Source of the DNA: an uncultured Peptococcaceae bacterium
Lineage (GTDB): Bacteria > Bacillota > Dehalobacteriia > UBA4068 > UBA4997
Direction of reading: 5' to 3'
DNA: 64,000 nucleotides
NCBI GenBank assembly: GCA_965149945.1
Contig: CBCTTQ010000001.1
Location: forward strand, 126,860-190,859
Made by a program: the position numbers and the translations under genes. Positions 1 through 64,000 of this stretch are shown here, piece after piece; positions within the stretch are counted from its first letter, which is position 1, and each line of letters begins with the position of its first letter. The notes beneath the pieces were generated by a model, which searched no databases, was not told the DNA's origin, and was given only the letters and a program-made list of their open reading frames with translations.

Positions 1-384
1 TTGGATGCCGGAGAGCACCGAACCTGTATGGGAAAGGGGGTGTTTGCGGCGGGTTTCTTTGAAACGGCGTACCAGCACATCATCTCCGGCTTCCAGATAA
101 ATGATCTCGAAATCAATGCCGGCGGCGTTCATATCCTCCAGTTGGTTGATAAGATCCAGAAAAAAACGTCCGCCCCGCACATCCGCCACCAGGGCGACTT
201 TTTCCAGTCCGCTGTTGCTTTGTTCCGCCAATTCCACAAATTTGCCGAACAAATTGGGGGGCAGATTATCCACGCAGTAAAAGCCTAAATCTTCCAAAAT
301 TTGTACTACCTGTGTTTTGCCCGCGCCGCTCATTCCTGTTATGATTTTCAAATCCACCCGTCTGTTCGCGGTTTTTTTCGTCAT
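1..384 (-). CDS. rapZ: RNase adapter protein RapZ (YvcJ-type P-loop NTPase), N-terminal ~127 aa; 3' end lies beyond window start
   Basis: Manual reverse translation from ATG at 384..382 gives MTKKTANRRVDLKIITGMSGAGKTQVVQILEDLGFYCVDNLPPNLF..., with a Walker A GMSGAGKT motif and RapZ/YvcJ-like N-terminus. The frame stays open to position 1. Confidence 0.75.
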   Translation of the reverse strand, partial: MTKKTANRRVDLKIITGMSGAGKTQVVQILEDLGFYCVDNLPPNLFGKFVELAEQSNSGLEKVALVADVRGGRFFLDLINQLEDMNAAGIDFEIIYLEAGDDVLVRRFKETRRKHPLSHTGSVLSGIQ

Positions 385-423
385 CTTTTCAGCCCCTTTC
401 CGACGCGTCCGGTCGCGCCGTTA

Positions 424-1551
424 CTACCGTTTATTATAGCACAGATTTTCCTTTTCGACCAGAGTTTTCAGACGGCTGATCGAGGGAATCCTGTCGCAAT
501 CCGCCCGACGTAAACAAGCGGCATAAAGGCTGCAATAATCTCCCAGCGCCATGAAGGCCAGCCCCTTAGCCAGGCAGTTTTTCCCCATTACCCAGACTGT
601 TTGGCAGCCGGCGCCTCGTTCCGCCGCCACCTTTTCCAGGGCGGCGATTTGTCTTTTTTGGGCGGGGGCTTCTGTCATGGAACGCAGCAGAAACAGCTGT
701 TGCTCGTGGTTTAATGTTTCGATGCCGTTATGGCAGAATTCCGCCAGGCTGTCGCTTAAGGCGGGGAGTTTGGCGTTTTCGTTCAGCATGGCGCGCCAGC
801 GTCCCGCCGCCGCTTCCGGACAGCCTTCCGTTCCCAGTACAATGGGCAGCCGGCGGCAAGCCGCCGCCGCCAGTTTTTTTGCGGGATTTTCCGTGAAAGG
901 AACAAAGGGATTGCAGCGATATACCACCTCGTTTGTCGCTTCCAGCAGTTCCAGCAATTGCCTCGTATCCGTCTGCCAAAGTCCGAAACGAGCCAACAAC
1001 AAAAATATCGGTACTGTCAAATAGGCCAGCGCTTCCCGCGGCTGCAAGCCGTCGGGCAGCAGGACCAGGGTATCTCCCAGTTGACGCGCGCGCCGCCGCA
1101 AATCACCGCCGCCGCAAATCACCGCCCGAGGGATCCCCCGTTCCGCCGCTTCTTCATAACAAGAGCGGGTTTCCGCCGTATTTCCCGAGTAAGAAACCGC
1201 CACCACCAGGCTGTCTTTTGTCAAACCCGCCGGTAAATGATACCCGCTCGCCTTTTGGATGGGTACGGCGCAGTGGGTTTCGCCATAGCGCTGGATCAGA
1301 TGGGCGCCGTTGCCGCTGCCGCCCATACCGCAAATCACCACCCGGCGGGGAATCCCTCGGGGACGTCTCTGTCCCAGAGGGCTGTCCGCTCCCAGCCGCC
1401 ATGCGTCTCGAATTTGAGCGGGAAAGGCGTTCAGTCGTTCCAGCATAACGGTTACTTTGTTTTCTTCGATCTGATCCAACCGTGGGGCGGCGTTTGCTTC
1501 TTCCGCTAAATCTTTTGGCTCCGCTCCCCATTGTTGTAAGGCTTCTCTCAT
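424..1551 (-). CDS. SIS-domain bifunctional phosphoglucose/phosphomannose isomerase family protein
   Basis: 375-aa ORF. Motifs ICGMGGSGNG and SYSGNTAET are typical of the SIS sugar-isomerase fold. An RBS GGGAGAG precedes the ATG. A perfect 16-bp tandem duplication (1092-1123) lies inside the CDS. Confidence 0.6.
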   Translation of the reverse strand: MREALQQWGAEPKDLAEEANAAPRLDQIEENKVTVMLERLNAFPAQIRDAWRLGADSPLGQRRPRGIPRRVVICGMGGSGNGAHLIQRYGETHCAVPIQKASGYHLPAGLTKDSLVVAVSYSGNTAETRSCYEEAAERGIPRAVICGGGDLRRRARQLGDTLVLLPDGLQPREALAYLTVPIFLLLARFGLWQTDTRQLLELLEATNEVVYRCNPFVPFTENPAKKLAAAACRRLPIVLGTEGCPEAAAGRWRAMLNENAKLPALSDSLAEFCHNGIETLNHEQQLFLLRSMTEAPAQKRQIAALEKVAAERGAGCQTVWVMGKNCLAKGLAFMALGDYCSLYAACLRRADCDRIPSISRLKTLVEKENLCYNKR

Positions 1552-2010
1552 TCTGACTCTCCCTTCTTTCGTGTGTTCGCCCTGGATTCTTTTAGATTGC
1601 GTTTTATACTTTATGCGATGAGCGAAAAAAAATGTCTGTCTTTTTATGAGGAATGCTAACAGAAAGAAGCGCGGATGAGTGGATTGTTCCGAACAGATAA
1701 AGATAAGGCTTCTTTATGACGTCGTAAAGAGATTCTGGTTGCAAGGAGGCGGTTTTTGGTTTAGAATAGAATCAGGCGGAGTTTTGGATTTGCTGTATCT
1801 CCGCACGAATATCCCTCGGCATTGGGTTTTGGTTTTTGTGATGTTTGGTGTTTGGGAAGGGACGGTCTGTCGTGTATTTCCACTTTCGATTTTCGGTATT
1901 GAATGCTGGCTGAGCGAGATATTGCGCGATGGAAACAGGCGTCTCTTCCGCTGTTAAATCGTTAAAAAGGCGGGCGTTTTTTGAATACCCGAGAAACGGA
2001 GGATTGTATT

Positions 2011-2820
2011 ATGGAGCAACGGAGTATTTCTTTTATCGGTACCGGCAACATGGCGGGCGCTATCATCAAAGGATTGGCCCAAAGCCAAAAAGAGTCGGCG
2101 CGCATGTTTTTGTATGATGTAAACAGCGCCAAAGCGCGCGCGCTGGCGGAACAGACGGGCGGAACAGCGGAGCCTGATTTGGCTTCTGCCGTTCGGGACG
2201 GGCAGATCATCCTGTTGGCGGTGAAACCCCAAAACATGGCGGATTTGCTGGCGGATATTGCTCCGCTGATCATGGCGGCGGAGGAGCCTAAAACAGTGCT
2301 CAGCATCGCGGCGGGGGTTCCTCTTGCTGTTTACGAAGCGGCTTTGCCCGGAGTGGGAGTTTGCCGCGCCATGCCCAACACTTCGGCGGCGGTGCTGGCT
2401 GCCGTTACGGGTTTGATGGCGGGCCGACATTTGACCGCGTCTGATCAACAAGCCGTTGAGCAAATTTTCAATGCCATCGGCAAAAGCCTTTGGATTGATG
2501 AAAAAGACATTCACGCTCTGATTGCTGTCAGCGGCAGCGGTCCTGCTTATTTTTATTATTTTACGGAAGCCATGGCGGCGGCGGGCGAAGCCCTGGGACT
2601 GCCCAAAGAAGTAGCGGAACAACTGGCTCGGCAAACTGCCGTCGGCGCCGGCAAAATGTTGGCGGAAAAACCGGAAAGCGCGACGGAACTGCGCGTACAG
2701 GTGACTTCTCCCGGCGGTACCACCGCTCAAGCCATCGAGGTGTTTCAGAAAAAACTGCCCAATGTGGTTTTGGAAGCTATGCGGGCTTGCGCGGAAAAAT
2801 CCGCGGATATGGCCAAATAA
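2011..2820 (+). CDS. proC: pyrroline-5-carboxylate reductase
   Basis: MEQRSISFIGTGNMAGAIIKGL... has an NADP Rossmann motif with ProC-like length and architecture. An RBS GGAGG lies 9 nt upstream of ATG 2011. The ORF-track start at 1981 lacks an RBS. Confidence 0.85.
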   Translation: MEQRSISFIGTGNMAGAIIKGLAQSQKESARMFLYDVNSAKARALAEQTGGTAEPDLASAVRDGQIILLAVKPQNMADLLADIAPLIMAAEEPKTVLSIAAGVPLAVYEAALPGVGVCRAMPNTSAAVLAAVTGLMAGRHLTASDQQAVEQIFNAIGKSLWIDEKDIHALIAVSGSGPAYFYYFTEAMAAAGEALGLPKEVAEQLARQTAVGAGKMLAEKPESATELRVQVTSPGGTTAQAIEVFQKKLPNVVLEAMRACAEKSADMAK

Positions 2821-2843
2821 TTCATTCAACGGAGGAGGATACG

Positions 2844-4013
2844 ATGATGGACAAATTTATTTACCTGGACAGCGGCGCCACCAGTTGGCCCAAACCCCAG
2901 GCGGTTATTGATGAAATGACCCGCGCTCTCACCGAATACGGCGCCAATCCCGGGCGGGGCGCCTATGCCATGGCGCTGCAGGCGGCCACGGTGGTTTTTC
3001 AGGCGCGTCAATTGTTGACGGAGTTTTTTCACGGACAAAACCCTCAACGCCTGATTTTTACCGCCAATACCACTGACGGCATCAACATGGCGCTGTACGG
3101 ATTGTTGAAACCGGGCGATCATGTACTCTATTCTCCGCTGGAGCATAATGCTGTTTGGCGGCCGATCATGACGATGGCGCGGGAAATGGGAGTGGAAGCG
3201 GAAATGGTGGAACCGGGTTCTTACGGCGAAATTTCCGCCGCCGCTGTAGAAAAGCAACTGAAACCCAACACCAAAATGGTAGTCTGCGCCCATGCCAGCA
3301 ATATCACCGGTACTGTCCAGCCGGTCGCGGAAATCGGCGCTCTTTGCCGCCGTCATCATCTGCTTTTTTTGGTGGACGCTGCCCAAAGCGCCGGTATTCT
3401 GCCCATTGATATCGAAGCTATGAATATCGATTTGTTGGCGGCGCCGGGACATAAAAGTCTCTACGGTCCTATGGGGACGGGGATTCTTTATGTGGGTGAC
3501 CGCGCCGAAGCCATCCGTCCTGTTAAACAAGGAGGAACCGGTTCTCGCAGCCAAGAAAGCGTGCAGCCGTCGGATTTCCCCGATCGTTTGGAATGCGGCA
3601 CCATCAATCTGCCCGGGGTTGCCGGTCTGAAAGCCGCCATCGAAGTTTTTCAACAACAGGGCGCCGAAACCATCATGCGGGATTTGGCGGACAAAACCCA
3701 GTATTTGCTGGCCGGCTTGAGCAAAATCCCCGGTGTGCGGGTTTATGGACCGCCGCCGGGCGTACCCAGAACTTCTCTGGTATCCATTAATATTGACGGT
3801 ATTTCCTCTAATCAGCTGGCCTTTATCTTGGATCGGGAATATCACATCGCCGTGCGCGCCGGATTCCACTGCGCTCCTTTGGGACACCGTATTATGGGAA
3901 CCACCGAGACGGGCGCTGTTCGTTTCGGATTGGGGCGTGGCAATACTTATGAAGAATTGGATTTTGTTCTTGCTTCTGTAGCGGAAATCGCTCAAAGCGC
4001 CGACGAGTCGTAA
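2844..4013 (+). CDS. aminotransferase class V / cysteine desulfurase family protein
   Basis: MMDKFIYLDSGATSWPKP... has a PLP fold-type I layout with HASNITG and a PGHKSLYGPMGTG lysine loop. An RBS GGAGGAGG lies 5 nt upstream. Confidence 0.8.
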   Translation: MMDKFIYLDSGATSWPKPQAVIDEMTRALTEYGANPGRGAYAMALQAATVVFQARQLLTEFFHGQNPQRLIFTANTTDGINMALYGLLKPGDHVLYSPLEHNAVWRPIMTMAREMGVEAEMVEPGSYGEISAAAVEKQLKPNTKMVVCAHASNITGTVQPVAEIGALCRRHHLLFLVDAAQSAGILPIDIEAMNIDLLAAPGHKSLYGPMGTGILYVGDRAEAIRPVKQGGTGSRSQESVQPSDFPDRLECGTINLPGVAGLKAAIEVFQQQGAETIMRDLADKTQYLLAGLSKIPGVRVYGPPPGVPRTSLVSINIDGISSNQLAFILDREYHIAVRAGFHCAPLGHRIMGTTETGAVRFGLGRGNTYEELDFVLASVAEIAQSADES

Positions 4014-4024
4014 AAGGAGTTTTT

Positions 4025-4663
4025 ATGCGTTATCAAGGAGTTATTTTCGATCTGGACGGCACTCTTTCCAACAGCGTTCCTTGTATTTTGAAGTGTGCCG
4101 CCTTGACCCACCGCAAGTTGGGATTACCCTGGGATGAACAGGAACAACGCGCTGTCATCGGTCAGCCTTTGTATCAGATTGCCCGTCGTTGGCTGCCGGA
4201 AGAACGAGTGGCGGAATATCTTGCCGTCTCTCGCGGGTTTAATCAACAATATCTGGGAGAAATGGTGGAGCCGTTTCCCGGGATCATTCCTATGCTTCAA
4301 CAATTGCATCAACAGGGGGTTAAACTATGTGTGGTTACCTCTCGCTTGAAATGGGGCGCCGATCTTTCCTGTGAAAAAATCGGCGCGGCACCTTATTTGA
4401 CACGGATCATCGGTGTTGAGGATACCGAAACTCATAAACCGGAACCGGAACCGGCATTGCTGGCTCTTTCTGTCATGAAACTGTCTCCGGAGCAGGTGGT
4501 CTTTGTGGGAGACAGCCCCGTGGACATTCTCTGCGGGCAGCGGACGGGCACCGATACCATCGGCGTAGGCTGGGGTGTTACGCCCGCCGAAAAACTGCGG
4601 GCGGAACATCCGACCTATTATTGCCCTGATGTGGCGGCGCTGTCAAAAATTCTTTTGGGTTGA
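4025..4663 (+). CDS. HAD-superfamily hydrolase (phosphoglycolate/pyrophosphatase PpaX-like)
   Basis: The N-terminal FDLDGTL motif I and a C-terminal GDSPVD motif fit a ~210-aa HAD hydrolase. Confidence 0.8.
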   Translation: MRYQGVIFDLDGTLSNSVPCILKCAALTHRKLGLPWDEQEQRAVIGQPLYQIARRWLPEERVAEYLAVSRGFNQQYLGEMVEPFPGIIPMLQQLHQQGVKLCVVTSRLKWGADLSCEKIGAAPYLTRIIGVEDTETHKPEPEPALLALSVMKLSPEQVVFVGDSPVDILCGQRTGTDTIGVGWGVTPAEKLRAEHPTYYCPDVAALSKILLG

Positions 4664-4782
4664 AGCGCTTCGCTGTATGCTTGAAAGAAAATTGTTTTTT
4701 TTGTGCGGAAAAATTTTCCCAATCGCCGAAAGAATGCCGCCTTTCCAAAAAACGGCGGATGTTCCCTTGGGTAAATATTGTG

Positions 4783-4840
4783 CAAGTACAAAAAGCAGTC
4801 GTATTTTTTTAATACGACTGCTTTTTGTACTTGTGTTTTT
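4783..4840. terminator. Rho-independent terminator, perfect 23-bp stem with T tract (bidirectional)
   Basis: caagtacaaaaagcagtcgtatt-tttt-aatacgactgctttttgtacttg is followed by TGTTTTT. It sits between the HAD gene and the convergent MerR-fusion gene. Confidence 0.8.
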
Positions 4841-5194
4841 GCCTGAAAGTTTTTATGACTGTTTTGTTTCCGATTTCAAGCGCTGCAGCGTCTGAAACTT
4901 GTTTCAACAGGTCGATGCGTCGATATTCATCGGAAACCTTTGTTCCGCTCGGCTTCGCTTTTTTTGAAGGCGGCGACAGGGCGTTTCGCCCGGAAAATCG
5001 AAAAGGCGGCGTTTCGGGCGCGAAAAGTTTTGTTTCGAGGCGGGTTGTTTTTTTAATAGATTGAGATAACTTGCGCGATACGACGAAGAAGTTTTTTCAA
5101 AGACATTTTCGGTATCGAATTCTTCGCGGAAAGATCAGAAAGAACATGCGCGGAAAACAGGGAAATTTTTCTTGTAATCGAGGTATGGGATTTG

Positions 5195-6463
5195 TTAACG
5201 GATTTTTTCGGCGGAAATGGGCGCTTCTTTTTTCAGCCAGTGATAGGAGTGAAGGTGCATTTCCTCGCCTTGCTGGTGAAAGGTGAAGGCGTCGCTGGTG
5301 CCGGAGTCGCTGATAAATCCCATTGGTTTTTCTTCTACTGTTTCATAGTGATTTTCGCGGATGAAATGATCTCGAAAAGCGGGGTAGTTGAAGTTTTGTT
5401 CCCATGTTTCCGGATAGTCTAACATCGCTTGTTTCATGGATTGACTGCCCGCCTTGAAATAAAAATAAGTCCCTAGGATATCGGTACCGGGATGGAAGTA
5501 GGGATCCAGGGTGTCCGTCAAATAGTGGTGATTGAAGAAATTGTACTCGTTACTGGAAAAATAGTCGATGAAAATATCCACACAGTGTCTTTTGAGGGGC
5601 AGGGCAAAGGTGGCGTCGCAGATATAGAGAATATCCAGGTTTAGATTGAGCCGGTCAATGCGTTCTTTGTACATTTTCACAATCTCGAAATATTTGTCCG
5701 CTAAAATGTATTGGCTGGCGGGATCCATCTGGGAGATGTGTCGATAAGTGAAAGCATAGGCGTTCATATGGTCCTCAAACAGCACCTTGCCGGAAGTCTG
5801 CATCCGTTCCAGCTGTCCCAGCATCCAATTGTAAGATTTTTGCAGAGTAGAAACAAAGGTGGCGGGGATGTTTTTCATGAAACTGCGTCCCAGGTCGGGA
5901 TAATCGTAGACGCTGATGCGACCGCCTTTGGTGCAGAGGATTCCTTCCCGAATTTTGGCGGTGTAGCCGCATTCGCAGAGAAATTCCCCTGAGAGAACAT
6001 ATTGATTTTCGATGTAGGCATCTTTCAAATTCAGCCGCTTTTGGCAGTGGGGACAATAGATTTTGTCCAACATCGCCAGAGGCACCCCTGTTTTCAAAGG
6101 ATGGCTTTCGATGGTATTTTTGATGGCATCGATTTCATTTTGCACACCGGCGATGGCTTCATCCAGCGCGCCGCGTTCTTGCAGCAGCCGCTCTTTTTGT
6201 TCCAAAAAGAAGCGCAGGTAATCTTCAATATCACCGCGGTCGTTTAAATTGCTGACCCGAATCAGAGAAAGGATATTATGGATGTCGCTTAGGGAAAAGC
6301 GCAGCTCTTTTAATTTCAGGATCAGCTCCAGGTCTTTCAGATCTTCCTCGCTGAACAGATATTGTTTGTTTTTGTTTTTCGGCACCAACAGTCCGCAGTG
6401 AACGTAGTAGCGGACAGAGTTGACGGGGATATGAACTTTTTGGGCGATTTCGCCGATTCTCAT
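5195..6463 (-). CDS. MerR-family transcriptional regulator fused to a Cys4 zinc ribbon and a ~250-aa C-terminal domain of unknown function
   Basis: The N-terminus MRIGEIAQKVHIPVNSVRYYVHCGLL is a MerR-type HTH. It is followed by a heptad-rich linker, a CPHCQKR...CECG zinc ribbon and a long aromatic-rich domain. An RBS GGAGGTG lies upstream of ATG 6463. The ORF-track N-terminal extension to 6535 has no RBS. Confidence 0.7.
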   Translation of the reverse strand: MRIGEIAQKVHIPVNSVRYYVHCGLLVPKNKNKQYLFSEEDLKDLELILKLKELRFSLSDIHNILSLIRVSNLNDRGDIEDYLRFFLEQKERLLQERGALDEAIAGVQNEIDAIKNTIESHPLKTGVPLAMLDKIYCPHCQKRLNLKDAYIENQYVLSGEFLCECGYTAKIREGILCTKGGRISVYDYPDLGRSFMKNIPATFVSTLQKSYNWMLGQLERMQTSGKVLFEDHMNAYAFTYRHISQMDPASQYILADKYFEIVKMYKERIDRLNLNLDILYICDATFALPLKRHCVDIFIDYFSSNEYNFFNHHYLTDTLDPYFHPGTDILGTYFYFKAGSQSMKQAMLDYPETWEQNFNYPAFRDHFIRENHYETVEEKPMGFISDSGTSDAFTFHQQGEEMHLHSYHWLKKEAPISAEKIR

Positions 6464-6852
6464 GGGCGCACCTCCGGTCTGCCTCGAACAGGGAAGCGGA
6501 AATTTATCATAGAAGATAACCATATCATAACACATTTTCGGAAAAAGAGTAAGGTTTTTCGAAAAATCTAGACTTCAGTTGATGTTTTTCGGGAGGGTTT
6601 CTCAATGATATGGAAAAAATAACAGCTTTACCTCCCCTTTTTGTTTCTGTTAGTAAAGAGATGGGCAAATTTTTCCAAACGTTACCTTGGAAAAGATTAT
6701 TCAAAAAACCTTGTGTAAGGATGAGATTTTACAAAAAAAATGAAAATTTCAGACAATTCGCAATAGGGGGAAGATTCTTCCGCTTTTTTTCTTTTTCGAA
6801 AGAGATTGTTTCTCTTTTGCGAATTTTCGGAAAAATGCGGCAAAAAAAGCCG

Positions 6853-6883
6853 TTGACATCGCCTCGAGACGAGGGGGTATGAT
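6853..6883 (+). promoter_or_regulatory. sigma-A type promoter (TTGACA-19-TATGAT) for the amidohydrolase gene, with a ~140-nt structured leader
   Basis: TTGACA lies at 6853 and TATGAT at 6878. A GC-rich leader (6890-7028) has hairpin potential and an RBS AAAGGAGG before ATG 7029. Confidence 0.45.
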
Positions 6884-7028
6884 AAACATATTGTAAAAGG
6901 GGTCAGGTTTGTTCGGCGCTCCTTTCGCCGAAACGGCTGCCCCTTTGCCGTTTTTAAGGGCGTGCGCCCCGAGGAAGGGAAAATGAACGCGAAAAAGGAA
7001 GGTTTTTTTCAGAAAAGGAGGCTGTGAG

Positions 7029-8672
7029 ATGAACAGCATTTATGCGGACAAAGTATTGTTGAGCAAGAACATTTTTACCGCGGACAGCAAAGAGCCGATT
7101 TCCGGCGGTGTGGCGGTTTCCGGTTACTACATCATTGCCGTCGGCAGCAGAGAAGAAATGGAACAATATATTGGAGAAAACACGGAAGTTTACGATTTTG
7201 GGGATCAGCTGCTGCTGCCCGGTTTTTGTGACGCCCATGTACATTTGATGATGGGTTGCATGGCGACTGCTTATCCGGATTTGGGACAGAGCAAAGACGC
7301 CGAAGACTGCGGCAGGATTCTGCGGGAACATTATGACAGCGATCCCGATTTCTATACCGAAGGCGAATGGGTATTGGGCTTCAATTGGTACCACACCCGC
7401 TGGGCGGATAAACGATTGCCCACTAAAGAAGTGCTGGATCGTTACTTCCCCGATCGCCCGGTCTTTTTGATGAATGCCGATTGCCACGGCGCTTGGGTGA
7501 ACTCCAAAGCGCTGGAAATTTGCGGTGTCAATAAAGATACGCCGGAAGTCCCCTATGGCTACATTCATCGGGACGCCCACGGTGAACCCACCGGTTATCT
7601 GGAAGAAATGGCCACCAAACTTTGCATTGAAAAAGCCTATGATCTGCCTGACGCCAAAGAAAGAATGCTGCTGAGAAAAGTCAATGCTTTCTTCAGTCAT
7701 TACGGCATCACTTCCGTGGGGGATATGCAGTACATTTTGGGTGCCAATGTGGGAAAAGTTTCTGTTTATCGGGAAATGGCGGATCAGGACGCGTTGGATT
7801 TCCGTATCAATTTCGCCAACGGTCTCTTTGATGATTTGAAAACCATTCTGGCGCTGCGCAGCCAGTTCAGCAACAAAGAAGATTTGGTGTATTATAACGG
7901 TTTGAAGGAATTTGTGGACGGCATCATCTCCACTCATACGTCTATTATGCTGGAACCGTACACCGATCTGCCCGATGCTCCTACCTATTATGAATTGATG
8001 GATCTGGCGGAAGCGGAACGCCGTATTGTGTTCTACCAGGGTTTGGGCATCAATGTTCAGCTGCACGCCACCGGTGACGGCGCTGTGCGCGAAGCCTTGA
8101 ATATGTATGAAAAAGCGGTGAGAACCAACGGTAAAACCCGCGCTCGTCTTTCTGTGGAACATTTGGACCTGACGAATCCCGCCGACTATTCCAGACTGGG
8201 AGAATTGGGCATCATCGCTTCGGTACAGCCGCCCCATATTACCTTGTCCGATTCTTTGGAAACCAATGATTATCCTCCGGTGATCGGGCCGGAACGGAGC
8301 AAACAGCTGTGGTCTTATAAATCTTTCGCGGATCATGGCGCGGTGCTGGCTTTCGGTACGGACTATCCCGTGGTTTACGACAGTCCGATGATTTCTCTGC
8401 ATCGCGCCGTTACGCGCAAATTCCCCGACGGCAAGCCGGAAGACGGCTGGAATCCCGAACAGCGTCTCTCCATTGAAGATTCTCTTATCGCCTATACGTT
8501 GGGCGGCGCCAAAAAATTCGGTAAAGAAGAGGTAGTGGGTTCCATCCGTGTGGGCAAATTGGCTGATCTGGTGGTTGTGGATAAAAACCTGCTGCAAATT
8601 GATCCTGATGAAATCCTCGATGCCAAAGTGGTGTTTACCATGGTGGATGGTCGTGTTGTTTACCGGGGCTGA
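7029..8672 (+). CDS. amidohydrolase family (Amidohydro_3 / YtcJ-like metal-dependent hydrolase)
   Basis: A GFCDAHVHLMMG metal-binding HxH motif sits near the N-terminus. Later His and Asp residues are positioned as in the amidohydrolase-3 fold, and the protein is 547 aa. Confidence 0.8.
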   Translation: MNSIYADKVLLSKNIFTADSKEPISGGVAVSGYYIIAVGSREEMEQYIGENTEVYDFGDQLLLPGFCDAHVHLMMGCMATAYPDLGQSKDAEDCGRILREHYDSDPDFYTEGEWVLGFNWYHTRWADKRLPTKEVLDRYFPDRPVFLMNADCHGAWVNSKALEICGVNKDTPEVPYGYIHRDAHGEPTGYLEEMATKLCIEKAYDLPDAKERMLLRKVNAFFSHYGITSVGDMQYILGANVGKVSVYREMADQDALDFRINFANGLFDDLKTILALRSQFSNKEDLVYYNGLKEFVDGIISTHTSIMLEPYTDLPDAPTYYELMDLAEAERRIVFYQGLGINVQLHATGDGAVREALNMYEKAVRTNGKTRARLSVEHLDLTNPADYSRLGELGIIASVQPPHITLSDSLETNDYPPVIGPERSKQLWSYKSFADHGAVLAFGTDYPVVYDSPMISLHRAVTRKFPDGKPEDGWNPEQRLSIEDSLIAYTLGGAKKFGKEEVVGSIRVGKLADLVVVDKNLLQIDPDEILDAKVVFTMVDGRVVYRG

Positions 8673-8771
8673 TTGTTTTTACGCGAAACGGCAGATTGAG
8701 TCTGAAATAAGAACGCCGTGAACCAAAAGCGGAAATCCCCAAGGCAGTACTCATAAAACAGCATCAGGTTG

Positions 8772-8806
8772 TTTTCAGAAAACGGCGTAGCTTCGGCTAT
8801 GCCGTT
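8772..8806 (+). terminator. Rho-independent terminator of the amidohydrolase gene
   Basis: aacggcgtagc-ttcg-gctatgccgtt is followed by TTTTCCGTTT. Confidence 0.75.
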
Positions 8807-8955
8807 TTTCCGTTTATCGCGCGCGGACGTTTGCGCTAAACAACACCGCGTTTTCGTTTTGATTAAAGGTTGGTGAGGAATGGTATTTGCGGTAAATTGC
8901 TTTGTATGAAAAAATCCCGATTGTTGTTTTGAGGAATTTGCTATCCGTAAGATGG

Positions 8956-8984
8956 TTGACATGAAAATCATTTTATGCTAGAAT
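8956..8984 (+). promoter_or_regulatory. sigma-A promoter (TTGACA-17-TAGAAT)
   Basis: Consensus -35 at 8956-8961 and -10 at 8979-8984 with a 17-bp spacer. Confidence 0.65.
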
Positions 8985-8991
8985 GAGTTTG

Positions 8992-9127
8992 CTTGTCAGA
9001 GGACTTGCAATCAAATAAGATTGTTGAAGTGGGATAAGCCTATTTGGGCTTTATCCCGCTTTCTTTTTGCACGGCGGAGTAAGGTCAAAAAGGCTTTACT
9101 CCGCTTCCCTTTTACGGAGGTACTTTT
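8992..9127 (+). promoter_or_regulatory. structured 5' leader upstream of the MATE gene with two related, mutually exclusive hairpins (candidate attenuator or riboswitch-like element)
   Basis: H1 is gggataagcc-tatttg-ggctttatccc, followed by a T-rich tract (terminator-like). H2 is cggagtaagg-tcaaaaa-ggctttactccg. The arms of H1 and H2 are near-identical, so alternative pairing is possible. A TTG-initiated 35-codon frame runs through both hairpins and ends in TGA overlapping the MATE ATG (ATGA). Confidence 0.4.
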
Positions 9128-9733
9128 ATGAACAAAACGATGAACGCAAAAACAAAATCTTTGTTTGGTTACATTTTCCCTGCAATAGGCGGTTTATTTG
9201 TAACCTATCTTTATAATGTCGTAGACGGCATTTTCGTTGGACAAGGCGTTGGGGCGGCGGCGTTGGGCGCTGTTAATATTGGTGTTCCGTTTATTACGTT
9301 TGTTGTCGCGGTTGCGGCAATGTTTCCTATGGGCGGCGCGACGCTTGTCGCTATCAGGATGGGGCGGGGAGACGGGATCGGCGCGAATCGCGCCTTTATG
9401 ACGGCTTTTTCTCTTACGCTTCTGGCTTCGTTGATACTGATGGTTGTGGGGATGGTGTTTTCGCGGCAGATTGTAGATATCAGCGGAGCGAGAGAGTTGA
9501 GTGCGGAAATGCGAAAAATGTCCGCGGATTATTTGTTTTATTATTCGGCTTTTTCTATTCCGATGCTGATAAGCACCTGCCTTTCTGTGTTTGTCAGAAA
9601 TGATGGTTCCCCGACGCTTTCTTTTGTCGGAATGTGTGTGGGCGCCGTTGCAAATATCTTTTTAGATTGGCTGTTTATTTTTCCATTCGGTATGGGTGTG
9701 ATTGGCGCGGCGATCGCTTCGGGCTTGGGGTAA
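9128..9733 (+). pseudogene. MATE-family efflux transporter, C-terminally truncated (first ~6 TM helices only, 201 aa)
   Basis: The N-terminus has a typical MATE pattern (PAIGGLFVTYLYNVVDGIFVGQGVGAAALGAVNIGVP). Full-length MATE proteins are ~450 aa. The ORF stops at 9731 and is followed by non-MATE sequence and a new promoter. Confidence 0.6.
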
Positions 9734-9807
9734 GATTTTCTCCTGTGAGGCGCTTTCGGGCGGAAGCGGGAAATTTATCTGAAAACTCTGGGGAATCGGT
9801 GGTTTCG

Positions 9808-9836
9808 TTGACAAACCGCGTCCTGCCTTTTATAAT
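9808..9836 (+). promoter_or_regulatory. sigma-A promoter (TTGACA-17-TATAAT) for azlCD
   Basis: Exact consensus hexamers at 9808 and 9831. Confidence 0.65.
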
Positions 9837-9911
9837 AAAATAGCTGAAGTCAAGGCGATTTTATCTGTGATCGCGGCAGCGAAAAGGAAATTGGGGATTG
9901 AGGGAATGAAG

Positions 9912-10796
9912 ATGAAATGGATGAAAAAAGAACAGACGGCGATCTCTTCCGAAGCCCGACAGAAAAAATCACCCCTCGCCAAACAGGGGCGGACGGAATC
10001 TTTGGCGTCGGAAACCGCTGTCTCGACTGTATCGACAGGCGCCGAACCGTCGGCGCGGACAGAAACCGATGAAACGGCGGAATCTGAAAGCGCGGCGGAA
10101 GAGCGGGGAAAGGACGCTTTTCAAAAAGCCTTTCGAGTGGCTTTCCCCAAAACCATTCCGGTTTTGACCGGATATTTAGCATTGGGTATCGCTTACGGGG
10201 TGTTGATGACTACCAAAGGATACGGGGTACAGTGGGCGGTTTTGGCAAGTATCCTGACGGTGGGCGGCAGTATTCAATATTTGGGTATTACCCTTCTGAC
10301 GACTGCTTTTGAGCCGGTGCAGGCGTTTTTGCTGAGTGTTTTGGTTAACGCCCGCCATCTGTTTTACGGTATTTCCATGTTGGAGCAATACAAGGGATTG
10401 GGCAAACTTCGTCCGTTTTTGATTTTTATGCTGACGGATGAGACATATTCTATTTGTTCCAGTCTGGCGCCGCCGCCCGGAATCAACCGTAAATATTTCT
10501 ACGGTATTATTTCGGTGATGGATTATTCCTATTGGATTCTCGGTACTTTTTTAGGCGGAGTGCTGGGCAGTTTCATTACTTTTGATACTACAGGCATGGA
10601 TTTTGTGCTGACAGGTCTTTTTGTGGTGCTCTTTTTGGAACAGATGAGCAGCGGTACCAAAGCTCTTTCCGGTCTCATCGGTTTGGTGTGTTCGGTGGTG
10701 GCGTTGACGCTGTTCGGCGGAGATCAAATGGTCATTGCCGCTATGGTTTTGATTTTGGCGGTTTTGTTGGCGGGGAGGAATCGATTATGCATTTGA
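9912..10796 (+). CDS. azlC: AzlC-family branched-chain amino acid transport protein with an unusual ~70-aa acidic, low-complexity N-terminal extension
   Basis: The AzlC core (PVLTGYLALGIAYGVLM...) follows a Ser/Thr/Glu-rich tail. An RBS GAGGGA lies 6 nt upstream of ATG 9912. The start is uncertain, with alternatives at 9867 and 9906. Confidence 0.7.
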   Translation: MKWMKKEQTAISSEARQKKSPLAKQGRTESLASETAVSTVSTGAEPSARTETDETAESESAAEERGKDAFQKAFRVAFPKTIPVLTGYLALGIAYGVLMTTKGYGVQWAVLASILTVGGSIQYLGITLLTTAFEPVQAFLLSVLVNARHLFYGISMLEQYKGLGKLRPFLIFMLTDETYSICSSLAPPPGINRKYFYGIISVMDYSYWILGTFLGGVLGSFITFDTTGMDFVLTGLFVVLFLEQMSSGTKALSGLIGLVCSVVALTLFGGDQMVIAAMVLILAVLLAGRNRLCI

Positions 10797-11122
10797 CAGC
10801 GACGCAAACGTTGGTAATGATTTTAGCCATGAGCCTGGGTACTGTTTTGACCAGATTTGTGCCTTTTTGGCTGTTTCCCCAAGGTAAAAAACAACCGGCA
10901 GTCATCATGTATCTGGGAAAAGCGCTGCCTCCCGCCATGATGGGGCTGCTTATTGTTTACTGTCTGAAAGATGTCTCCGTGATGACGGCGCCCTATGGTC
11001 TGCCGGAACTCATCGCCATTGTCGCAGTGGTGCTGCTTCATGTCTGGCGGCGAAATGTGTTGTTGAGTTTGGCGGTAGGTACGGGGCTGTATATGTTTCT
11101 GGTGCAGGCAGTGTTTGTTTAG
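10787..11122 (+). CDS. azlD: AzlD-family branched-chain amino acid transport protein
   Basis: A 111-aa protein with four predicted TM segments. An RBS GGGGAGGAA lies upstream, and the gene overlaps the azlC end by 10 nt. Confidence 0.75.
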   Translation: MHLTATQTLVMILAMSLGTVLTRFVPFWLFPQGKKQPAVIMYLGKALPPAMMGLLIVYCLKDVSVMTAPYGLPELIAIVAVVLLHVWRRNVLLSLAVGTGLYMFLVQAVFV

Positions 11123-11268
11123 AATATGGAGCCGGACACGCGCTTTCCCTGTCCCGATCAAAGAGAGCCGCCTTGTGAAAAGAAAAGTACGGAGCATGAC
11201 TGAGTTGAAAAAGGAAATAAAAAAGACCGCTTTTTGAGCGGTCTTTTTGGTTGTTATGATGAGAAATT

Positions 11269-12720
11269 TTATTCTTCAGGGCAAATGGATTTTACTTCTT
11301 TGCCTGCTTTTCTCAATTCGTTGATAGCATGTTTGCCGGCGATACCGGGAGAAGTCATGTTGATCGGATCCAAAATGATGTTCATTTCTTCTTCTGTAAC
11401 CAGACCTTTTTCCATGATCAGCTGACGAACGGGAGTGTCAGTGGCAACGGCTTCTTTTACAACCATGGAGGAGGGCAGATAACCGATATGAGGCAGCATA
11501 GCGGTCATGATGCCAAAGCTGTTGTTTACCAAATTGGCGCAGCGTTCTACATTGGCTTCGATGCCGACTACGCACAGTTCACGGAACAGACGCAGGGAGT
11601 TGGCCATGATTTTTTCGGATTCGAACAAAGCATAGCACATTACAGGTTCCATTACGTTCAGATCCATCTGACCGTTTTCTACTGCCAGGCTGGTGGTCAG
11701 GTCGTTACCGATTACACGGTAGCAAGTCTGGTTCAGCTGTTCAGCCATAACAGGGTTTACTTTACCGGGCATAATGGAAGATCCGGGCTGGCGGGCGGGC
11801 AGTTTAATTTCATACCAACCGCATTTCGGACCGGAAGCCATCAGGCGCAGGTCGTTGGCGATTTTAATCATAGCGAAGGCGTTTGTTTTCATCTGAGAGG
11901 ACAGTTCGCAAACTTCGTCGCACATCTGGGTGCCGTCTACCAAATCGGCAGAGCTTACCAGAGGCAGACCGGTTTTTTCCGCGGCGAACTGTACGCAACG
12001 GTCGATGTATTCGGGATCCGCGTTCAGACCGGTACCGACAGCAGTGGCGCCGGCGTTAATAGCGCAGAGTTTTTTCAGAGAAACTTCCAACCGTTCGATA
12101 CAACGACGGCAAACATTGGCATAGGCGTTGAATTCCTGACCCAGTGTGATGGGAACGGCGTCTTGCAAATGGGTACGGCCCATTTTGATGACGGTTTTGA
12201 ATTCTTCGGCTTTTTTGCGCAGAGCTTCTTCGGTTTTCGCGAATTCGTCGATCAAGGTTTTGCCCAGGAAGTTCGCGGTGATGTGAATGGCGCAGGGGAA
12301 AACGTCGTTGGTGGATTGACCCATGTTGGCATGGTCGTTAGGGCTGATGATGTCATAACGGCCTTTTTCATGACCCATGATTTCCAGCGCGCGGTTGCAG
12401 AGTACTTCGTTGATATTCATGTTGATGGAAGTACCGGCGCCGCCCTGAATGGGGTCGGTCACAAACTGATCGTTCCATTTGCCGTCGATGATTTCATCGG
12501 CAGCTTGCAGCAAAGCGTTCCCGATGTCTTCCGGCATACGTCCGGTGGACATGTTGGCTTTTACGGTCGCCCATTTGTAGCAACCCAATGCTTTGATCAT
12601 TTCGGGGCAGATAACCTGACCGGTAATTTGGAAGTTGGTCAGCGCTCTGGTGGTTTGCACACCATAATAAACATCGTCTTGAATCTCTAATTCGCCTAAA
12701 AAGTCATGTTCTTTACGCAT
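11269..12720 (-). CDS. aspA: aspartate ammonia-lyase
   Basis: Contains the GSSIMPGKVNPV signature and QSTNDVFP. Recalled E. coli AspA and FumC sequence places it closer to AspA than to fumarase. An RBS GGAGGTG lies upstream. Confidence 0.8.
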   Translation of the reverse strand: MRKEHDFLGELEIQDDVYYGVQTTRALTNFQITGQVICPEMIKALGCYKWATVKANMSTGRMPEDIGNALLQAADEIIDGKWNDQFVTDPIQGGAGTSINMNINEVLCNRALEIMGHEKGRYDIISPNDHANMGQSTNDVFPCAIHITANFLGKTLIDEFAKTEEALRKKAEEFKTVIKMGRTHLQDAVPITLGQEFNAYANVCRRCIERLEVSLKKLCAINAGATAVGTGLNADPEYIDRCVQFAAEKTGLPLVSSADLVDGTQMCDEVCELSSQMKTNAFAMIKIANDLRLMASGPKCGWYEIKLPARQPGSSIMPGKVNPVMAEQLNQTCYRVIGNDLTTSLAVENGQMDLNVMEPVMCYALFESEKIMANSLRLFRELCVVGIEANVERCANLVNNSFGIMTAMLPHIGYLPSSMVVKEAVATDTPVRQLIMEKGLVTEEEMNIILDPINMTSPGIAGKHAINELRKAGKEVKSICPEE

Positions 12721-13289
12721 TGAAAAAACACCTCCGATAAATTTACTATTAATAGGATTTTTGGCATTTTGCCAAATGCCGCACTATTAATCTAACATGC
12801 TAATTATAGCACACCGTTTCGGCAAGTACAATATCTAATGCAAAAAAATACCAAAAGTCCTGCTATAGGTTGGTTTTTGGGGATTGCTTTTTTGGAGGAA
12901 AAGGACGAAAATACAACAAAGTTATCAGAAAATTATGAATAGGATTTTGGGTTTTTATCTTGATTGGACAAGGAACTGTGAAAATTTTTTGGAAATTGCC
13001 GCGATCCTTGTTCCCATGGGCTTTTGGCCGATCAGTATAGGGAAAATCTCTGTTTCTGATCCGCGTCGTTTGGGGAGGATGGGGCGGGTTTGTTTTTTCC
13101 CTTTTTTCGGAAATTCTTTCGGAAGTTTGAGAAAACGGCGTCGCAGCGGAAAGGATTTGCCCGAGACGGCAGTGGTTTGGGTCTTGTTGAAGAGGTCCCG
13201 ACGGGTAAAAGAAAAAAGCGGTTTCGGTCGGCATGTCGCGGAAGAGGTCCGCGCGGGTGAGAAAACGGGCGGGGAAAGGACCCGCGGGA

Positions 13290-13318
13290 TTGCAATGAAA
13301 AAAAAAGTATAGTATAAT
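13290..13318 (+). promoter_or_regulatory. sigma-A promoter (TTGCAA-17-TATAAT) for the HD-GYP gene
   Basis: Hexamers lie at 13290 and 13313. A long 660-bp divergent intergenic region lies upstream. Confidence 0.5.
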
Positions 13319-13382
13319 GAAGAAGCATTGACGGATGCCCTAAAGGGAACCCGATGAAAGAACATAAAGAGGTGTTTGTGGT

Positions 13383-14300
13383 ATGAAGCAAGTATCCCCG
13401 CTGATTTCCGGGGTTTTGATTGCGGTGATTTTTTGGCTCCTTGACAGTATTATGCTGAGTTATACTCTTGCCGATCCGACGCTGATGGGCGTATTGTTTA
13501 CGCAGGCGCCTATTGTGCGGTTGTCGTATCGACTGCTGTTTTTGCTTATCTGTGTGTTCATCGGAGGCTATCGCAGCTATCGTCGTATCATGAATTTTGA
13601 CAGCATTTTTGATCAAGAAGACAAACAAAAAAATGTGCGGGACAGCATTCGCAACAAATATTTAAAACGGGTGAAGGTGGAAACGGTTCATGTAGGCCAT
13701 GAAACCATTGAGCGTCTTTGCGCCGAAGACGACGCGCGTATTGAAAATGTTAACAAGCGCCGTCCGCCCAAACGGGAAAGTTTCCTTTTACGGGATGTGT
13801 CGGAACGCAATCGCCAGACTTGGGAATATTGCAGTGTGCTGGGGGTAAAAATCGGCCTTTCGGTGCGTGATCTCAGCAAATTGAATACCCTGTGTTATTG
13901 TCATGATATGGGTAATTGGGATGATGAAGCCAATCATATTGAACGAGGGGTGAAAATTGCCGAAGAAATCCCCGAATATCGACGGCTGGCCTTTGCCATT
14001 AAATTTCATCATGAGCGCTATGACGGCAAGGGACCCTATGGTTTGAAGGGAAAGCGCATCCCGATCATCTGCCGGGTTTTCGCGGTGGCGAATAAATTTT
14101 ATGAGTTGACCGATCCGGAAAAAGAAAACGCCTTAGATCGCAAAAAAGCCTTGGCCGCCCTGATGGATTACAGCGGCACTTTGTTGGATCCGGAGTTGGT
14201 GTTGGTGTTTATTTCCACGGTGGATAACGCCAACGCCCGGCCTGCCTCGGATGAGCTGCTGACCAGTCGTTTCGGCGGCGGACTGTCTTTGCCTGATTGA
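13383..14300 (+). CDS. membrane-anchored HD-GYP-like HD-domain protein (putative c-di-GMP phosphodiesterase family)
   Basis: Two N-terminal TM segments are followed by an HD-domain motif, HHERYDGKGPYGLKG (a GYP-like variant). An RBS AGAGGTG lies upstream. Confidence 0.6.
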   Translation: MKQVSPLISGVLIAVIFWLLDSIMLSYTLADPTLMGVLFTQAPIVRLSYRLLFLLICVFIGGYRSYRRIMNFDSIFDQEDKQKNVRDSIRNKYLKRVKVETVHVGHETIERLCAEDDARIENVNKRRPPKRESFLLRDVSERNRQTWEYCSVLGVKIGLSVRDLSKLNTLCYCHDMGNWDDEANHIERGVKIAEEIPEYRRLAFAIKFHHERYDGKGPYGLKGKRIPIICRVFAVANKFYELTDPEKENALDRKKALAALMDYSGTLLDPELVLVFISTVDNANARPASDELLTSRFGGGLSLPD

Positions 14301-14497
14301 GAATCCTGCAGGCGGCGTTGTCTCCCGCCGGTGAGAAATTCCCTCTGTCCCGTTTTTCCGGTATTCCGCGAAGGGGAAGGGTTCCCGAAAGATCGCCGAT
14401 TGACGGAAGCGTGCGCGGGATAAACAGAGAATCCGCGGAAAACAGGGAAAACAAAACGGTCTTGAGCAGGCTGTGTATTGAAAAAGAAAGAGTGTAC

Positions 14498-14538
14498 GAA
14501 TCATAAAACGCGCCCCCCTGGGGCGCGTTTTATGATTC
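14498..14538. terminator. bidirectional Rho-independent terminator (18-bp stem) between convergent HD-GYP and thiI
   Basis: aatcataaaacgcgcccc-cct-ggggcgcgttttatgatt. Confidence 0.8.
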
Positions 14539-14542
14539 GGTA

Positions 14543-15742
14543 TTACATATGCGGGTTTTCCACCCAGATATCCATAACTTCCGTGTGATTCAGAGCGTCT
14601 TCAATCAATCCTTCCACATCCAGCGCCGCCTCCTGTTTGCGGGCTTCTTCCACTTTGGGACGGATTTTGGGATGTTTCGGCAGGAATACGGTACAGCAAT
14701 CTTCATAGGGACGAATGGAAGTGGTGTAGGTGCCGATTTTTTGCGCCAGCGCCATGATTTCTTCCTTATCCATGCCTACCAGCGGTCGCAGCACCGGCAT
14801 ATTGGTCACTTCATTGATGCAGTAGATGCTCTCCAGCGTTTGGCTGGCCACCTGGCCGACACTCTCCCCGGTATAAATGGCCAATCCTCCCTGTTGGCGG
14901 GCGATACGTTCGGCAATGCGGAACATAAAACGCCGCATAATGGTGATGCCGTAATCTTCCCGGCAATGTTCATGGATGGCTTTTTGAATTTCGGTGAAAT
15001 GAACGCAGTGCAAGCGGATGGGGCCGTTGTTCCAACGGGAAAGCCCCATGCAGAGGTCGATGACTTTTTCTTTGGCGCGTTCGCTGGTGAAGGGATAGCT
15101 TTCAAAATGCACCGCGTCCACCACGACCCCTCGCTTCATGGCCATCCATGTGGCCACGGGGCTGTCAATGCCGCCGGACAACATTACCACGGCGTGTCCG
15201 CCGGTACCTACGGGCATTCCTTTGGCGCCGGGGATTACTTCGCTGTATAAATAGGCGGCTTCGTCCCGCACTTCCACATTGACTACTGTCTGAGGGTAAT
15301 ACATGTTGGCTTCATAGGCTTCGCCGCAGCGGCTGAAAATGTAGCCCGCCACATGTTTGCTGATTTCGGGAGAGGTGAGAGGAAAGGTTTTGTCGGAACG
15401 ACGGCTTTCCACCTTGAAGGAGCCGCCGCCGGGCAGCGCGTCTTGCAGCACTTGCCAGGCAGCTTCTTTGATTTTATCCATATCTTTTTCACATTCGATG
15501 ACCGGGCAGATGGCGTAAATGCCGAATACTCGTTCCAGTCGATCCAGTACTTCCACCGAATCGCAGCCGGCCGGTACCAGCAGCCGTCCCCAGTTGTTGA
15601 TGACTTTGCGGGGGCTGCAGGGCTCCACGGCTTTTTCGATATTTTTAATCAGTTTGTTGAGAAACTGTTGTTTGTTTTTGCCTTTCAGTCCCAGTTCCCC
15701 GTATTTTACCATTAAATATTTATATTGTCTCATATCGCGCAC
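14543..15742 (-). CDS. thiI: tRNA 4-thiouridine(8) synthase ThiI
   Basis: The THUMP domain and PP-loop ATPase order, including SGGIDSPVA, identify ThiI. It is operonic downstream of iscS. Confidence 0.85.
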   Translation of the reverse strand: MRDMRQYKYLMVKYGELGLKGKNKQQFLNKLIKNIEKAVEPCSPRKVINNWGRLLVPAGCDSVEVLDRLERVFGIYAICPVIECEKDMDKIKEAAWQVLQDALPGGGSFKVESRRSDKTFPLTSPEISKHVAGYIFSRCGEAYEANMYYPQTVVNVEVRDEAAYLYSEVIPGAKGMPVGTGGHAVVMLSGGIDSPVATWMAMKRGVVVDAVHFESYPFTSERAKEKVIDLCMGLSRWNNGPIRLHCVHFTEIQKAIHEHCREDYGITIMRRFMFRIAERIARQQGGLAIYTGESVGQVASQTLESIYCINEVTNMPVLRPLVGMDKEEIMALAQKIGTYTTSIRPYEDCCTVFLPKHPKIRPKVEEARKQEAALDVEGLIEDALNHTEVMDIWVENPHM

Positions 15743-15751
15743 CTCTTCCCG

Positions 15752-16918
15752 TTATTGTTGTTTGGTTGTTCCTAAAATCCGTCGCAGTTCTTGGACGGAG
15801 CGGATGACGATTGCCGCTGCTTGTTCGGCTTCCGCCACGGTGTTTGTCGGAGAAAAACTGAACCGCAGCGAACCTTCGATGGCTTCTCTGCTCAGTCCCA
15901 TGGCGGTGAGGACAGGACTCAGCGTATCTTTTTTGGCGGCGCAGGCCGACCCGCTGCTTACCAGCAGTCCCGCTGTTTCCAGGGTGTGAAGGAGTACCTC
16001 GCTTTTTACACCGCCGAAACAGATGTTCAGCACATGAGGCAGCCCCGCTGTCGCGGGACCGTTGATTTGCCAGTCGGACAGGGGCTCCAGCCCTCGCAAA
16101 AAGGTGTCGCGCACCGCCTGTACCTGCTTTCGGTTGGCGTCCAGCCGCGCCATGGCTTTTTGAGCGGCCAGCCCTAAGCCGACAATGCCGGGCAGATTTT
16201 CCGTACCGCTGCGCAGGTTTTGCTCTTGTCCGCCGCCGCCGAACAGGGGTGTCAGCCGCACCCCTCTGTTGACATAAAGAAACCCGATGCCTTTGGGGGC
16301 ATGAATTTTGTGACCGCTGGCGGAAAAAACATCAATCCCCAGGGCTTTGGGTTTCAGGTTTAATTTGCCGAATCCCTGTACGCCGTCCACATGGAAAAAA
16401 ATTCGCTGCTTTTGGCGGCGCAGGATTTTGCTGATGGCGTCTACAGGCAAAATACTGCCTACTTCATTATTAACCAGCATCAAGCTGACCAGAATGGTGT
16501 CCGCTGTCAGCGCCTGCTCTACAGCGGTCGGCGAGACGGTGCCTTCCTTATCCACCGGCAAAACCGTCACTTGAAATCCTTGCTCCCGCAAAAGGCGGCA
16601 GGTGTTGAGGACTGCCGGGTGTTCTGTGGCGGCGGTGATGATGTGGCGCCCTCTTTTGCGATAAGCGTGGGCAATGCCCTGGAGGGCCAGGTTATCCCCT
16701 TCGGTGCCGCCGGAGGTGAAAAAAATTTCTTCCGCTTCGACGCCTAGGGAGACCGCTACCTGACGGCGGGCGGTTTTCAATAATTTTTCCGCTTCCATTC
16801 CTTTTTTGTGCAAAGAGGAAGGATTGCCGTAGGCTTTGGTCATTACCTGATAAACCAGATCCGCCACTTCGGGGTCCACACGGGTGGTAGCGCTGTTATC
16901 AAAATAAATCTCCTGCAT
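15752..16918 (-). CDS. iscS: cysteine desulfurase (NifS/IscS family)
   Basis: A class-V PLP enzyme with the SASGHKIHAPKG lysine motif. The iscS-thiI pairing is typical of Clostridia. Confidence 0.85.
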   Translation of the reverse strand: MQEIYFDNSATTRVDPEVADLVYQVMTKAYGNPSSLHKKGMEAEKLLKTARRQVAVSLGVEAEEIFFTSGGTEGDNLALQGIAHAYRKRGRHIITAATEHPAVLNTCRLLREQGFQVTVLPVDKEGTVSPTAVEQALTADTILVSLMLVNNEVGSILPVDAISKILRRQKQRIFFHVDGVQGFGKLNLKPKALGIDVFSASGHKIHAPKGIGFLYVNRGVRLTPLFGGGGQEQNLRSGTENLPGIVGLGLAAQKAMARLDANRKQVQAVRDTFLRGLEPLSDWQINGPATAGLPHVLNICFGGVKSEVLLHTLETAGLLVSSGSACAAKKDTLSPVLTAMGLSREAIEGSLRFSFSPTNTVAEAEQAAAIVIRSVQELRRILGTTKQQ

Positions 16919-16975
16919 CTTTGTTCACTCCAATTTTCGTGTTTTTTATCTGAATTTATTTTACAGGCGTTGAGA

Positions 16976-17008
16976 AAGGCTGCCCCGCGGGCAGCCGCGT
17001 CATTTTTT
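16976..17008. promoter_or_regulatory. GC-rich hairpin with T tract in the iscS 5' region
   Basis: ggctgccc-cgc-gggcagcc is followed by GCGTCATTTTTT. It lies about 60 nt upstream of the iscS start on the opposite strand. Function unknown. Confidence 0.3.
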
Positions 17009-17359
17009 GATTGTCTTTTTCTATTATAGCATAAAAAACGCGGAGAACCAACGGCTGGGGAGAAAATCCCCGTCCGCGATTGCGGAAATCCTACCGGGCG
17101 GCGGGGGATTGAAAATTCGGAACCGTCGCGAAATTATTCGAAAAAGAGAGAGGATCGCGGGAGAGTAACAGCGGCAGAGGGGAAGGATTCGCGTTTCAGA
17201 ATCTTTTCCGCTTAGAGGGGAAGAATTCGGGGGGGTTGCTTTTTTAGAGGATTTGATAATCACCGAAGCGATTTCTTTGCTTTTTTGGGAGAATTCTTCC
17301 GGGAAAGCGGATGGCCCATCTGTTGCTTTAACGCATTAAAATATTATAGCTTTAAAGTA

Positions 17360-17388
17360 TTGACATTTCGAAAAGAATCCTTTATACT
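17360..17388 (+). promoter_or_regulatory. sigma-A promoter (TTGACA-17-TATACT) with a TTTAAAGT upstream element, nearly identical to the promoter at 20957
   Basis: See findings. Confidence 0.6.
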
Positions 17389-17468
17389 AAAAGCAGAAGC
17401 GGAAGAAAATTTTTCTTCCGCGGCGAAGAACCCCGCGGCGGCGCCGCGGAATGAAAGGAGACGGTATT

Positions 17469-17741
17469 ATGAGAAAGAGAACCATGCTATTGAAATTGGC
17501 GAACTATGACATTGAAAAATTGTTTGAAAACTATTGTAAATATTATTGTCAGGTTTACAATGACAATCAATTTATGCATATGGTAAAATGGCGGGAAAAA
17601 ATTAATGATGTGGTTGCTTTTCTGAAAGAAGAGTTGGGCAATGACTGCCTGAGCAATTTAGAAGCATATGATTATGCGCCGGAAACCAAAGAGCACATTC
17701 ACAATATCGCTTCTGTTTATGAAATTGTGAACCGCTCTTAA
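17469..17741 (+). CDS. hypothetical small protein (90 aa)
   Basis: The ORF has an RBS GAAAGGAGACGG and a strong promoter. No recognisable motif. Confidence 0.5.
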   Translation: MRKRTMLLKLANYDIEKLFENYCKYYCQVYNDNQFMHMVKWREKINDVVAFLKEELGNDCLSNLEAYDYAPETKEHIHNIASVYEIVNRS

Positions 17742-17986
17742 GGTGAAGTCGATTACTTCTCTCTTTCGGGAAGAAGAACAACCGAAAGAGAGTATGAGTA
17801 CGGGGCGTTCGTTTTTCGGTATCATTCTTTCTTTATTCGGAGCGTCCGCGGCTGAGAAAAGGCATCCCCTCCACAGGAAAAATAAACCAAAGAGGCATTC
17901 TTCTTTGGTTCTATCATAAATTTGCACGCGATACATTTTTAATAAACGGGAAGGGATTTCTTCCTGCGAATTTCTCAAATTTCACA

Positions 17987-18020
17987 AAAGGAGACGCGCT
18001 GACGGCGCGTCTCCTTTTTA
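17987..18020. terminator. bidirectional Rho-independent terminator
   Basis: aaaggagacgcgc-tgac-ggcgcgtctccttttt. Confidence 0.8.
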
Positions 18021-18314
18021 TCTGTTTCGTTTTATACTTTTTCCGACTGTTTTTTTTGATTGATGTTTGGATTCAGCGTGTTCTTTTATGAAGAAAAAAG
18101 GGAAAGAATAATGACCGAAGCTCGTAACATTTTCATTGGATGGTGTTTGTTGGACAGAGACCGCGCGCGATGAAAAACAGCGAATCTCTCGAAAACAGGA
18201 TGATTGAGGTGAGGCGGGTCTTTTTGGCAAAAGCGGGATTTCAGCGGAAAATAAACGCCCGGATTTCACTTTTCAGTGAAATCCGGGCGTAGGGTTTCTT
18301 GTCAGCAAGAGATT

Positions 18315-19340
18315 TTACAGATGATATTCCATCGGGTAAGTGAGATAGCAATGGGGTTCTAACTGGTCACAGGTAACATATCCGGCGGGCGCGGTCAAAA
18401 GACTGGGGATGCGGTTGACTACAGTAGCGCAGGTATGTTCTACCGTAGCGGGTTTTACCACATGGAATTCGGTATTCGGTTCACCGGTAATCCACCAATC
18501 GCACATATCGCCGTCTTCGGGACCGTATACTTTGCCGATGGTTTCCTCTTCGATCGTGATGCCTTGCATGGTTTCGATGGTCACCACCGCGGACATGCCG
18601 ATGCAGTTGCCGGCGGGAATGGTTTTGCCCAAGGTGGAACTGTATACATCATGGTCGACAATATACGGTACATGTTTTTGCGTCATGGATTTGATGGTCA
18701 GACCCAGTTTGCTGCAGATGGCTTCGCTGGCGTTCCATGCGTAGGATGGCTCAAAATCAGCGGGATGGGCGATTTTTTGTTCAAATTCTTCGGGCGTCAG
18801 GTCACAGCCATGGGCGTTGGCCAAAGCGAGACCGTAATCTTCTACGTTATAGCTGTAGGCGCCTTTGATTTTTTCGATTTTATTGCAGCCGCTGGCTACC
18901 ATGGCGACCATATTGATCCAGAAGATATCCTGCATGCCGGATCCGGTGATGGTGCAATTATTTTCTTTTGCCAGCGCGTCCAGACGGTTGATTTGCGCCG
19001 CGGAAGTTGTCCACGGATAAATGGCTTCTTCGCAGGTCGTAATCACATTGATGCCGCGGGAAACACATTTTTCCACTTGATCGTAAATATCTCCGATAAA
19101 GCTGAACAGGGTGACAATGGCTACATCCGCGTCACATTCATCCAGCACTTTATCCGCGTCATCGGAAATGATCACACCGGTTTTCAATCCCAGTTCGGCG
19201 TAATCGCCTACATCCATTCCTACTACCTGAGGATTGACATCGATGGCGCCCACAATCTGAGCTCCGTGTTCATATAAATACCGAAGGGTGTATTTTGCCA
19301 TTTTACCGCAACCATACTGAACCACTTTAATCTTTTCCAT
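18315..19340 (-). CDS. DapB-like NAD(P)-binding oxidoreductase (2,4-diaminopentanoate dehydrogenase / native amine dehydrogenase family)
   Basis: The N-terminus [15 protein letters not shown] is a Rossmann GxGxxG motif, and the protein is ~340 aa as in Ord/KDD/nat-AmDH enzymes. An RBS AGGAGG lies upstream. Confidence 0.5.
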
Positions 19341-19438
19341 ATTGATTCCTCCTTGACATTATTGTTTTGAATAACGTTTCAGTGAAGCGATAGGAAAAAA
19401 GATGTCTCTTTTCATATCCGTAACTTTAGTATAAACCC

Positions 19439-20335
19439 TCATGCGGAAGGAGAGTCAAGAGTTTTTGTGAAAATTTTGGAACTATTTTCATCCTTTTGGA
19501 ATGTGACCGGTACCTGCAGGCGGAGAAACATCCTGCGGGGGTCGTTATCAAACACATTAAAGCCTGTTACAACCTCGCAAATATAATCCCCCGCTATTTG
19601 ATAGTTCATATTTTCGCAATGATCCCGCAGCAGCCGCGCGCAGCGTATTTCATCATCATAATTATCTAAGTAGATACAGGCGTACATGCCGCTGTCGATT
19701 ACCTGCAGAGCGGAAAGATCTCCCTGATCGCGGTCGCTGGTAAAAATGAAAATCTGATCCGCCACAAAGCGGTCTTCCAGAAAATCTTTTTGCAGAATGG
19801 AAGTCCCGATGTTGTAGGAATGGATTTGCTGAAATCCTTTTTCTTCCAGTTTTGCCCGCAGTTGGCGCAGGCTTTGCTCGTAGCTGTGGATATCGTCCTG
19901 ATAAAAATTGTAAGAGCAGGGAATTCCCCAAGAAAAACGTCGATCGATGTATTCTAAAGAAAGAGTGCCTGTAGCGGGAGATTTACGGTATCGTTCAATC
20001 GACATGATGGACCGTTCCACCGCGTCATGCTGGGCTTTGAGCTGGCGCATTTGCAGGTGGATTTGCTCGTTTTTTTGTGAGAGAAGCTCTTCAATGAGGG
20101 AAATATCTTCCTTTTGCAGCACCTGAGAGATTTGGGACAGGCTCATGCCCAGTTCTTTCATATAGGCGATCATGTCTAATCGGGCGTTTTGATTGATATC
20201 GTAGTAGCGATAACCTGTCTTGGGATCGACATAGCGTGGTTTAAGCAGCCCCTTTTCATCATAAAGGCGCAAAGTAGGGATGGAAATCCGATTCATCGCG
20301 GCCATTTTACCGATAGGAATTAAATTATCTTTCAT
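19439..20335 (-). CDS. MerR-family transcriptional regulator with C-terminal GyrI-like/effector-binding domain (BmrR-like)
   Basis: The N-terminus IGKMAAMNRISIPTLRLYDEKGLL is a MerR HTH, followed by a coiled coil and a ~150-aa effector domain. An RBS GGAGGG lies upstream. Confidence 0.75.
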   Translation of the reverse strand: MKDNLIPIGKMAAMNRISIPTLRLYDEKGLLKPRYVDPKTGYRYYDINQNARLDMIAYMKELGMSLSQISQVLQKEDISLIEELLSQKNEQIHLQMRQLKAQHDAVERSIMSIERYRKSPATGTLSLEYIDRRFSWGIPCSYNFYQDDIHSYEQSLRQLRAKLEEKGFQQIHSYNIGTSILQKDFLEDRFVADQIFIFTSDRDQGDLSALQVIDSGMYACIYLDNYDDEIRCARLLRDHCENMNYQIAGDYICEVVTGFNVFDNDPRRMFLRLQVPVTFQKDENSSKIFTKTLDSPSA

Positions 20336-20956
20336 GAAAATCCCTCCAAAACTCTAATCTTAATTAAGAGTTTACGACTGTTTTGGATGAATTGCAAGGG
20401 CCTTTGTTCATTTTGATGAAAAAAGATTCGCTTTACTTGAGAAATAACGGATTAGGTAAGAGTGCCGCGGGAAGATTTGTCGCTCGTCTGTCTCATAGCG
20501 GCGGGGAAGACGTACTTTTCGTAATAATTTTACAGAACTGTTTGTTTCTATACTTCTATAATAAAGAGAGAAAGAGATGTACAGCGGAAATTTTCGGAAA
20601 GAGAAAACGGTATCGATCGGGAGCGGCGTTATCGGTTTCGTTATAAAGAAAGGAAGCGGCGACGATTGGCTCTCTGATTGCCAAGTCTTTAAGGCGGCGT
20701 TTTTGATTGCGGTTCGGCAGCCCCTTGGCAAAGGAGGTACTTTTTTGAATCCCGAAGGGATTCTTTGCCGCGGGTAAGGGATGGGTTGGCGGTTTTAGTG
20801 AGGCGTTTTCGAAAAGAAGAAAAGAAGAGAAATGTCACTGATAAGGAAAATGCCTGCTATCGGCATTGGTTGTGGGGAATGAAGGAAAATACGAAAAGAA
20901 AATTGTTAGAATTTTCAGAGTATACAGAATACATGCGATTTTAGCGCTTTAAAGTG

Positions 20957-20985
20957 TTGACATTGGCGAAAAAATCGTTTATAAT
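20957..20985 (+). promoter_or_regulatory. sigma-A promoter (TTGACA-17-TATAAT) with a TTTAAAGT upstream element
   Basis: Perfect consensus hexamers at 20957 and 20980. It drives the homopurine, Lys-rich unit. Confidence 0.65.
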
Positions 20986-21197
20986 GAACTCACAAAACAA
21001 AAACAAATCAAACAAAAAAGGAAACAATAGTCGGGCAGGTGAAAACATCAAAATTCTTCGCGAAAGCGAATGACGGCAAAGATGAAAAATCTGCGAAAGC
21101 AAAATTGCTCCACGGGGAGCAATTCCACAGAACCCTGAACCGAAAGAGAATCCGCTGAAGAAGTCAAAAGACTAAAACAATTCCAAAAGGGATCAAA

Positions 21198-21836
21198 TTG
21201 AAAAAAGTCTTTTCGATGAATTCCAAAAAAGTTTTCAAAAGAAAGAAAATATCGAAGAGTACTCCTTCGGACCAAGCTTCAAAAGAGCGTAAGCCGAAAG
21301 AGATGGCTTCAAAAAAATCTTTCAAAAAAATTCTTCCGAAAGATTTCTCAAAAGAAGTAATTCAAAAAAAGTTTCCGAAGAAACCCTTTCCTGAAAATTA
21401 CTTTGAAAATGTTCGAAAAGGAAAAAGAAATTACGAAAGAAAAACCTCAAAAGAAGAGGAATTTTCAAAAGTAATCTTCCAAACCGGAAAAACTCAAAAA
21501 GCGCCTCAAAAGATGAGGAAAGGCAGACTTGAGAAAGGTAAAAAACATGTTGAAAACGCGCAAAGAGCGCGGAAACAACATCTTTCAAACCTAAAAAATT
21601 TCAAAAGAACAAAAATCAAAGAAAAACACGAAGTATCCGTAAGAAACTGCGATTTCCAAAATTCAAAAAGAGGAAATTCCCAAAAAGAGAAAAACTTAGC
21701 AATAAGAAAATCTTCAAAGAGCAATGCTCAAACAGAAGAAAACTTAGCAATAAGAAAAACTCAAAAGAGGAAATTCCCGAAAAGAATCGAAAAAGCAGAA
21801 AACAAAAAGGGAAACCAAACAAAAACAGGAAAATAA
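21198..21836 (+). CDS. lysine-rich, highly basic low-complexity protein (hypothetical; possible nucleic-acid-binding IDP), TTG start
   Basis: A 212-codon stop-free frame lies inside a tract of roughly 50% A. By chance a stop would occur about once every 15 codons. All T residues fall in TTC or TTT (Phe) or Ser codons. A weak RBS AAAGGGA precedes the TTG. Confidence 0.45.
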   Translation: MKKVFSMNSKKVFKRKKISKSTPSDQASKERKPKEMASKKSFKKILPKDFSKEVIQKKFPKKPFPENYFENVRKGKRNYERKTSKEEEFSKVIFQTGKTQKAPQKMRKGRLEKGKKHVENAQRARKQHLSNLKNFKRTKIKEKHEVSVRNCDFQNSKRGNSQKEKNLAIRKSSKSNAQTEENLAIRKTQKRKFPKRIEKAENKKGNQTKTGK

Positions 21837-21860
21837 CAGGTAATTTCTCAAGAAACAAAT

Positions 21861-22046
21861 TTGAAAAAACTTCTTTCAAGCGAATCAAAAGAGAACGAAA
21901 ACAATTGGAAAATCATCAAAGAAAAAAGTAAAAGCGAAAACCCAGAAAAGAGAATTGCTGAACCGAAGCGGAAACAGGAGGTATATTTTCAAAAGAAAGA
22001 ACAATCAAAAGTTCCTTCAAAAAAAAAGAAACAAAAAAGAAAATAA
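21861..22046 (+). CDS. second Lys-rich ORF in the same frame as 21198..21836, separated by a single TAA (possible readthrough or nonsense-split gene)
   Basis: Same frame ((21861-21198) is divisible by 3). It begins again with TTGAAAAAA and has the same composition. Confidence 0.3.
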   Translation: MKKLLSSESKENENNWKIIKEKSKSENPEKRIAEPKRKQEVYFQKKEQSKVPSKKKKQKRK

Positions 22047-22130
22047 CCTCAAAAATTGAAAACAAAAAGGAGTGAATCAAACTGCTTAGTCCAATCGTAA
22101 CCAAACACCTGCCCGAATTATATAACTAAA

Positions 22131-22164
22131 ATGCTCTCGATGTTGATCGGGAGCATTTTTTTTA
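22131..22164 (+). terminator. Rho-independent terminator closing the homopurine transcription unit
   Basis: gctctcga-tgttga-tcgggagc is followed by ATTTTTTTT. Confidence 0.75.
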
Positions 22165-22482
22165 TCTGAATAGATGATGGATCGAAGGATAGACGTTTTG
22201 TCCGACAGTGGGCGAAGTTTTCGTTTTTGTCTATGTCGAATTCGGCGGCGGATGGTCAAAAAGAGCGGGGAAAGAAACGAGGGGGCAACGAAACCGTGAA
22301 TATGATCGATTGTCGCGAGCAAAAGGAAAAGAGATCGAAAGGGTTCTTGTCGTTGTTTTTGATTCTCTTGACGAAAAATTTTTCAAAAAGCGGATCTCCG
22401 GCAAAAGGAGAACCAGGAAAAATGGAATGCGGACAAGAAAATCAGAGAAAAATAAGGGTAGATGTTACATGCGGAAATTTTT

Positions 22483-22511
22483 TTGAAACAGCGCCGCGTT
22501 TGTAGTATAAT
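22483..22511 (+). promoter_or_regulatory. sigma-A promoter (TTGAAA-17-TATAAT) for the THUMP methyltransferase gene
   Basis: Hexamers lie at 22483 and 22506. The 5' UTR carries a hairpin, gggcagc-tttc-gctgccc (22531-22548), between an SD-like AAAGGGG and the ATG. Confidence 0.5.
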
Positions 22512-22567
22512 CAAGGAGGAATAGAACAAAGAAAGGGGCGGGCAGCTTTCGCTGCCCAACAGAATCG

Positions 22568-23731
22568 ATGACAAATTTTCAATTGACGGCGCCCTGTCAT
22601 TTCGGGGTGGAAGCGGTTTTGGCCAGAGAAATCCGCGATTTGGGATTGGAAGTCACTTCCACTGTGGACGGTAGGGTGAATTTTATCGGCGATGAAGTGG
22701 GGCTTTGTCGTGCCAATCTTTGGCTTAGGACGGCGGAGCGTGTGCTGATAGAGGCGGCGTGTTTTCCGGCGCGAACGTTCGAGGAGTTGTTTCAGGGAGT
22801 GCGGTCGGTTCCCTGGGAGATGTATCTGCCTGTTGACGCGGAATTTCCCGTGGCTCGGGTCAGTTCTCTCAGATCTAAGCTGTTCAGTACTCGCGACATT
22901 CAAAAGATTACCAAAAAAGCCATGGTGGAACGGTTAAAAAGCGCTTATCGTCAGCAGTGGTTTGAGGAAACGGGCAGCCGTTATCCCCTTTGGGTGCAAA
23001 TCAGCAAAGATCAAGTCCATCTTTATTTGGAAACTTCCGGCGCCGGTTTGCACAAGCGAGGTTATCGCCAGAACAAAAATCTGGCGCCGCTGCGGGAGAC
23101 ACTGGCAGCCGCGCTGGTCAGCTTGATTCCTTGGCATACAGACCGTATTTTGGTGGATCCTCTTTGCGGTTCTGGCACCATTCTGATCGAGGCTGCCTTG
23201 ATGGGAATCAACAAGGCCCCCGGTCTGGAACGGAGATTTTTAGCAGAAAGTTGGGATTTTTTACCGTCCGACGCTTGGAAAATCGCGAGGGAAGAAGGCG
23301 CCGATTTGCTCAAAAAAGACGAGGTCTTTCGGCTGCAGGGCTATGATATTGACGATCATGTCATTCGTTACGCGCGGGAAAACGCCCGCTTGGCGGGGGT
23401 GGCGGATTATCTTCATTTGCAGCGCGCTGATGTGCGGAATTTTCGCCATAGCGGCAAATATGGGTTCATTCTCTGCAATCCGCCCTATGGGGAGCGATTG
23501 GAAGATCGGGAAAGTGTCACGGCGCTCTATCAGGATATGCGAAAGGTCTTTGATTGTTTAGATACCTGGTCATACAGCATCTTGACAGCCTTTCGCGGTT
23601 TTGAGGAAGTTTGGGGTAAGCCGGCGGATCGTCGCCGTAAACTCTATAACGGTAGGTTGAAGAGTACGCTATATCAATATATGGGACCGAAGCCGCCTCG
23701 CCGTCATGATTTATCTCTTCGGGAAAAGTGA
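22568..23731 (+). CDS. THUMP-domain class-I SAM-dependent RNA methyltransferase (RlmL/YpsC-like)
   Basis: An N-terminal THUMP-like region is followed by a Rossmann MTase with DPLCGSGT (motif I) and NPPYG (motif IV, N6-adenine/N2-guanine type). Confidence 0.8.
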   Translation: MTNFQLTAPCHFGVEAVLAREIRDLGLEVTSTVDGRVNFIGDEVGLCRANLWLRTAERVLIEAACFPARTFEELFQGVRSVPWEMYLPVDAEFPVARVSSLRSKLFSTRDIQKITKKAMVERLKSAYRQQWFEETGSRYPLWVQISKDQVHLYLETSGAGLHKRGYRQNKNLAPLRETLAAALVSLIPWHTDRILVDPLCGSGTILIEAALMGINKAPGLERRFLAESWDFLPSDAWKIAREEGADLLKKDEVFRLQGYDIDDHVIRYARENARLAGVADYLHLQRADVRNFRHSGKYGFILCNPPYGERLEDRESVTALYQDMRKVFDCLDTWSYSILTAFRGFEEVWGKPADRRRKLYNGRLKSTLYQYMGPKPPRRHDLSLREK

Positions 23732-23803
23732 TAAATATATCGCGGACGGCGGTGATGGGCATTGCTTGCCGTTGAAAATCGCGCTTTGCGGAGGGGGTGT
23801 TTT

Positions 23804-24448
23804 ATGGGATTGCTCAAAAAATATTTCAATAATACGCGAAGACCCGAGGGATTGTTGGGAAAAATTCTTTTGCGCGACATGAACAAGGCGCACGCCGCCG
23901 TGTCGGATTGGGGGCTTTCCCAACTGACGGGGTTGAAACCCGCCGCTATCGCGGATTTGGGCTGCGGCGGCGGGCGCAATGTCGCCCGCTTGCTGGAACT
24001 GTTTCCTTCTGCCGTTGTGACAGCGGTGGATTATGCGGAGGTGTCTGTGGCAAAAACCATCCGCTTCAACCGACGGGAAATCTTACAGGGCAGATGCCAA
24101 GTGCTGCGGGGGGATGTTTCTTCTCTGCCTTTGGAGGAAGGCGTTTTGGATCTGGTGACAGCTTTTGAAACGGTATATTTTTGGCCCGGTCCTGTTACAA
24201 GCTTTCGGGAAGTGTGCCGCGTCTTGAAGCCGGAAGGTTTGTTTCTCATTGTCAATGATTCGGACGGCAGCCGCCCTGATGATCGAAAATGGTGCAAGCT
24301 TATTGACGGGATGCGGATCTATGACAGCGGGCAATTGACCGCGTATTTAAAAGAAGCGGGTTTTGGTGAGGTCATCATGAATCATGATGCCGCTCGGCAT
24401 CGCCTGTGTCTGTTGGCAAAAAAGGAAAAGACTTCGTTTTATGAATAG
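23804..24448 (+). CDS. class-I SAM-dependent methyltransferase (Methyltransf_11/25-like)
   Basis: DLGCGGGRNVARLLE is motif I, and the protein is ~215 aa. An RBS GGAGGGGG lies upstream of ATG 23804. Confidence 0.75.
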   Translation: MGLLKKYFNNTRRPEGLLGKILLRDMNKAHAAVSDWGLSQLTGLKPAAIADLGCGGGRNVARLLELFPSAVVTAVDYAEVSVAKTIRFNRREILQGRCQVLRGDVSSLPLEEGVLDLVTAFETVYFWPGPVTSFREVCRVLKPEGLFLIVNDSDGSRPDDRKWCKLIDGMRIYDSGQLTAYLKEAGFGEVIMNHDAARHRLCLLAKKEKTSFYE

Positions 24449-24689
24449 GGTTTGCGAAGTTTTATCCCAAAAACCGGAAGTTTTCCTGTTTTGTCGGTAC
24501 TGCGGGGCGGTTTTTATCATGTTGAGGGGTCTTTCTGTCGAGTGAAAGGTGTGGGCGATGTTTGTGGATCCCCTCCTTTTGAAATCATTTTTTCGGCGAG
24601 AGTTGTTGTGTTTTGGTAAACGGAGGAAAAGTCCGCGAAACGGAAAGGAAAAAACAACAAGGAAACACGTCGAGAAAAGAACAAAAGAA

Positions 24690-24728
24690 TAAAAAAAAGA
24701 GAACGAAATTTCTTCGTTCTCTTTTGAA
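24690..24728. terminator. bidirectional Rho-independent terminator
   Basis: agagaacgaa-atttc-ttcgttctct is flanked by an A run and a T run. Confidence 0.75.
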
Positions 24729-24848
24729 TTGCGCAGGTTGCGTTGGGTGACGGTTCTGTTAACATGTTCCCGAGGCGGCAAGCCGTGACGAGATTTTTTT
24801 GCTTGACCGTTTACCCGTATGCGCTGAAACCTGTTACGGTTTGTGTCG

Positions 24849-25550
24849 CTAGAACGGTTGCGATTTGTAAGGGTTGCCCTTTGGGCGTTTGGCTTTGGGA
24901 GGTCCCAGAATTTCCGACCAGATAATCGCCTGTTGCAGTGGTGTCAATTTTTGTTGCTGCAACTGTCGGGCAATTTGGTCGTAGCCACTCGTTTTTTCCT
25001 GATAAACGGTTTGAATCGGTGTCGCCACCACTGTTTTTTCCGGGGGCTGACGATGGGTTTCCGCCATTTCCACCGGAATCGCCAGGACGGGGTCTGCCGT
25101 TGCTTTTCCGATTTTCTTAGGACGGCGAGGCGCTCCTTCTCGGGAACCACGGCCTTCGGTATAGCCTCGACCTTCTCGGGAACCACGGCCTTCGGTATAG
25201 CCTCGACCCTCGGTGGATCCTCGACCCTCTTTCAGAGAGCCGACCCCTTCCGGTAAAGACTCGTCGATGATATCTTTAAGCTGTTCGGCTTTTTGGCGAG
25301 CATTGTCGTATTTGCGCCGAAAATCGTCCAACGTCATCCCCTGTTCTTTGGGGGATTCCGCGTAAGGATGCCCGGAAGCGGGACGCCGCGGCGGTTGCTC
25401 GGGAGCGTTTCGGCGCCCATCGGCCATTTTGGCGCGGGCTTCACGGGCTTTTCGCGCCTGTTTTGCTTCTTTTTTTTGTTTCTTTTTGCGGCTTTCCATC
25501 AGCCCCGTCCCAATGATCAAGGCTGCCACGATAATGCTTAACCAATCCAT
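24849..25550 (-). CDS. membrane-anchored repetitive low-complexity protein (last gene of the nfeD-floA operon; YqfB-position analog)
   Basis: An N-terminal TM segment (MDWLSIIVAALIIGTGL) is followed by a basic stretch and tandem repeats (EGRGYTEGRGSR)x2. An RBS AAAGGAGGTG lies upstream. Confidence 0.6.
   Translation of the reverse strand: MDWLSIIVAALIIGTGLMESRKKKQKKEAKQARKAREARAKMADGRRNAPEQPPRRPASGHPYAESPKEQGMTLDDFRRKYDNARQKAEQLKDIIDESLPEGVGSLKEGRGSTEGRGYTEGRGSREGRGYTEGRGSREGAPRRPKKIGKATADPVLAIPVEMAETHRQPPEKTVVATPIQTVYQEKTSGYDQIARQLQQQKLTPLQQAIIWSEILGPPKAKRPKGNPYKSQPF
25135..25206. repeat. perfect 2 x 36-bp tandem repeat (plus a degenerate third copy) inside CDS 24849..25550
   Basis: ccttctcgggaaccacggccttcggtatagcctcga occurs twice. 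Confidence 0.85.
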
Positions 25551-25596
25551 GACGCCACCTCCTTTGCTGTTTGATAAACTTCATGAACGGAGGGTC

Positions 25597-26655
25597 TTAT
25601 TGGTCGGATTGATTTTTGTTTTTGGGCATTTTATGCTGGGTTTGTTCCGTTTCCCCTTTGGCGATGCCTTCCCGCATATCGGTATCGGCTTGAATATTTT
25701 TCATGTTATAATAATCCATTACACCCAAATTGCCGTTACGGAAGGCGTCAGCCATTGCCAGCGGTACTTCTGCTTCCGCTTCGACTACTTTGGCGCGCAT
25801 TTCTTGGATTTTAGCGATCATTTCCTGTTCGGAAGCCACCGCCATGGCACGGCGTTCTTCCGCTTTGGCTTGAGCAATCTGCTTGTCGGCTTCTGCCTGG
25901 TCGGTTTGAAGTTGGGCGCCGATGTTTCTGCCTACGTCTACATCGGCGATATCGATGGAAAGGATTTCAAAGGCAGTCCCCGTATCCAAACCTTTTGAGA
26001 GGACGGTTTGAGAAATGCGGTCGGGATTTTCCAGCACTTCTTTGTGGCTGACGCTGGAGCCGACAGTGGTGACAATCCCTTCGCCGACGCGGGCGATGAT
26101 GGTTTCTTCGCCGGCGCCGCCTACCAGACGGTCAATGTTGGCACGGACAGTTACCCGCGCTTTGGATTTAACTTCGATGCCGTCTTTGGCAACGGCAGCT
26201 ACCATGGGGGTTTCGATGACTTTGGGGTTGACGCTCATTTGAACGGCTTCCAGCACATTTCGTCCTGCCAGGTCGATGGCGGCGGCTCGTTCAAAGGGCA
26301 GATTGATGTTAGCTCGTTCCGACGCGATTAGCGCGTTGACGACGCGGTCGACATTGCCGCCCGCCAGATAATGGGCTTCCAACTGACTGACTTTTACGTC
26401 CAGACCGGCTTTCTCAGCTTTGATTAACGGATTGACAATTTTGGCGGGAGAAACACGACGCAGCCGCATCCCGATCAGGTCGATGATGCCGACTTTGGCG
26501 CCGGCGGCCAGAGCGCTGATCCATAGCCCGATAGGAACAAAAAAGAGAATCAGCACGATGAGAACAATGATCACGGCGATCAGAATCCAGGTTGACAATA
26601 AAAACACCCCTTTTCGATAAGTTTTGATGCAGCGAGCGGGCGATGCATCCATGTT
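25597..26655 (-). CDS. floA: flotillin-like protein FloA (SPFH domain, YqfA)
   Basis: Near-colinear identity to recalled B. subtilis FloA ([46 protein letters not shown]). The start is set at the first Met before the TM helix. The ORF-track start at 26703 is an alternative. Confidence 0.85.
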
Positions 26656-26932
26656 TGCTGTTTTTTCAGAGTTTTTTGATTGGTTTCGGTTTATGAAATG
26701 CAATCGGTTTGACTGCTTGCCGAACAGTAGCAGCGGCGGTGTGCCGCTTTGTCAATGGGAACGCCGTTATTTTCGGCGTGTATCTTTTTTATTTTACGCG
26801 ATGAAAAAAAATCCATACGGTTTTAAAAGGTTGGTTTTTCTCTGTGTTGAGGAACAATCGCTTCTTTCTGATATCCGCGTGCCGTTATGCTGCCGATGAA
26901 TGATTTTCCGCGGCATTTTTGAAATCTTGGCG

Positions 26933-28309
26933 TCAGATCTTTCGGACAATGACACTGCTGCCGTCCACTTTGATCACTTTGACACGGTCTCCGGCGTTAA
27001 TGAAGTCGCCTTCGGTGACTACGTCTACCCGCTCAGCGCCGATTTTTACAGCGCCGGCAGGTCGCAGGGAAGTCAATGCCACCCCTTCTTTATCCAGGTA
27101 ATTATGGATATTGATAGGCTGGCTCAAATAGCCTTCTTCTGTGGTTGTGGCGTCTCGCAGTACCAGTCGCTGAAAGATGTTGCGATTTTCGCCGTTTTTT
27201 TCTTTTTCTGTTTCTTTGCGTTTGTTTGCCATAATCAGTATCACCACCACGAATAAAACAAGTAAAATTTGAATCAATGCCAGCGCCAGATTCGGCGCGA
27301 TGAGCAAAATTACCAAAACCAGGAACAGTACGCCCAGAATCCCCAAGACCCCGTTGCTGTCCGGAATCAGCGCTTCCAGCACCAAGAGTATCAGCGATCC
27401 CGCCAGCAGCAGTCCGGGATAGATCCCCGTCGCGCCTACCTGGTAGTTGTTGAAAAAATAAAAGAAAAGAAAGATGACGCTGAGGACGCCTGCCAAACGG
27501 TATCCGGCGCCGAACAATGCCAATGCCAGCAACCCTGTACCCAGTACCAACAGCAATGTGGAAAAAACGGGAGAAGAAAAATTGTCATAATAAATCTCAG
27601 GGATACTTTTTTCTTCTTCGATGATGACGCTGTTTTCCAATCCATAATCCGTCAACAGCATCTGGATAGAAGTGGATTCTCTGTCCGCGATGTTTGTCTG
27701 CAGCGCCGTGTTGGCGGAGATGGTCAGCCAGCTGAGGTCTCCGGCTGTGCTGATGATGGCGCTTGAAGCCGCTGTTGTTTGCGATGTTCTGCCTGTTTGC
27801 AATAAAATTTCGGAAAACAGGCTTTGCCATTTCTGCTGCTCTTCTTCCGAGAGAGTGTTGAAACGATGGAATTGGGGATCGGCGCCCAAATTGGCGCCGG
27901 GAGACACTACTACATCGTCACAGGAAAGCGCCGCCAACACGGCCCCGTCATAAGCGCGGTCGTTGATATAACAAACGGTATAAAGGGGGGTGTTTGTTAA
28001 CATATTGGCGACTTCTTCCACAAACGGACTGTATGTGGCGGAAGCGTTCATTTCCAACAGAACATAATCCGCGCGGTCATGTTCTGCTTCTTCCAAACCG
28101 CGTTGGATGTAACTGACCATAGTTTTGGAAAAATCCTCTTTGATGGTGAGGAAGTAGACAATTTTTCCTTCTTCTGTTTGGCTGTTGTTTTCTGTTTGGT
28201 CATTTTCCGTCGCCGCGGCTTTTGCCGTAGGCAACAAGCAGCAGAACAACGCCCCCAACAACAACAGACAAAACAATCTGCGGAAACAGCCTGTCTGGAA
28301 GCTGTTCAC
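26933..28309 (-). CDS. nfeD: NfeD-family membrane protein (ClpP-like serine protease domain plus C-terminal OB-fold), GTG start
   Basis: A signal peptide, a protease-like domain, multiple TM segments and a C-terminal OB fold (GDRVKVIKVDGSSVIVRKI). An RBS GAGGTG lies 5 nt before the GTG. Confidence 0.8.
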   Translation of the reverse strand: MNSFQTGCFRRLFCLLLLGALFCCLLPTAKAAATENDQTENNSQTEEGKIVYFLTIKEDFSKTMVSYIQRGLEEAEHDRADYVLLEMNASATYSPFVEEVANMLTNTPLYTVCYINDRAYDGAVLAALSCDDVVVSPGANLGADPQFHRFNTLSEEEQQKWQSLFSEILLQTGRTSQTTAASSAIISTAGDLSWLTISANTALQTNIADRESTSIQMLLTDYGLENSVIIEEEKSIPEIYYDNFSSPVFSTLLLVLGTGLLALALFGAGYRLAGVLSVIFLFFYFFNNYQVGATGIYPGLLLAGSLILLVLEALIPDSNGVLGILGVLFLVLVILLIAPNLALALIQILLVLFVVVILIMANKRKETEKEKNGENRNIFQRLVLRDATTTEEGYLSQPINIHNYLDKEGVALTSLRPAGAVKIGAERVDVVTEGDFINAGDRVKVIKVDGSSVIVRKI

Positions 28310-28337
28310 ATCATCACCTCTTTTGCGGAGAAAGGGG

Positions 28338-28571
28338 TTACTGCTCCAATAGACTGCTGAGCCAAAGGAGGATAATGGCGATGATGGCGATAGGGTAGAG
28401 TACTTTTCGCAGGCGCATTTTGCGTGCTTCTTTTTCTGCTTTGGCGCTGATTCCGGACGGGATTTGTTCCTTTTGGATATCGTCTCGCGTGTCGTTGCTT
28501 TCGGCGCCGGAATTGTTTTCCGCCCTGTCTTCGGGCAGCGGCAGATCGTGTCGGTCTTTCTCCATCATCAT
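28338..28571 (-). CDS. small membrane protein (77 aa, C-terminal TM segment), first gene of the nfeD operon
   Basis: An acidic N-terminus precedes a hydrophobic tail (VLYPIAIIAIILLWLSSLL). A weak RBS is present. It lies directly upstream of nfeD. Confidence 0.4.
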   Translation of the reverse strand: MMMEKDRHDLPLPEDRAENNSGAESNDTRDDIQKEQIPSGISAKAEKEARKMRLRKVLYPIAIIAIILLWLSSLLEQ

Positions 28572-28595
28572 ATTGATTCCCCGTTTCTCTATTCA

Positions 28596-28625
28596 GATTA
28601 TAACATAATCAGGGATTTCCTGACA
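28596..28625 (-). promoter_or_regulatory. sigma-A promoter (TTGTCA-17/18-TATAAT, minus strand) for the nfeD-floA operon
   Basis: The reverse complement reads ttgtca-ggaaatccctgattatg-ttataat. Confidence 0.5.
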
Positions 28626-28636
28626 ACAAAATGGAA

Positions 28637-28665
28637 GAAAAACGCACCCTATTCGGTGCGTTTTT
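28637..28665. terminator. bidirectional Rho-independent terminator downstream of the response-regulator gene
   Basis: aaaaacgcacc-ctattc-ggtgcgttttt. Confidence 0.8.
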
Positions 28666-28680
28666 AGTCTTTGTCAAAGA

Positions 28681-29358
28681 TTATTCCGTGTACTCAAATT
28701 TATACCCGATGCCCCAAATGGTTTTGATGCAGCTGCGGTATTCACCGATGTTGCTGCGCAGCATTTTGATATGGGTATCTACGGTACGGTAATCTCCGCA
28801 ATAATCGTAGCCCCAAACATCCGCCAGCAGCTTGTCCCTGGAGAGCACCACACCGGCGTTTTGGCAGAGACAAAGAAGCAGGGCAAATTCTTTCGGCGTC
28901 AGTTCCAGCAGTTTGCCGTCCAGCCAGACATTTCGTCCGTGCTCGTCGATGACCAGTCCGCCGAACACCAGCTTTTCCTTTTTGTCCATGTTGGCTTCGC
29001 TGCATCGTTTCAAAAGAATTTTGATACGGGCGATCAATTCTCTGGGGCTGAAGGGTTTGACGATATAATCGTCGGCGCCCATTTCAAAGCCGTATAATTT
29101 ATCATATTCTTCTCCTCGGGCGGAGAGCATAATGACCGGTGTGCGTTTGGTTTTGCGAATTTCTCTCAGAACGCTCATGCCGTCCAGCTTGGGCATCATC
29201 ACATCCAGCACCACCAGGTCGAAATCATGTTCTTTCAGCAACTCAATCGCTTCAAATCCGTCGGTCGCTTCCATATAATCGTATCCTTCAAATTCCAGGT
29301 AATTGGTGACCACGTCTCTAATGCCGTCTTCGTCGTCGACAACTAAAATTCTTGTCAT
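28681..29358 (-). CDS. OmpR-family response regulator (REC plus winged-helix), no cognate histidine kinase adjacent
   Basis: ILVVDDEDGIRDV...DLVVLDVMMP has the phospho-acceptor aspartate, and a trans_reg_C domain follows. An RBS GGAGGGG lies upstream. Confidence 0.85.
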   Translation of the reverse strand: MTRILVVDDEDGIRDVVTNYLEFEGYDYMEATDGFEAIELLKEHDFDLVVLDVMMPKLDGMSVLREIRKTKRTPVIMLSARGEEYDKLYGFEMGADDYIVKPFSPRELIARIKILLKRCSEANMDKKEKLVFGGLVIDEHGRNVWLDGKLLELTPKEFALLLCLCQNAGVVLSRDKLLADVWGYDYCGDYRTVDTHIKMLRSNIGEYRSCIKTIWGIGYKFEYTE

Positions 29359-29866
29359 CTTAACACCCCTCCGATACGGAATTCTGCGAATCCGCGTGTT
29401 TCAGCGGCGGCAGAACCGCTGCCGCTGAAGAACACAACAGAAATTATTCCCTAATGTATTCCTTATTATACCCAAATCTGACAAAAAAGGATAGCAATTA
29501 CACAAAAGTTTCATTCTTTTTTGTGTCTGTTACCAATTATGACGAGGGGTTTTTCACTCTTTTATCATAAAGAAAAAAGAATCCTGTCTCCATCTGGAAA
29601 AAACAAGCATATTTTTCCGGAGAACGGATAGACTGTAACATAAAGGTGAAAAGAAACACAATCGGCGCCGTGAAGAATTTGTAAATGGGAAAAAAACGAA
29701 TTTAAGATACAAAAACGCCGCGGTGAAAAACGAACGGAAATCGAATCTGAAAACAAAAAGCGGTCACTTGAAACGTCGAAAAAGAAAATCGAAAAATGAA
29801 AAAAGCGGAAAGAAAAAAAGTCGGAGCTGAAAATTATGAAGAAAAGAAGAGGTTGGAGTTGAAAAT

Positions 29867-30430
29867 ATGAAGAAATTTTTATCCGGATCTTGGAAAAAAA
29901 AGTTACTGCTGACAGCGGGGACGGTTTTGATTTTTGCCGCCGCTTGGTTGGGTCGCCCCATGGAGCTGCACGCCGAATCGGAAGTGTTGCAGTCTCTTTC
30001 TCTCACCGATGATTCCGCCGTCGCGGAAGAAGAGGCCGCCCATTGGCAGCCTCTTTTCGCAAGCCCTCTTTCCGGTGTGATCACCTGTCCGTTTGGCTAT
30101 CGGCAAAGCGGCTTTCATCATGGATTGGATATTGCCAACGAATGGGGCACTAAAATCGGCGCCATTGCTGCCGGTACCGTGGTAGAAGCCGGTTGGAAAA
30201 GTTCTGTTTACGGCTATGCTGTTTTGTTAGATCACGGAAATGGCTGGCAAAGTTTGTATGCTCATTGCGGGATGCTGACGGTGGAAGTCGGTGATCGAGT
30301 GGAGACGGGTCAGGTGATCGCCGTTGAGGGCAGCACCGGACGTTCCACCGGTCCTCATCTCCATTTGGAAATCCGCAAAGACGGGGTGTATCTGAACCCG
30401 GCGGATTTGATTGAGGTGCCGTCTGTTTGA
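29867..30430 (+). CDS. M23-family peptidase (LytM domain), secreted
   Basis: A signal peptide precedes HHGLDIA...GYAVLLDHGNGW...GSTGRSTGPHLHLEIR, the HxxxD / HxH Zn ligands. Confidence 0.85.
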   Translation: MKKFLSGSWKKKLLLTAGTVLIFAAAWLGRPMELHAESEVLQSLSLTDDSAVAEEEAAHWQPLFASPLSGVITCPFGYRQSGFHHGLDIANEWGTKIGAIAAGTVVEAGWKSSVYGYAVLLDHGNGWQSLYAHCGMLTVEVGDRVETGQVIAVEGSTGRSTGPHLHLEIRKDGVYLNPADLIEVPSV

Positions 30431-30508
30431 GACGGTGCCTTTTGCCGGCCGTTTTGCGATTTGTGAGTATGAGCGACTTTGCGAAACCGCCCTGGTCTCC
30501 GGTTAAAA

Positions 30509-30537
30509 TTGACTTTTGACCGCGGGTATGTTATCAT
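30509..30537 (+). promoter_or_regulatory. sigma-A promoter (TTGACT-17-TGnTATCAT) for the leader and Mef-like transporter
   Basis: The -35 lies at 30509 and the extended -10 at 30529-30537. Confidence 0.55.
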
Positions 30538-30569
30538 AGAGAAAATTCTGGAGAAGGGGAGGTGGCTTG

Positions 30570-30587
30570 ATGTTGTCTATTCGCTGA
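30570..30587 (+). CDS. 5-codon leader peptide ORF (MLSIR) with a strong RBS, candidate regulatory uORF of the efflux gene
   Basis: AAGGGGAGGTG is followed by 5 nt, then ATG TTG TCT ATT CGC TGA. It is the first start after the transcription start site. Confidence 0.4.
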   Translation: MLSIR

Positions 30588-30856
30588 ACAAGGGACAATA
30601 AAGAAACGAAAATGGGTTTTGCTCATCATTTTGTGATGGGTTTTTTGTCATACTGTTTTGGCGGATAGCTTTATTGAATCGATTTTCTCAAGCGTTTTCG
30701 AACGTTTGTTGTTTTGTGTGCTTTTTATGCCCATGATAGGGAGGAAAAAGAGGCGCCAAAGGCAGTGTGCGGATGACCGATTTTTGTGGGTTGTCTGTTT
30801 TTTTATTGTCCTTTTTAAGAGCAGAGACAGTTTATTTGACAGAAAGGACATAAAAA

Positions 30857-32080
30857 ATGCTTGAGAAAAATAAATGGAAACGTGACTTTCTATTGGTTGC
30901 TTTGGGACAGGCTGTTTCGATGCTGGGCAGCCATGGTGTTCAGTTTGCTTTGATTTGGTGGCTTGCGGAAAAAACCTCTTCGCCGCTGATGTTGGGGATA
31001 GCGGGAATTGTTGCCTGTCTTCCCATGGTTTTGCTCAGTCCGCTTGCCGGCATCGCGGCGGATCGTTGTTCCCGAAAATTTATTTCTGTTTTTTCGGATA
31101 TGGCGATGGGGACAATCGCGCTGCTTTACGCGATAGGGTTAAGCCTGTTTGAATTGCCCGTATGGACGGCGCTGATCATGCTTTGCGCGCGCGGAGTCGG
31201 CAGCGCTTTTCAGCAGCCTGCTGTTCAATCCATCATCCCTCAGCTTGTGCCGAAAGATCAATTGGTCAAGACAAACGGTTGGATGCAGCTTTTGAGTTCG
31301 GGTTCTTTTTTGCTCGGACCGGTTATCGGCGCTTCCTTATATGCTGTTTTTCCGTTGTCTGTAGTTTTGCTGAGCGATGTGATCGGAGCGGCTTTGGCAA
31401 GTATTGCGCTGGGGGTTGTGAAAGTTCCCTCTCTCCCGAAGCAGACGAATTCCGCCAAAGGTAGCTTGGGCGCTGAAATCAAAGAAGGCATTGGGGTATT
31501 CCGGTCAGATCGGCGCCTTTTTTATCTCGTCTTCGCGGAAGCGCTTTGTATGTTTTTTTACGCGCCGCTGGCTTCTTTTTATCCTCTGATGACAAGTGAT
31601 TATTTTCATCGATCGGCAATGTACGGCAGCGCGGTGGAGCTGTCTTTCGCGATTGGAATGATTCTGACATCACTTTTCTTTGCTTTTGGCTGTCAGGTAA
31701 AAAGAAAAATCCGTGTTTCCTTTCTCGGTCTATGGGCAATGGGCGTTATGTCCGCGGTTTGCGGGATCATTCCGCCAACGGATATCGGTTGGTTTTGCTT
31801 CGCGGCGGCTTGCGCCGGTCTGGGCGCCGCGGGAAACATTCACGCGATTCCGCTGACAGCCTATATACAGGAGACGGTCGCTTCTGATAAAATGGGGCGC
31901 GCGTTTTCCGTTCTGACTTTGATTTCTTCCGCCGCCATGCCGATAGGGTTGCTGTTCAGCAGTCCCATCGCGGAACGGGTGGGGGTATCCGCCTGGTTTT
32001 TCATTTCGGGAATTTGTATGCTTGGGCTGACGGCCGCTGTTGTTCTGCGCGCCGTAGCGGCGGAGAAAACACGCGGATGA
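30857..32080 (+). CDS. MFS transporter of the Mef/EntS-like (MFS_3) family, putative macrolide/drug efflux
   Basis: The N-terminus KNKWKRDFLLVALGQAVSMLGSHGVQFALIWWL matches the recalled Mef(A) NWKRKFYAIWAGQAVSLIGS..VQFAIIWWL pattern. It has 12 TM segments. Its SD AAAGGA sits inside a hairpin. Confidence 0.8.
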   Translation: MLEKNKWKRDFLLVALGQAVSMLGSHGVQFALIWWLAEKTSSPLMLGIAGIVACLPMVLLSPLAGIAADRCSRKFISVFSDMAMGTIALLYAIGLSLFELPVWTALIMLCARGVGSAFQQPAVQSIIPQLVPKDQLVKTNGWMQLLSSGSFLLGPVIGASLYAVFPLSVVLLSDVIGAALASIALGVVKVPSLPKQTNSAKGSLGAEIKEGIGVFRSDRRLFYLVFAEALCMFFYAPLASFYPLMTSDYFHRSAMYGSAVELSFAIGMILTSLFFAFGCQVKRKIRVSFLGLWAMGVMSAVCGIIPPTDIGWFCFAAACAGLGAAGNIHAIPLTAYIQETVASDKMGRAFSVLTLISSAAMPIGLLFSSPIAERVGVSAWFFISGICMLGLTAAVVLRAVAAEKTRG

Positions 32081-32233
32081 GCGTAACCAAAAGAGGGAAG
32101 TTTGTTTGGTTAATTGCTCGCGCTTTAAAGAGAGTCGGATAATGCCCGCTCGAAAAAACAGGAAACGCCTTTGCGAAGAAACCGTGATTATGAAAAGACC
32201 CGCTCGCTGAAAATCGGCGGGCGGGTCGTGGTT

Positions 32234-32968
32234 TTATTTATTGTTTTGCCAAACGGCGGAATAATAGCTGATTTTTTGCTGCTTCAATTCTTCTTTGAGA
32301 TGGGCGGGTTCTGCGGCGGAGGCGCAGATGCTTTGCCAAAAATCATCGGGCGTGGCGGCGTTGAAAAGCAACTCCGCCAAAAAACCCAGATATTCTTGCC
32401 TGTGATCGTTCCAGCTCAGACAGGTGAATTGTGCCTGTTCCAGTAGTTTTCGAATTTTTCCTTCTCCCATTAAATTCTGCATGCAGGTGAGAAGCGCCAG
32501 GTGTGGGGGCGGAACATCGGGTGTTTGGCTGTAAAGGTCGCTGAGCAGTAATTTGCCGTGTGGTTTCAGTACTCGGCGGATTTCCGCCAGAACCCGGGGT
32601 TTTTGAGGCAACAGACAAAAGACGCACTCTGCTGTCACCGCGTCAAAGACACTGTCTGCAAAGGGCAGCGTCTCCGCGTCTGCTACTTGCAGCGGCAAAT
32701 GAGGATTTTTCGCTAAAGCCGCCGTGACGGACTCCTTAGCGCAGTCCACACCCCATGCTTTGCAGCCCAAACGGCGCAAAAGCGCCACTGTCTGTCCCCG
32801 TCCGCAGCCTATATCCAGCACACGATCTCCGATGCGGATCTCGGCTTTTTGCAACAGTCCGCGGGTTAACGCCAAGCCGCCCGGCCGCAAAGGGGCTTCC
32901 TCATCCAGACCCAACAAATCCGGATGGTCATAAAGGGTGTTGAGGGGTGTTTGAGAATGGGCGGTCAT
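32234..32968 (-). CDS. class-I SAM-dependent methyltransferase
   Basis: VLDIGCGRGQTVALL is motif I with D...WGVD. The protein is 244 aa. Confidence 0.8.
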   Translation of the reverse strand: MTAHSQTPLNTLYDHPDLLGLDEEAPLRPGGLALTRGLLQKAEIRIGDRVLDIGCGRGQTVALLRRLGCKAWGVDCAKESVTAALAKNPHLPLQVADAETLPFADSVFDAVTAECVFCLLPQKPRVLAEIRRVLKPHGKLLLSDLYSQTPDVPPPHLALLTCMQNLMGEGKIRKLLEQAQFTCLSWNDHRQEYLGFLAELLFNAATPDDFWQSICASAAEPAHLKEELKQQKISYYSAVWQNNK

Positions 32969-33702
32969 GCTTCCTCTCCCCCCGCTTGGAGCAAAATTTC
33001 TCGCAGTTTTCGCAGATTGGCTTCCCGTTCTGCCGCTGTCAACGGCGGTTGAGTTTGGGTCGCTTCGTCCGTATGACTGAAGATGAGATCCAACATATGG
33101 CTGACGGGGATTTGGTGTTCCGCCAGAAAATCACGGCAGTTGTTGCAGTAGGTGACGATGGGCTTTTGGGCTGCCGCCGCTTCCTTTGCGAAAGTTTCCC
33201 GATAAGCTTCTTCCGTGGTGCAAGCGCGATAAGTCAGGACGGTATCTTCCGCCTCTTCATAGTTGCACATCAGCAGAATGTCCCGAATGTACATCTGCAT
33301 ATCAGCGTCTTCCTTGAAATACCAGGGGTCGAATACCAGCGCCGGTTTGAAATGGTTGCTGTGGGTATGGGGCGCCGGCGGCAGACCGTAATCCGCCAAA
33401 ATCTCCCAGTAAGAAGCCACTTTTTCTTTAGGTAGTTCCCGACAGGCTTTTTGGTAGAGACGAGCGTTGCCGATGATAAGACCGGGACGGTTCATGGCTT
33501 CCCATTGCCGCAGCAGTTTTTGCCACGCGTCCTCTTTGGTGTCGTCACCGCTGTGAAATAACAGTCCCGTTTGGTCCAGTCGTTTTTGCAGGTGTTCCAG
33601 CATGGGCAGGATATAGTCCGGGGTGTCGGTACCCCAGCGGGGATTGGGTAAAAAGAGAAAATGACAGCCCGCGGAGTCTTTTTTTATTTCTAATGGATTC
33701 AT
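32965..33702 (-). CDS. hypothetical protein (245 aa), translationally coupled (ATGA overlap) to the downstream methyltransferase
   Basis: An RBS AGGAGG lies upstream. No confidently recognised domain, though it is possibly DUF1638-like. Confidence 0.55.
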   Translation of the reverse strand: MNPLEIKKDSAGCHFLFLPNPRWGTDTPDYILPMLEHLQKRLDQTGLLFHSGDDTKEDAWQKLLRQWEAMNRPGLIIGNARLYQKACRELPKEKVASYWEILADYGLPPAPHTHSNHFKPALVFDPWYFKEDADMQMYIRDILLMCNYEEAEDTVLTYRACTTEEAYRETFAKEAAAAQKPIVTYCNNCRDFLAEHQIPVSHMLDLIFSHTDEATQTQPPLTAAEREANLRKLREILLQAGGEEA

Positions 33703-33993
33703 GACGATTCCTCCTGTTTTTCTTTTGCGCGTCGAGACGCTTTTCTTTCATTTTACCACATTTTTTTCGATTTGACACGATTTTTTTGCTTTCGGCGAAG
33801 AGTCCGCGTCCGGTTGTGTCGTGAAACCGCCCCGGGTTGTCGGTTTCGCGGGGTTTTGCCGCGTGCGGAAAACAGAAAACCCCGCCCGCCGTGTCGGGGC
33901 GGCTTGTGTGAACAGAGGAAAAATGATACAATAAAGGACAGAAATAAATAATAAAGGACAGGGAACAGGTTTGGAAAACGGAGGGTGTTTGTC

Positions 33994-35265
33994 ATGGTGA
34001 GAGTATTGTTTTCGCGCGGTTGCGGTGAATGGTTGGATTTTCCCCCTTTGCGGATGCTGGGACGATTGGGCAATGAATTGGTGGTCCCGGAAGAACGGGA
34101 ACTGATGCCGCTGCCGGAAGGCGCCACGCTGACTTTGGTACCCGGCCGTCATTGCGTCGGTCTGGACGAGCAGGGGAAGATGGTGTCTCTTTCTCTTAAT
34201 CCCTATGAACAAGAGGAGGAGGAGATTTTTGCTGTGGCGGCGTTGCTGCCCCAGGGCTTTACGCGTACTTTGCTGCCTGCCGTCACTGATCAAGGCCCGA
34301 CGTTGCCTATTTTGGGGTATACGGCAGTGGGCGTGGCGGACGACGGTACCCTGATGGTGGCGGCAGTCCAGACAGATGAGGACGACCGCTGGAACCCCCG
34401 CCATTACAATACGCCGGATTTGGAAGCGTTGGTGGCGGTTCGCCGGCGAGAATTTCCCCATAATCAATTGATTCGGCAATTAAGCAAATGCGCGCTGGAA
34501 TACGGCTGTTTTACGGCGCAAAACATCATGTACCGCCGTTTTGAGGGAGGATTGCCTGTTTCGCCCCATTGCAACGCCCGTTGTGTCGGCTGCCTTTCTT
34601 TGCAGGAAGGCGGCGACTGCGAATCGCCTCAGCAGCGGATTACCCAAGCTCCCGTTGCCGAGGAGGTGGCGGAGGTGGCCGTTGCCCATCTGAAAGGCGC
34701 CGCTCATCCCATTGTCAGCTTCGGTCAGGGCTGCGAGGGAGAACCCTGCCTGCAGTCGGAACTGATCAGTCGCGCCATTACGCTGATCCGAGCGGAAACG
34801 GAGCGAGGCACCGTCAACATGAACACCAATGCCGGGAGTTTCGACCATATGCGACGGATTATTGATGCCGGCATCGACAGCCTTCGGGTAAGCATGATCA
34901 GCGCTGTGCCGGCTCATTACGCCCGATACCATCGTCCCGTCAACTATACTTTTGAGGAGGTGCGCCGTTCTGTCGCTTATGCCAAAGACCATGGGGTTAA
35001 GGTGGCGGTGAATTACCTGGTTTACCCCGGTTTTAACGACCGCTTGAGCGAACTGGAGGCTATGGTGGATTTCTGTGAGACAGAAGCCATCGACCAAATT
35101 CAACTGCGTAATTTAAACATCGATCCCAAGATTATGACGGAACTGTACGGTGAGACGGAACAGGGACTGGGGGTGCCGGTCATGTTGGAAATCTTTCGGG
35201 AAAATCTTCCCTACACCGTTATCGGCAACTATTCTTATCCTGTGGATGAAAGTCCCAAGAGATAA
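33994..35265 (+). CDS. radical SAM domain protein with a ~190-aa N-terminal domain of unknown function
   Basis: CNARCVGC is a CX3CX2C motif, and a glycine-rich SAM motif VSFGQGCEGEP follows. An RBS GGAGGG lies 8 nt before ATG 33994. The ORF-track GTG at 33985 is too close to the RBS. Confidence 0.7.
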   Translation: MVRVLFSRGCGEWLDFPPLRMLGRLGNELVVPEERELMPLPEGATLTLVPGRHCVGLDEQGKMVSLSLNPYEQEEEEIFAVAALLPQGFTRTLLPAVTDQGPTLPILGYTAVGVADDGTLMVAAVQTDEDDRWNPRHYNTPDLEALVAVRRREFPHNQLIRQLSKCALEYGCFTAQNIMYRRFEGGLPVSPHCNARCVGCLSLQEGGDCESPQQRITQAPVAEEVAEVAVAHLKGAAHPIVSFGQGCEGEPCLQSELISRAITLIRAETERGTVNMNTNAGSFDHMRRIIDAGIDSLRVSMISAVPAHYARYHRPVNYTFEEVRRSVAYAKDHGVKVAVNYLVYPGFNDRLSELEAMVDFCETEAIDQIQLRNLNIDPKIMTELYGETEQGLGVPVMLEIFRENLPYTVIGNYSYPVDESPKR

Positions 35266-35360
35266 GAGAAGGAATTTCCCGCGGCGGGATGAAAAACGAG
35301 CGGAATGAAAAGCGAAAGAAGAAAAACTCAAAAAACTCAAAAAAAACTCGGCAAGACCTA

Positions 35361-35389
35361 TTTACAACCAAAATCTTCTGTGTTATAAT
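35361..35389 (+). promoter_or_regulatory. sigma-A promoter (TTTACA-17-TGtTATAAT) for rpmE
   Basis: Extended -10 with a 17-bp spacer. Confidence 0.6.
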
Positions 35390-35468
35390 GATTTGGTAAC
35401 AAAATGACCAGTTGGAGCAGGGTTGCCTGCTTGACGATAATTCCGTGAAAGAAAGAGGTGAAACGGAA

Positions 35469-35672
35469 ATGAAACAAGGGATTCATCCGAACTATCAACA
35501 GGTGGAAGTGACTTGTGCCTGCGGTAACAAATTTATGACCGGCTCCACCAAAAAGGAAATCAGAGTCGAAGTATGTTCTAAATGCCATCCTTACTACACG
35601 GGCAGCAAACGCCTGATGGTAGAACAGGGCGGTCGTGTTGATAAATTCAAAAAGAAATACGGACTCAAATAA
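35469..35672 (+). CDS. rpmE: 50S ribosomal protein L31
   Basis: [22 protein letters not shown]...[10 protein letters not shown] has the zinc-binding CxxC...CxxC motifs of L31. An RBS AGAGGTG lies upstream. Confidence 0.9.
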
Positions 35673-35688
35673 GCAATGTCAGTCACCA

Positions 35689-35717
35689 AAGCGGCGAGTT
35701 TTTTCGCCGCTTTTTTC
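35689..35717 (+). terminator. Rho-independent terminator after rpmE
   Basis: aagcggcga-gtttttt-cgccgc is followed by a T run. Confidence 0.7.
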
Positions 35718-35925
35718 TGTGGGCAGCGTCTTGTTCATCTTCAGTACATCTTTTTTGGTTATACTATATGCTGTCTGGGGATTTCCGAAAAATCCTCTTG
35801 GCAGAGAAATGAAAATATGATATAATAATATATTGCGGTTGCGGCGGATTTTTGCGGGAACCGCAGTGATTGTGTACGGTGGAAGCTGTTTGAAAACAGC
35901 GAACAGAAACTGAGAAGGAGAAATT

Positions 35926-37014
35926 ATGAGCAAGAAAAAGGAAAAGCCCATTTATTACGGCGGTCAAGCGCTGATGGAAGGCGTCATGATGCAGGGAGGC
36001 GGCGGTTATTCCATGGCGGTGCGTACCGCCGACGGCAAAATTGTTTATAAAAACGGAAAACGCCAAACGGTAATGGATAAGCATAAAATTTGGCGGCTGC
36101 CCATTTTGCGGGGATTGGCTTCTTTTTGTTCTTCCCTGTATTTCGGTATGTCTTCTTTGGCATGGTCGGCTTTTTGGGCGGGGGATGACGAAGAGGAAAC
36201 CCTTTCTTGGAAAGAAATCGCTTTGGCCATTGTGCTGGCGCTGATTTTTTCTATCGGGTTATTTGTGGTGCTGCCGGTTTTTGTGGCCAATTTCTCTGTA
36301 GCGTATATCGGACATTTCGGTCGGAGTGTGCTGGAGGGGTTGCTGCGCATCGGGGTTTTTTTGCTTTATGTGGTGTTGATTCGTAAAATGCCCGACATCG
36401 CCCGCGTGTTTCAATATCATGGGGCGGAGCATAAAACCATCAGTACCAATGAGGCGGGCGATGATCTGACGGCGGCGGCGGCAAAAAAATACTCTACCAT
36501 TCATTGTCGCTGCGGCACCAGTTTTATTTTCATGACGTTGCTTATTATGATCGTCGTGTTTACTTTTATCGGCAACTACGGTGTTTTCGGTCGTATTTTA
36601 ACCAAAATTTTGGTTATGCCGGTGGTGTTCGGTATTTCTTATGAGGTGTTCCGTCTGCCTTTGCGTTTTCCGGACAGTAAGATTGTCAAGGCGCTCATTG
36701 CCCCCGGATTGGCCATGCAGAAACTGACTACCATGGAACCCGATGAAAAAATGCTGGAAGTGGGCATGACGGCTTTGATGACCGTGCCCGGTTTCCCGCG
36801 GGCAGGGGAATTTCCGCTGCCGGATAATGTGATGAGCGAAGAGGAATATAAAGTTTATCTGGAAGCCAAAGGAGCCGAAAAAGAAGCGGTAACCGGGGAA
36901 GCGACGGAGGATGAGACAGCGTGCTCCTCTTCCGAAACGACGGCGTCTGCGGATCAATCGGCGGCGGCCGCTCGAAAAAACGGCGGGGAACAGCCCCGTT
37001 TGGCAGGGGATTAG
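35926..37014 (+). CDS. DUF1385 family membrane protein (YqhQ-like), typical neighbour of prfA
   Basis: A ~360-aa protein with hydrophobic segments and a CRCG motif. An RBS AAGGAG lies upstream. Gene order rpmE-DUF1385-prfA is conserved in Firmicutes. Confidence 0.7.
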   Translation: MSKKKEKPIYYGGQALMEGVMMQGGGGYSMAVRTADGKIVYKNGKRQTVMDKHKIWRLPILRGLASFCSSLYFGMSSLAWSAFWAGDDEEETLSWKEIALAIVLALIFSIGLFVVLPVFVANFSVAYIGHFGRSVLEGLLRIGVFLLYVVLIRKMPDIARVFQYHGAEHKTISTNEAGDDLTAAAAKKYSTIHCRCGTSFIFMTLLIMIVVFTFIGNYGVFGRILTKILVMPVVFGISYEVFRLPLRFPDSKIVKALIAPGLAMQKLTTMEPDEKMLEVGMTALMTVPGFPRAGEFPLPDNVMSEEEYKVYLEAKGAEKEAVTGEATEDETACSSSETTASADQSAAAARKNGGEQPRLAGD

Positions 37015-37084
37015 CGAGGTATTTTTCCAAAATTTGTCGTGGAGTGCTGAGAAAAACGAAAAGGAAACATGAGGAGAGACAGGA

Positions 37085-38152
37085 ATGATTGAAAAATTAC
37101 AGGCATTGGCTGAAAAATACGATGAGCTGACGGAAAAAATTTCCGACCCGGAAGTCATCGCCGATCAGGCCAACTGGCAGAAATATATGAAACAGAGGGC
37201 GGAAATGGACGCGGTGGTAGAGACTTTTCGCCGTTATACCAAAACCAAAGAAGAATTGGAAGACGCCAAGGCTTTGGCGGCTGAGGAAACAGACGAGGAA
37301 ATGAAAGAATTGGCCTTGGCGGAGGCGGACAGTCTGAAAGAAAACATTGAAAACCTGGAACAGGAATTGAAAGTACTGCTGTTGCCGAAAGACCCCAATG
37401 ACGAAAAGAATGTTATTTTGGAGCTACGGGCAGGTACCGGCGGGGAAGAGGCAGGGTTGTTCGCCGGTGATTTGCTGAAAATGTATGAGCGTTACGCCGA
37501 CCGTATGGGTTGGAAATATGAGGTGCTGAGCGCTAATTATACCGATTTGGGCGGCATCAAGGAAATCATTTTGCTGGTGGAAGGCAAAGGCGCCTACAGC
37601 AAATTAAAATTTGAGGGCGGCGTCCATCGGGTGCAGCGGGTACCGGAAACAGAATCCGGCGGCCGCATCCATACCTCGGCGGCGACAGTGGCTGTTATGC
37701 CCGAAGCGGAAGAAGTGGAACTGGAATTCGGGCCTAACGACATTCGGGTAGATTTATTCTGTGCCAGCGGTCCCGGCGGTCAATGCGTCAACACCACCCA
37801 AAGCGCCGTGCGCCTGACCCATATTCCTACAGGCATCGTGGTCAGCTGCCAGGACGAAAAAAACCAACACAAAAACAAGGAAAAGGCGATGAAGATTTTG
37901 AGCGCTCGGGTTCTCGAAAAAATGCAGCGGGAAGCCCACGGCAGTGAGGCTGATTTGCGTAAAAGCATGGTGGGCAGCGGCGACCGTTCCGAGCGAATTC
38001 GCACATATAATTTCCCCCAGGGACGGGTGACGGATCATCGCATCGGCTTGACACTGCATAAACTGGAACAGATTTTGCAGGGGGATTTGGATGAGATCAT
38101 TGAAACGCTCATCACCACTGACCAGGCGGAACGCTTGAAATCTAACGAATAA
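37085..38152 (+). CDS. prfA: peptide chain release factor 1
   Basis: GGQ motif ([26 protein letters not shown]). PxT tripeptide not verified. 355 aa. Confidence 0.9.
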
Positions 38153-38247
38153 AGGGCGCTGTATTTTGCGTGGAGGACAGCGGGAACGACACTCCGTTCC
38201 CGCTTTTTTTGTGAAAATAAAGATAGAAAGGCAAAAGGGAGAGCGGT

Positions 38248-39075
38248 ATGAAAATTCGGGAAATGATCGATTGGAGTCGGAAACGGCTGCCTGCCGCCCA
38301 TGAGGCGGAATGGATTTGTTCCCATTATCTGGGGATGTCCAATTTGGACATGCGGTTTGCGGCGGAACAGACAGTAACAGAAGAACAAGAAAAGAACATC
38401 ATCGCGGCGGTAACCCGTCGTTTGGCGGGAGAACCGCTGCAGTATATCTTCGGAGAGCAGCCTTTTATGGATTTTACACTGCGAGTGACGTCGGATACCT
38501 TAATTCCCCGCTGGGATTCGGAAGTGGTGGTGGAAAAGGCGCTTTCTTTGATTCCCGAGGAAGAACCGCGGCGGGTGGCGGATCTTTGTACCGGCTGCGG
38601 CACGTATGCTCTCAGCCTTAAGTATTACCGTCCGCTGGCGGAAGTTCAGGCGGTGGATATCAGTCCGGAAGCGTTGGCAGTGGCAAAAGGCAACGGCGAG
38701 ACTCTGGGTCTGGAAGTGGACTTTCGGCTGGGCAATTTGACGGAGCCTTTGACGGGACAGTTTGATCTGATAGTTTCCAATCCTCCTTATATCGCGACGG
38801 AGTATTTAAAATCTTTGGATACTGATGTGCGGCATGAACCGGCGCTGGCGTTGGACGGCGGAGCCGACGGGCTGGATTTTTATCGGCTTCTGGCTCTTTC
38901 GGCGCCGCGGAAATTGAAAGAAGGCGGCTTTTTGCTGGTAGAAATCGGTTGTGATCAATGTCAGGCGGTGTGTGAGATTTTATCCCGCGGAGGTTTTGAA
39001 AATTTGCGCTTTGGCAAAGATTACGGCGGCAACGATCGCTGGGTGTTGGGGCGGCGTCCCGTCCCCGCGAAGTAA
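38248..39075 (+). CDS. prmC: release factor glutamine N5-methyltransferase PrmC (HemK)
   Basis: NPPYI motif IV, DLCTGCGTYA motif I, and a position downstream of prfA. Confidence 0.85.
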   Translation: MKIREMIDWSRKRLPAAHEAEWICSHYLGMSNLDMRFAAEQTVTEEQEKNIIAAVTRRLAGEPLQYIFGEQPFMDFTLRVTSDTLIPRWDSEVVVEKALSLIPEEEPRRVADLCTGCGTYALSLKYYRPLAEVQAVDISPEALAVAKGNGETLGLEVDFRLGNLTEPLTGQFDLIVSNPPYIATEYLKSLDTDVRHEPALALDGGADGLDFYRLLALSAPRKLKEGGFLLVEIGCDQCQAVCEILSRGGFENLRFGKDYGGNDRWVLGRRPVPAK

Positions 39076-39152
39076 GGAGAAAAACAGCGGCGGAAAACAG
39101 AAACAGGCAGCCGGCAGCGGAGAAAACAAAACTGGATAAAGAAGGAAGTAAT

Positions 39153-40172
39153 ATGGAAACAAAATGGGTGAAAATTGACGCGGTGGCGGACGTCGCCTGT
39201 GTATATGAAAAAGAATTGGCTTTGGCGGCGGAACTGTTGGCGGCGGGAGAGTTGGTGGCTTTTCCTACAGAGACAGTGTATGGTCTGGGCGGCAACGCGT
39301 TGCTGGCGATCAGCGCGGAAAAAATTTATCGGGCCAAAGGGCGTCCTTCTGACAACCCGCTGATTGTTCATGTGGCGGAGGTAGATCAGGTTTCGGAGAT
39401 CGCCGTGCCGGATTCCCGCGCGAAAACCTTGATGCGGGCGCTTTGTCCTGCTCCGCTGACCTGTGTTTTGCCTAAAAAAGACTGTATTCCCGCCGCTGTG
39501 ACGGGCGGTTTGTCTACGGTGGCGGTGCGGATTCCCAATCATCCCGTAGCGCTGGCGTTGTTGCGGCGGTGTCGCTTGCCGGTGGCGGCGCCTTCCGCCA
39601 ATCTTTCCGGTCATCCCAGCCCCACCACCGGTCGTCATGTCTATGAGGATTTGGCGGGACGAATCGCTATGGTGCTGGACAGCGGCAGCTGTGGGGTGGG
39701 GGTGGAGTCTACAGTGCTGGATTTGACGGTGGATCCCCCTGTGATTTTGCGACCGGGCGCCGTTACGGCGGCGATGTTGGAGCCTTATTTGGGAAGAGTG
39801 CTGCTGGGCGGAGAAAAAGTGGGAGACGGCGAAGCTCCCAAAGCGCCCGGAATGAAATACCGTCATTACGCTCCTCGCGGAGAAGTGACCCTTTTCAGCG
39901 GAGATGCTTTGGTGCGGGCCTATGAACGGGCGGCGGACCCCGATATTGCCGTGCTGGCGACAGATGCCGTGTTAGCGCGACTGAAGGTTCCCCGCGGTTT
40001 TTCCTTGGGTAGGGATGAGGAGGATTTGGCGACGGCGGCGCATCGCCTGTTTGCGGCGCTGCGTTATTGTGATCGGGTGGGCGCGACCAAGATTTTCGCT
40101 CAGACTTTTCCTGAAAAAGGGTTGGGTATCGCTTTGATGAACCGCCTGAAAAAGGCGGCCGCCAAAAAATGA
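39153..40172 (+). CDS. tsaC: L-threonylcarbamoyladenylate synthase (TsaC/Sua5, YwlC type with C-terminal Sua5 domain)
   Basis: VAFPTETVYGLGGNAL is a YrdC motif, and the 339-aa length indicates the Sua5 form. Confidence 0.85.
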   Translation: METKWVKIDAVADVACVYEKELALAAELLAAGELVAFPTETVYGLGGNALLAISAEKIYRAKGRPSDNPLIVHVAEVDQVSEIAVPDSRAKTLMRALCPAPLTCVLPKKDCIPAAVTGGLSTVAVRIPNHPVALALLRRCRLPVAAPSANLSGHPSPTTGRHVYEDLAGRIAMVLDSGSCGVGVESTVLDLTVDPPVILRPGAVTAAMLEPYLGRVLLGGEKVGDGEAPKAPGMKYRHYAPRGEVTLFSGDALVRAYERAADPDIAVLATDAVLARLKVPRGFSLGRDEEDLATAAHRLFAALRYCDRVGATKIFAQTFPEKGLGIALMNRLKKAAAKK

Positions 40173-40609
40173 GGGCGCGGAGGAAATCCGCCAAAAGATC
40201 GCTGACTCAAAGCGGCGCGGTGAGCGTCTGCGGAAGGCGCTCGTATCAAACGCCAAGGGATATCCGACAAAAAAGGATCCCTATGGCTGCGCCGAGCGAA
40301 AACAGGCAACGGAATCGTAACAAAGCAAAGGGATGTCGTATCAAATAATCGGATAGAAAAAAACAGGGAGCCGGGTATTTTTGCTCCCTGTTTTTTATTT
40401 AACGGTGATGTCTCCCGATTTTCAGATGATGTGAGACTTTTCGGTTGCGGATCTGGTTGGGTGTTATCTGTAGGTTTGGAGATTTTCTGCCGTTTTGAGT
40501 GGCATCGGCTCAGACGAGGAGGATCGGTTGTCTCTTGTTTTTTCGCGAATTTTTCTTTCGGTTTGCGGATGGTTGCCCGCCGGTTACGGCGGGAATTTTT
40601 TTGTTTGGG

Positions 40610-41728
40610 TCAGCGGAGATTTTCCGGATTCAGTCCTGCTAATTCCGGCAGCACAAAGCGACCGTCTTTGCGCACCAGCACATCATCAAACCAGATCTCG
40701 CCGCCGCCGTATTCCGGGGTTTGGATATAAACCAAGTCCCAATGGTTGACGCTGGTGTTGCCGTTGTCAGCGTCGTCGTAACAGGCGCCCGGCGTCAGGT
40801 GGAAGCTGCCTCCGATTTTTTCATCGAAGAGGATGTCGTAAATGGGTTCCTGGATGTTGGGATTGACACCCAGCGCCCATTCCCCCACATAGCGGGAACC
40901 TTCATCCATATCCAGGATTTGATTGAGACGATCGGTATTGGCGCCGGCGTCCGCCTCCACGATTTTGCCGTCGCGAAATTTGAAGTGGACTTGCTCAAAG
41001 ACGAGCCCCTGATAAGGGGAAGCGGTGTTGTAGGTGATTTCGCCGTTGATGGAAGTACGCACCGGGGCGGTGTAGACTTCTCCGTCGGGGATGTTGCATT
41101 TGCCGGCGCATTTTACCGCCGGGATGTTTTTGATGCTGAAGGAGAGATCACAGGCGGCGCCTGTTACCCGCACCCGATCAGTACGATTCATCAGTTCCAC
41201 CAGAGGATCCATTGCCCGATCCATTTTGCTGTAATCCAAATTGCAAACAGAAAAATAATAGTCTTCAAAGCGGTGGGTAGGCATATTGGCCAGCTGCGCC
41301 ATACTGTGGTTGGGATAGCGCAGCACCACCCATTTGGTGTGAGGCACTCGAATTTCATGGTGAACAGGATGGCTCCAGCAGTGGTTGTAGATAGCCATTT
41401 TTTCCGCCGGTACATCGGCCAGTTCGTAGCTGTTGTTGTTGGAGCGGATGGAAATATAAGCGTCCATATCTTTCATGCGGGCGGCTTCGTAACGTCCGAT
41501 GGCGCTGATTTGTTCCTCCGTGCATTGCTTTAGCAAGGCTTCTTGTATTTCACCTTGTTTGATGGTGACAAAAGGAAGACCGCCCGCCCGATAGGCTTCT
41601 TCAATCAATGCCACGGTCAGGGGAATTTCCATGCTGTTTACTTCGATTAAAATACGTTCCCCCGATTGTAGGGAACAGGAGTAACGGATTAAGTTTTCCG
41701 CCAGTTGTTGAATTCTGGGATCTTTCAT
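40610..41728 (-). CDS. M29-family aminopeptidase (AmpS/PepS-like)
   Basis: A 372-aa protein with conserved E and H residues in the AmpS arrangement and an N-terminal MKDPRIQQLAENLIRYS... An RBS AAGAGGT lies upstream. Confidence 0.75.
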   Translation of the reverse strand: MKDPRIQQLAENLIRYSCSLQSGERILIEVNSMEIPLTVALIEEAYRAGGLPFVTIKQGEIQEALLKQCTEEQISAIGRYEAARMKDMDAYISIRSNNNSYELADVPAEKMAIYNHCWSHPVHHEIRVPHTKWVVLRYPNHSMAQLANMPTHRFEDYYFSVCNLDYSKMDRAMDPLVELMNRTDRVRVTGAACDLSFSIKNIPAVKCAGKCNIPDGEVYTAPVRTSINGEITYNTASPYQGLVFEQVHFKFRDGKIVEADAGANTDRLNQILDMDEGSRYVGEWALGVNPNIQEPIYDILFDEKIGGSFHLTPGACYDDADNGNTSVNHWDLVYIQTPEYGGGEIWFDDVLVRKDGRFVLPELAGLNPENLR

Positions 41729-42111
41729 AGGAATACCTCTTTTCTTGTCCGCGCGAGGCGGTTATGATTCTGTTTCGTCCCTTCTATTGTAGCCAATTTT
41801 TGATAAAAATACAAACGTTTTCCTTTCCTTTTGCGGAAAATATTTTCTGCTCTTTTGGTCTTTTTCTTATTTGTTCTTTTTTGTCGGTCTTTTGTTTTGG
41901 GTTCCTTTCCTCTTTTGATGTTTTTTCGTGTTTGGTTTTATTCTGACGGCTTTGTCGGTTTTCACTTTTGTTTTTGTTCCGTTCTGTTTCCGACCGAAGC
42001 GGAGGTGAGAAAGACGGCGAAGTTTTTCTTAGGTCTGTTTGAACGCTGAAAATAAGGGTTTAAAAGAAGCGTTTACGGGAAATAAACAGAATAGAAAAAG
42101 GAGGGAGCGCG

Positions 42112-42675
42112 ATGATTCAAAAACAGACGGTTCTACGGAGAGATTGGCTCAGTTGGGCGCTTTTACTGGTTTTGGGACTGGGAGGTTGGCTTTTGGGGCA
42201 GCCGGACGATTCCGCGGAAGTGATTCGGCTCCATGTGTTTGCTGATTCGGACAGTGTGTACGATCAGCAGGTGAAAGGGCTGGTGCGGGATGCCGTATTG
42301 GACTATATTGAGACTTTGCCCGAGGTGGGGCAGAGCGCCGAGGGGACGGCTGCCGCGCTGCGCGGTCATTTGAGCGAAATTTCCGAAGTGGCGTCGGGTG
42401 TGGCGGCTCTTTACGGCTGCACGGCTCGGACAGACTATGGAGTGTTTTCTTTTTCTCAGCGAGACTGGGGACAGCGGACGATGCCGGCGGGGCATTATGA
42501 GGCGCTGCGAATTCGTTTGGGTGACGGCGGCGGACACAATTGGTTTTGTGTGCTTTACCCGGAATTGACTCCGCGGGAGTTGCGGGGGGAGTTGACTTTT
42601 ACGGAAGAAGAAACGGCAGACGGCAAGTCGATGCGCGTGCGTTTGGGTAGTTTGTTTGCTCGTTGGTTTTTTTAA
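42112..42675 (+). CDS. spoIIR: stage II sporulation protein R
   Basis: A signal peptide precedes IRLHVFADSDS...NWFCVLYPEL, the SpoIIR family motifs. An RBS AAGGAGGGAG lies upstream. Confidence 0.8.
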   Translation: MIQKQTVLRRDWLSWALLLVLGLGGWLLGQPDDSAEVIRLHVFADSDSVYDQQVKGLVRDAVLDYIETLPEVGQSAEGTAAALRGHLSEISEVASGVAALYGCTARTDYGVFSFSQRDWGQRTMPAGHYEALRIRLGDGGGHNWFCVLYPELTPRELRGELTFTEEETADGKSMRVRLGSLFARWFF

Positions 42676-42808
42676 AAAAGGAGGAATTTCCTTTTCTGAT
42701 TTTTCTGCTGATTTTCAAAAGCGCGATGTCGGACGTTGCTTTTGAGAAAGGGGCATAAAACTTGTCTGGGGGCATATGCTATAGCAGAAGAAAAGGCAGG
42801 TGATGCAT

Positions 42809-43090
42809 ATGTTTAAAATTTCCGATTTGCGAACCAAAGACATTATCAATTTGTCCGACGGCAGAAAACTGGGACCTGTACGGGATATTGAGGTGGATAT
42901 GGAGCGGGGACGGGTGACGGCCATTGTAATGCCGGGCGGCAGCCGCTTTTTCGGAATCTTTGTCAGAAATGAGGAAACTGTCGTCCCCTGGGAAAACATA
43001 AAAAAAATCGGTGTTGATGTCGTGTTGGTGGAAAAGGACGCCGCTCCCGACGATGGACAGGACGTGGACCGAACATGGATTGAGGTATGA
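42809..43090 (+). CDS. YlmC/YmxH family sporulation protein (PRC-barrel)
   Basis: [21 protein letters not shown]... matches the YlmC/YmxH family. An RBS AGGTGA lies 7 nt upstream of ATG 42809. Confidence 0.75.
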
Positions 43091-43183
43091 GCGGAGCGCT
43101 ATTTTTATTGTGTTCCGCTGTCTTTTTGACCTGTTTGCCGAATTTTTAGCAAAATTTGCCCTCTATATATTTGCTCGAAAATA

Positions 43184-43213
43184 TTGACAACACCAGATAT
43201 CGTATTGTAGAAT
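43184..43213 (+). promoter_or_regulatory. sigma-A promoter (TTGACA-18-TAGAAT, TG-extended) for nrdR
   Basis: Hexamers lie at 43184 and 43208. Confidence 0.5.
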
Positions 43214-43268
43214 TATATTATGTATAGCTATGGCAACTTTTGGTGATTGTGTTTGAGGAGGAACCGAA

Positions 43269-43817
43269 ATGCGCTGTGTTTTCTGCGGCAACAATGAATC
43301 GAAAGTGCTGGATTCCAGACCGGTGGAAGACGGGAAAACCATCAAACGGCGTCGGGAATGTCTGCGGTGCGGCAAGCGTTTTACAACTTTTGAACGACCG
43401 GAGGATTTTTCTTTGATTGTGGTTAAAAAAGACAACAGCAGAGAAGTGTTCGACCGCAACAAAATTCTTAACGGTCTGCATAAAGCCTGTGAAAAACGGT
43501 ATGTCCCTACCACTGTCTTGGAAAATATGGTGACGGATATTGAAAAAGAGCTGACCAACCGGATGCAGCGGGAGGTGCCCTCCAAATTGATCGGGGAAAT
43601 GATCATGGAACGGTTGCGGGATGTGGACGAAGTGGCTTATGTTCGCTTTGCTTCTGTATATCGCAAATTTGAGGACATCGAAACCTTTATGAAAGAAATC
43701 CGCGCTATGGTGCAAAGCTCCCAAAAAGGAGAACCGGACGACGGAAACGGATCTGGTCAAGAAAGAAAAAAATCCGAAAAAAACAATCATAACAAAAAAC
43801 GGAAGAACTTTGACTGA
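43269..43817 (+). CDS. nrdR: transcriptional repressor NrdR with a ~30-aa Lys/Glu-rich C-terminal extension
   Basis: MRCVFCGNNESKVLDSRPVEDG...RRRECLRCGKRFTTFE is a zinc ribbon followed by an ATP-cone. Confidence 0.9.
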   Translation: MRCVFCGNNESKVLDSRPVEDGKTIKRRRECLRCGKRFTTFERPEDFSLIVVKKDNSREVFDRNKILNGLHKACEKRYVPTTVLENMVTDIEKELTNRMQREVPSKLIGEMIMERLRDVDEVAYVRFASVYRKFEDIETFMKEIRAMVQSSQKGEPDDGNGSGQERKKSEKNNHNKKRKNFD

Positions 43818-43833
43818 AAAGAGGTCTTTATTT

Positions 43834-44547
43834 ATGACAGTATCGGAACAGGATATTGTGCGAAATTATCAAGAAATTTTGGAAAATATTGAAGCTGCCC
43901 GCGCGCGCGGCGTCCACAGCGCCGATAAGGTACAACTGGTGGCGGTGAGCAAAACGGTGGATCCGGAACAGATTCGCTATGCGTTAAATGCCGGCGCGAC
44001 AGTGCTCGGGGAGAACAAAGTGCAGGAAATTCAGGCCAAATATGACGACCTGCCCGGAGCCAAATGGCATTTGATCGGACATTTACAAACCAACAAAGTA
44101 AAATATCTGGTGGATAAGGTGGAAATGATTCACTCTTTGGATCGATTGGAGTTGGCCAAAGAAATCGAAAAGCGCTTTGGCGCCGCCGACCGAATGATTC
44201 CCTGTCTGCTGCAGGTGAATATCGCCGAAGAAGAAAGCAAATGGGGGATGAAGGAATCGGAAGTGCTTGATTTTTGCCGGGCTATGGCGGATTTCCCCCA
44301 TATTCAGGTACGGGGATTGATGACGGTAGGGCCTTTTGTAGACCGGGAAGAAATCCGTCCTGTTTTTGCCCGTTTGCGCCAGCTGCGAGATGAAACGGCA
44401 GAGCAAATCAAAGGATTATGTCTGCCCAATGTAGAAATGAAGGAACTTTCCATGGGTATGTCCCATGATTATACAGTAGCGGTGGAAGAAGGCGCCACCA
44501 TGGTACGGGTGGGCAGCGCCCTGTTCGGCGCTCGTATCTATCGTTAG
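43834..44547 (+). CDS. yggS: YggS-family pyridoxal phosphate homeostasis protein
   Basis: LVAVSKT has the PLP-binding lysine in an alanine-racemase N-terminal fold, in the division-cluster position. An RBS AAGAGG lies upstream of ATG 43834. The ORF-track start at 43810 overlaps nrdR. Confidence 0.8.
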   Translation: MTVSEQDIVRNYQEILENIEAARARGVHSADKVQLVAVSKTVDPEQIRYALNAGATVLGENKVQEIQAKYDDLPGAKWHLIGHLQTNKVKYLVDKVEMIHSLDRLELAKEIEKRFGAADRMIPCLLQVNIAEEESKWGMKESEVLDFCRAMADFPHIQVRGLMTVGPFVDREEIRPVFARLRQLRDETAEQIKGLCLPNVEMKELSMGMSHDYTVAVEEGATMVRVGSALFGARIYR

Positions 44548-44605
44548 GTTGCCCGTGTATGAGAGTATGCTGATGAGAAGACAGAAAAACAAGGAGGGGT
44601 ATGAA

Positions 44606-45109
44606 ATGGCCGGAATTTGGGATAAAATTTCCAATGTATTTTTTACCGAAGATGACGATTACGACGAAAACGACTATGTAGAAGAACCGCAGCAGCAACA
44701 GCAGCAGCAACAACAGCAGAGACGAGATGTTTGGTCGGAAGAACCGCCCGCGTCCAGAAGAAGCAGACGAAGCCAGGTGGTTTCTATGCCCAATACCGCT
44801 GCGAGAAAATCCATGGAAATGGTTCTGATCAAAGCGAAAGCGTATGATGATATGCAGGGTATCGCCGCCAACATCAAAGCTCGCAAAGTGGTGATTGTAA
44901 ATTTTGAAGATATGGATAAAGAAACTGCCCAGCGAATGGTGGATTTCCTTTCCGGAGCGGTGTTTGCTCTGGACGGAATGCCGAAAAAAGTTTCCGGCAG
45001 CACCTTCCTTTTCAGTTCCAGCCAAGTAGATCTGGAAGGTCAGATTATGGAAGCCGAAACTCAGTCTGCCTTTGACAGCATGAACAATTATAATATTTGG
45101 AAAAAATAG
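44606..45109 (+). CDS. sepF: cell division protein SepF, with an internal poly-Gln tract
   Basis: The C-terminal KVVIVNFEDMDKETAQRMVDFLSGAVFALDG core is conserved in SepF. An RBS AAGGAGGGG lies upstream. An 11-codon CAG/CAA run sits at 44689-44722. Confidence 0.8.
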   Translation: MAGIWDKISNVFFTEDDDYDENDYVEEPQQQQQQQQQQRRDVWSEEPPASRRSRRSQVVSMPNTAARKSMEMVLIKAKAYDDMQGIAANIKARKVVIVNFEDMDKETAQRMVDFLSGAVFALDGMPKKVSGSTFLFSSSQVDLEGQIMEAETQSAFDSMNNYNIWKK

Positions 45110-45135
45110 GCCATTGGAGAAAATGAGGTGCGGGA

Positions 45136-45411
45136 TTGTTGACATTTCTGGTGCTTGCGATTAATTACGCGTTTGATATTTACTATATTTTGATTATCGC
45201 GAATTGTCTGTTGTCTTGGTTTCCTAATGTAAATCGGGCTAATCCGCTGATTCGTTTTGTACACGAGACGACAGATCCTTTTTTGAATCTGTTTCGTAGA
45301 ATTCTGCCCATGGGGCGTCTGCCCATTGATTTTTCGCCGATCATTGCGATTTTCGCCCTGTTCTTGATCCAGCGAATTGTGTTTGCGTTGTTGAGCATGA
45401 TACTTGTATAA
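45136..45411 (+). CDS. yggT: YggT-family membrane protein (TTG start)
   Basis: A 91-aa two-TM YggT protein. An RBS GAGGTG lies 5 nt before the TTG. Confidence 0.8.
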   Translation: MLTFLVLAINYAFDIYYILIIANCLLSWFPNVNRANPLIRFVHETTDPFLNLFRRILPMGRLPIDFSPIIAIFALFLIQRIVFALLSMILV

Positions 45412-45440
45412 AGCAGACAAGAAAATAATCATAGAATCTG

Positions 45441-45479
45441 AAACAGCATCTTGACAAGATGCTGTTTTTGCTTTATTAT
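45441..45479 (+). promoter_or_regulatory. yggT terminator hairpin overlapping the ileS sigma-A promoter (TTGACA-17-TATTAT)
   Basis: A perfect 10-bp inverted repeat, acagcatctt-gac-aagatgctgt, is followed by TTTTT. Its loop and right arm form the -35 TTGACA at 45451, and TATTAT lies at 45474. Confidence 0.6.
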
Positions 45480-45485
45480 TATGCT

Positions 45486-45795
45486 GTAGAGAACGATTCT
45501 TCCTGCTGTAAGCGGACGATGATCCCGACGGCGGAAGGATTCATGTCGGTTAAAGCGATGAGCAGAAGGTTGTTTTTCGGAAAATTCCCCAGAGAGTCCG
45601 TGGAAGGTGCGAGTCGGACGGATTGGAAAAACAACGATCGTCTGTGAGTGTCTGCCTGAAGTCCATGAGATGTGTAAGGTGGAACGACTGCCCCTCGTTA
45701 CGGGGTCCGGAGTGGTCGCGCGCGCGGCAATAAGGGTGGTAACACGGCTTTTCGTCCCTTGGGGAAAAGGTCGTGTTTTTTATTTTCCTTTGTCG
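45486..45795 (+). promoter_or_regulatory. T-box riboswitch leader (Ile-tRNA sensing) upstream of ileS
   Basis: The conserved T-box sequence AAGGGTGGTAACACGG lies at 45732-45747, followed by a terminator-like hairpin with a T run (~45745-45790). An AGAGA-type stem I element and the position before ileS support the call. Confidence 0.7.
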
Positions 45796-45850
45796 CGAAC
45801 CCTTTCGTAAAAAACTGTTTCCCTAGAGGATGATGGAGAGGAGAAATGAA

Positions 45851-48625
45851 ACAATGGATTATGGGAAAACATTGAATTTGCCACAGACAGAGTTCCCCAT
45901 GCGCGGCAATTTGCCCGTGCGGGAACCGGAATTTCTGAAAGAATGGGAAGAGCAGGATCTCTATCGGCTGGTACAAGAACACAATGCCGGCAAGCCGAAG
46001 TTCATTTTGCATGACGGTCCCCCCTATGCCAATGGGGATATTCACACCGGTCATGTATTGAACAAAGTACTCAAAGATATGATTGTGAAATATAAAAGTA
46101 TGGCGGGCTATGATGCTCCTTATACCCCCGGTTGGGACACTCACGGACTGCCCATTGAACAAAAAGCCATCAAAGCCTTTGGCTTGAACCGCCATACCAT
46201 CGATAAAGCGGCGTTCCGAGAAAAATGCGAAGAGTTCGCTTTGAACTGTGTCAACAATCAACGGGAACAATTTAAGCGGCTGGGCGTGCGTGCCGACTGG
46301 GATCATCCCTATGTGACCTTGCAAAAAGACTTTGAAGCCATTCAAATCGGCGCTTTTGGTGAAATGGCAAAAAAAGGATATATCTATAAAGGCAAAAAAC
46401 CCGTTTACTGGTGTGCCGACTGTGAAACCGCCTTGGCGGAAGCCGAAGTGGAATATGCCGACCACAAGGCGCCTACCATTTATGTAAAATTCCGCGTGGT
46501 GGACGGCAAAGGTATTTTGGATGAGGATGTGTATTTCGTCATCTGGACGACCACTCCTTGGACAATTCCCGCTAATCTCGCCATCTGCCTGCATCCGGAC
46601 TATACTTATGTGTTGGCGGATATGGATGGGGAAAAAATGGTGGTTGCCAAAGATTTGATGAATACCTTCATGGCGGAAGCCGGTATTTCCGCGGGCAGTA
46701 TTTTGCGGGAATTTAAAGGCTCTGAACTGGAAATGATTCAATGTCAGCATCCGCTGTTGGATCGTACCTCTCTGGTTATTCTGGGGGACCATGTTACGTT
46801 GGACGCCGGTACCGGTTGTGTTCACACGGCGCCCGGTCATGGGGTGGAAGACTTTGAAGTGGGCATGAAATACGGTCTGGAAATCCTTTCCGCTGTGGAT
46901 GCCCGGGGAAAAATGAACGCTGATGCCGGTGAGCGCTTTCAGGGGATGAGCCTGGACGAGTGCAACAAAGCCGTAATCAGTGGTTTGGAAGAAGAAAACG
47001 CCGTGCTGGGTTTGAAATGGATCACCCATCAGTACCCCCATTGCTGGCGCTGCAAAAAACCCATTGTGTTCCGAGCGACGGAGCAGTGGTTCTGCTCCAT
47101 TGAAGGTTTCCGGGAAAAGGCCCTGTCGGAAATCGATCAGGTACGCTGGATTCCCGCTTGGGGACATGACCGCATTTATAATATGGTCAAAGACCGCTCG
47201 GACTGGTGCATTTCCCGACAGAGAACTTGGGGGGTACCCATTCCCATCTTCTATTGTAAAGATTGCGGCAAAGAAATCATCACCGATGAGACCATCGCCC
47301 ATATCCAGGATTTGTTCCGCCGATACGGTTCCAATATCTGGTTTGAAAAAGAAGCGGCGGAACTGATCCCCGAAGGATTGACTTGTTCCTGTGGCTGTCA
47401 GGAATTCCGTAAAGAAACGGATATCATGGATGTTTGGTTTGATTCCGGTTCCAGCCATTTGGCGGTGCTGGACAGCGGTGATTTTCCGGAACAGCGTTGG
47501 CCCGCCGATCTCTATCTGGAAGGCAGTGACCAGCACCGCGGCTGGTTTAACTCTTCTTTGAATGTGGCGGTGGCTGTTAAGGGTTCCGCTCCTTATAAAG
47601 CGGTATTGACGCACGGCTTCATCGTGGACGAAAAGGGTAAGAAAATGAGCAAATCCTTGGGTAACGCCTTGGACCCCCATGAAATCATCGACAAAATGGG
47701 GGCGGATGTGCTGCGCCTGTGGGTGGCGTCCGCTGATTATCGCTCTGACTTGTCCATCTCCAATAAAATTTTGAAACAAGTGGCGGAATCTTACCGCAAA
47801 ATCCGCAATACCTGTCGTTTCCTGCTGTCCAACCTGTATGACTTCGACCCCAAGACCGATTGTGTGGCTTATGGGGATCTGCCGGAAATCGACCGCTGGA
47901 TGCTCCACCGCTTGCAGGCGCTCATTGATAAAGTGCGCAAAGGTTATGATGAATATGAATTCCATGTGGTATATCATGCCATCCATAAATTCTGCGTGGT
48001 GGAAATGAGCAATTTGTATCTGGATATCACCAAGGATACCCTCTATTCTGAATTGCCCGATGACCCGCGCCGCCGGGCGGTGCAGACAGTGATGTATCGC
48101 ACTATTGACGCGTTGGTGCGTCTGTTGACGCCGGTGCTGGCTTATACCACGGAAGAAATTTATGATTATATGCCTAAGGCGGAAGAAGAAATGGCCAGTG
48201 TGCAGTTGTTGGATATGGCGGAGGCTAATCCTGACTGGATGGATGAAACGCTGGACGCTAAATGGCAAGCCATTACCGCTGTAAAAGACCAAGTAGCGAA
48301 GAGTCTGGAAACCGCTCGTAAGGAAAAGACTATCGGCAATTCCATCGACGCGCGGGTGGATCTCTACGCGGAAGGCGATACCTATGCTTTGCTTCATTCG
48401 GCGGAGGGACTGTTGGCTTATTTCTTTAAAGTTTCTCAGTTGGTTCTGCACGAAGGTCTTGATGGAAAGGCGGCGGAAGACGGAGTGGCCGTGACTGTTT
48501 CGGCGGCGGAAGGTCATAAATGCGAACGCTGCTGGCTTTACACTGAAGAAACGGACAGCGAAAACCCTGCTCTTTGCCCTCGCTGCGGCGAAGTGCTGCG
48601 TCATCTGCCCCGGGTGACAGAATAA
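45851..48625 (+). CDS. ileS: isoleucine--tRNA ligase
   Basis: HIGH ([11 protein letters not shown]) and KMSKS motifs, a C-terminal zinc-binding CxxC...CxxC, and ~925 aa. An RBS GGAGAGGAG lies 6 nt before ATG 45851. Confidence 0.9.
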
Positions 48626-48654
48626 AAGATATCTCGAACGAGAATGTTTTTCGG

Positions 48655-48687
48655 CACAGCCCGCTGGAAGCGGGCTGTGCCTTTTTG
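48655..48687 (+). terminator. Rho-independent terminator after ileS
   Basis: cacagcccgc-tggaa-gcgggctgtg is followed by CCTTTTT. Confidence 0.8.
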
Positions 48688-48766
48688 CAGTGAAAGCTAT
48701 TGTGTTCCGGTCGAAAACTTGATATAATAGAAAGACCCGACAGGGGGAAAGGAAGGCGAAACGGCT

Positions 48767-49564
48767 ATGGAGCAATTAAAATTTATCGGGACGGTACGCA
48801 GCGAGAAAACCCGCACCGGTCCCCATTATCCTTTCTATAGCTCAGCACAGCTGATTATCAAACGGGAATATTTGCCGGCGCTGAAAAATCTGGAATACAA
48901 TTCACATATTTGGGTGCTTTGCTGGTATGACCCGAAAAATAAGGAAGAGCTGCAGGTGAAGCCTCGTCGGGTAGATCATTCTTTGGGGTTATTCGGAACT
49001 TTGGCGCTGCGGACGCCCAATCATCCCAATCCCATCGGTCTCACTTTGGTGCGTCTTATCAAAGTGGAAGACAATGTGATTCATGTAGACAAGCTGGATG
49101 CTTTCGACGGTACCCCCGTCATTGACATCAAGCCTTACTATGAGCAGGATATCATCCTGTCGCCGCGGATGCCCGCCATTTATCACACAGATCCCAAACA
49201 GCGGGAAATTGCTCTGTTAGAACTGGCGATTAATTATCATCAGGATCAGTGTTTCGGTATGGCGCTGGCGGTGAAAATGATTTTGGCGGTGGAAGCGCGC
49301 GGAGTGGACATCCATGATGAGGAAACCTGTCTGGATGTGACTGGCGGCGCCTGCCTGGCGGACAATTTGCAGGGACTGTGTCGGGCGCGTCTTTCCAATC
49401 CTCCCCGTTTTCTGTTTTGTTTGAGCAAAGAGGTGCGGGTGGTCTGGAAGTTGCCGCGACGGATTTTGACCGTCACCCTGCGTCCCGGTATCCCCTCCAC
49501 CTTTGAAGGGGTGATGGCTTTCAGTCCTGACCGATTGTTTTGGATTGAGGAAAAGCCGCGGTAA
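48767..49564 (+). CDS. trmO: tRNA (N6-threonylcarbamoyladenosine(37)-N6)-methyltransferase TrmO (TsaA/YaeB family) with C-terminal extension
   Basis: RTPNHPNPIGLTLVRL...DGTPVIDIKPY is the TsaA-like domain signature. Confidence 0.7.
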   Translation: MEQLKFIGTVRSEKTRTGPHYPFYSSAQLIIKREYLPALKNLEYNSHIWVLCWYDPKNKEELQVKPRRVDHSLGLFGTLALRTPNHPNPIGLTLVRLIKVEDNVIHVDKLDAFDGTPVIDIKPYYEQDIILSPRMPAIYHTDPKQREIALLELAINYHQDQCFGMALAVKMILAVEARGVDIHDEETCLDVTGGACLADNLQGLCRARLSNPPRFLFCLSKEVRVVWKLPRRILTVTLRPGIPSTFEGVMAFSPDRLFWIEEKPR

Positions 49565-49791
49565 AACGCTGTCTGTTTCGAGCGAGGAAGCGCCGGGAGA
49601 GTGTTTTTCGACGGCTGTTGACAAAGGCTTTTTATTCTTTTCACGGATGACTCAACGAATGCGTTTTGGGTTCGCGTTGATCTGAGAAGTTTCTCCTTTT
49701 TCCCTTTTCTTTGGTGATGAAAGAGGAGAATCGAGCCGTATTCTGAAAACCAAACAGATGATTCAGTAGATAAAAGAGAACAAAAAAACCG

Positions 49792-49828
49792 AAAACGCCT
49801 CCTGCTTCGTAGGCGGCGTTTTTTTTAG
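49792..49828. terminator. Rho-independent terminator (bidirectional) after trmO
   Basis: aacgcctcct-gcttcgt-aggcggcgtt is followed by T8. Confidence 0.65.
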
Positions 49829-50003
49829 ATATTTTTGTGATAAATTGGAAAATCACGCTTCTGTCAAAAAATCAAACTTTAAGTCAAACTTTTGCCGGGA
49901 ATTTTGGTACAGCGCGGATTGGATTTTTTACGGTCGGGTAGTTTCGCTGTGATTTTTCGTAATGTCTGTCCACGGTTCCGTCTATTTGGATTTTGCATAA
50001 TTC

Positions 50004-50031
50004 AAAACCGCCCCGAAAACGGGGCGGTTTT
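50004..50031. terminator. bidirectional Rho-independent terminator downstream of the SLH surface-protein gene
   Basis: aaaaccgccccg-aaaa-cggggcggtttt. Confidence 0.8.
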
Positions 50032-50191
50032 GAGTTGTTCGGTTGCGTTTGCTTGATGTAACCATTATTTTTGCAGTGTTTTTGCCGTGCGGGAGGTTTT
50101 TTCTTCCTGTTCCTTTTTGGTTGATTTCCCGTTTTAGATACGGGTTTTCCCGAGGTGAAATGGGTTGCGGTTTTTCAGCCGCGGGATTTTG

Positions 50192-53100
50192 CTAAGCGTT
50201 TATTTCGCAGAAGCGCGTCAGCATGGCGGCTGCTTCGGCACGGGTAGCGGTTTCTTGGGGTTCCAGGGTGGTGGCGGAAGTTCCTTCCATCACATCGGTC
50301 GTCAGCGCCCATCGGAAAGCGGAAAGGGCGTAAGGGGAGATTTCGTCGGCGTCGGCGTATCCCCGCAAGGAGTCGGCGCTGTCCGTTATGTTGTCAAGAT
50401 CTTTGTACATCGCGTAACGGTACAAGATGGTTGCCAATTCTTCCCGGCTGATTTCCCCGTTGGGCAGGAAGGTATCGGCGCTGTAACCGGTGACGATGTT
50501 TTGTTCCGCGGCCCAGGTGACGGCGTTTTCATAATAAGAACCGTCTTCCACATCAGCAAAGGAATTGTTGCCTGTCACGGCGGGTTCTTCTTCCAGGCGG
50601 TAGAGAATGGTGACAATCATGGCGCGGCTGGTCGTGGCGTTGGGGCTGAAGGTATCGGCAGAGGTACCTTCCATAAGGCCGTTTTGATAAACATAGGTAA
50701 CAGCCTGCAGATACCAGGCATTTTCCGCTAAATCGGTGAAGGGCAGTGTCTGACTTTGGGGGGCAAAGGTGACTTGCACGGTGACACGGCTTTCCGGCAT
50801 GGTGAAGGTATAACGACCGTCGCCTGCCGCTGTGACAGGAACGGTTTCGCCGTCGGCGGTGGTGACGGTGACGTTGGTTACGCTGTAACCTTGGTCCGGA
50901 GTGGTCGTGATAAGTACCCGGCTGCCGGCGGCGGCGTTTTTGCTGACACTGTAATCACCGTCCGCGGCTTCTGTCATGGTGATAGTATATTTTTCAGGAG
51001 CGGGGCTACCGCCTTGGCTGCCGCCTTGAGAGTCTGCCACGATGCATTCATAGGCCGCCACAGTGCCGGAGACTTCACAAGCTGCCAAAAGCAGCGGTTT
51101 GGAATCCTGCATCAGGAAGCAGAGTCCCTCGGGGGAAACATCTTCCTGAACAGAGGCGCTGAAATCGCGGGTATTGATGTAGTTGACATAGGTGGCGTCG
51201 GCGGGATCGCTTACATCATAAACCATGACGCCGCTGATTCGTTCCAGCGCGATGAAAGCATACGTTTTGCCGTCGATGGTACCGATGGTTACGGTTTCCG
51301 GTTCGGGGCCTTTTTTGGCGCTGCGGCTGTCTTGCTCAATGTCATCATTGGAGCAGTTGAAATAATCGGGGAGATAGGAAGCGGTTTTCGCTTCAAACTC
51401 ATTGGCGCTTTCGTAAACCAGTTCCATGGTATCGGCATTGTAAATGCAGAAGGAGCGTCCGCCGAAGAGATAGTTTTTGCTGGCGTCGGGGACGGAAGTG
51501 CAGGTTTTGTCCAAAACTCGTACATCTTCCGCTTTGCTGATACCGTCGGTAGCAGTCAGGGTTTCTTTGGCTTCGTTGCTGTAGTCGCCCCATTCTCTGG
51601 AATCTCCTTCGTTAGCGGTTACCAGATAGGTGACGCCGCCCGCTTTGAAGACACTCAGTCCGTCGGGCATGTAAACACCCAGGGCGTCTTGGTAAGTGGC
51701 GGCTTGGTATTGGTTGTCTTCCAACAGGTCAACAGCGTTTTGGGCTTGGCTCAAATCTTTGAAGCCCATACTTTGGATCGAGGTGATGGTTTTTGTGGTC
51801 AGATCCACTGTGGCGATAGCATTGGCTTCTTGCAGCGATACATAGGCTTTGGCGCTGTCGGGGGCGACGGCGATATATTCCGGTTCCAGGTCACGAGCGG
51901 CGGAGTTCAGTTTCCCGTCCACTTTTCCGATGAGAACACCGTTTGCCGCCAGCGTTTCGGAATCAAAGCTGTCAAATCCGACGGTGCTGACACTTCCTGT
52001 CGTAGTATCCAGGATGGAAACAGAGCCGGCGGGGTCGGCGTTTCCTTTTTCGTAACCGTTACGGGGTTCGCCTTCATTGGCGGAGAGGGCATATTTACCG
52101 TCTGGGCTAAAGGTGACCATATCCGGCTGTACGCCTACTTCATAGATCCCTTTGACGGAGAAATCATAGTTTAATAACACGATTCGACCGGTGGCGTCAT
52201 AAGCTTCCGCCTGCAGAGCCACGGCGATGCTGTTATTGACGGTATCCACCGCGACGCTGGTCATATCGCCGTAAGTAAAGCTGTCCACAATGGCGCGCAT
52301 GTCTTTGCTGCCGGTTTTTTCGAGACCGTTTTCAGTCACGTCAAAGAGGTAGAGGAGACCGTCCTGGCCGTTGATGACATAAGCTTCTTGGGTGTCGGCG
52401 TTATAGGCGACGATTTCCGCTACTCCTCCGTCGGCGTTGGCGGCGCCGATATTGATGCTGTTCAGGCGTTCCATGGTTAACGCCGCGTCGCTTTCAAAAG
52501 TGTTATTGCGATAGATAGGAGTCGGTTCCGGTTCTGGTTCTTCACCGATGCCGTGGGGTCCGTTTTCCTCGGACACGGTTTTACTGTAATCGATATCCGC
52601 GCTGTCGTTGGCGTTGTTGTCAGTATCGGTAAAGTTGGTTCTGCGGATAGCTTTCTTTTTGGATTGCAGGTCGCTGTAGCCGCCTTCGTAGACAGGAGGC
52701 GTTTGCGTTTCTTCTCCGTCATTGCCCCGTACCGCCAACAGATCTACATAACCGTCGGGGCGGTTGATGTCTGTAACAGCGCCTTGGAAATCATCGGTCA
52801 GCGTGACATCTTTGCTGAAGAGGGCGACGGATACGCCTTTGTTATGCAGTTGTATATCCCATTCCTGATTGCCTGCGGGGACTTGATAGTCGCTGCCGGT
52901 GGTAGCGCCGCAGCGAATCAGGTAGTAGCCTTTGGCGGGGATGGCGCCGGTGAGGGTCAGTTCATTCCATGTTTGGTGGCTGCCGTCTTCGCTGGAACGA
53001 TACTGTAATTCCCAGCCGTTCAAGTCGACCGTTTCATCGCAGGGGTTGTATAATTCGATAAAGCTGTGGTCGGCATTGCCGTCGTTGCTGCCGCCGTATA

Positions 53101-53272
53101 CTTGGTTTATCAAAATATGGGGTGTGTTGATGTCGTATTCTCCTTCGGCATTGTAAGGAGTTCCTGTTTGCGGAGTCGCGCCCAATGCCATGCCGGGCAA
53201 CATGGTGACCAGCAGAGCGCACATCAACAAGGACGCCGTCCATTTTCGCATCCGTTTGTTTTGTGTAATCAT
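50192..53272 (-). CDS. cell-surface protein with N-terminal lamin-tail domain (LTD), central choice-of-anchor-I / beta-propeller-like domain and three C-terminal SLH domains
   Basis: The signal peptide is MRKWTASLLMCALLVTMLPGMALGA. The LTD carries ILINQVYGGS...FIELYNP, and the central region has SPDGKYALSANEG-type repeats. The C-terminus has three SLH repeats (FTDL...AWYLQAVTYVYQNGLMEGTS, FADV...YYENAVTWAAEQNIVTGYS, YADA...YALSAFRWALTTDVMEGTS). The start at 53272 has an RBS AAGGAG. The ORF-track start at 53419 has none. Confidence 0.8.
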   Translation of the reverse strand: MITQNKRMRKWTASLLMCALLVTMLPGMALGATPQTGTPYNAEGEYDINTPHILINQVYGGSNDGNADHSFIELYNPCDETVDLNGWELQYRSSEDGSHQTWNELTLTGAIPAKGYYLIRCGATTGSDYQVPAGNQEWDIQLHNKGVSVALFSKDVTLTDDFQGAVTDINRPDGYVDLLAVRGNDGEETQTPPVYEGGYSDLQSKKKAIRRTNFTDTDNNANDSADIDYSKTVSEENGPHGIGEEPEPEPTPIYRNNTFESDAALTMERLNSINIGAANADGGVAEIVAYNADTQEAYVINGQDGLLYLFDVTENGLEKTGSKDMRAIVDSFTYGDMTSVAVDTVNNSIAVALQAEAYDATGRIVLLNYDFSVKGIYEVGVQPDMVTFSPDGKYALSANEGEPRNGYEKGNADPAGSVSILDTTTGSVSTVGFDSFDSETLAANGVLIGKVDGKLNSAARDLEPEYIAVAPDSAKAYVSLQEANAIATVDLTTKTITSIQSMGFKDLSQAQNAVDLLEDNQYQAATYQDALGVYMPDGLSVFKAGGVTYLVTANEGDSREWGDYSNEAKETLTATDGISKAEDVRVLDKTCTSVPDASKNYLFGGRSFCIYNADTMELVYESANEFEAKTASYLPDYFNCSNDDIEQDSRSAKKGPEPETVTIGTIDGKTYAFIALERISGVMVYDVSDPADATYVNYINTRDFSASVQEDVSPEGLCFLMQDSKPLLLAACEVSGTVAAYECIVADSQGGSQGGSPAPEKYTITMTEAADGDYSVSKNAAAGSRVLITTTPDQGYSVTNVTVTTADGETVPVTAAGDGRYTFTMPESRVTVQVTFAPQSQTLPFTDLAENAWYLQAVTYVYQNGLMEGTSADTFSPNATTSRAMIVTILYRLEEEPAVTGNNSFADVEDGSYYENAVTWAAEQNIVTGYSADTFLPNGEISREELATILYRYAMYKDLDNITDSADSLRGYADADEISPYALSAFRWALTTDVMEGTSATTLEPQETATRAEAAAMLTRFCEINA

Positions 53273-53829
53273 CCTTTTTCGTCTCCTTTTTTCATGATTT
53301 TTCTTTTTTCTTCCGAGGGGCAAAGAAACAGGCATGTTCCTTTCCTCCGTGGAGCAAAGAAAACACGCCCGATAATTTGCGCTCAGGGTTTTTGTAAGGC
53401 AAAACAGTCGGAACAGCACTGTAGTTGCTGACTTGCTTCAGTATGTCCCTTTTCATCTTGCGTATCGACCCTCCTTTTCTGGAATCGGCAAAGGCGGCAG
53501 CGGTCTGCCGCCGTTCCTCTTTTATCATAGCATTTGGTGATGGACGGGACTACCATAAACAGGTATAATTTAAATAAAATGTATATGAAGAAAACAGGGA
53601 TTTCTCGAAAAAAAGAAAAGAAAACGACGCTGTCCGAGGAGCATGGAGAAAAGAAAAAAGAGACGGAAAGACGAGAAAAAAGATAGGTTTTCTCCTGCCG
53701 CGCGGAGAAAACAGCAATATCCCTCCAAAACATTTCAGAACGGCGTAAAAACAGAAAAATCGCGCCGAAAAGACAACCCTTGAAGGTAAAATCCCTAAAG
53801 AGTCAGGTAAAATGCAGGCAAAAAAAAAG

Positions 53830-53880
53830 AAAAAAACAGGGAAAATCCGACGCCGCGCCGGGAAATCGTCCCTGTTTTTA
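53830..53880. terminator. bidirectional terminator between the SDR gene and the surface-protein upstream region
   Basis: acaggga-N26-tccctgt is flanked by an A run and a T run. Confidence 0.5.
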
Positions 53881-53894
53881 TAAATAAATTGTGT

Positions 53895-54662
53895 TCAGGC
53901 GGTTATAAAGCCGCCGTTTACAGGCAAAATCTGTCCGGTGATGAAATCGGCGTCCGCCCCCGCCAAAAAGAACACCGCCGCCGCTACTTCTTCCGGCTGA
54001 CCGATACGCCCCAGCGGAGTTTCCGCTGCCAGCGCCGCCAGCTCCCGAGGGGAAAGATGGGCGTTAATGTCGGTGGCGATAACGCCGGGGGAGACGGCAT
54101 TAACAGTGATTCCGGAAGGAGCGACTTCCAGCGCCAATCCTTTGGTAAAGGCGTCCAGGGCGCCTTTGCTGGCGGCATAAGCTACTTCGCAGGAGGCTCC
54201 CGCCTGCCCCCACATGGAGGAGATGTTGATGATTTTGCCCCGTTTTCGCTGAATCATCTGGGGTAACACTAAGCGGCAAGCGGTAAAAACCGCTTTTACG
54301 TTGACAGCGAATAACTGGTCCCATTCTGTCTCGCTCATATCGGTGAGCAACCCATTCCAGCCGATGCCGGCATTGTTGATTAAAATGTCAATTTTGCCGA
54401 ATCGGTGGGTTGCTTGTTGTATCAATTGTTCAATGTCCGCCGTTTGGCGCAGATCCGCTCGACATAGTAACAGATGTTCTGCCGGGACCCCTTCCTCTTT
54501 CAGCTGCCGAACCAATGCTTCTGCTTGGGGGCGGCTTTGATGGTAGTGGAGAACCACCCGATCGCCGTGGGCGGCAAATCGCGCGGCGACGGCGCGGCCG
54601 ATTCCGCGACCGGCTCCTGTTACCAGCACAGTGCGAGATTCCGAAGCGGAGTGTTGTTCCAT
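53895..54662 (-). CDS. SDR-family oxidoreductase (FabG-like 3-oxoacyl-ACP reductase family)
   Basis: TGAGRGIG is a Rossmann motif and YAASK is the catalytic YxxxK. The protein is 255 aa. Confidence 0.85.
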   Translation of the reverse strand: MEQHSASESRTVLVTGAGRGIGRAVAARFAAHGDRVVLHYHQSRPQAEALVRQLKEEGVPAEHLLLCRADLRQTADIEQLIQQATHRFGKIDILINNAGIGWNGLLTDMSETEWDQLFAVNVKAVFTACRLVLPQMIQRKRGKIINISSMWGQAGASCEVAYAASKGALDAFTKGLALEVAPSGITVNAVSPGVIATDINAHLSPRELAALAAETPLGRIGQPEEVAAAVFFLAGADADFITGQILPVNGGFITA

Positions 54663-54749
54663 GATTGTTTCCTTCTTTCCCCAAAGATTTTAATCTGTAA
54701 CAGAGCGCCGAAGAAACCGTGCAAAACGACGGTGTCACGAAAAGAGGCG

Positions 54750-55522
54750 TTACTTTCTTCGTTTTTTGCCGACGGTGGGATAGGAGGTGATGGGGTGCAG
54801 ACGGTCAAACAGCAGGCAGAGAATCCCTGCCGCGATGCCCGCGACACTGATTACCATGGCCATTTTCAAGTCTCCCAGCATCAAACTGTCGGTGCGGAAC
54901 CATTCGATCCAAAACCGTCCCAGGGAATAGCCGATGAAATAAAGGGCCATAATATCCCCATGTTTTCGATTTTTCCATTTGTTCCACAGCACCATCAGCA
55001 GGATGAATACAGCTAAATCCCAGAGACTTTCGTACAAGAAAGTGGGGTGGCGGTAGGCGCCGTCGATGTAAATGGCCCAGGGTAGATCGGTAACGCTGCC
55101 GTAGGCTTCTTGGTTGAAAAAATTACCCCAACGGCCGATGGCTTGTGCCAGCACGACACCCGGCAAAATGATGTCTGCCATAACGCGAAAAGGCATTTTT
55201 TTGACGAGACAGTAAAGGAACATGGCCAGCATGCCGCCCAGTAAACCGCCGTGGATGGCGAGACCGCCGTGCCAGACGGCGATAATTTCCGACGGATTGG
55301 CGGAATAATAGCCCCAGTTGAAGATCACATAATACAAGCGGGCGCCGATCAGTCCGCAGGGTAAAATCAAAAGGATAATGTTCATCAGATGGTCGGTGTC
55401 CACACGGCTTTTCTTGCAGTTACGGACGGCGATGAGAATGGCGATGAGAATACCGCAAACAATCAACAGTCCGTACCAACGCACCGACAGACCGCCGATT
55501 TCAAACGCAACGGGGTTAATCA
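54750..55522 (-). CDS. lgt: prolipoprotein diacylglyceryl transferase (TTG start)
   Basis: The Lgt signature GRWGNFFNQEAYG is present, and the N-terminus (M)INPVAFEIGGLSVRWYG follows a strong RBS AAAGGAGGGG 6 nt before TTG 55522. The ORF-track extension to 55709 adds ~60 non-homologous residues with no RBS. Confidence 0.8.
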
Positions 55523-55648
55523 AAATAGTCCCCTCCTTTAAAAATTTTATTGATAACTTTTCTTGATAATAGTATAATAGAAACGGAGCCCTTCCCCGCG
55601 TGGCGGAAAGGGTCGTCCTTTTAAGTATATATTGCATTATATCATATT

Positions 55649-55688
55649 TGTGATGGAGGTACAATATTTGTGATGGAGGTACAATCAT
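55649..55688. repeat. perfect 2 x 20-bp tandem duplication (atttgtgatggaggtacaat) containing the Shine-Dalgarno of the DUF2156 gene
   Basis: Direct sequence observation. The duplication creates two 6-8 codon uORFs. Confidence 0.85.
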
Positions 55689-56607
55689 GTTTACATTGAA
55701 AGAGGTCATGCCGGAAGATAAAACATTGCTCCAAAGCTATTTGCGGCAAATCCCGCCGTATTTGACGGAGCATTCTTTTACGACCCTGCTGGCATGGCAG
55801 AAATCTTTTCAGTTTCTTTTCGGGCAGTGGGAAGATTTTTTGCTGATCCGTAATACCCACCGCGGTGTTACTTCCTTTTTCCCGCCTTTTCCCCGCGCGG
55901 GGCGAGCTTCGAAAGAATCGTATCGGGCCGCTTTGGAGGAAATTTTAGCGTATTGTCGCGAAGAAGGCCTGCCTTGTGTCCTTTCTGAGGTGGGAGAACG
56001 GGAACTTCCCCTGATCGAAGCGGCGATGCCGGGGGCGTTTGCTGTGCGCAAAGACCGCAACAACGCCAATTATATCTATCGGGTGGAAGATTTGATTCGC
56101 TTGGAGGGGAAAAAATATCACAGCAAGCGCAATCATCTGAACAGTTTCAAACGCAACTATCCCTTTTACGAATATCGAGCCTTGACGCCGGATTTGATTC
56201 CCGCCTGTCGGGAAAGCATGGAACGCTGGGAATGGGATAATCCGGCCACAGACCGGAAAACCGTCAAAGAGGAAGCCGAGGCGATGGAAGTGCTGTTTGG
56301 GCGCATGGAAGAGTTGGGTTTGAAGGGCGCCTGTATTTTATTGGGCGACAAAGTAGAAGCTTTCACTATCGGGGAAGCTATGAGCGAGGAAATGGTGTCC
56401 ATCATTATCGAAAAAGCCAATACCTCCTGCAAAGGCAGCTATGCCGCCATCAATCAGATGTTTTTAGCGGCGGAGTGGCGGGAGTATCCTTATGTTAATC
56501 GGGCGGAGGATATGGGGCTGGCCAATCTGCGCCGCGCCAAAATGGATTATCAACCTTGCTGGCTGGCGATGAAATATATCTTGGAATATCGTAACGGAAC
56601 GCACTGA
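55687..56607 (+). CDS. DUF2156 domain protein (MprF C-terminal lysyl-transferase-like fold)
   Basis: A ~300-aa protein with KKYHSKRNHLNSFKRN, a basic motif characteristic of the DUF2156/LPG-synthase C-terminal family. An RBS GGAGG lies 6 nt upstream. Confidence 0.65.
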   Translation: MFTLKEVMPEDKTLLQSYLRQIPPYLTEHSFTTLLAWQKSFQFLFGQWEDFLLIRNTHRGVTSFFPPFPRAGRASKESYRAALEEILAYCREEGLPCVLSEVGERELPLIEAAMPGAFAVRKDRNNANYIYRVEDLIRLEGKKYHSKRNHLNSFKRNYPFYEYRALTPDLIPACRESMERWEWDNPATDRKTVKEEAEAMEVLFGRMEELGLKGACILLGDKVEAFTIGEAMSEEMVSIIIEKANTSCKGSYAAINQMFLAAEWREYPYVNRAEDMGLANLRRAKMDYQPCWLAMKYILEYRNGTH

Positions 56608-56984
56608 TTTGCTTGTTGGGGTGAGACGGATGGCCTTGTTTAAACTTAGTTTATAAAGACCCCTTACAATAAAAACTGTTCGGGAGATTTTCGCGGAACT
56701 GATATAAAATAGGACGGCCTCCTGTCCTTCCGAGAAAATCAAAGATAGAAAAGATAAAACAAAAAACAGAGATCTGAAAAAAGAAAAGTTGGCACATGAA
56801 TGCGCTTGAAAACAATCAAACGATGATTTGCGGGATATGTGATAGGTATAGCGGCCTGCTTACGGCAGAGACGATAGAGATAGATTTACAAGATAGCCGC
56901 GAATTCTCCCGGAGAATAAAGAAAATCCACCGGTCTTCGACCGGTGTGTTCCTATTATAAAAACAAAAAAAGCGAGGGAAAACA

Positions 56985-58721
56985 ATGAGCAAAGTGATTG
57001 GGATTGACCTGGGTACCAAAAATTCCTGTGTATCGGTGATGGAGGGGGGATCTCCTGTCATTATTCCTTCCGAAACAGGCAGCCGTACCACGCCTTCTGT
57101 GGTGGCCTTTACGACGACGGGAGAACGCCTGGTCGGAGAAGCCGCCAAACGGCAGGCGGTAACCAACGCCGACCGCACCATTTCTTCTATCAAAAGGGAA
57201 ATGGGCAGTGATTATCGGGTGCGGATTGACGGACACGCTTACTCGCCCCAGGAAATCTCAGCCATGATTTTGCAAAAGGTGAAAAAAGACGCCGAAGAAT
57301 ACCTGGGCGAAACGGTGACTGACGCGGTGATTACGGTGCCGGCATATTTCACGGACGCCCAGCGCCAAGCCACCAAAGACGCCGGCAAGATTGCCGGTTT
57401 GAATGTACAGCGCATTATCAACGAGCCGACGGCGGCGGCGCTGGCCTACGGCGTGGACAAAGAAGATTCCCAAAAAGTGATGGTCTATGACTTAGGCGGC
57501 GGTACCTTTGATGTGTCTATTTTGGATATCAACAGCGGTATTATCGAGGTGATGGCTACTGCCGGCAATAATCGCTTAGGAGGCGATGATTTTGACCAGG
57601 TGGTGATGGATTATTTGATCGCGGAATTTAAAAAGACCAATCATTGCGACATTACCAAAGATCTGACTGCTCTCTCTCGCCTGCGGGAAGCAGTGGAAAA
57701 AGCCAAAATCGAACTGTCCGGTATTAATGAAACCCACATCAGCCTGCCCTTTTTGATGCAGCATAAAGGAGCGCCGGTGCATATGGATATTGCTCTTACC
57801 AGGGCTAAATTTGACGCTTTGACCGCCCATTTGGTGGATGCCACCATGGGACCGGTGCGGCAAGCTATTACGGATGCGGGTATCGCGGTGAGTGATATTG
57901 CTAAGGTGCTGCTGGTGGGCGGGTCTACGCGGATTCCCGCCGTGCAGCAGGCAGTGCGGAAATTTGTGGGCAAAGAGCCTTTTAAAGGAATCAATCCCGA
58001 TGAATGCGTGGCTATGGGCGCGGCGCTGCAGGCGGGCGTTTTGCTGGGCGAAGTGAAGGGACTGGTATTGTTGGATGTGACGCCTCTTTCTTTGGGTATT
58101 GAGACCATGGGCGGGGTGTTTTCCAAAATCATTGACCGTAACTCCACCATTCCCATCAAAAAGAGCCAGATTTATACTACGGCCGCCAGTTTCCAGACGG
58201 CGGTGGAAGTCCATGTGTTGCAGGGCGAACGGGAAATGGCAAAATACAATAAATCTTTGGGGCGTTTTCGTCTCAAAGGCATTCGCCGCGCCATGCGGGG
58301 AGTGCCGCAGATTGAGGTAACTTTTGAGATCGACGCCAACGGCATTGTCCATGTGACCGCCAAAGATTTGGGTACCGGCAAACAGCAGGATATCACCATT
58401 ACCGCTTCTTCCAATCTTTCTCAGTGGGAGATTGACGACGCCATCAAATACGCGCAGATGTACGAGCAGGAAGACCGCAAAAAGAAAGAAGAGGCTACTG
58501 CCAAAAATGACGCTGAAGTGCAGGTTTATCGGGCGGCTTCTTTGAGTAAAAAATTGGAAAAAGGGGATAAAACGCTGGTAGCGGACGCTGTCAAACGAGT
58601 AAAAAAGAATATGCGCAATAAAGACAAAAGTCAATTGGTCAGCGCCACGCGCGATTTGAAAAATTTGCTGGACAGCTTGGAAGGTCGCTATGGTTTTGCC
58701 GATTCTCAAAACGAAAAATAG
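56985..58721 (+). CDS. Hsp70-family chaperone, short non-canonical paralog (578 aa, no C-terminal lid extension or EEVD-type tail)
   Basis: [24 protein letters not shown] and a complete NBD plus SBD-beta are present, with a truncated helical lid. An RBS GAGGGAAAA lies upstream. Confidence 0.85.
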
Positions 58722-58851
58722 AAAAACAGAGTGGGAGCAAAGGAGAAAATCAAAAAAAACGCAGTTCGGAACAGGGAAAACTCTTGTGTTCGGAGCGGCT
58801 TTCTGATACAATAAAAGGCGCGGTTCATCGGTGGCGAAAGGGGATAGGCGG

Positions 58852-59763
58852 ATGTTTGGTTATGTAATGGCGAACCAGAGCAGTTTGTCGGAAGAAGCCA
58901 AAGAGCGTTATCGTGCCGCCTATTGCGGACTTTGCCACACTTTGGGCAGAACGCACGGCTCCTTAAGCCGTCTGACTTTGAATTATGATTTGACTTTTTT
59001 GGCAATTTTTTTGGCGGCATTGGATGAAGAAGACGTTCGCTCTTTTTGGGGGAGGTGCGGTCTGCACCCGCTGAAAAAACGAAAATATCTCTCTTGTCCG
59101 GCGCTGGATTACGCGGCGGATATGAACATCGCTCTTTCGTATTATAATTTACTGGATAATTGGCGGGATGACCACAGTTATGTTTCCCGGGCGGAAGCCG
59201 CCCTTTTGCGGCGGGAATGTCGTCGGGTGGAAGAGGCTTATCCCCGCCAGTGCGGCGCCATTCAAGAGTCTTTGCGGCGATTAGCGGAAATGGAAAAAAA
59301 CAATGAGCTGAATCCCGATTTGCCGGCGTCTTGTTTCGGTCGTTTGATGGCGGAAATTTTTGTACGGCAAGAAGACGAACGGGCGCAGACGCTGCGGCGG
59401 TTCGGCTTTTTCCTCGGCAAATATATCTATCTGTTGGACGCGGTATTGGATTTAAAAAAAGACATTAAGCAGGAAAAATACAATCCGCTGATTGCGTATC
59501 CTTCCGACGGGTTTCGAGACAGTCTTTGCTTGTTGATGAATGATTGTACCTTGGCTTTTCAGGAGTTTCCCCATTTGCGGCAGGATGAACTGCTGCGCAA
59601 TATTTTGTATTCCGGGGTGTGGCTGCGTTTTGATTTACGTCAGGCACAGGAAGAACAAAAACAGCGGAAACGACAGGAAAAAGCCGAAAAGAAAACCGCG
59701 CGCCATCCAAAGACGCCGCGGAATACCAAGAACGAAAAGGAAAAAAGGGAAACGATTGAATGA
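58852..59763 (+). CDS. conserved hypothetical protein (~300 aa, CGLCH motif) between the Hsp70 gene and the J-domain gene
   Basis: The ORF is translationally coupled (ATGA) to the next gene. It has a Lys/Arg-rich C-terminal tail. Possibly the DUF5685 family. Confidence 0.6.
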
Positions 59764-60479
59764 TGCAGGATCCATATAAGGTTCTGGGGGTCTCCCCGGA
59801 TGCCACAGATGAGGAAATCACCAAGGCCTACCGCAAGTTAGTCAAAAAGTATCACCCGGACTTGAATCCGGATGACCCGGAAGGCGCCAATAAGAAGATG
59901 AGTGAAATCAATGTGGCTTATGAAGAAATCAAAAATATCAAAGCCGGAAAAAGCTCCTACGGTCAAACGGGACCCGGCGCCGGCGGCGCCTACAGCGGCA
60001 ACCCTTACAGCGGAAATCCCTATGACAATCCCTTTGGCGGCTTCGGCGGCTTCGGCGGTTACGGTAGTTCCGCGGGCGGATCGTCCGGCGGTTACAGCAG
60101 TTCTTACGGCGGCAGTCGTGACAGCCGCTTTGATTCTGTGCGCACGTATATTTCCGCGGGGCTCTACCAGGAAGCTTGGAATGTGCTGAACAGCATGACA
60201 GAGCACAATGCGGAGTGGTATTATTACAGCGCCTATGTTAATTATAATCTGGGCAATAAGGTCTCCGCTCTGAATCAGGCTCGGGTGGCAGTGCAAATGG
60301 AACCCAACAATTTTGAATATCGCCGTCTGCTGATGCAGATTCAAAATGAAGGAAACGGCTATCAAGCGCAGCAGGGCGCTGTCTGCATTCCCTGCGGCGG
60401 TAATTTGTGCTGGGGTTATCTTTTTGCGATGATGCTTTGCTCTTGCTGCTGTCCCGGCGGTTATGGCTTCTATCATTAA
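59760..60479 (+). CDS. J-domain protein with Gly/Phe/Tyr-rich linker, TPR-like segment and C-terminal cysteine string
   Basis: The J domain has HPD ([12 protein letters not shown]). A low-complexity G/Y/S region, a TPR-like helix pair and a C-terminus [31 protein letters not shown] follow. Confidence 0.8.
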
Positions 60480-60538
60480 CAAAAGAAACACCGAGCAAAA
60501 CTCGGATAAATAAACATCGCGGAAAGGGGTGTAGATCC

Positions 60539-60946
60539 ATGTATCGGCTGCGGGAAATGATGGTTCGCTTTATGGCGGGCAGGTACGGTACAGATAATCT
60601 GAACTGGCTGATTTTCTGGCTGTATCTGATCTTGTTTATCGTTTATCTGATTACACGGATGAGTATTTTCTATTACATTGGGTTTGTGATGGTGATTCTC
60701 TATTTTTTCCGCACCTTTTCCCGAAATATTTATCGCCGACAGTTGGAAAACCAGCGCTATCTGGACGCGACGAAAGGGATTCGGGTCTTTTGCCGCCGTC
60801 AGAAAAATCGCTGGCGGGATCGGCATACCCATGTGTATAAACGCTGTCCCGGTTGCAAAACTTTTTTGCGGTTGCCTAAACAAAAGGGCGCTCATATCGC
60901 TGTTTGTCCTAAATGCCATCGGGAATTTGAAGTGAAAATCCACTGA
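60539..60946 (+). CDS. small membrane protein with two TM helices and a C-terminal Cys4 zinc ribbon
   Basis: CPGCKTF...CPKCHREF. An RBS AAAGGGG lies upstream of ATG 60539. It is the last gene of the Hsp70 cluster. Confidence 0.55.
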   Translation: MYRLREMMVRFMAGRYGTDNLNWLIFWLYLILFIVYLITRMSIFYYIGFVMVILYFFRTFSRNIYRRQLENQRYLDATKGIRVFCRRQKNRWRDRHTHVYKRCPGCKTFLRLPKQKGAHIAVCPKCHREFEVKIH

Positions 60947-61070
60947 GTACGCGTTGTCAGGCCCTCTGTTTACGAGCCTGACGGAAGGCGGAACAACCAT
61001 TTTTCCTGTCGGAAACGATTACAGGAATTCCTTCAATGTCGCCGCTCATGGTCTCGCGGTATGAATTTTT

Positions 61071-61104
61071 TCGCGCTCGTTGAATCCGAGCGCGATTTTT
61101 TTTT
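61071..61104 (+). terminator. Rho-independent terminator ending the Hsp70-cluster transcript
   Basis: tcgcgctcg-ttgaatc-cgagcgcga is followed by T9. Confidence 0.8.
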
Positions 61105-61585
61105 GCGGAAAAGAAAAAACAACAAAAGTTTAAAGAGAGTTTATAAAAAGGAGGTATCCTATAACCATCGGATAGCCAAACATGTGCAAACGCAATTGCG
61201 CACTCCATAAATCAATAGATAAAAACATAAGTACACAAAAAAAACGACATTCCAGCCAGATGTCGTTTTTTTCTGTCTCGGCGCGGGTAGCTTTTGCAGG
61301 GTTGTCGGAGACAACGTTCCGATCCTGTTGATTGGACGTTGGAAGGATCTTTGGTTGAAAATGATTTGTTTTTTTTGTCGCGGGGAATCGTTTCGGTAAT
61401 AATATTTTCGATACGGAAATAATTCGTTTGCCGAACGCCAATACCAAAGAGGGCGGCTTCTCCGAAGCGGGTAGAAAAACATTTTTTTTGAAAAGGTCTC
61501 GGTTTCTTTTCTAAGGTATATTTTTTATATGTGAAGATGGATCTACCGAAAATTTTTGGGCGAAAGATGAGAAGGGGAAGAACGT

Positions 61586-61616
61586 AAAAAACGAACCGCG
61601 GGAAACGGTTCGTTTT
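61586..61616. terminator. bidirectional Rho-independent terminator after the beta-CASP gene
   Basis: aaaaacgaaccg-cgggaaa-cggttcgttttt. Confidence 0.8.
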
Positions 61617-61631
61617 TGCGTTTTAAAAGGA

Positions 61632-63230
61632 TCAAACTTCTTTGCTTCGTTCTTTGTTGATATCTTGTAAAACCTCGTTGATCGCCTGGAGGCTGTCGAT
61701 ATCGTGATGGCGCACCAAATCGGAAAGCTGCTGGTTGATATCGAAATACAACTGAGAGAGCACCACTTCGGGTACTTTTGGTTTGATCGTGCCCGCAACT
61801 TCCACTGTGGTTTTCTTGGCTTCCAGATTGAATACCTCGCCCCAAGTGGGAATGATGGTGTGGTAGCCATAGGTTTCTTCCGTCAATTTTTTGAAATCTG
61901 CCCGCGCGTCGTCTTCTCCATGTACCAGAAAGACGGCTTTGGGTTTTTGTTTGGCGGTGCCCAGCCATTGGATCAGCTCGTCGCGGTCGGCATGGGCGGA
62001 ATAGCCTTCCATAAAGAGGATTTTGGCTTTGACATTGATTTCTTCCCCGTGGATTTTAACCACCTTTTCTCCGTCGATCAGACGGCGTCCCAGAGTTCCT
62101 ACCGCCTGGTAGCCTGCGAAAATAACCGTACATTCCGGTCGCCAGAGGTTGTGTTTCAGGTGGTGTTTGATACGACCCGCTTCCGCCATACCGCTGGCAG
62201 AAATGACAATGGCGCCGCTTTTAATCTGGTTGATGGCGATGGATTGTTCCAGGGTGGTGGAGAAAACGATGTTGTCTGTTTTCAGCGGACTTCTGCCGTA
62301 TTTTTTCATCAGCGCCCGTGTGTTTTGGTCAAAACATTCCGGATGGCGGCTGAAGATTTCTGTTGCCTGCACAGCCAGAGGACTGTCCACGTAGATTTTG
62401 GTTTTCGGCAGTAGTCCGTCATCAATCAAGCCGTTGATTTCCATGATCATATCTTGGCAGCGATCTACTGCGAAGGCGGGGATGATGACATTACCGCCCG
62501 CTTGGAAAGTGCTGGTGATGATATGCGCCAACTGACGGCGGCGGGCTTCGGTGTCGATGTATCGTTCATTGTGCAGCCGATTACCGTAGGTGGTTTCCAT
62601 GACAATGTAATCGGTGTCGTTAATGGGGGTGGGATCTTTGACAATGAAATGGTCATAACGCCCTAAATCTCCCGAGAAAATGATTTTTTCCGCCTGACCT
62701 TCTTCGTTACGGTATTTCACTGTGGCCATGGCGGAACCCAAAATATGTCCCGCGTCCTGAAAGGAAATTTCCACGTCGGGGGTGGGACGAAACGGCTCCC
62801 AGTAGTCTTTGGCAATAATATGCTCACAGGTTTTTTCTGCGTCTTCCACAGTGTAGATGGGCTCCAGCAGCGGAATGCCGGCGCGGGCGTTTTTCCGATT
62901 TTTCCGCTCGATTTCTCCTTCTTGTACATGAGCGGAATCGGGCAGCATAACGGTACACAGATCATAGGTGCCGTTGGTGGTATAGATGTTACCCTGAAAG
63001 CCTTCCTTATACAATTTGGGCAGTAGGCCGCTGTGGTCGATATGCGCGTGGGTCAGCAGTACAAAGTCAATTTTTTCCGGCGGAAACATGAAGGAAACAT
63101 AGTTCCGCTCTTTTAATTCTTTGTTTCCCTGGTATAATCCGCAGTCTACCAGGAATTTTGTATTTTTATGTTCTACCAGGAAACAGGAGCCCGTCACGGT
63201 TCCCGTTGCGCCCAGGAAGGAAATTTTCAT
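61632..63230 (-). CDS. MBL-fold beta-CASP RNA-metabolising hydrolase (CPSF/Ysh1-like) with ~100-aa C-terminal extension
   Basis: LLTHAHIDHSG is the metallo-beta-lactamase HxHxDH motif, and a beta-CASP region follows. An RBS GAGGTG lies 6 nt before ATG 63230. The ORF-track start at 63593 adds 121 residues with no RBS. Confidence 0.75.
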   Translation of the reverse strand: MKISFLGATGTVTGSCFLVEHKNTKFLVDCGLYQGNKELKERNYVSFMFPPEKIDFVLLTHAHIDHSGLLPKLYKEGFQGNIYTTNGTYDLCTVMLPDSAHVQEGEIERKNRKNARAGIPLLEPIYTVEDAEKTCEHIIAKDYWEPFRPTPDVEISFQDAGHILGSAMATVKYRNEEGQAEKIIFSGDLGRYDHFIVKDPTPINDTDYIVMETTYGNRLHNERYIDTEARRRQLAHIITSTFQAGGNVIIPAFAVDRCQDMIMEINGLIDDGLLPKTKIYVDSPLAVQATEIFSRHPECFDQNTRALMKKYGRSPLKTDNIVFSTTLEQSIAINQIKSGAIVISASGMAEAGRIKHHLKHNLWRPECTVIFAGYQAVGTLGRRLIDGEKVVKIHGEEINVKAKILFMEGYSAHADRDELIQWLGTAKQKPKAVFLVHGEDDARADFKKLTEETYGYHTIIPTWGEVFNLEAKKTTVEVAGTIKPKVPEVVLSQLYFDINQQLSDLVRHHDIDSLQAINEVLQDINKERSKEV

Positions 63231-63740
63231 CACAAACACCTCGATTTCCATATTTCCGCTTATTCCGTTTTTCCTTTGTAATCCTTCGGCGGCTGTCGGC
63301 GCGGTCATATCCGCGAAGCAGAGCGCCCGATGGCGGCCGAGAGGGAATCTATCCTTATTATAGTATGGGAGAAAAAGAAAAGCAAATGTTTTTTCCGCCA
63401 GAAAAAAAGTCTGCTTAAAGAAGATTCGAATATAGGCGTACTTTCGGCGGCAGGTTCTTTGCCGGGAGATTATGCCTGTTGTGATGATGGGAAGCGGAGA
63501 AAACCGTTTCTGAATATTTTGGGGAAATCCTGCCGCCTTGTTTTCTGATCGGAAGTCTCTTCTTTGAAAAAGGGAAGAGCGCTTTTTTAACAAACTTTCT
63601 GAGGAAAGGGTTCCCTGAAAATCGCTCCGAGCCTGTTACCTAAATGCGGTCGATAGTCCCGGCGGAAATATTCTTCCTGTGGGATTAGCGGGTTATCCGC
63701 GATCTCACAGAAGAAGATCTTCGATTCGCGGGGAGAGAAC

Positions 63741-63772
63741 AAAAAGGCAGCCCGCGGAATCCGCGGACTGCC
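63741..63772 (-). terminator. Rho-independent terminator of the aminotransferase gene (minus strand)
   Basis: ggcagcccgcgg-aat-ccgcggactgcc is preceded by an A run (a T run on the minus strand). Confidence 0.6.
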
Positions 63773-63792
63773 GAAAAGATCGTTAAAAACGC

Positions 63793-64000
63793 TTATTTTT
63801 TCAAGCTATTAATGTAATGTTCCATTTTGTCCATTGCCAATTCAATGTTTTCCATGGAAGCCGCGTAAGAAATCCGGACGAAACCTTCGCCGCATTCACC
63901 GAAAGCGGTGCCGGGTACAACGGCTACATGTTCGGCGTTCAGCAGACCTTCGCAGAATTCAGCGGAAGTCATACCGGTGGATTTGATGCAGGGGAAAGCG
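63793..64000 (-). CDS. class I/II (fold-type I) aminotransferase, C-terminal 69 aa; 5' part beyond window end
   Basis: Manual reverse translation gives ...LNAEHVAVVPGTAFGECGEGFVRISYAASMENIELAMDKMEHYINSLKK*, a typical AAT C-terminal consensus. Confidence 0.65.
   Translation of the reverse strand, partial: AFPCIKSTGMTSAEFCEGLLNAEHVAVVPGTAFGECGEGFVRISYAASMENIELAMDKMEHYINSLKK

Follow-up and report, generated by a model that had tools for sequence, protein, structure and literature searches.

A tract of A-rich DNA with a long lysine-rich reading frame, enclosed within an interval of ~1.15 kb between a consensus promoter and an intrinsic terminator, raises the question whether the product of this locus is a protein or the RNA itself. 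The locus lies in a 64,000-nucleotide stretch of DNA (the window) from a lineage of uncultured human-gut Clostridia. A preliminary description, made from the letters of the window, had favored a Lys-rich polypeptide and had kept an RNA-level function, suggested by a recurring short word, as a fallback. Upon comparing the locus with its ortholog in a sister species (L053), with further strains of the same species, and with RNA and protein collections, we found that the fallback is the reading that the evidence favors.

The locus is a real transcription unit, extending from 20957 to 22163. The perfect promoter and the clean terminator that had been described are both present (Table 1), and A indeed makes up 50% of positions 20986-22130, with a genome value of 24%. 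The same interval is not the almost pyrimidine-free homopurine run that had been reported, because C and T account for 17% each and purines for only 66%. Transcription is predicted to start at A20992. At the other end, the terminator stem is kept in the sister species with one change in the loop, and its 3' arm merges into the T8 run. The self-contained character of the unit likewise extends to the sister species, where the unit is conserved together with ~55 nt 5' of the -35 box. This upstream block contains the palindrome GTATAC and is possibly an UP element or a regulator site.

Table 1. Features of the A-rich transcription unit, in window coordinates.
Feature	Position	Strand	Remarks
Conserved block 5' of the -35 box	20900-20956	+	nearly identical in the sister species
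Sigma-70-type promoter, TTGACA-17-TATAAT	20957-20985	+	12/12 match; same hexamers and spacing in the sister species
5' leader of A and C, predicted single-stranded	20992-21030	+	unpaired in the consensus fold
Closing helix, 5' arm TCGGGCAGGTG	21031-21041	+	perfect 11-nt complement of 22106-22116
Conserved structured 5' domain	21042-21197	+	fold z-score -2.7
A-rich variable body with RAAA mini-hairpins	21198-22046	+	fold z-scores -3.7, -5.1
212-codon TTG open frame	21198-21836	+	incidental, not a conserved coding sequence
61-codon TTG open frame	21861-22046	+	incidental
Conserved 3' domain	22047-22127	+	holds 3' arm of closing helix; hairpin at alignment columns 1126-1146 invariant
Closing helix, 3' arm CACCTGCCCGA	22106-22116	+	pairs with 21031-21041
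Intrinsic terminator	22128-22163	+	14-pair stem 22128-22159, 4-nt loop, T8 22156-22163

Between the two species, the unit is 83-93% identical by segment (82% is the figure for the L053 copy), compared to 55% identity at the four-fold sites of the downstream gene rlmL, which encodes an RlmL/THUMP methyltransferase, while the spacer beside the unit (22164-22466) cannot be aligned at all. Conservation is graded along the RNA. The 5' domain is 86% identical and includes an identical block of 59 nt (21042-21100), the body is 83% identical with 13 indels, and the 3' region (22047-22165) reaches 93%; the leader keeps its composition despite a 6-nt indel. To the left of ~20885-20900 the similarity ends abruptly, and a different gene occupies that side in the sister species; on the right, rlmL is the neighbor in both. 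Strains of the same species differ from the window by 0.2-0.4% each in the unit, whereas the values are 0.6-0.7% for rlmL and 1.5-4.2% for the spacer; the contigs L035-L037, which cover only 179 nt of the unit, differ there by 0.6%. As judged from these two species, the unit is under purifying selection and for that reason no neutral spacer of low complexity.

The predicted RNA structure is organized by a long-range contact and by a repeated small hairpin. Its two ends are joined by an 11-bp, GC-rich closing helix that is invariant in four sequences and has a predicted pairing probability of ~1.0 in both species; a complementarity of 11 nt was reached by only 1 of 1000 shuffles. Inside it, the 5' domain holds two hairpins with GAAA tetraloops (21057-21070 and 21092-21099) and, at 21103-21124, a further hairpin, in which two pairs differ between the species by compensatory changes (U-A to C-G and C-G to U-A). 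Compensatory changes are also found in the body, at 21557-21571, 21955-21980 and 21996-22017, and the body contains a local duplication of 48 nt (21675-21770). About half of its ~850 nt is unpaired A-rich RNA in the computed fold. The 3' domain contains a conserved Shine-Dalgarno-like element, AAAGGAGTGA, at 22066-22075, which is complementary to the anti-Shine-Dalgarno sequence.

Scattered through the body is the word YUC-RAAA-GAR, in which a G-C or C-G pair closes a tetraloop of the type RAAA. There are ~30 such mini-hairpins, an enrichment of about four-fold (C-RAAA-G 19 times with 4.6 expected, G-RAAA-C 11 times with 3.2 expected), and stems of at least 3 bp extend from 47-64% of the C-RAAA-G sites as compared to 14% in shuffles. 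Both species show this enrichment, which is specific for the closing pair and comes with extended stems. The recurring word that had been pointed out earlier is borne out: TCAAAAG occurs 12 times with 1.1 expected and TCAAAA 20 times with 6.9 expected, and the word recurs in all three frames.

Upon counting pairs that changed on both sides between the window and the sister copy, we obtained 11, compared to 0-2 in slid controls and none in 500 shuffles. For the structure predicted from the window alone, the sister copy breaks 35 of the 223 counted pairs, and the overall retention of changed pairs was 26-40%, barely above the null value of 28%. The comparison supports only a subset of the hairpins, and the covariation stems from one divergent sequence, since the data comprise two species and a few strains. 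Within these two species, purifying selection, compensatory pairs and conserved signals, the marks of a structured non-coding RNA, were all found.

That the RNA is made is suggested by two stand-alone contigs of samples other than that of the window. Contig L056 (from OYSW01, human gut; 1164 nt at a coverage of 70.7) spans window positions 21000-22164, starting ~8 nt past the predicted transcription start and ending on the base after the T8 run, and contig L051 (from ERZ21844449; 1106 nt, coverage 155.7) spans 21032-22134. From these ends and coverages we infer that both are probably assembled transcripts. The same sequence is chromosomal, joined to rlmL, in the DNA contigs L061 and L035-L038. 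The RNA appears to be abundant, and even among the most abundant transcripts of the lineage. When metagenomes were scanned for a 20-mer of the 5' domain, one true match, L056, came up beside six chance matches in GC-rich genomes.

Taken as a whole, the locus is best explained, with somewhat better than even confidence on our part, as a gene that stands by itself and gives rise to an abundant non-coding RNA of ~1,170 nt; that the unit is a functional non-coding RNA gene of some kind we consider very probable. Transcription would start near A20992 from the consensus sigma-A promoter with its conserved upstream block and would end at ~22163, as inferred from the intrinsic terminator. In the computed structure the closing helix clamps the ends of the RNA, with the structured domains just inside it, and the helix and the terminator together may shield the RNA from exonucleases. 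The interior seems to change quickly by indels and local duplication, while its base composition, the motif and a good number of the stems persist, and this pattern points to a function that relies on the motif being present many times and not on one precise fold. The RNA might then act stoichiometrically as a multivalent platform, either as a decoy or scaffold for a putative RNA-binding protein that recognizes the YUC-RAAA-GAR hairpin or as a partner for RNA-RNA tetraloop contacts. We regard the multivalent decoy or scaffold mechanism as tentative. It is equally speculative that the unit is the first representative of a novel class of very large, highly expressed bacterial RNAs of ~1.2 kb, in which a clamped, largely single-stranded poly-A-like thread with ~30 RAAA mini-hairpins either serves an RNA-binding protein as multivalent decoy or scaffold or associates with itself.

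To our knowledge, few bacterial non-coding RNAs exceed 1 kb, very few indeed, and unexpected biology has emerged from every one that was characterized. In the present unit, extreme A-richness goes together with clear purifying selection and with a tetraloop hairpin that recurs as a motif, and, if the decoy or scaffold idea were true, it would point to a hitherto unrecognized RNA-binding regulator in gut Firmicutes.

Among the alternatives, a regulatory role by base pairing fares best, although we consider it improbable: the 5' or 3' domain would pair with mRNAs in trans, or the unit would control rlmL in cis. The retention of rlmL synteny in both species despite the different left neighbor is consistent with this, as are the 59 identical nucleotides of the 5' domain and the conserved anti-Shine-Dalgarno-complementary element of the 3' domain. 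However, the unit is separated from rlmL by a strong terminator, ~300 nt of unconserved spacer and a promoter belonging to rlmL itself (22483-22511, 11/12 match), a seed-type action needs no repetitive body of 850 nt, and no target was identified.

A neutral origin, by which an A-rich intergenic tract expanded without function between a fortuitous or leftover promoter and terminator, is very unlikely in our estimate. Shorter intergenic tracts with 45-49% A do occur in the window, at 29560-29866, at 41730-42010 on the minus strand and at 53560-53880, and the unit is absent from relatives one level further out. Such a tract would not be expected to retain 83-93% identity by segment against ~55% at neutral sites next to an unalignable spacer, nor to be less polymorphic within the species than that spacer. 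It would also leave the invariance of promoter, terminal helix and terminator (one loop change apart), the specific motif enrichment and the compensatory changes without an explanation.

The open frames themselves are present as had been described, with 212 and 61 codons and the same beginning, TTGAAAAAA. What they signify depends on the composition of the tract. The dinucleotide TA occurs at 0.30 of expectation and stops at about 1 per 32 codons, so the earlier estimate of 1e-6 for the chance of such a frame is far too small: in 2000 dinucleotide-preserving shuffles, 225 or more codons without a stop had p = 0.006. The Lys-rich frame follows from the combination of 50% A with strong TA depletion. 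The locus may serve as a cautionary case, in which a 212-codon open frame with p < 0.01 can come purely from A-richness and TA avoidance. Gene callers annotate pieces of the A-rich unit as proteins.

One way to reconcile translation with a shifting frame would be selection on composition only, with frameshifts tolerated because every frame yields a polycationic peptide rich in K, R, E, N and Q. Both species retain a long open frame in the same region (225 and 208 codons) despite frame-shifting indels, and the TA depletion, stronger in the unit (0.30) than in the genome (0.57), keeps frames open. Nevertheless, we give this reading as little credence as neutral origin. The long frames have no conserved start codon or Shine-Dalgarno sequence, and in the allele of L051 the frame is split into two ORFs of 59 and 107 codons; TA depletion is genome-wide and is found in the other A-rich spacers as well. 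Moreover, the nucleotide identity of 83-93% far exceeds what composition-only selection needs, and the compensatory stem changes indicate a constraint at the RNA level.

Still less probable is the reading of the unit as mRNA for a conserved, disordered basic protein of 212 aa, or possibly 283 aa by readthrough. The openness of the frame at p = 0.006, an uneven distribution of stops over the three frames (4/12/19), and a weak Shine-Dalgarno-like AAGGG 6 nt 5' of the TTG at 21198, kept with that TTG in the sister species, could be taken in its favor. Yet the same TTG opens merely 31 codons there, and the long ORF of the sister copy uses another start codon and reads the shared blocks in a different frame; neither frame, start nor stop is kept. 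Of the 11 indels against the 212-codon frame, 9 break it and only 2 have a length divisible by 3; as a result, the two copies are offset in all three possible registers, over 255, 222 and 162 nt. Substitutions are spread evenly over the codon positions (40/31/35), without an excess at the third. Strain L051, which is 99.7% identical, carries a frameshift at the A run 21363-21370, and all 3 SNPs within the ORF among strains of the species are nonsynonymous. The shorter frame fares no better, with 1-nt and 13-nt indels in the sister copy and an A run at 22019-22027 that is A9 in the window and A8 in five further same-species assemblies.

Internal measures of coding agree with the comparison. The fit of the 212-codon frame to the codon usage of the genome's genes (mean log RSCU -0.149) lies below all 39 genes compared, whose minimum is -0.003, and is no better than that of the two other frames; the period-3 signal-to-background ratio is 0.75, compared to 2.7-14.9 for genes. 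The proposed phasing of T to codon positions was not seen, with T fractions of 0.16, 0.18 and 0.18. A search for relatives of the 212-aa product yielded no homologues in a word-indexed search of 5.8 billion clusters, no match in Pfam, and, in an exhaustive phmmer search of 1.84 billion representative proteins, only a 107-aa fragment from the same species; an exact look-up of the ORF found it not on record. The 212-codon frame does not code for a conserved protein. A Lys attenuator or leader peptide was rejected as well, as the ORF stops 300 nt short of a terminator that looks constitutive, and a promoter of its own serves rlmL.

A DNA-level or mobile element, such as a MITE-like insertion or curved A-tract DNA, is as improbable as the conserved protein: against the 11-bp inverted repeats at both ends, the synteny break on the left, high-coverage stand-alone contigs that could mean multiple copies, and a period-10.5 signal-to-background of 2.5 stand the presence of one copy only, both in the window and in every fetched locus, rlmL as the right-hand context in every DNA contig, no target-site duplication beside the repeats, no match in phage, plasmid and viral collections, ends of L056 that fit transcription start and terminator and not the inverted repeats, and a promoter that lies outside the repeats yet is conserved together with the unit. 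We rejected this idea because the unit is single-copy and always in the same context.

Further candidates were discarded on specific grounds. An Obelisk or viroid-like RNA is excluded by the chromosomal location and by a sequence for which a rod fold is impossible. The antitoxin RNAs of type III toxin-antitoxin systems consist of regular ~36-nt tandem repeats, behind which lie a terminator and the gene of a toxin endoribonuclease; here, TRF gave only short weak arrays and the downstream gene encodes the RlmL/THUMP methyltransferase. A CsrA/RsmA sponge should have numerous GGA motifs, mainly in hairpin loops; here, GGA is not enriched (17 times, 16.5 in shuffles), and ANGGA occurs 5 times, with 8.1 in shuffles. 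A CrcZ-like decoy for the distal face of Hfq is expected to show enriched (ARN)n or AANAANAA tracts, and both (ARN)4 (23 times, 35.9 in shuffles) and (AAN)4 (4 times, 14.6 in shuffles) are depleted.

Returning to the non-coding RNA gene as the preferred reading, its nearest counterparts include the protein-sequestering RNAs CsrB, CsrC and RsmX-Y-Z. As in these, the gene stands alone between a strong promoter and an intrinsic terminator, a short motif is repeated many times in hairpin loops with unstructured linkers between the small hairpins, and the body evolves fast through indels and changes in repeat number; by this likeness, high abundance would suggest a stoichiometric action. Unlike them, the unit carries C/G-RAAA-G/C in place of GGA, is about three times longer with 50% A and a long-range closing helix, has no match in Rfam, and has no known CsrA-type partner. 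The Pseudomonas Hfq/Crc decoys CrcZ and CrcY resemble it as A-rich non-coding RNAs, for which titration of a protein binding A-rich single-stranded RNA is plausible, but they belong to another phylum, and the unit matches no model and is depleted in the Hfq distal-face signature. With OLE, ROOL, GOLLD and raiA the unit has in common that it is a large, apparently very abundant orphan RNA of anaerobic Firmicutes or gut bacteria with frequent GNRA-type tetraloops; at ~1.17 kb it is longer than any of them, and it differs in being of low complexity, about half paired rather than ornately folded, and seen in two sister species only, with no covariance-model match even at E up to 10. The proposed class would differ in architecture from CsrB-, CrcZ- and OLE/ROOL/GOLLD-type RNAs. 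On the protein side, the hypothetical product resembles the Lys-rich, disordered, basic histone-H1-like Hc1 in its ~25% Lys; unlike Hc1-type proteins, its frame lacks conservation, codon bias, periodicity and homologues.

The earlier remark that neither product fits a recognized protein or RNA family held up across Rfam, Pfam and the protein collections. In Rfam, nothing in the region reached the gathering score, and up to E of 10 only chance matches on the opposite strand appeared, with models of eukaryotic snoRNAs and miRNAs and of leaders; OLE, ROOL, GOLLD, raiA, 6S, CsrB, RsmZ and CrcZ were among the models that gave no match. Judged by these searches, the RNA matches no described family, and a literature search on large A-rich non-coding RNAs gave nothing relevant. 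Searches with nhmmer of all fetched loci and the window, for which the 5' and 3' domains and the entire unit were each made into a profile, revealed no further copies, and BLAST of plasmids and phages and scans of viral contigs gave no match. No A-rich tract was found in relatives with an RlmL identity of 75-76% or a MerR identity of 88-90% (the 298-aa MerR ORF was not on record in an exact look-up), and, in a search of GTDB genomes for rlmL synteny, the best relatives were only 55% identical and lacked the tract. The unit has been seen only in one narrow lineage, in two sister species. At the rlmL-syntenic place, Acetatifactor carries a small N/Q-rich ORF instead.

The A-rich unit upstream of rlmL is probably a functional non-coding RNA gene. 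Its promoter was the sole perfect consensus match in the 5 kb that we scanned, and an intrinsic terminator closes the unit (see the table). The preliminary description called the intervening tract homopurine; at 50.2% A, 16.9% C, 16.2% G and 16.6% T (20986-22130), one third of its bases are pyrimidines, and the tract is strongly A-rich instead (entire window, 24% A). TA occurred at 0.30 of expectation within the unit, and TA avoidance is a habit across the genome (odds ratio for the whole window, 0.57). Four shorter purine- or A-rich intergenic tracts, mostly upstream of promoters or genes, are all TA-depleted as well, three of them with 45-49% A and the one next to the unit with 34%; the 1.1-kb unit is the extreme of this genome-wide compositional habit. 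We also noted an antisense promoter-like site directed into the unit (-35 box TCGACA in the sister-species locus, L053), and minus-strand mini-hairpins with T runs that score as terminator-like.

Coordinates of features in the window
Feature	Position (strand)	Detail
MerR regulator and DapB-like oxidoreductase	18315-20335	
Promoter	20957-20985	TTGACA-17-TATAAT
Terminal helix	21031-21041; 22106-22116	TCGGGCAGGTG and its perfect complement
22-codon ATG ORF	21070-21138	MTAKMKNLRKQNCSTGSNSTEP
Compensatory changes	21103-21124	U-A to C-G, C-G to U-A
212-codon TTG frame	21198-21836	begins TTGAAAAAA
Exact 16-nt repeat	21232-21247; 21986-22001	TTTTCAAAAGAAAGAA
Compensatory changes	21557-21571	CGCGC/GCGCG to CGCGA/UCGCG
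61-codon frame	21861-22046	begins TTGAAAAAA
Compensatory changes	21955-21980; 21996-22017	with the two stretches above, the clearest cases
Anti-Shine-Dalgarno complement	22066-22075	AAAGGAGTGA, near-perfect
Intrinsic terminator	22128-22159	14 pairs, continues into T8 tract
Antisense promoter-like site	22146-22117 (-)	TCAACA-18-TATAAT
Terminator-like mini-hairpins	21269-21253; 21518-21504; 21070-21057 (-)	
Shorter purine-/A-rich tracts	22200-22480 (+); 29560-29866 (+); 41730-42010 (-); 53560-53880 (+)	
233-aa ORF	24849-25550 (-)	tandem EGRGSTEGRGYTEGRGSR-type repeats
T-box leader	45549-45762	Rfam RF00230, 95.7 bits
931-codon ORF	45830-48625	downstream of T-box leader

Same-species contigs, found via the neighbouring proteins and a 107-aa protein fragment, were of two kinds. 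In DNA contigs L035-L038 and L061 the A-rich body is joined to rlmL, and assemblies such as L061 run uninterrupted from one into the other. L051 (1106 nt, coverage 155.7) and L056 (human gut, 1164 nt, coverage 70.7) are isolated, high-coverage and unit-sized: L051 equals 21032-22134 and begins at the first paired base of the terminal helix, and L056 equals 21000-22164, beginning 8 nt downstream of the predicted +1 (A20992) and ending one base past the T8 run. Ends at the transcription start and terminator are what would be expected of an assembled abundant transcript, and L051 and L056 may be such transcripts.

The best-supported reading would be a stand-alone, highly expressed RNA of ~1.17 kb, whose structured, conserved ends would be clamped by the long-range helix and whose A-rich interior would evolve fast, retaining a motif (~30 RAAA mini-hairpins) and not its exact layout. 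The recurring word reported earlier in more than one frame was confirmed, with TCAAAAG present in all three: the unit holds 12 of the window's 33 copies versus 1.1 expected, and all 12 are on the plus strand. This word generalises to a tetraloop hairpin. C-RAAA-G occurred 19 times versus 4.6 expected (14 versus 4.7 in L053) and G-RAAA-C 11 times versus 3.2 (8 versus 3.4), and RAAA closed by A..U or U..A was not enriched. Stems of at least 3 bp were found at 47-64% of C-RAAA-G sites versus 14% in shuffles, and several loops switched between AAAA and GAAA between the species with the stem retained, for example GUC-AAAA-GAC to GUC-GAAA-GAC. Decoys, scaffolds and other RNAs that work through a short motif present many times over typically keep the motif and lose its exact layout. 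Because the unit follows this pattern, it may act as a multivalent decoy or scaffold, a mechanism that we propose only tentatively. Its closest functional likeness is to sequestering RNAs of the CsrB/RsmZ and CrcZ types, and in size and presumed abundance it resembles the OLE/ROOL/GOLLD group. Among known sponge signatures, GGA was not enriched in the unit and (ARN)4 and (AAN)4 were depleted; since the unit failed every membership test run for these families (covariance models, GGA motifs, ARN motifs), we filed it as an orphan within the "large abundant bacterial ncRNA" class.

Folding predictions gave further indications of structure. Of 1000 shuffles, one produced an 11-nt match between end segments of 150 nt, as in the terminal helix. 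The helix is invariant in sequence and paired with a probability of ~1.0 in the full-length ensembles of both species. Segments were more stable than dinucleotide shuffles (z-scores, -2.7, -3.7, -5.1 and -0.6), and about half of the bases are predicted to be unpaired. Upon scoring local hairpins predicted from the window alone, together with the terminal helix, on a four-sequence alignment, we obtained 11 pairs changed on both sides (slid controls, 0-2; 0 of 500 shuffles reached 11). Double-compensated pairs made up 19% versus 3.7% under our own null. In L053, however, 35 of the predicted pairs are disrupted, and retention of changed pairs overall barely exceeds the null; the predicted structure is real in part only. 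That the RNA is a regulator acting by base pairing in cis or in trans seems unlikely to us. In fold predictions a hairpin sequesters the invariant anti-Shine-Dalgarno complement of the 3' domain, and no canonical start codon follows this complement.

The sister species carries an orthologous unit immediately upstream of rlmL (L053 756-2052 versus window 20885-22163, 82% identity). The RlmL proteins are 90.5% identical, with 55% identity at four-fold degenerate sites, while identity reached 86% in the 5' leader and domain of the unit, 83% in the body and 93% in the 3' domain (22047 on). L053 retains about 55 nt ahead of the -35 box, the two promoter hexamers with the spacing between them, a 59-nt stretch without a single difference (21042-21100), the two terminal-helix arms and the terminator. 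The 300-nt stretch from terminator to rlmL promoter was unalignable between the species. Within the species, differences from the window amounted, per strain, to 0.2-0.4% of the unit (0.6% for L035-L037, which cover 179 nt of it), compared with 1.5-4.2% of the terminator-rlmL spacer and 0.6-0.7% of rlmL. The unit is not neutral DNA, and a neutral spacer is a very improbable account of it. The evenness of the constraint over nucleotides points to an RNA-level function, a DNA-level one being less likely.

Both open frames that the preliminary description favoured as a Lys-rich polypeptide are present, with their shared beginning. The chance of 1e-6 given for the longer one did not hold: with TA depleted, stops come at about 1 per 32 codon positions, and open runs of 225 codons or more arose in 0.6% of dinucleotide-preserving shuffles (0 of 2000 mononucleotide shuffles). 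The 212-codon frame lacks the marks of a gene. Its base composition is level over codon positions (A 0.49/0.50/0.52, T 0.16/0.18/0.18), Arg is AGR in 13 of 16 codons (CGN 729 versus AGR 83 in 39 window genes), and Ser is TCA in 8 of 18 versus 2% in genes. Its mean log RSCU, measuring how synonymous codon choice fits the genome's genes, was -0.149, lower than in any of the 39 genes (minimum, -0.003), and the other two frames scored no worse; the period-3 signal (power/background) was 0.75 versus 2.7-14.9 for eight genes trimmed to equal length. We found no Pfam domain and no homologue among 5.8 billion protein clusters, and phmmer, run exhaustively over 1.84 billion representatives, returned solely the 107-aa fragment (99% identical). 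Polycationic peptides made irrespective of frame have little probability.

Comparison with the orthologue gave the outcome that the preliminary description had itself named as refuting its polypeptide, namely frequent frameshifts and a frame that is not conserved. Only 2 of 11 indels in 21198-21836 (2, 5, 1, 2, 1, 17, 4, 18, 7, 1 and 3 nt) are divisible by three, the relative frame passes through all three states (255, 222 and 162 nt), and substitutions fall 40/31/35 over codon positions. In the near-identical block 21666-21790 the window frame and a 179-codon L053 ORF use different frames; the conserved TTG opens only 31 codons in L053, and where the long L053 ORF has its start codon, the window reads TCA. 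Within the species, one more A in the run 21363-21370 splits the frame in L051, the A9 at 22019-22027 in the second ORF is A8 in five assemblies (L035, L036, L037, L056, L061), and 3 of 3 SNPs in the longer frame are nonsynonymous. A conserved protein is hence among the least probable readings. The 22-codon ORF is equally long in both species, lacks a Shine-Dalgarno sequence and overlaps conserved hairpins; between the species its codons show 2 synonymous and 4 nonsynonymous changes.

A mobile or DNA-level element is as improbable as a conserved protein. In the sister species the left-hand neighbour of the unit is another gene, which makes this edge a synteny break. What precedes the MerR gene there (L052 1-609; window ~20400) is likewise another ORF, at least 202 codons long and K/R-rich at its C-terminus; therefore 20400-20885 is lineage-specific and the unit lies at a rearrangement boundary. 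The tract is absent from next-level relatives (loci with 75-76% identical RlmL or 88-90% identical MerR), and so far it is known from two sister species alone, both in one uncultured lineage of gut Clostridia. The putative RNA gene is an unusual, conserved object, narrow in distribution and with thin covariation support.

Three independent same-species assemblies (L035, L036, L037) share an identical first base, 21987, which lies 1 nt into the second 16-nt repeat copy; strain heterogeneity, or a variant with a deletion between the copies, may lie behind this. The MerR-oxidoreductase pair may have been horizontally transferred: its relatives (L049, L050) are 88-90% identical in genomes of 56-57% GC, and the closest non-sister rlmL relatives are 75% identical in genomes of 41-46% GC. 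The 233-aa ORF had no match in Pfam. In Acetatifactor (L005 5752-5916; L020 5738-5898), the position that the A-rich unit holds in the window, immediately in front of the rlmL orthologue, is taken by a small ORF of ~53-54 codons. Its Asn and Gln content is extreme (e.g., MDNNKYNNANNSENCKNSQNNSQNQNNNQ...), and it has both a Shine-Dalgarno sequence and a terminator.

Follow-up and report, generated by a model that had tools for sequence, protein, structure and literature searches.

A conserved leader upstream of a Mef-like efflux gene in gut Clostridia, probably a ribosome-dependent attenuator

The Mef-like locus and its closest described relatives

Attenuators of the mef(A)/msr(D) or mef(E)/mel type are induced by 14- and 15-membered macrolides. 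In mef(E)/mel, the leader peptide is required, and a segment 6 nt past its stop codon (dIR1) pairs with another (dIR2) at the terminator and poly-U (PMC4335068); Chancey et al. 2015 infer that the ribosome stalls at the last leader codon (PMC4335068). Attenuators of the ARE-ABCF genes cplR, vmlR, lmo0919/vgaL, and lsaA depend on a short upstream ORF (uORF; Obana et al. 2023, PMC10201436). In cplR, which is induced by PLSA drugs, a 5' hairpin sequesters a 3-codon uORF and the terminator stem sequesters the Shine-Dalgarno (SD) sequence (PMC10201436).

We analyzed the leader of a Mef-like MFS transporter gene (30857-32080, plus strand) in a 64-kb stretch of DNA from an uncultured Peptococcaceae bacterium, hereafter the window. 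The 407-aa protein has MFS_1 (PF07690, 109 bits) and MFS_3 (PF05977, 49 bits) domains. A sequence-only reading had recognized a Mef/EntS-type N-terminus, and the affinity proved to be with Mef rather than EntS: best matches were Mef(A) (E 1e-82, 37% identity) and Mef(B) (36% identity), compared to 7e-9 for EntS. The protein scored below the TIGR00900 cut-off (245 bits versus 320) and below the curated cut-offs of the NCBIfam Mef exception models (278 bits versus 675 for Mef(A), 264 versus 800 for Mef(B)), placing it outside Mef(A), Mef(B), and Mef(C) as those models define them. Whereas mef(E)/mel is followed by the msr(D)/mel ABC-F gene, the window pump has no msr(D)/mel, and its next gene is a convergent methyltransferase (32234-32968, minus strand).

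The sole promoter-like site in 30200-31100 is a sigma-70 promoter at 30509-30537 on the plus strand (TTGACT, a 17-nt spacer, and a TG-extended TATCAT; 10/12 consensus matches), with transcription predicted to start near 30544; similar TTGAC(T/A)...TGnTAnnnT boxes were seen 5' of the leaders of related loci. The resulting leader of ~313 nt contains a strong SD, a 5-codon ORF (the mini-ORF), three hairpins with U tracts, and a strand complementary to the SD and start codon of the transporter gene. Its overall fold is more stable than expected (z = -3.96; 0/100 shuffles as stable), and its elements are kept across dozens of homologous loci. Every leader element named in the sequence-only reading is present in the DNA, and the stalling-dependent attenuation layout proposed there is supported and extended by our comparative data.

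That reading also drew an analogy to mef(A)/msr(D), which runs deeper than it supposed. In both systems a leader of ~320 nt runs from a sigma-70 promoter to a Mef-family gene; its short ORF lies near the 5' end behind a consensus ribosome-binding site, and a post-stop segment (dIR1, our seg1) is complementary to the poly-U strand (dIR2, our seg2). The two segments form a co-varying pair, GGCAAT/ATTGCC in mef(A) and GGACAAT/ATTGTCC here, that matches dIR1/dIR2 (PMC4335068), and the leaders have the same blocks in the same order: GGCAATAAAAAAA, a hairpin, TTTTTTGTTGTGCTTATTT, a terminator, and TTTTTTATTGCC. The TTTTTTGTTGTGCTTATTT block of the mef(A) leader recurs as an identical 19-nt run in one family member (L063). 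Our family covariance model aligned full-length to a mef(A) leader (L143:290-440) with 21.2 bits, for which E is about 1e-3 over 102 kb and 3e-5 for the locus alone. The same score was reached at window positions 4747-4878; that match, a terminator downstream of an ORF aligned with low posterior probability, is probably due to chance. Since a real mef(A)/msr(D) leader has these ordered motif blocks, the window switch appears to be a divergent relative of that attenuator, with the caveat that the covariance-model score is equalled at a probable chance site.

The mef(E)/mel peptide, MTASMRLR, contains the RLR macrolide arrest motif, while the window peptide, MLSIR, has five codons and no RLR; the window transporter is just 37% identical to Mef(A), and the window element is chromosomal in gut Clostridia. 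In contrast to mef(E)/mel, the dIR2 equivalent here spans the poly-U rather than the terminator stem, lying 3' of that stem and doubling as the anti-SD strand, which suggests that control is probably mainly translational.

The mini-ORF and the helices that sequester it

The mini-ORF (30570-30587, plus strand; ATG TTG TCT ATT CGC TGA) is preceded by AAGGGGAGGTGG at 30554-30565, with 5 nt separating GGAGGTG from the ATG, exactly the spacing first described. Within this SD, GGAGGTGGCTTGATG is invariant in 75 family members, and GGAGGTGG is likewise invariant in the family. The ORF is conserved in orthologous loci: among 67 distinct leaders it always begins with ATG (67/67), is always five codons long, and ends in TAA (49), TGA (17), or TAG (1), never in a sense codon. 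It thus appears to be under selection as an ORF, judging from this pattern of substitution. Its product (MLSIR in the window) has the family consensus MS[SATFL][IV][RC], with sequence past M-S only loosely constrained across the 67 leaders, and carries no known arrest motif (R/K-x-R/K included). Since codons 3-5 are constrained by RNA pairing (see below), the identity of the peptide may be of little importance. Seg1 is kept 21-25 nt from the ATG, just beyond what a ribosome on codons 1-3 would cover.

A class of shorter leaders (class B) lacks the whole central domain but retains the ORF (4-6 codons, MSAAAQ and similar) with the same SD, together with seg1, seg2, and the downstream SD, so that its parts are the ORF, the seg1:seg2 hairpin, and the seg2:SD pairing. 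Tiny MPAK/MSAK ORFs ~420 nt upstream in class-B loci were set aside as lying inside a MarR-like gene in another frame, a judgement based on one locus's sequence and an assumed protein length.

Comparative analysis indicates that the 5' module can fold into a long irregular hairpin (the rod) in which the mini-ORF is buried. In helix H2, leader codons 3-5 (CTATTCGC, 30577-30584) pair with strand g (GCGGATAG, 30661-30668), conserved in the family as GCGRAUAG; 97.9% of cells were paired across 72 distinct sequences, with compensatory changes at 4/8 pairs. Helix H1 joins the leader SD and start codon to strand h (30670-30688) and was 92.8% paired family-wide, its changes being solely one-sided and pairing-compatible. 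In the window, strand h is degenerate relative to the family consensus ATCAGGCTGGCTTT, and GGGAGG pairs with UUUCUC. The rod tip is hairpin T1 (30621-30641; -9.3 kcal/mol, z -5.2), which is followed by T6 to give the hairpin and T tract first noted at 30621-30647; it is conserved, with compensatory changes at 3/8 pairs, and may be a pause site or weak terminator. The sequence-only reading had overlooked that a long-range helix, formed with sequence 3' of this first hairpin, sequesters both the mini-ORF and its SD.

Overall, 90.2% of rod-helix cells were paired, compared to 39-55% with slid partners, and RNAalifold recovered the same helices independently; the window's 5' module alone also folds as a rod (-36.3 kcal/mol, z -3.1). 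On this covariation evidence, the rod helices appear to be real. Strand f (CATACTGTTTTGG, 30649-30661) and strand j (CCAAAGGCAGTGTG, 30756-30769) form a further covarying helix (75% paired, four pairs with compensatory changes), though when the 5' module was folded alone strand f paired with the stop-codon region instead of j. Hairpin i (30689-30708), a small one that leads into a T-rich run, is weak in the window (-6.9 kcal/mol, z -1.8), and most family members have a hairpin at its position.

A long, well-structured leader whose helices are conserved and whose central domain varies could also act as a ligand- or protein-binding RNA, or be the source of a small RNA (T1 termination could release a transcript of ~100 nt), the mini-ORF being incidental. 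We consider this very unlikely. The stop is kept while all three stop codons are swapped, with ATG and SD invariant; class-B leaders dispense with the central domain and not with the ORF, seg1, seg2, or SD; and mutually exclusive helices account for the conserved bases, no unpaired pocket among them being seen to be conserved. Rfam likewise gave no match at the gathering threshold for the window and eight related loci, and a permissive search of 30400-30900 returned only microRNA noise (E > 5).

Competing pairings and terminator-like hairpins

Seg1 (AAGGGACAATAAAGAAAC, 30590-30607) is complementary both to the T1 U tract and to seg2 (GTTTTTTTATTGTCCTTT, 30797-30814); seg2 in turn has two possible partners, seg1 and the SD and start codon of the transporter gene (30843-30859; AAAGGA at 30843-30848, ATG at 30857-30859, as first reported). 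The seg1:seg2 pairing extends over 18 nt with 89% complementarity (30590-30607 with 30797-30814), and that of seg2 with the SD and start codon over 15 nt with 87% (30800-30814 with 30843-30857). Both had been noticed in shorter form. The post-stop segment GGACAATAAA lies at 30593-30602 as given before; its complement TTTATTGTCC and the hairpin 5' arm TGTCCTTT are also present, but at 30802-30811 and 30807-30814 rather than at 30803-30812 and 30808-30815.

The earlier expectation that an alternative pairing would show covariation is borne out by the rod helices and by seg1:seg2, which co-varies across gene contexts through the pairs GGACAATAAAAAA/TTTTTTATTGTCC, AAAAAAGGACAA/TTGTCCTTTTTT (overlapping the 3' arm of the second terminator-like hairpin, T2), GAACAAT/ATTGTTC, CGAGACAA/TTGTCTCG, and CGGACAAGAAAA/TTTTTTTGTCCG. 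The seg2:SD hairpin (-14.2 kcal/mol, z -2.8) is kept in 17-18 of 18 sequences, and TTTTTTATTGTCCTTTT of seg2 is invariant in 18 MFS-type leaders; positions in this anti-SD:SD helix are invariant or changed on one side only. Conservation, covariation, and mutually exclusive pairings were thus all found by computation.

T2 occupies about 30769-30798 and runs into U7 at 30798-30804 (feature 30769-30804; -14.4 kcal/mol, z -5.7), with 98% pairing and three pairs with compensatory changes. The sequence-only reading had not listed this second, stronger terminator-like hairpin (30769-30797). T1 (U6) and T2 (U7) both resemble terminators by predicted fold. Because seg2 lies 3' of the T2 stem in MFS-type leaders, seg1:seg2 cannot be a classical antiterminator there.

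We also considered and rejected several other pairings. A search of the SD/start region for an antiterminator of T1 found only a 5-bp UGAUG/CAUCA match, so an antiterminated T1 was discarded, and T1 is better read as the rod tip or a pause site. Strand g (GCGGAUAG, resembling the T2 5' arm) or the leader ORF might act as an antiterminator of T2, but T2 forms a stronger hairpin locally, and a helix between g and the T2 3' arm would still abut the U tract. Finally, a 16-nt complementarity links 30683-30698 to the start region of the transporter gene (30854-30869); it is strong in the window copy (z -7.2) and is not conserved across the family (mean z -0.65), so it does not belong to the family mechanism.

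The switch model, its signal, and its reach

Taken together, these data suggest that the leader is probably a ribosome-dependent attenuator controlling the Mef-like MFS efflux pump. In the OFF state, with no ribosome on the mini-ORF, the first ~135 nt would fold into the rod, pairing the leader SD and start codon with strand h (H1), codons 3-5 with GCGGAUAG (H2), and seg1 with the U tract 3' of T1 (H3). With seg1 locked away, the sole partner left to seg2 is the transporter SD and start, so that translation would be blocked; T2 and its U7 may additionally terminate transcription, as may T1. In the ON state, a ribosome held at the first mini-ORF codons would melt H1 and H2, and since these are topologically incompatible with seg1:seg2, their melting would free seg1 for seg2, exposing the transporter SD. 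In relatives where seg2 overlaps the T2 3' arm, seg1:seg2 would also break the terminator. A ribosome running on to the stop codon would cover seg1, leaving the switch OFF. The signal is most likely an antibiotic that targets the ribosome and arrests it at, or immediately after, initiation on the mini-ORF, and the pump would export a drug.

Folding calculations are consistent with this model for much of the family. Plain minimum-free-energy folding with ribosome footprints was ambiguous for some members, and we turned to paired-state free-energy differences and to ensemble SD accessibility, both computed across many members. In constrained folding of 42 members, the rod was favored over seg1:seg2 by a mean of 10.0 kcal/mol without a ribosome (38/42), and masking the mini-ORF moved this gap to -1.2 kcal/mol, with 25/42 favoring seg1:seg2. 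For 32 leaders chosen as MFS-type (two of which, L086 and L109, were later found to be mis-assigned), SD accessibility was predicted to be 0.24 in the ribosome-free state and 0.41 once codon 2 was occupied; occupancy of codon 5 gave 0.27 (paired Wilcoxon p about 7e-5 and 8e-5). The predicted accessibility did not respond to mini-ORF masking in several members. For the window copy, accessibility was 0.01, 0.11, and 0.00 in the same three states and the free-energy difference between states was -2.6 kcal/mol without and -1.6 with the ribosome; the thermodynamic model thus predicts almost no switch here, because strand h has diverged. Natural variants in which the leader is deleted, or replaced by a promoter directly upstream, are as expected of a dispensable repressive element.

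The codon-5 result bears on a possible mef(E)L-like mode of sensing, with a macrolide-bound ribosome arresting at the 3' end of the mini-ORF (Ile/Val in the P site, Arg in the A site) and macrolides as the exported drugs. The ordered motif blocks common with the mef(A)/msr(D) leader, the Mef(A) affinity of the cargo, the similar spacing from last codon to seg1, and the hydrophobic-Arg-stop ending of both peptides (L-R-stop there, I/V-R-stop here) speak for this reading, as does the last-codon stalling inferred by Chancey et al. (PMC4335068). However, a ribosome at codon 5 covers seg1 and is not predicted to make the SD more accessible, S, A, or T stands where R/K-x-R/K has its first basic residue, class-B peptides such as MSAAAQ contain no Arg at all, no msr(D) partner is present, and the same cassette also drives genes with no known macrolide link (RNHCP, GNAT, and RibD_C; see below). 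We regard a mef(E)L-like sensor as possible but unlikely.

The mini-ORF could instead report general translational capacity (initiation rate, ribosome availability, starvation, or (p)ppGpp), with the cargo serving physiological export or stress. The loose constraint on the peptide past M-S and a heterogeneous, largely uncharacterized cargo are compatible with this idea, as is the expectation that H1 and H2 would be melted by whatever ribosome occupies the ORF. It is made decidedly improbable by the absence of single-regulatory-codon runs such as amino-acid attenuators have, by a very strong invariant SD and a fixed ATG-to-seg1 spacing that fit a stalled-ribosome ruler, and by the fact that the nearest characterized relatives and analogues are all antibiotic-induced. 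Arrest by an antibiotic early in the mini-ORF remains our preferred reading.

Among those analogues, the ARE-ABCF attenuators also have a very short uORF (3-4 codons, compared to five here), a repressed state in which a 5' hairpin sequesters that uORF, and a poly-U terminator hairpin alongside sequestration of the SD of the main ORF, with transcriptional and translational attenuation combined; cplR is likewise a system of Clostridia. They differ in cargo (ABC-F proteins there; an MFS pump, or RNHCP, GNAT, or RibD_C genes here) and in uORF consensus (MRI, MIN, and MAGN versus MSxIR), and we saw no sequence similarity to their leaders. The window switch would work like cplR-type attenuators without being one of them, sharing the RNA logic and not the cargo. 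Leaders of erm, cat, cmlA, and fexA similarly combine a leader ORF with alternative hairpins that hide the resistance-gene SD, and class-B short leaders are purely of this type. Full-length leaders such as that of the window differ in having three competing segments plus a long-range uORF-sequestering helix, rather than a 1:2/3:4 arrangement or a single hairpin, and a far shorter peptide without a known arrest motif.

The cassette is not confined to transporters, a modularity overlooked in the sequence-only reading. Its commonest cargo is operons of two RNHCP-domain zinc-ribbon proteins, and it also precedes a GNAT gene and a RibD_C gene. Its hosts are gut Clostridia (Lachnospiraceae, Oscillospiraceae, and others), where it is chromosomal; blastn of the leader against plasmid and phage collections gave no match. 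The 64-kb window contains no second leader copy and no RNHCP or GNAT homologue, and our searches on RNHCP proteins found no solved relative and no literature. A more speculative extension, which we hold only tentatively and think rather doubtful, is that the MS[SA][IV]R cassette defines a new translation-inhibitor-responsive regulon of gut Clostridia with a non-macrolide sensor, in which the proteins of the RNHCP operons would form a new class of resistance or tolerance factor against ribosome-targeting drugs and the Mef-like pump would be one inducible output. Since the cassette is modular, the RNHCP operons, the GNAT gene, and the RibD_C gene are candidate translation-stress responders of unknown function.

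Our analysis describes a conserved cis-regulatory RNA family, as yet uncurated, in Clostridia that are abundant in human and animal guts. It appears to tie the clinically important mef/mel attenuator to a much wider, older set of leaders with different mini-ORFs, whose natural diversity could be used to study ribosome arrest by drugs and very short nascent peptides. In the window, the leader probably makes the Mef-like efflux pump inducible, and an inducible pump gene would appear silent in standard susceptibility tests.

The transporter gene and its leader

The Mef-like MFS transporter gene (30857..32080, + strand) is monocistronic, with a convergent methyltransferase gene downstream on the opposite strand, and nothing seen beside it points to a mobile element. 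Upstream of the leader lie an M23 peptidase gene (29867-30430, +) and an OmpR-type response regulator gene (28681-29358, -). The best NCBIfam models for the 407-aa product were Mef(A) (E 1e-82) and Mef(B) (3e-78), with EntS at 7e-9, though scores on all NCBIfam models fell far under the curated cut-offs. Of the Mef/EntS resemblance noticed in the sequence-only reading, model scores thus place the protein on the Mef side. It contains MFS_1 and MFS_3 domains and shares 37% identity with Mef(A) and 36% with Mef(B) across 96% of its length; together with the low model scores, these values indicate a Mef-family relative and not Mef(A) itself.

The sole promoter-like site in 30200-31100 is a TG-extended TTGACT-17-TATCAT (30509-30537). 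It is followed by a leader SD (AAGGGGAGGTGG, 30554-30565), a mini-ORF encoding MLSIR (ATG TTG TCT ATT CGC TGA, 30570-30587), a hairpin (30621-30641) with T6 directly after it, and the transporter SD AAAGGA (30843-30848) before the ATG at 30857. Every element listed in the sequence-only reading was found, but two of its positions were each one base too high: TTTATTGTCC occupies 30802-30811 and TGTCCTTT occupies 30807-30814. Both pairings it had proposed are longer than described. The segment after the mini-ORF stop (seg1, 30590-30607) is complementary to the U-rich anti-SD strand (seg2, 30797-30814) over 18 nt (89%), and the 15-nt complementarity (87%) of seg2 (30800-30814) to 30843-30857 can sequester the transporter SD and start codon.

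The leader folds far more stably than shuffled sequence (z = -3.96). Its minimum-free-energy structure contains the seg1:seg2 helix and its centroid structure contains the SD-sequestering hairpin instead, a disagreement that is, in these folding models, the signature of two competing leader states. Folded individually, the first hairpin with its U tract (T1) reaches -9.3 kcal/mol (z -5.2), the second, terminator-like hairpin (T2, with U7 directly after) -14.4 kcal/mol (z -5.7), the SD hairpin -14.2 kcal/mol (z -2.8), and the 5' module, which forms a long hairpin (the rod) sequestering the mini-ORF and its SD, -36.3 kcal/mol (z -3.1). T1 and T2 may be terminators within the leader. A further 16-nt complementarity (94%; -20 kcal/mol, z -7.2) joins 30683-30698 with 30854-30869 (TTTTCTCAAGCGTTTT and AAAATGCTTGAGAAAA), the first being the leader-SD partner strand of the rod and the second the transporter start codon plus codons 2-4; it is not kept across the leader family. 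Elsewhere in the window, a T-box leader (RF00230, 45549-45762, +) scored 95.7 bits, over the gathering threshold, and is unrelated to the transporter leader.

Conservation of the leader ORF

The leaders of 80 homologous loci (from Lachnospiraceae, Oscillospiraceae and other Clostridia; 55-75% amino-acid identity) formed two classes with a common SD, GGGAGGTGGC. Class A, to which the window belongs, has leaders of ~290 nt with mini-ORFs MSSIR, MSFIR, MSLIR, MSSVR, MSTVR and MLLIC. Class B leaders (89 nt; MSAAAQ, MSAAVQ, MSAAA, MSATA, MSASVR and similar) comprise only four elements, namely the ORF, the seg1:seg2 hairpin, seg2:SD and the SD, and their two states are near-equal in energy; class A resembles a class B leader whose seg1 and seg2 have been separated by an extra ~200 nt. 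Searching metagenomes for the class-A pattern yielded a further 62 loci. Among 67 distinct class-A leaders, every mini-ORF starts with ATG and is five codons long, 65 have TCG as their second codon, and the stop is TAA (49), TGA (17) or TAG (1), never a sense codon. The leader ORF is therefore conserved in orthologous loci, and alternation among all three stop codons points to selection on the ORF and not on RNA alone.

A few loci depart from this pattern: L031 lacks the leader through deletion, L048 and L074 have a promoter (TTGAC…TATAAT) immediately upstream in its place, and in L021 the mini-ORF ATG has become ATA. These four are candidate constitutive or altered alleles.

The class-B leader is near-identical across 40 loci (L002-L043 and others; e.g. 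L002:2892-3009) in genera including Blautia, Mediterraneibacter, Butyricicoccus, Intestinimonas, Sellimonas and Anaerostipes, which suggests horizontal spread. The stretch upstream of it in L020 encodes a candidate MarR-type protein, its translation judged by eye; L014, L021 and L031 look similar there.

Competing helices and a proposed three-state model

RNAalifold on 18 MFS-type leaders and explicit pair counting in 75 5'-modules both returned the rod as a long irregular hairpin, with 90.2% of cells paired versus 39-55% with slid partners. Helix H1 joins the leader SD and start with ~AUCAGGCUGGCUUU (92.8% of cells paired; one-sided pairing-compatible changes only), H2 joins leader codons 3-5 (CUAUUCGC) with GCGRAUAG (97.9%; compensatory in 4/8 pairs), and H3 joins seg1 with the U tract after T1 (90.7%; mostly one-sided, both sides changed in 2/10 pairs), while T1 forms the hairpin at the rod tip (77.8%; compensatory in 3/8 pairs). 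Helix f:j, between two further leader strands, has four compensatory pairs, and T2 (98% paired) has three. Directly after T2 comes an invariant run, TTTTTTATTGTCCTTTT, which is seg2; pairing of its TCCUUU(U) with the transporter SD is kept in 17-18 of 18 sequences.

Within MFS-type leaders, seg1 and seg2 are both near-invariant (GGACAATAAAAAA with TTTTTTATTGTCC), and between gene contexts they change in concert: AAAAAAGGACAA with TTGTCCTTTTTT in L083, L098, L100, L127 and L137; AAAAAGGACAAC with GTTGTCCTTTTT in L105 and L140; GAACAAT with ATTGTTC in L088 and L097; CGAGACAA with TTGTCTCG in L124; and CGGACAAGAAAA with TTTTTTTGTCCG in L123. This covariation supports the alternative pairing put forward in the sequence-only reading and argues that seg1:seg2 is a real interaction. 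Since seg2 contains the T2 3' arm in the first two of these groups, seg1:seg2 would be a true antiterminator there. In leaders of the MFS type, seg2 stays clear of the T2 stem, and control there is therefore probably mainly translational.

Because H1 and H2 cross seg1:seg2 topologically, the rod helices and seg1:seg2 are mutually exclusive. In constrained folding without a ribosome, the rod was favoured by a mean of 10.0 kcal/mol (38/42 members); masking the mini-ORF with a footprint centred on codon 2 moved the gap to -1.2 kcal/mol, with seg1:seg2 favoured in 25/42. In a set of 32 leaders chosen as MFS-type, which included two recognised afterwards as mis-assigned (L086, L109), ensemble SD accessibility was 0.24 without a ribosome, 0.41 with one at codon 2 and 0.27 with one at codon 5 (differences p about 7e-5 and 8e-5). 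The distance from ATG to seg1 is constant at 21-25 nt, so that a ribosome at codons 1-3 would stop just short of covering seg1, and a terminating ribosome would cover it. These energies, accessibilities and spacing are best accommodated by a three-state model in which the switch would be OFF with no ribosome on the mini-ORF, ON with a ribosome arrested early, and OFF again with a ribosome that has reached the stop codon. In the window copy strand h, the 3' strand of H1, has diverged, and little switching is expected from the thermodynamic model (-2.6 vs -1.6 kcal/mol), with SD accessibilities of 0.01 (no ribosome), 0.11 (codon 2) and 0.00 (codon 5).

Known attenuators and other genes behind the cassette

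The mef(E)/mel leader, 327 nt long, contains a terminator, needs the 8-codon peptide MTASMRLR for induction, and carries dIR1, 6 nt past the leader stop, which pairs with dIR2 overlapping the terminator and poly-U (Chancey et al. 2015, PMC4335068). In L143, a genuine mef(A)/msr(D) locus, the leader runs TAA-GCT-GGCAATAAAAAAA, hairpin, TTTTTTGTTGTGCTTATTT, terminator, ATTTTTTATTGCC, and matches the window's leader family block by block and in order; it shares an identical 19-nt run with family member L063, and its seg1/seg2 (GGCAAT/ATTGCC) co-vary relative to those of the family (GGACAAT/ATTGTCC). A covariance model of the 75 5'-modules aligned full-length to L143:290-440 at 21.2 bits, though by itself it cannot decide homology, given a similar score (21.6 bits, low alignment confidence) at window 4747-4878 (+), probably a chance match since that site follows an ORF (4025-4663) and resembles an ordinary terminator hairpin. 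From the sequence comparison we conclude that the window leader is probably a diverged relation of the mef/mel attenuator, from which it differs in that its mini-ORF is shorter and has no RLR motif, and in the absence of msr(D). Its switch logic also matches that of the clostridial cplR attenuator, in which a 5' hairpin closes off a 3-codon uORF, a terminator stem sequesters the SD, and pleuromutilin, lincosamide and streptogramin A drugs act as inducers (PMC10201436). As far as architecture goes, the attenuation proposed in the sequence-only reading is supported. Leader-peptide attenuators of resistance-type genes are already a known kind of element; this variant and its leader family are uncurated, and no Rfam family covers the element.

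The MFS gene follows only ~20 of the 62 metagenomic leaders. Among the rest, the commonest arrangement is an operon encoding a pair of paralogous zinc-ribbon proteins with RNHCP domains (PF12647), seen in L095 (398-1193 nt past the leader end), L098, L105, L127, L137, L140 and ~30 other metagenome loci; for these proteins we found neither a solved relative nor a report in the literature library searched. Several such loci have a seg1 that pairs with the 3' arm of the putative terminator itself. A GNAT N-acetyltransferase gene (NCBIfam PRK10562-like, 130 bits) follows the cassette in L088, L090, L094 and L097, and a RibD_C/DHFR-like gene in L108 and L133, where the leader looks like an MFS-type leader with the transporter gene swapped out. 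That one cassette precedes MFS, RNHCP, GNAT and RibD_C genes suggests a modular sensor that may serve several outputs.

Follow-up and report, generated by a model that had tools for sequence, protein, structure and literature searches.

This locus raises the question of whether four neighboring genes, one of them for an Hsp70, form a functional unit, and what such a unit would do. Four ORFs on the same strand (+) were found at positions 56985-60946 of the window (the whole 64-kb stretch of DNA that was analyzed), where a previous sequence-only reading had placed a four-gene cluster, and they encode an Hsp70, a DUF5685 protein, a J protein and a zinc-ribbon protein. These genes are part of a widespread, uncharacterized bacterial module. 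The features of the locus are as follows:

56638-56657 (+): tandem direct repeat GTTTAAACT-TA-GTTTATAAA with an 11-bp period, predicted box of an OmpR-family regulator
56665-56670 (+): -10 hexamer TACAAT, separated from the second repeat by 7 nt
56678-56984 (+): putative 5' leader of ~305 nt, its extent deduced from the promoter position
56985-58721 (+): DnaK-type Hsp70 paralog, 578 aa (Pfam, NCBIfam, alignment to E. coli DnaK)
58852-59763 (+): DUF5685 protein, 303 aa (Pfam PF18937, invariant columns, AF2, Foldseek)
59155-59172 (+): Asp motif 1 of DUF5685, D102-x3-D106-D107, with D102 and D106 invariant
59437-59463 (+): Asp motif 2 of DUF5685, D196/D200/D204, invariant and spaced i, i+4, i+8
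59760-60479 (+): class C J-domain protein, 239 aa (Pfam, homolog conservation, structure model)
60384-60452 (+): Cys-rich hydrophobic tail of the J protein, with 7 Cys between residues 209 and 231
60539-60946 (+): 2-TM zinc-ribbon membrane protein, 135 aa (conservation over 67 homologs, adjacency)
61071-61104 (+): intrinsic terminator and operon end, a 9-bp stem with 7 G-C pairs followed by TTTTTTTTTG

The ATGA coupling noticed earlier between the second and third genes is a stop/start overlap at 59760-59763, and 4-nt overlaps are present in the window as well as in loci L083, L085, L088 and L090. The single terminator that had been proposed to close the gene set was also found, with its stem at 61071-61095 and the T run thereafter. 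The DUF5685 gene starts at 58852, where the conserved MFGY is encoded, rather than at the upstream GTG (58831). A screen against defense-system models (PADLOC) gave no match for the Hsp70, DUF5685 or J protein and one chance-level match (E = 0.009) for the zinc-ribbon protein.

The co-occurrence of these genes was then counted across genomes. A J protein of the same type is encoded directly after DUF5685 in 80 of 80 genome loci, and the pairing is kept in two remote members (34% identity) from Pusillibacter and Subdoligranulum. Among the 56 loci with enough flanking sequence, the zinc-ribbon gene adjoins the DUF5685-J pair in 51 (91%), either downstream of the J gene or upstream of DUF5685. 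Most of these loci lack an adjoining Hsp70 gene; the 25 (45%) that have one show two different gene orders and belong to different phyla. These counts define an invariant core of DUF5685 and J protein, a near-constant zinc-ribbon protein and an Hsp70 that is an optional addition. The earlier proposal of a dedicated, membrane-associated Hsp70/J module stands as regards its dedicated nature and is probable as regards the membrane, and the unit itself is redrawn around DUF5685 and the J protein.

The second protein had been described as an uncharacterized protein of ~300 aa with a CGLCH motif. The motif is present, and Pfam assigns the protein to DUF5685 (PF18937; 305 bits against a cut-off of 26.7, E = 5e-91), the match covering residues 1-260 of the protein and positions 1-270 of the 272-position profile. 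All 18 aligned relatives also match PF18937. Clustering at 50% identity divides the family into 5973 groups; among these, the best 150 listed are mostly standalone proteins of ~270-290 aa. The AF2 model (pLDDT 87.6) is all-alpha, and its top 50 Foldseek matches in the PDB are, without exception, prenyl-diphosphate synthases or prenyltransferases, including MoeN5 (the best structural match), hexaprenyl-PP synthase, CrtE and FPPS, with TM scores of 0.45-0.58, an rmsd of ~6 Å or more, probabilities up to 1.00 and a marginal best E value of 1.9e-3. In the model, helix 83-107 carries motif 1 and helix 178-206 motif 2; three further helices separate the two, a placement resembling that of both Asp motifs in the isoprenoid-synthase fold. 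Based on this model, DUF5685 is predicted to have an isoprenoid-synthase-like fold. Searches at the sequence level placed DUF5685 in none of the polyprenyl_synt, SQS_PSY and terpene-synthase families: the prenyltransferase and terpene-synthase Pfam families gave a single SQS_PSY match (E = 0.22) in one of 18 members, a PDB profile search gave no relevant match, and hhalign against IspA gave no match (probability 0.1). Moreover, most members have DDWxDD as motif 1, but the window protein has DNWRDD and the Pusillibacter protein DGVAD; these two are strictly D-x3-D rather than DDxxD, which counts against a prenyl enzyme.

The third protein has a J domain at residues 1-61 (PF00226, E = 3e-20), and all of 16 homologs keep H32, P33 and D34. 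The protein matched neither DnaJ_C nor the CXXCXGXG zinc finger and belongs to class C of the J-domain proteins. The HPD, the linker (residues 62-120, rich in G, S, Y and F) and the TPR-like character of residues 121-198 agree with the sequence-only reading, but what had been taken for a helix pair is modeled as five helices within residues 123-198 (pLDDT >90); the Pfam TPR_14 match to the protein is below threshold. The run of Cys residues in a hydrophobic context at the C-terminus, also noted before, contains the seven Cys listed above. Among 78 homologs, the last 30 residues hold a median of 6 Cys, versus 0 in the rest of the protein. The last residue is Cys in 46 of them, as in the Pusillibacter and Subdoligranulum proteins with their Cys-rich tails, and 49 of the 78 have CC or CxC within the final six residues. 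The most hydrophobic 17-residue segment of the tail reaches a median of 1.54 on the Kyte-Doolittle scale, and there are typically about two charged residues in the tail.

We take the resemblance to eukaryotic cysteine-string proteins that had been pointed out as an apt analogy rather than as a sign of family membership; the Pfam and NCBIfam searches detected no similarity beyond the J domain. DNAJC5, a palmitoylated cysteine-string protein, associates with Hsc70 and with SGT, a TPR protein, and Ydj1/DNAJA proteins are farnesylated. The present J protein shares with these a J domain, a Cys cluster (in eukaryotes, a lipid-bearing membrane anchor) and a TPR element, but homology is not established beyond the J domain, the Cys string of this family lies at the extreme C-terminus, and its lipidation is hypothetical. 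We know of no DHHC or CaaX transferases in bacteria.

The fourth protein has the two hydrophobic segments and the following Cys4 zinc ribbon (CPGC...CPKC; C103, C106, C123 and C126) that had been read from the sequence, and it matched no Pfam or NCBIfam family. Conserved in 67 homologs are an N-terminal RFMxGRYGxDxL, the two hydrophobic segments, FRxFSRN...EN and the C-terminal Cys4. In Pusillibacter, the corresponding position is occupied by an RseC-family Cys4 membrane protein (CxxxCxxCxxC plus two TM segments).

With regard to regulation, a box pattern derived from 10 loci linked to a two-component system matches once in the 64-kb window (0 expected by chance). Seventeen loci, the window (56638-56670) among them, have the tandem GTTTATATT box and its -10 element upstream of the operon. 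Their gapless alignment reveals invariant G11, T12, T13, A15, A17, G22, T23 and A26, a fixed spacing between repeat and -10 element in 17 of 17 loci, and invariant T38, A39, A41 and T43. The repeat also occurs in inverted form beside the regulator gene in linked loci. In about 11 species, from Clostridia to Spirochaetes, the genes next to the cluster include those of a response regulator and an intramembrane-sensing kinase, and these orthologs share 74-91% (regulator) and 61-87% (kinase) identity; a loop of ~10 aa connects the two TM segments of the kinase, and neither protein reached an NCBIfam equivalog cut-off. In several loci, a fused ABC-FtsX transporter (ATPase-FtsX, ~450 aa) is the first gene of the operon. 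Judging from these sequence features, the module seems to be under the control of a dedicated membrane sensor system. The two-TM kinase with a minimal external loop, the OmpR-family regulator, the tandem-repeat box over the -35 position and, in several loci, the FtsX-type ABC transporter in the regulon are all reminiscent of Bce/Lia envelope-stress modules, but the transporter is the fused form and not BceAB. To our knowledge, chaperone components have not been described as effectors of Bce/Lia-type modules. The leader contains a hairpin at 56928-56946 and sequence blocks that L092 and L093, the two closest relatives, have kept; it matched no Rfam family, and its MFE z-score is only -2.06.

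Our main reading, to which we assign a probability of about 0.55, is that a dedicated two-component regulon of the membrane- or envelope-stress type has its effector operon in this region, the S-prenylation step discussed below not being included in this estimate. The OmpR-type regulator, once phosphorylated by the intramembrane-sensing kinase, would bind the tandem box and switch the operon on. The obligatory core would be a soluble DUF5685 protein with intact Asp-rich motifs of the Mg-diphosphate type and a translationally coupled class C J protein with a hydrophobic Cys string, and these two may form a complex, as the 100% adjacency and 4-nt overlaps of their genes suggest. The Cys-rich tail, aided by the 2-TM zinc-ribbon protein, would hold the J protein against the cytoplasmic side of the membrane, where its J domain would recruit and activate an Hsp70: the co-encoded DnaK paralog in loci that have one and the housekeeping DnaK in the others. 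Membrane-proximal clients, or DUF5685 itself, could then be the targets of this Hsp70.

Comparable pairings are known. In E. coli, HscC (Hsc62) with DjlC/DjlB and DnaK with DjlA each combine an Hsp70 with an inner-membrane-tethered class C J-protein, their genes lying together. The present system likewise joins a class C J-protein to a specialized or shared Hsp70; however, the cluster Hsp70 is not HscC-like (PRK11678, 81 bits against a cut-off of 331), the J protein is far from DjlA (41.6 bits against 162) and has a TPR-like domain and a Cys string instead of a transmembrane helix, and the HscC/DjlC system has no DUF5685 or zinc-ribbon partner. HscA-HscB-IscU is likewise a dedicated Hsp70 and class C J-protein serving one co-encoded partner, but the partner here is predicted to be isoprenoid-synthase-like rather than of the IscU fold, and no isc genes are nearby. 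None of the curated equivalog cut-offs of the HscA/HscB and HscC/DjlC systems was reached.

The most specific sub-hypothesis of our model, and the boldest one open to testing, is that DUF5685 would use a prenyl diphosphate to S-prenylate C-terminal Cys residues of the J-protein tail, yielding a lipid-anchored co-chaperone. We consider this step unlikely. A precedent for the prenylation of a peptide by an enzyme of the isoprenoid-synthase fold is ComQ, which modifies a Trp of the ComX pheromone and whose gene neighbors those of its substrate and of a two-component system. DUF5685 resembles ComQ and MoeN5 in its predicted all-alpha trans-prenyl-diphosphate-synthase fold with Asp-rich motifs, these enzymes acting on non-isoprenoid acceptors, but it has no detectable sequence similarity to them, is shorter between the two motifs (~94 residues) and additionally contains a CxxC/CxxH element and a beta-hairpin. 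In addition, the acceptor would be a Cys of a folded co-chaperone, not a Trp of a secreted peptide as for ComQ. We know of no bacterial enzyme that carries out protein S-prenylation, and the window J protein extends eight residues past its last Cys; both points count against this step.

An alternative is that DUF5685 makes or binds a polyprenyl or terpenoid lipid under chaperone control, for example in lipid-carrier homeostasis during envelope stress, with the J protein as a membrane-tethered adaptor that brings Hsp70 to regulate, assemble or recycle DUF5685 and with the tail as an unmodified anchor. The predicted fold and Asp motifs, the tail hydropathy given above, and the presence of an intramembrane-sensing kinase and an ABC-FtsX transporter in one regulon, reminiscent of Bce-type modules, all fit this explanation, as does an undecaprenyl-diphosphatase (BacA) gene downstream of the cluster (L032, L088/L089). 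However, the BacA neighbor is confined to a single lineage, no other isoprenoid gene recurs beside the cluster, a tail with about two charged residues would make a poor transmembrane helix, and a Cys string ending in Cys across 34%-identical branches is left unexplained, so that we regard this alternative as improbable.

A metal, Fe-S or redox machine is distinctly unlikely. Here, the J-protein Cys string, the CxxC...CxxH of DUF5685 and the Cys4 domain of the membrane partner would hold or hand over a metal or Fe-S center or serve as a thiol redox switch, the Hsp70/J pair would drive transfer or remodeling as HscA/HscB do with IscU, and the Asp motifs would hold metal ions, not prenyl diphosphate. 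DUF5685 indeed carries C25-x2-C28 and C69-x2-H72, and C25, C28 and C69 are invariant even in the 34%-identical members; together with the RseC-family protein of Pusillibacter, these conserved Cys hint at a metal or redox function and speak against a prenyl enzyme. The Cys4 zinc ribbon of the membrane partner in most loci, the 4-9 Cys of the J tail and the hosts, mostly anaerobes as judged by organism names, are also consistent with it. Nevertheless, H72 is Asn in Subdoligranulum, and the eight invariant Asp of DUF5685, which come without a conserved His/Glu set, suit Mg2+-diphosphate better than Fe-S chemistry. The tail Cys crowd the extreme C-terminus amid hydrophobic residues, which is unusual for a cluster-binding site; moreover, no isc, suf or nif gene recurs beside the cluster, and the scores against the HscA (TIGR01991, 549 bits against 709) and HscB (TIGR00714, 18 bits against 47) models are far below the cut-offs.

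Returning to the effector-operon reading, we examined whether its Hsp70 is a specialized copy. The protein has an NBD, a linker, an SBD-beta and a helical lid, and Pfam (PF00012, 742 bits, E = 3.8e-223) and NCBIfam (NF001413, 845 bits against a cut-off of 648; TIGR02350, a borderline 823.3 against 822.55) bear out the 578-aa protein with NBD and SBD-beta described previously. Its supposedly truncated lid, on the other hand, proved essentially complete: in the alignment to E. coli DnaK (2KHO), residue 560 corresponds to DnaK residue 593, with 18 further residues beyond, and the alignment to the Pfam HSP70 model runs to position 593 of 599. What is absent, compared to a 621-aa canonical clostridial DnaK, is a disordered C-terminal tail of ~40 residues rich in Gly, Gln and Asp and a 4-residue stretch past lid helix B. 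The J-binding segment and the linker LLDVTP are intact, and identity to the canonical 621-aa DnaK of an hrcA-grpE-dnaK-dnaJ operon (L087) is 65%. In 31 of 31 cluster copies, the equivalent of N432 (the DNQ-loop Asn) is Phe (F403), whereas the three canonical copies compared all have Asn; Asp is found at the D431 equivalent in 0 of 31, and the SBD-beta loop reads GI[RQK][RK]A with basic residues versus GI-P-PAPRG in housekeeping DnaK. The A-D-N-Q and GI-P-PAPRG loops of housekeeping DnaK are therefore absent from the 31 copies, as is its acidic/Gly-rich tail from the window protein. By these residues, the cluster copies are a group of their own, and the Hsp70 is predicted to be a close DnaK paralog with an altered substrate cleft, i.e., a specialized copy.

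That this Hsp70 is instead the genome's housekeeping DnaK, with unrelated downstream neighbors, is very improbable despite a score above the NCBI DnaK equivalog cut-off, the name "molecular chaperone DnaK" in public records, 67% identity to Geobacillus DnaK and the lack of a second Hsp70 in the 64-kb window, given the recurrent adjacency across phyla in two gene orders, the F403 signature, and the fact that Paenibacillaceae and spirochaete cluster copies are no nearer to Geobacillus DnaK (65-67%) than clostridial ones. As had been stated before, the housekeeping dnaK operon is not in the window, in which no CIRCE element was found even with three mismatches allowed. No grpE, hrcA or class A dnaJ gene adjoins the Hsp70 gene here or in 39 cluster-linked copies, so it does not occupy a class I heat-shock operon (hrcA-grpE-dnaK-dnaJ under CIRCE), all elements of which accompany the canonical L087 copy. 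The earlier conclusion that this is not the housekeeping DnaK thus holds on genomic context and group signature, not on a missing lid. Further support comes from Sediminispirochaeta smaragdinae DSM 11293, which has an identical four-gene cluster (L083) and two DnaK genes (Data set S1 of PMC11019930), contrary to a cluster Hsp70 that would be the sole DnaK; we infer a second, housekeeping DnaK in the window's own genome as well.

Four co-directional ORFs, closed by a terminator at 61071-61104, were located where the sequence-only reading had placed them:

56985-58721, DnaK-type Hsp70 of 578 aa (Pfam HSP70, E = 3.8e-223; NCBIfam DnaK NF001413, 845 bits against a cut-off of 648)
58852-59763, same direction, DUF5685/PF18937 protein (E = 5e-91), whose start at 58852 gives the family-invariant MFGY
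59760-60479, same direction, J protein: J domain with HPD, G/S/Y/F-rich linker, five-helix TPR-like domain and Cys tail
60539-60946, same direction, zinc-ribbon membrane protein (ZNR): two hydrophobic segments and a Cys4 ribbon, CPGC...CPKC
61071-61104, terminator: 9-bp G+C-rich hairpin followed by a T run, end of the gene set

The middle protein, previously described as uncharacterised, belongs to DUF5685, and the J gene starts inside the DUF5685 stop codon, which bears out the proposed ATGA coupling between the second and third genes. In the J protein, the HPD, the linker and the Cys-rich tail (seven Cys, residues 209-231) were described correctly, while the supposed TPR-like helix pair is a domain of five helices, with pLDDT >90 even from a single-sequence model that is good only for residues 121-198. 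The description of the Hsp70 as lid-less does not hold: it aligns to E. coli DnaK residue 593 and to position 593 of 599 of the Pfam model, and relative to a canonical clostridial DnaK of 621 aa the only missing parts are the low-complexity C-terminal tail of about 40 residues and a stretch of four residues following lid helix B.

A profile of DUF5685 relatives yielded 80 loci in species-representative genomes, and a J protein of the same architecture lies directly 3' of DUF5685 in all 80. Gene orders were counted at the 56 loci with enough flanking DNA (DUF-J-ZNR, 17; Hsp70-DUF-J-ZNR, 15; ZNR-DUF-J, 10; ZNR-DUF-J-Hsp70, 8; DUF-J, 4; others, 2), where adjacency to DUF5685-J is 100% for J, 91% for ZNR and 45% for Hsp70. 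Because of these frequencies, and because remote members keep the pair, the invariant unit is DUF5685-J, with the membrane Cys4 protein as a near-constant third member and Hsp70 as a frequent fourth; co-occurrence, which had been put forward as a check on the four genes, is thus constant for DUF5685 and J, nearly so for ZNR, and frequent for Hsp70. The remote members, 34% identical, are on Oscillospiraceae megaplasmids (Pusillibacter faecalis NZ_AP023421.1, locus L090, 6586-8508; Subdoligranulum variabile OY725846.1, locus L091, ~5001-6570), and in both, the gene after DUF5685 encodes a J protein that combines a G-rich linker and a TPR-like domain with a Cys-rich tail whose last residue is Cys. 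In Pusillibacter, the ZNR slot is held by an RseC-family 2-TM Cys4 protein (motif CxxxCxxCxxC), so the membrane Cys4 partner may be interchangeable; no RseC-like partners were found in the loci without a ZNR gene. Clustering at 50% identity divides the DUF5685 family into 5973 clusters; among the best 150 listed, most are standalone proteins of ~270-290 aa. The hosts of the family are Clostridia, Paenibacillaceae and Spirochaetes, including many gut taxa. The PADLOC defence-system models gave no match to the module. A sporulation-specific role is not favoured: the module also occurs in Spirochaetes and Faecalibacterium-type genomes, and no sporulation promoter was found.

An alignment of 18 DUF5685 sequences revealed invariant residues in the N-terminal half (M1 F2 G3; Y24 C25 G26 L27 C28; C69 H72 P73; A89 D90 M91; D102 W104 D106) and in the rest of the protein (P155 D156; G189 Y193; D196 A197 D200 D204; Y210 N211 P212; an NILYSGxW block). 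The AlphaFold2 model is all-alpha with one beta-hairpin (pLDDT 87.6, pTM 0.82), and the top 50 Foldseek matches in the PDB are all trans-prenyl-diphosphate synthases or prenyltransferases, including MoeN5 (E = 1.9e-3), Sulfolobus hexaprenyl-PP synthase (TM up to 0.58), CrtE GGPP synthase and FPP synthases. In the model, D102-x3-D106(D107) is at the end of helix 83-107, D196/D200/D204 (i, i+4, i+8) run from the end of helix 178-199 into helix 201-206, and three helices separate the two Asp motifs; we infer that this layout would represent the first Asp-rich motif and the second Asp-rich or NSE/DTE motif of the isoprenoid-synthase fold. The Asp residues of both motifs, together with C25, C28 and C69, are kept in the 34%-identical members. 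Nothing usable that matched known enzymes was obtained from a Pfam scan of the 18 members at E<=10, from a PDB profile search or from hhalign against E. coli IspA. Since no sequence-profile method ties the family to known enzymes, the assignment rests on fold and motifs; it is fairly probable that DUF5685 binds a Mg-diphosphate substrate. A literature search for 'DUF5685' returned one paper, in which it is a list entry only.

The J-protein tail was analyzed in 78 complete homologs. The median number of Cys is 6 in the last 30 residues versus 0 in the remainder of the protein; the final residue is Cys in 46 homologs, 70 have a Cys within the last five residues, and CC or CxC occurs within the last six residues in 49, the tail consensus being N-[LI]-C-x-G-x-C-x-A-x-x-C-C-x-x-C-G-R-P-C. 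The best-scoring window of 17 tail residues reaches a median hydropathy of 1.54 and typically contains about two charged residues, so a classical transmembrane helix in the tail appears doubtful. The pattern bears a resemblance, and no more, to the CC/CXC motifs at which Rab GTPases are prenylated C-terminally and to the cysteine string that is lipidated in DNAJC5. Neither a large J-protein survey nor a C. difficile dnaK mutant paper mentions the module. In C. botulinum ATCC 3502, heat shock causes an 8.2-fold induction of CBO0189, a 'DnaJ-related protein' whose gene is not part of the dnaK operon (PMC3806222); no tie of CBO0189 to the J-protein family of the cluster was established.

Divergently transcribed genes for an OmpR-family response regulator and for a histidine kinase adjoin the cluster in about 11 species, including Acetivibrio cellulolyticus (locus L085), A. 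mesophilus (L017), Sedimentibacter (L015) and the spirochaetes at L026 and L083. They are clear orthologs between species (regulator 74-91% identical, kinase 61-87%), and the design of the kinase, with two hydrophobic segments separated by ~10 residues and then HAMP-HisKA-HATPase, suggests intramembrane sensing. Upstream of the first operon gene, these loci have the tandem repeat GTTtAtAtT-ca-GTTtATAtT and, 7 nt beyond it, TATAAT; the repeat is also present inverted, adjoining the regulator gene. A search pattern built from ten of the two-component-linked loci has one match in the 64-kb window, against none expected by chance; the match, 56638-56657, immediately precedes the Hsp70 gene. In a gapless alignment of 17 loci, including five at which, as in the window, no two-component system adjoins the cluster, positions G11 T12 T13 A15 A17 G22 T23 A26 and the -10 positions T38 A39 A41 T43 are invariant. 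At seven loci (L003, L006, L008, L009, L010, L023 and L053), the first gene behind the box promoter encodes a transporter of ~450 aa in which ABC_tran and FtsX are fused (the L023 and L053 proteins are longer) and is directly upstream of Hsp70 or DUF5685. Oscillospiraceae-type loci have instead an ABC_membrane/ABC_tran exporter pair before ZNR-DUF5685-J. The promoter position in the window would give the Hsp70 gene a 5' leader of ~305 nt (56678-56984), in which the blocks TCGGGAGATT, GAGAAAATCAA and GCGGnATnTGnGnTAGGTATAG show conservation only in L092 and L093, the nearest two relatives. A 7-bp helix could form in this leader between UUCUCCC and the Shine-Dalgarno region; the MFE z-score of -2.06 weakly suggests structure, and the leader has no match in Rfam. 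A sigma-54 -24/-12 element at 56789-56805 (TTGGCAC-N4-ATGC) was rejected, its GG-to-GC spacing being one base short.

The region is a dedicated Hsp70/J module, and what is new is an unprecedented partner, DUF5685, and a defined regulon. Specialised Hsp70/J-protein pairs are, to our knowledge, rare and poorly understood in bacteria; the module works like HscA/HscB, HscC/DjlC and DnaK/DjlA, whereas the window proteins fail every curated membership score for these pairs. A membrane signal sensed by the kinase would activate the operon; DUF5685 and the J protein would work as a complex, brought to the membrane by the J tail together with the 2-TM Cys4 protein, and the J domain would recruit the paralogous Hsp70 or, where a genome lacks it, DnaK. 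The most economical explanation for the constant pairing of a prenyl-diphosphate-type protein with a J protein that has a terminal cysteine string would be that the tail is the acceptor, hence S-prenylation, which by itself is rated rather unlikely. To the complete reading, a bacterial cytoplasmic protein-lipidation system in which DUF5685, as a minimal enzyme of the isoprenoid-synthase fold, S-prenylates the C-terminal CC/CxC string of the co-translated J protein, giving a lipid-anchored Hsp70 co-chaperone switched on via a membrane-stress two-component system, we assign a probability of about 0.17. The nearest precedents for such chemistry are ComQ/ComX and MoeN5. Eukaryotic lipidated J-proteins are parallel to the window J protein by analogy only; if lipidation is true, the lipid-anchored J protein would be the prokaryotic counterpart of farnesylated Ydj1/DNAJA, geranylgeranylated Rab tails and palmitoylated cysteine-string protein, and the module the first bacterial enzyme system to S-prenylate a cytoplasmic protein.

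Two other readings compete with S-prenylation. The conserved Cys sites and the replacement of ZNR by an RseC-family protein would also suit a metal, Fe-S or redox machine, and the Bce-like context, with bacA downstream in one lineage, would suit DUF5685 as an isoprenoid-lipid enzyme regulated by a tethered chaperone. If lipidation is wrong, the module would still stand as a new branch of chaperones, responsive to membrane stress and with a changed substrate cleft in its DnaK. The analysis turns an anonymous DUF into testable hypotheses: a prenyl-diphosphate-type active site, an obligatory cysteine-string J partner, and a promoter/operator with its cognate intramembrane-sensing two-component system.

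That the cluster genes are coincidental neighbours of a housekeeping DnaK is largely excluded. As had been claimed, the housekeeping dnaK operon is outside the window, whose 64 kb contain no second Hsp70 and no CIRCE element, and none of 39 cluster-linked Hsp70 genes adjoins grpE, hrcA or a class A dnaJ. A canonical DnaK recovered by chance (locus L087; hrcA-grpE-(pspC)-dnaK-dnaJ, 621 aa) is 65% identical to the window Hsp70. In the A-D-N-Q loop, Phe replaces Asn in 31 of 31 full-length cluster Hsp70s versus Asn in the three canonical DnaKs compared, the preceding Asp is kept in none of the 31, and the GI-P-PAPRG loop becomes GI[RQK][RK]A. Since the changed positions, D431, N432, N463 and P464 in E. 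coli numbering, would be on the substrate-arch and lid-contact loops, substrate handling is probably altered. Identity to Geobacillus DnaK is 65-67% for Paenibacillaceae and spirochaete cluster Hsp70s and the same for clostridial ones, which argues for a separate group spread by transfer. Sediminispirochaeta smaragdinae DSM 11293 (GCA_000143985, L083) carries the same Hsp70-DUF5685-J-ZNR cluster and is listed with 'DnaK numbers = 2' (Data set S1, PMC11019930), appearing also in that paper's DnaK-pair table; in this species, the cluster Hsp70 is not the sole DnaK, and a second DnaK would be expected in the window's own genome. When a canonical DnaK served as query in a protein search, all sequences retrieved were Dysosmobacter-like. 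Public annotation names the cluster Hsp70s 'molecular chaperone DnaK', so the paralog is hidden in genome surveys. Chimeric, internally duplicated canonical-DnaK ORFs from metagenome assemblies (proteins P0121, 952 aa; P0138, 692 aa; P0241, 1017 aa; L087 3172-6030) head bit-score rankings and were de-duplicated manually.

The cluster is flanked at 53895-56607 and 61632-63593 by genes for an SDR, Lgt (prolipoprotein diacylglyceryl transferase, assigned from its syntenic counterpart in L092), an LPG_synthase_C/DUF2156 protein and, in convergent orientation, a beta-CASP metallo-beta-lactamase RNase. L092 has these neighbours in the same order, and at 10 loci the cluster and the beta-CASP gene converge. 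A convergent undecaprenyl-diphosphatase (BacA) gene just downstream of ZNR (L032 9195-10118; L088/L089 9852-10676) is confined to one lineage, whose two copies are 96% identical. At 20001-22000 of the window, G+C falls to 0.38 with an AT skew of +0.26, compared with a G+C of about 0.49 elsewhere.
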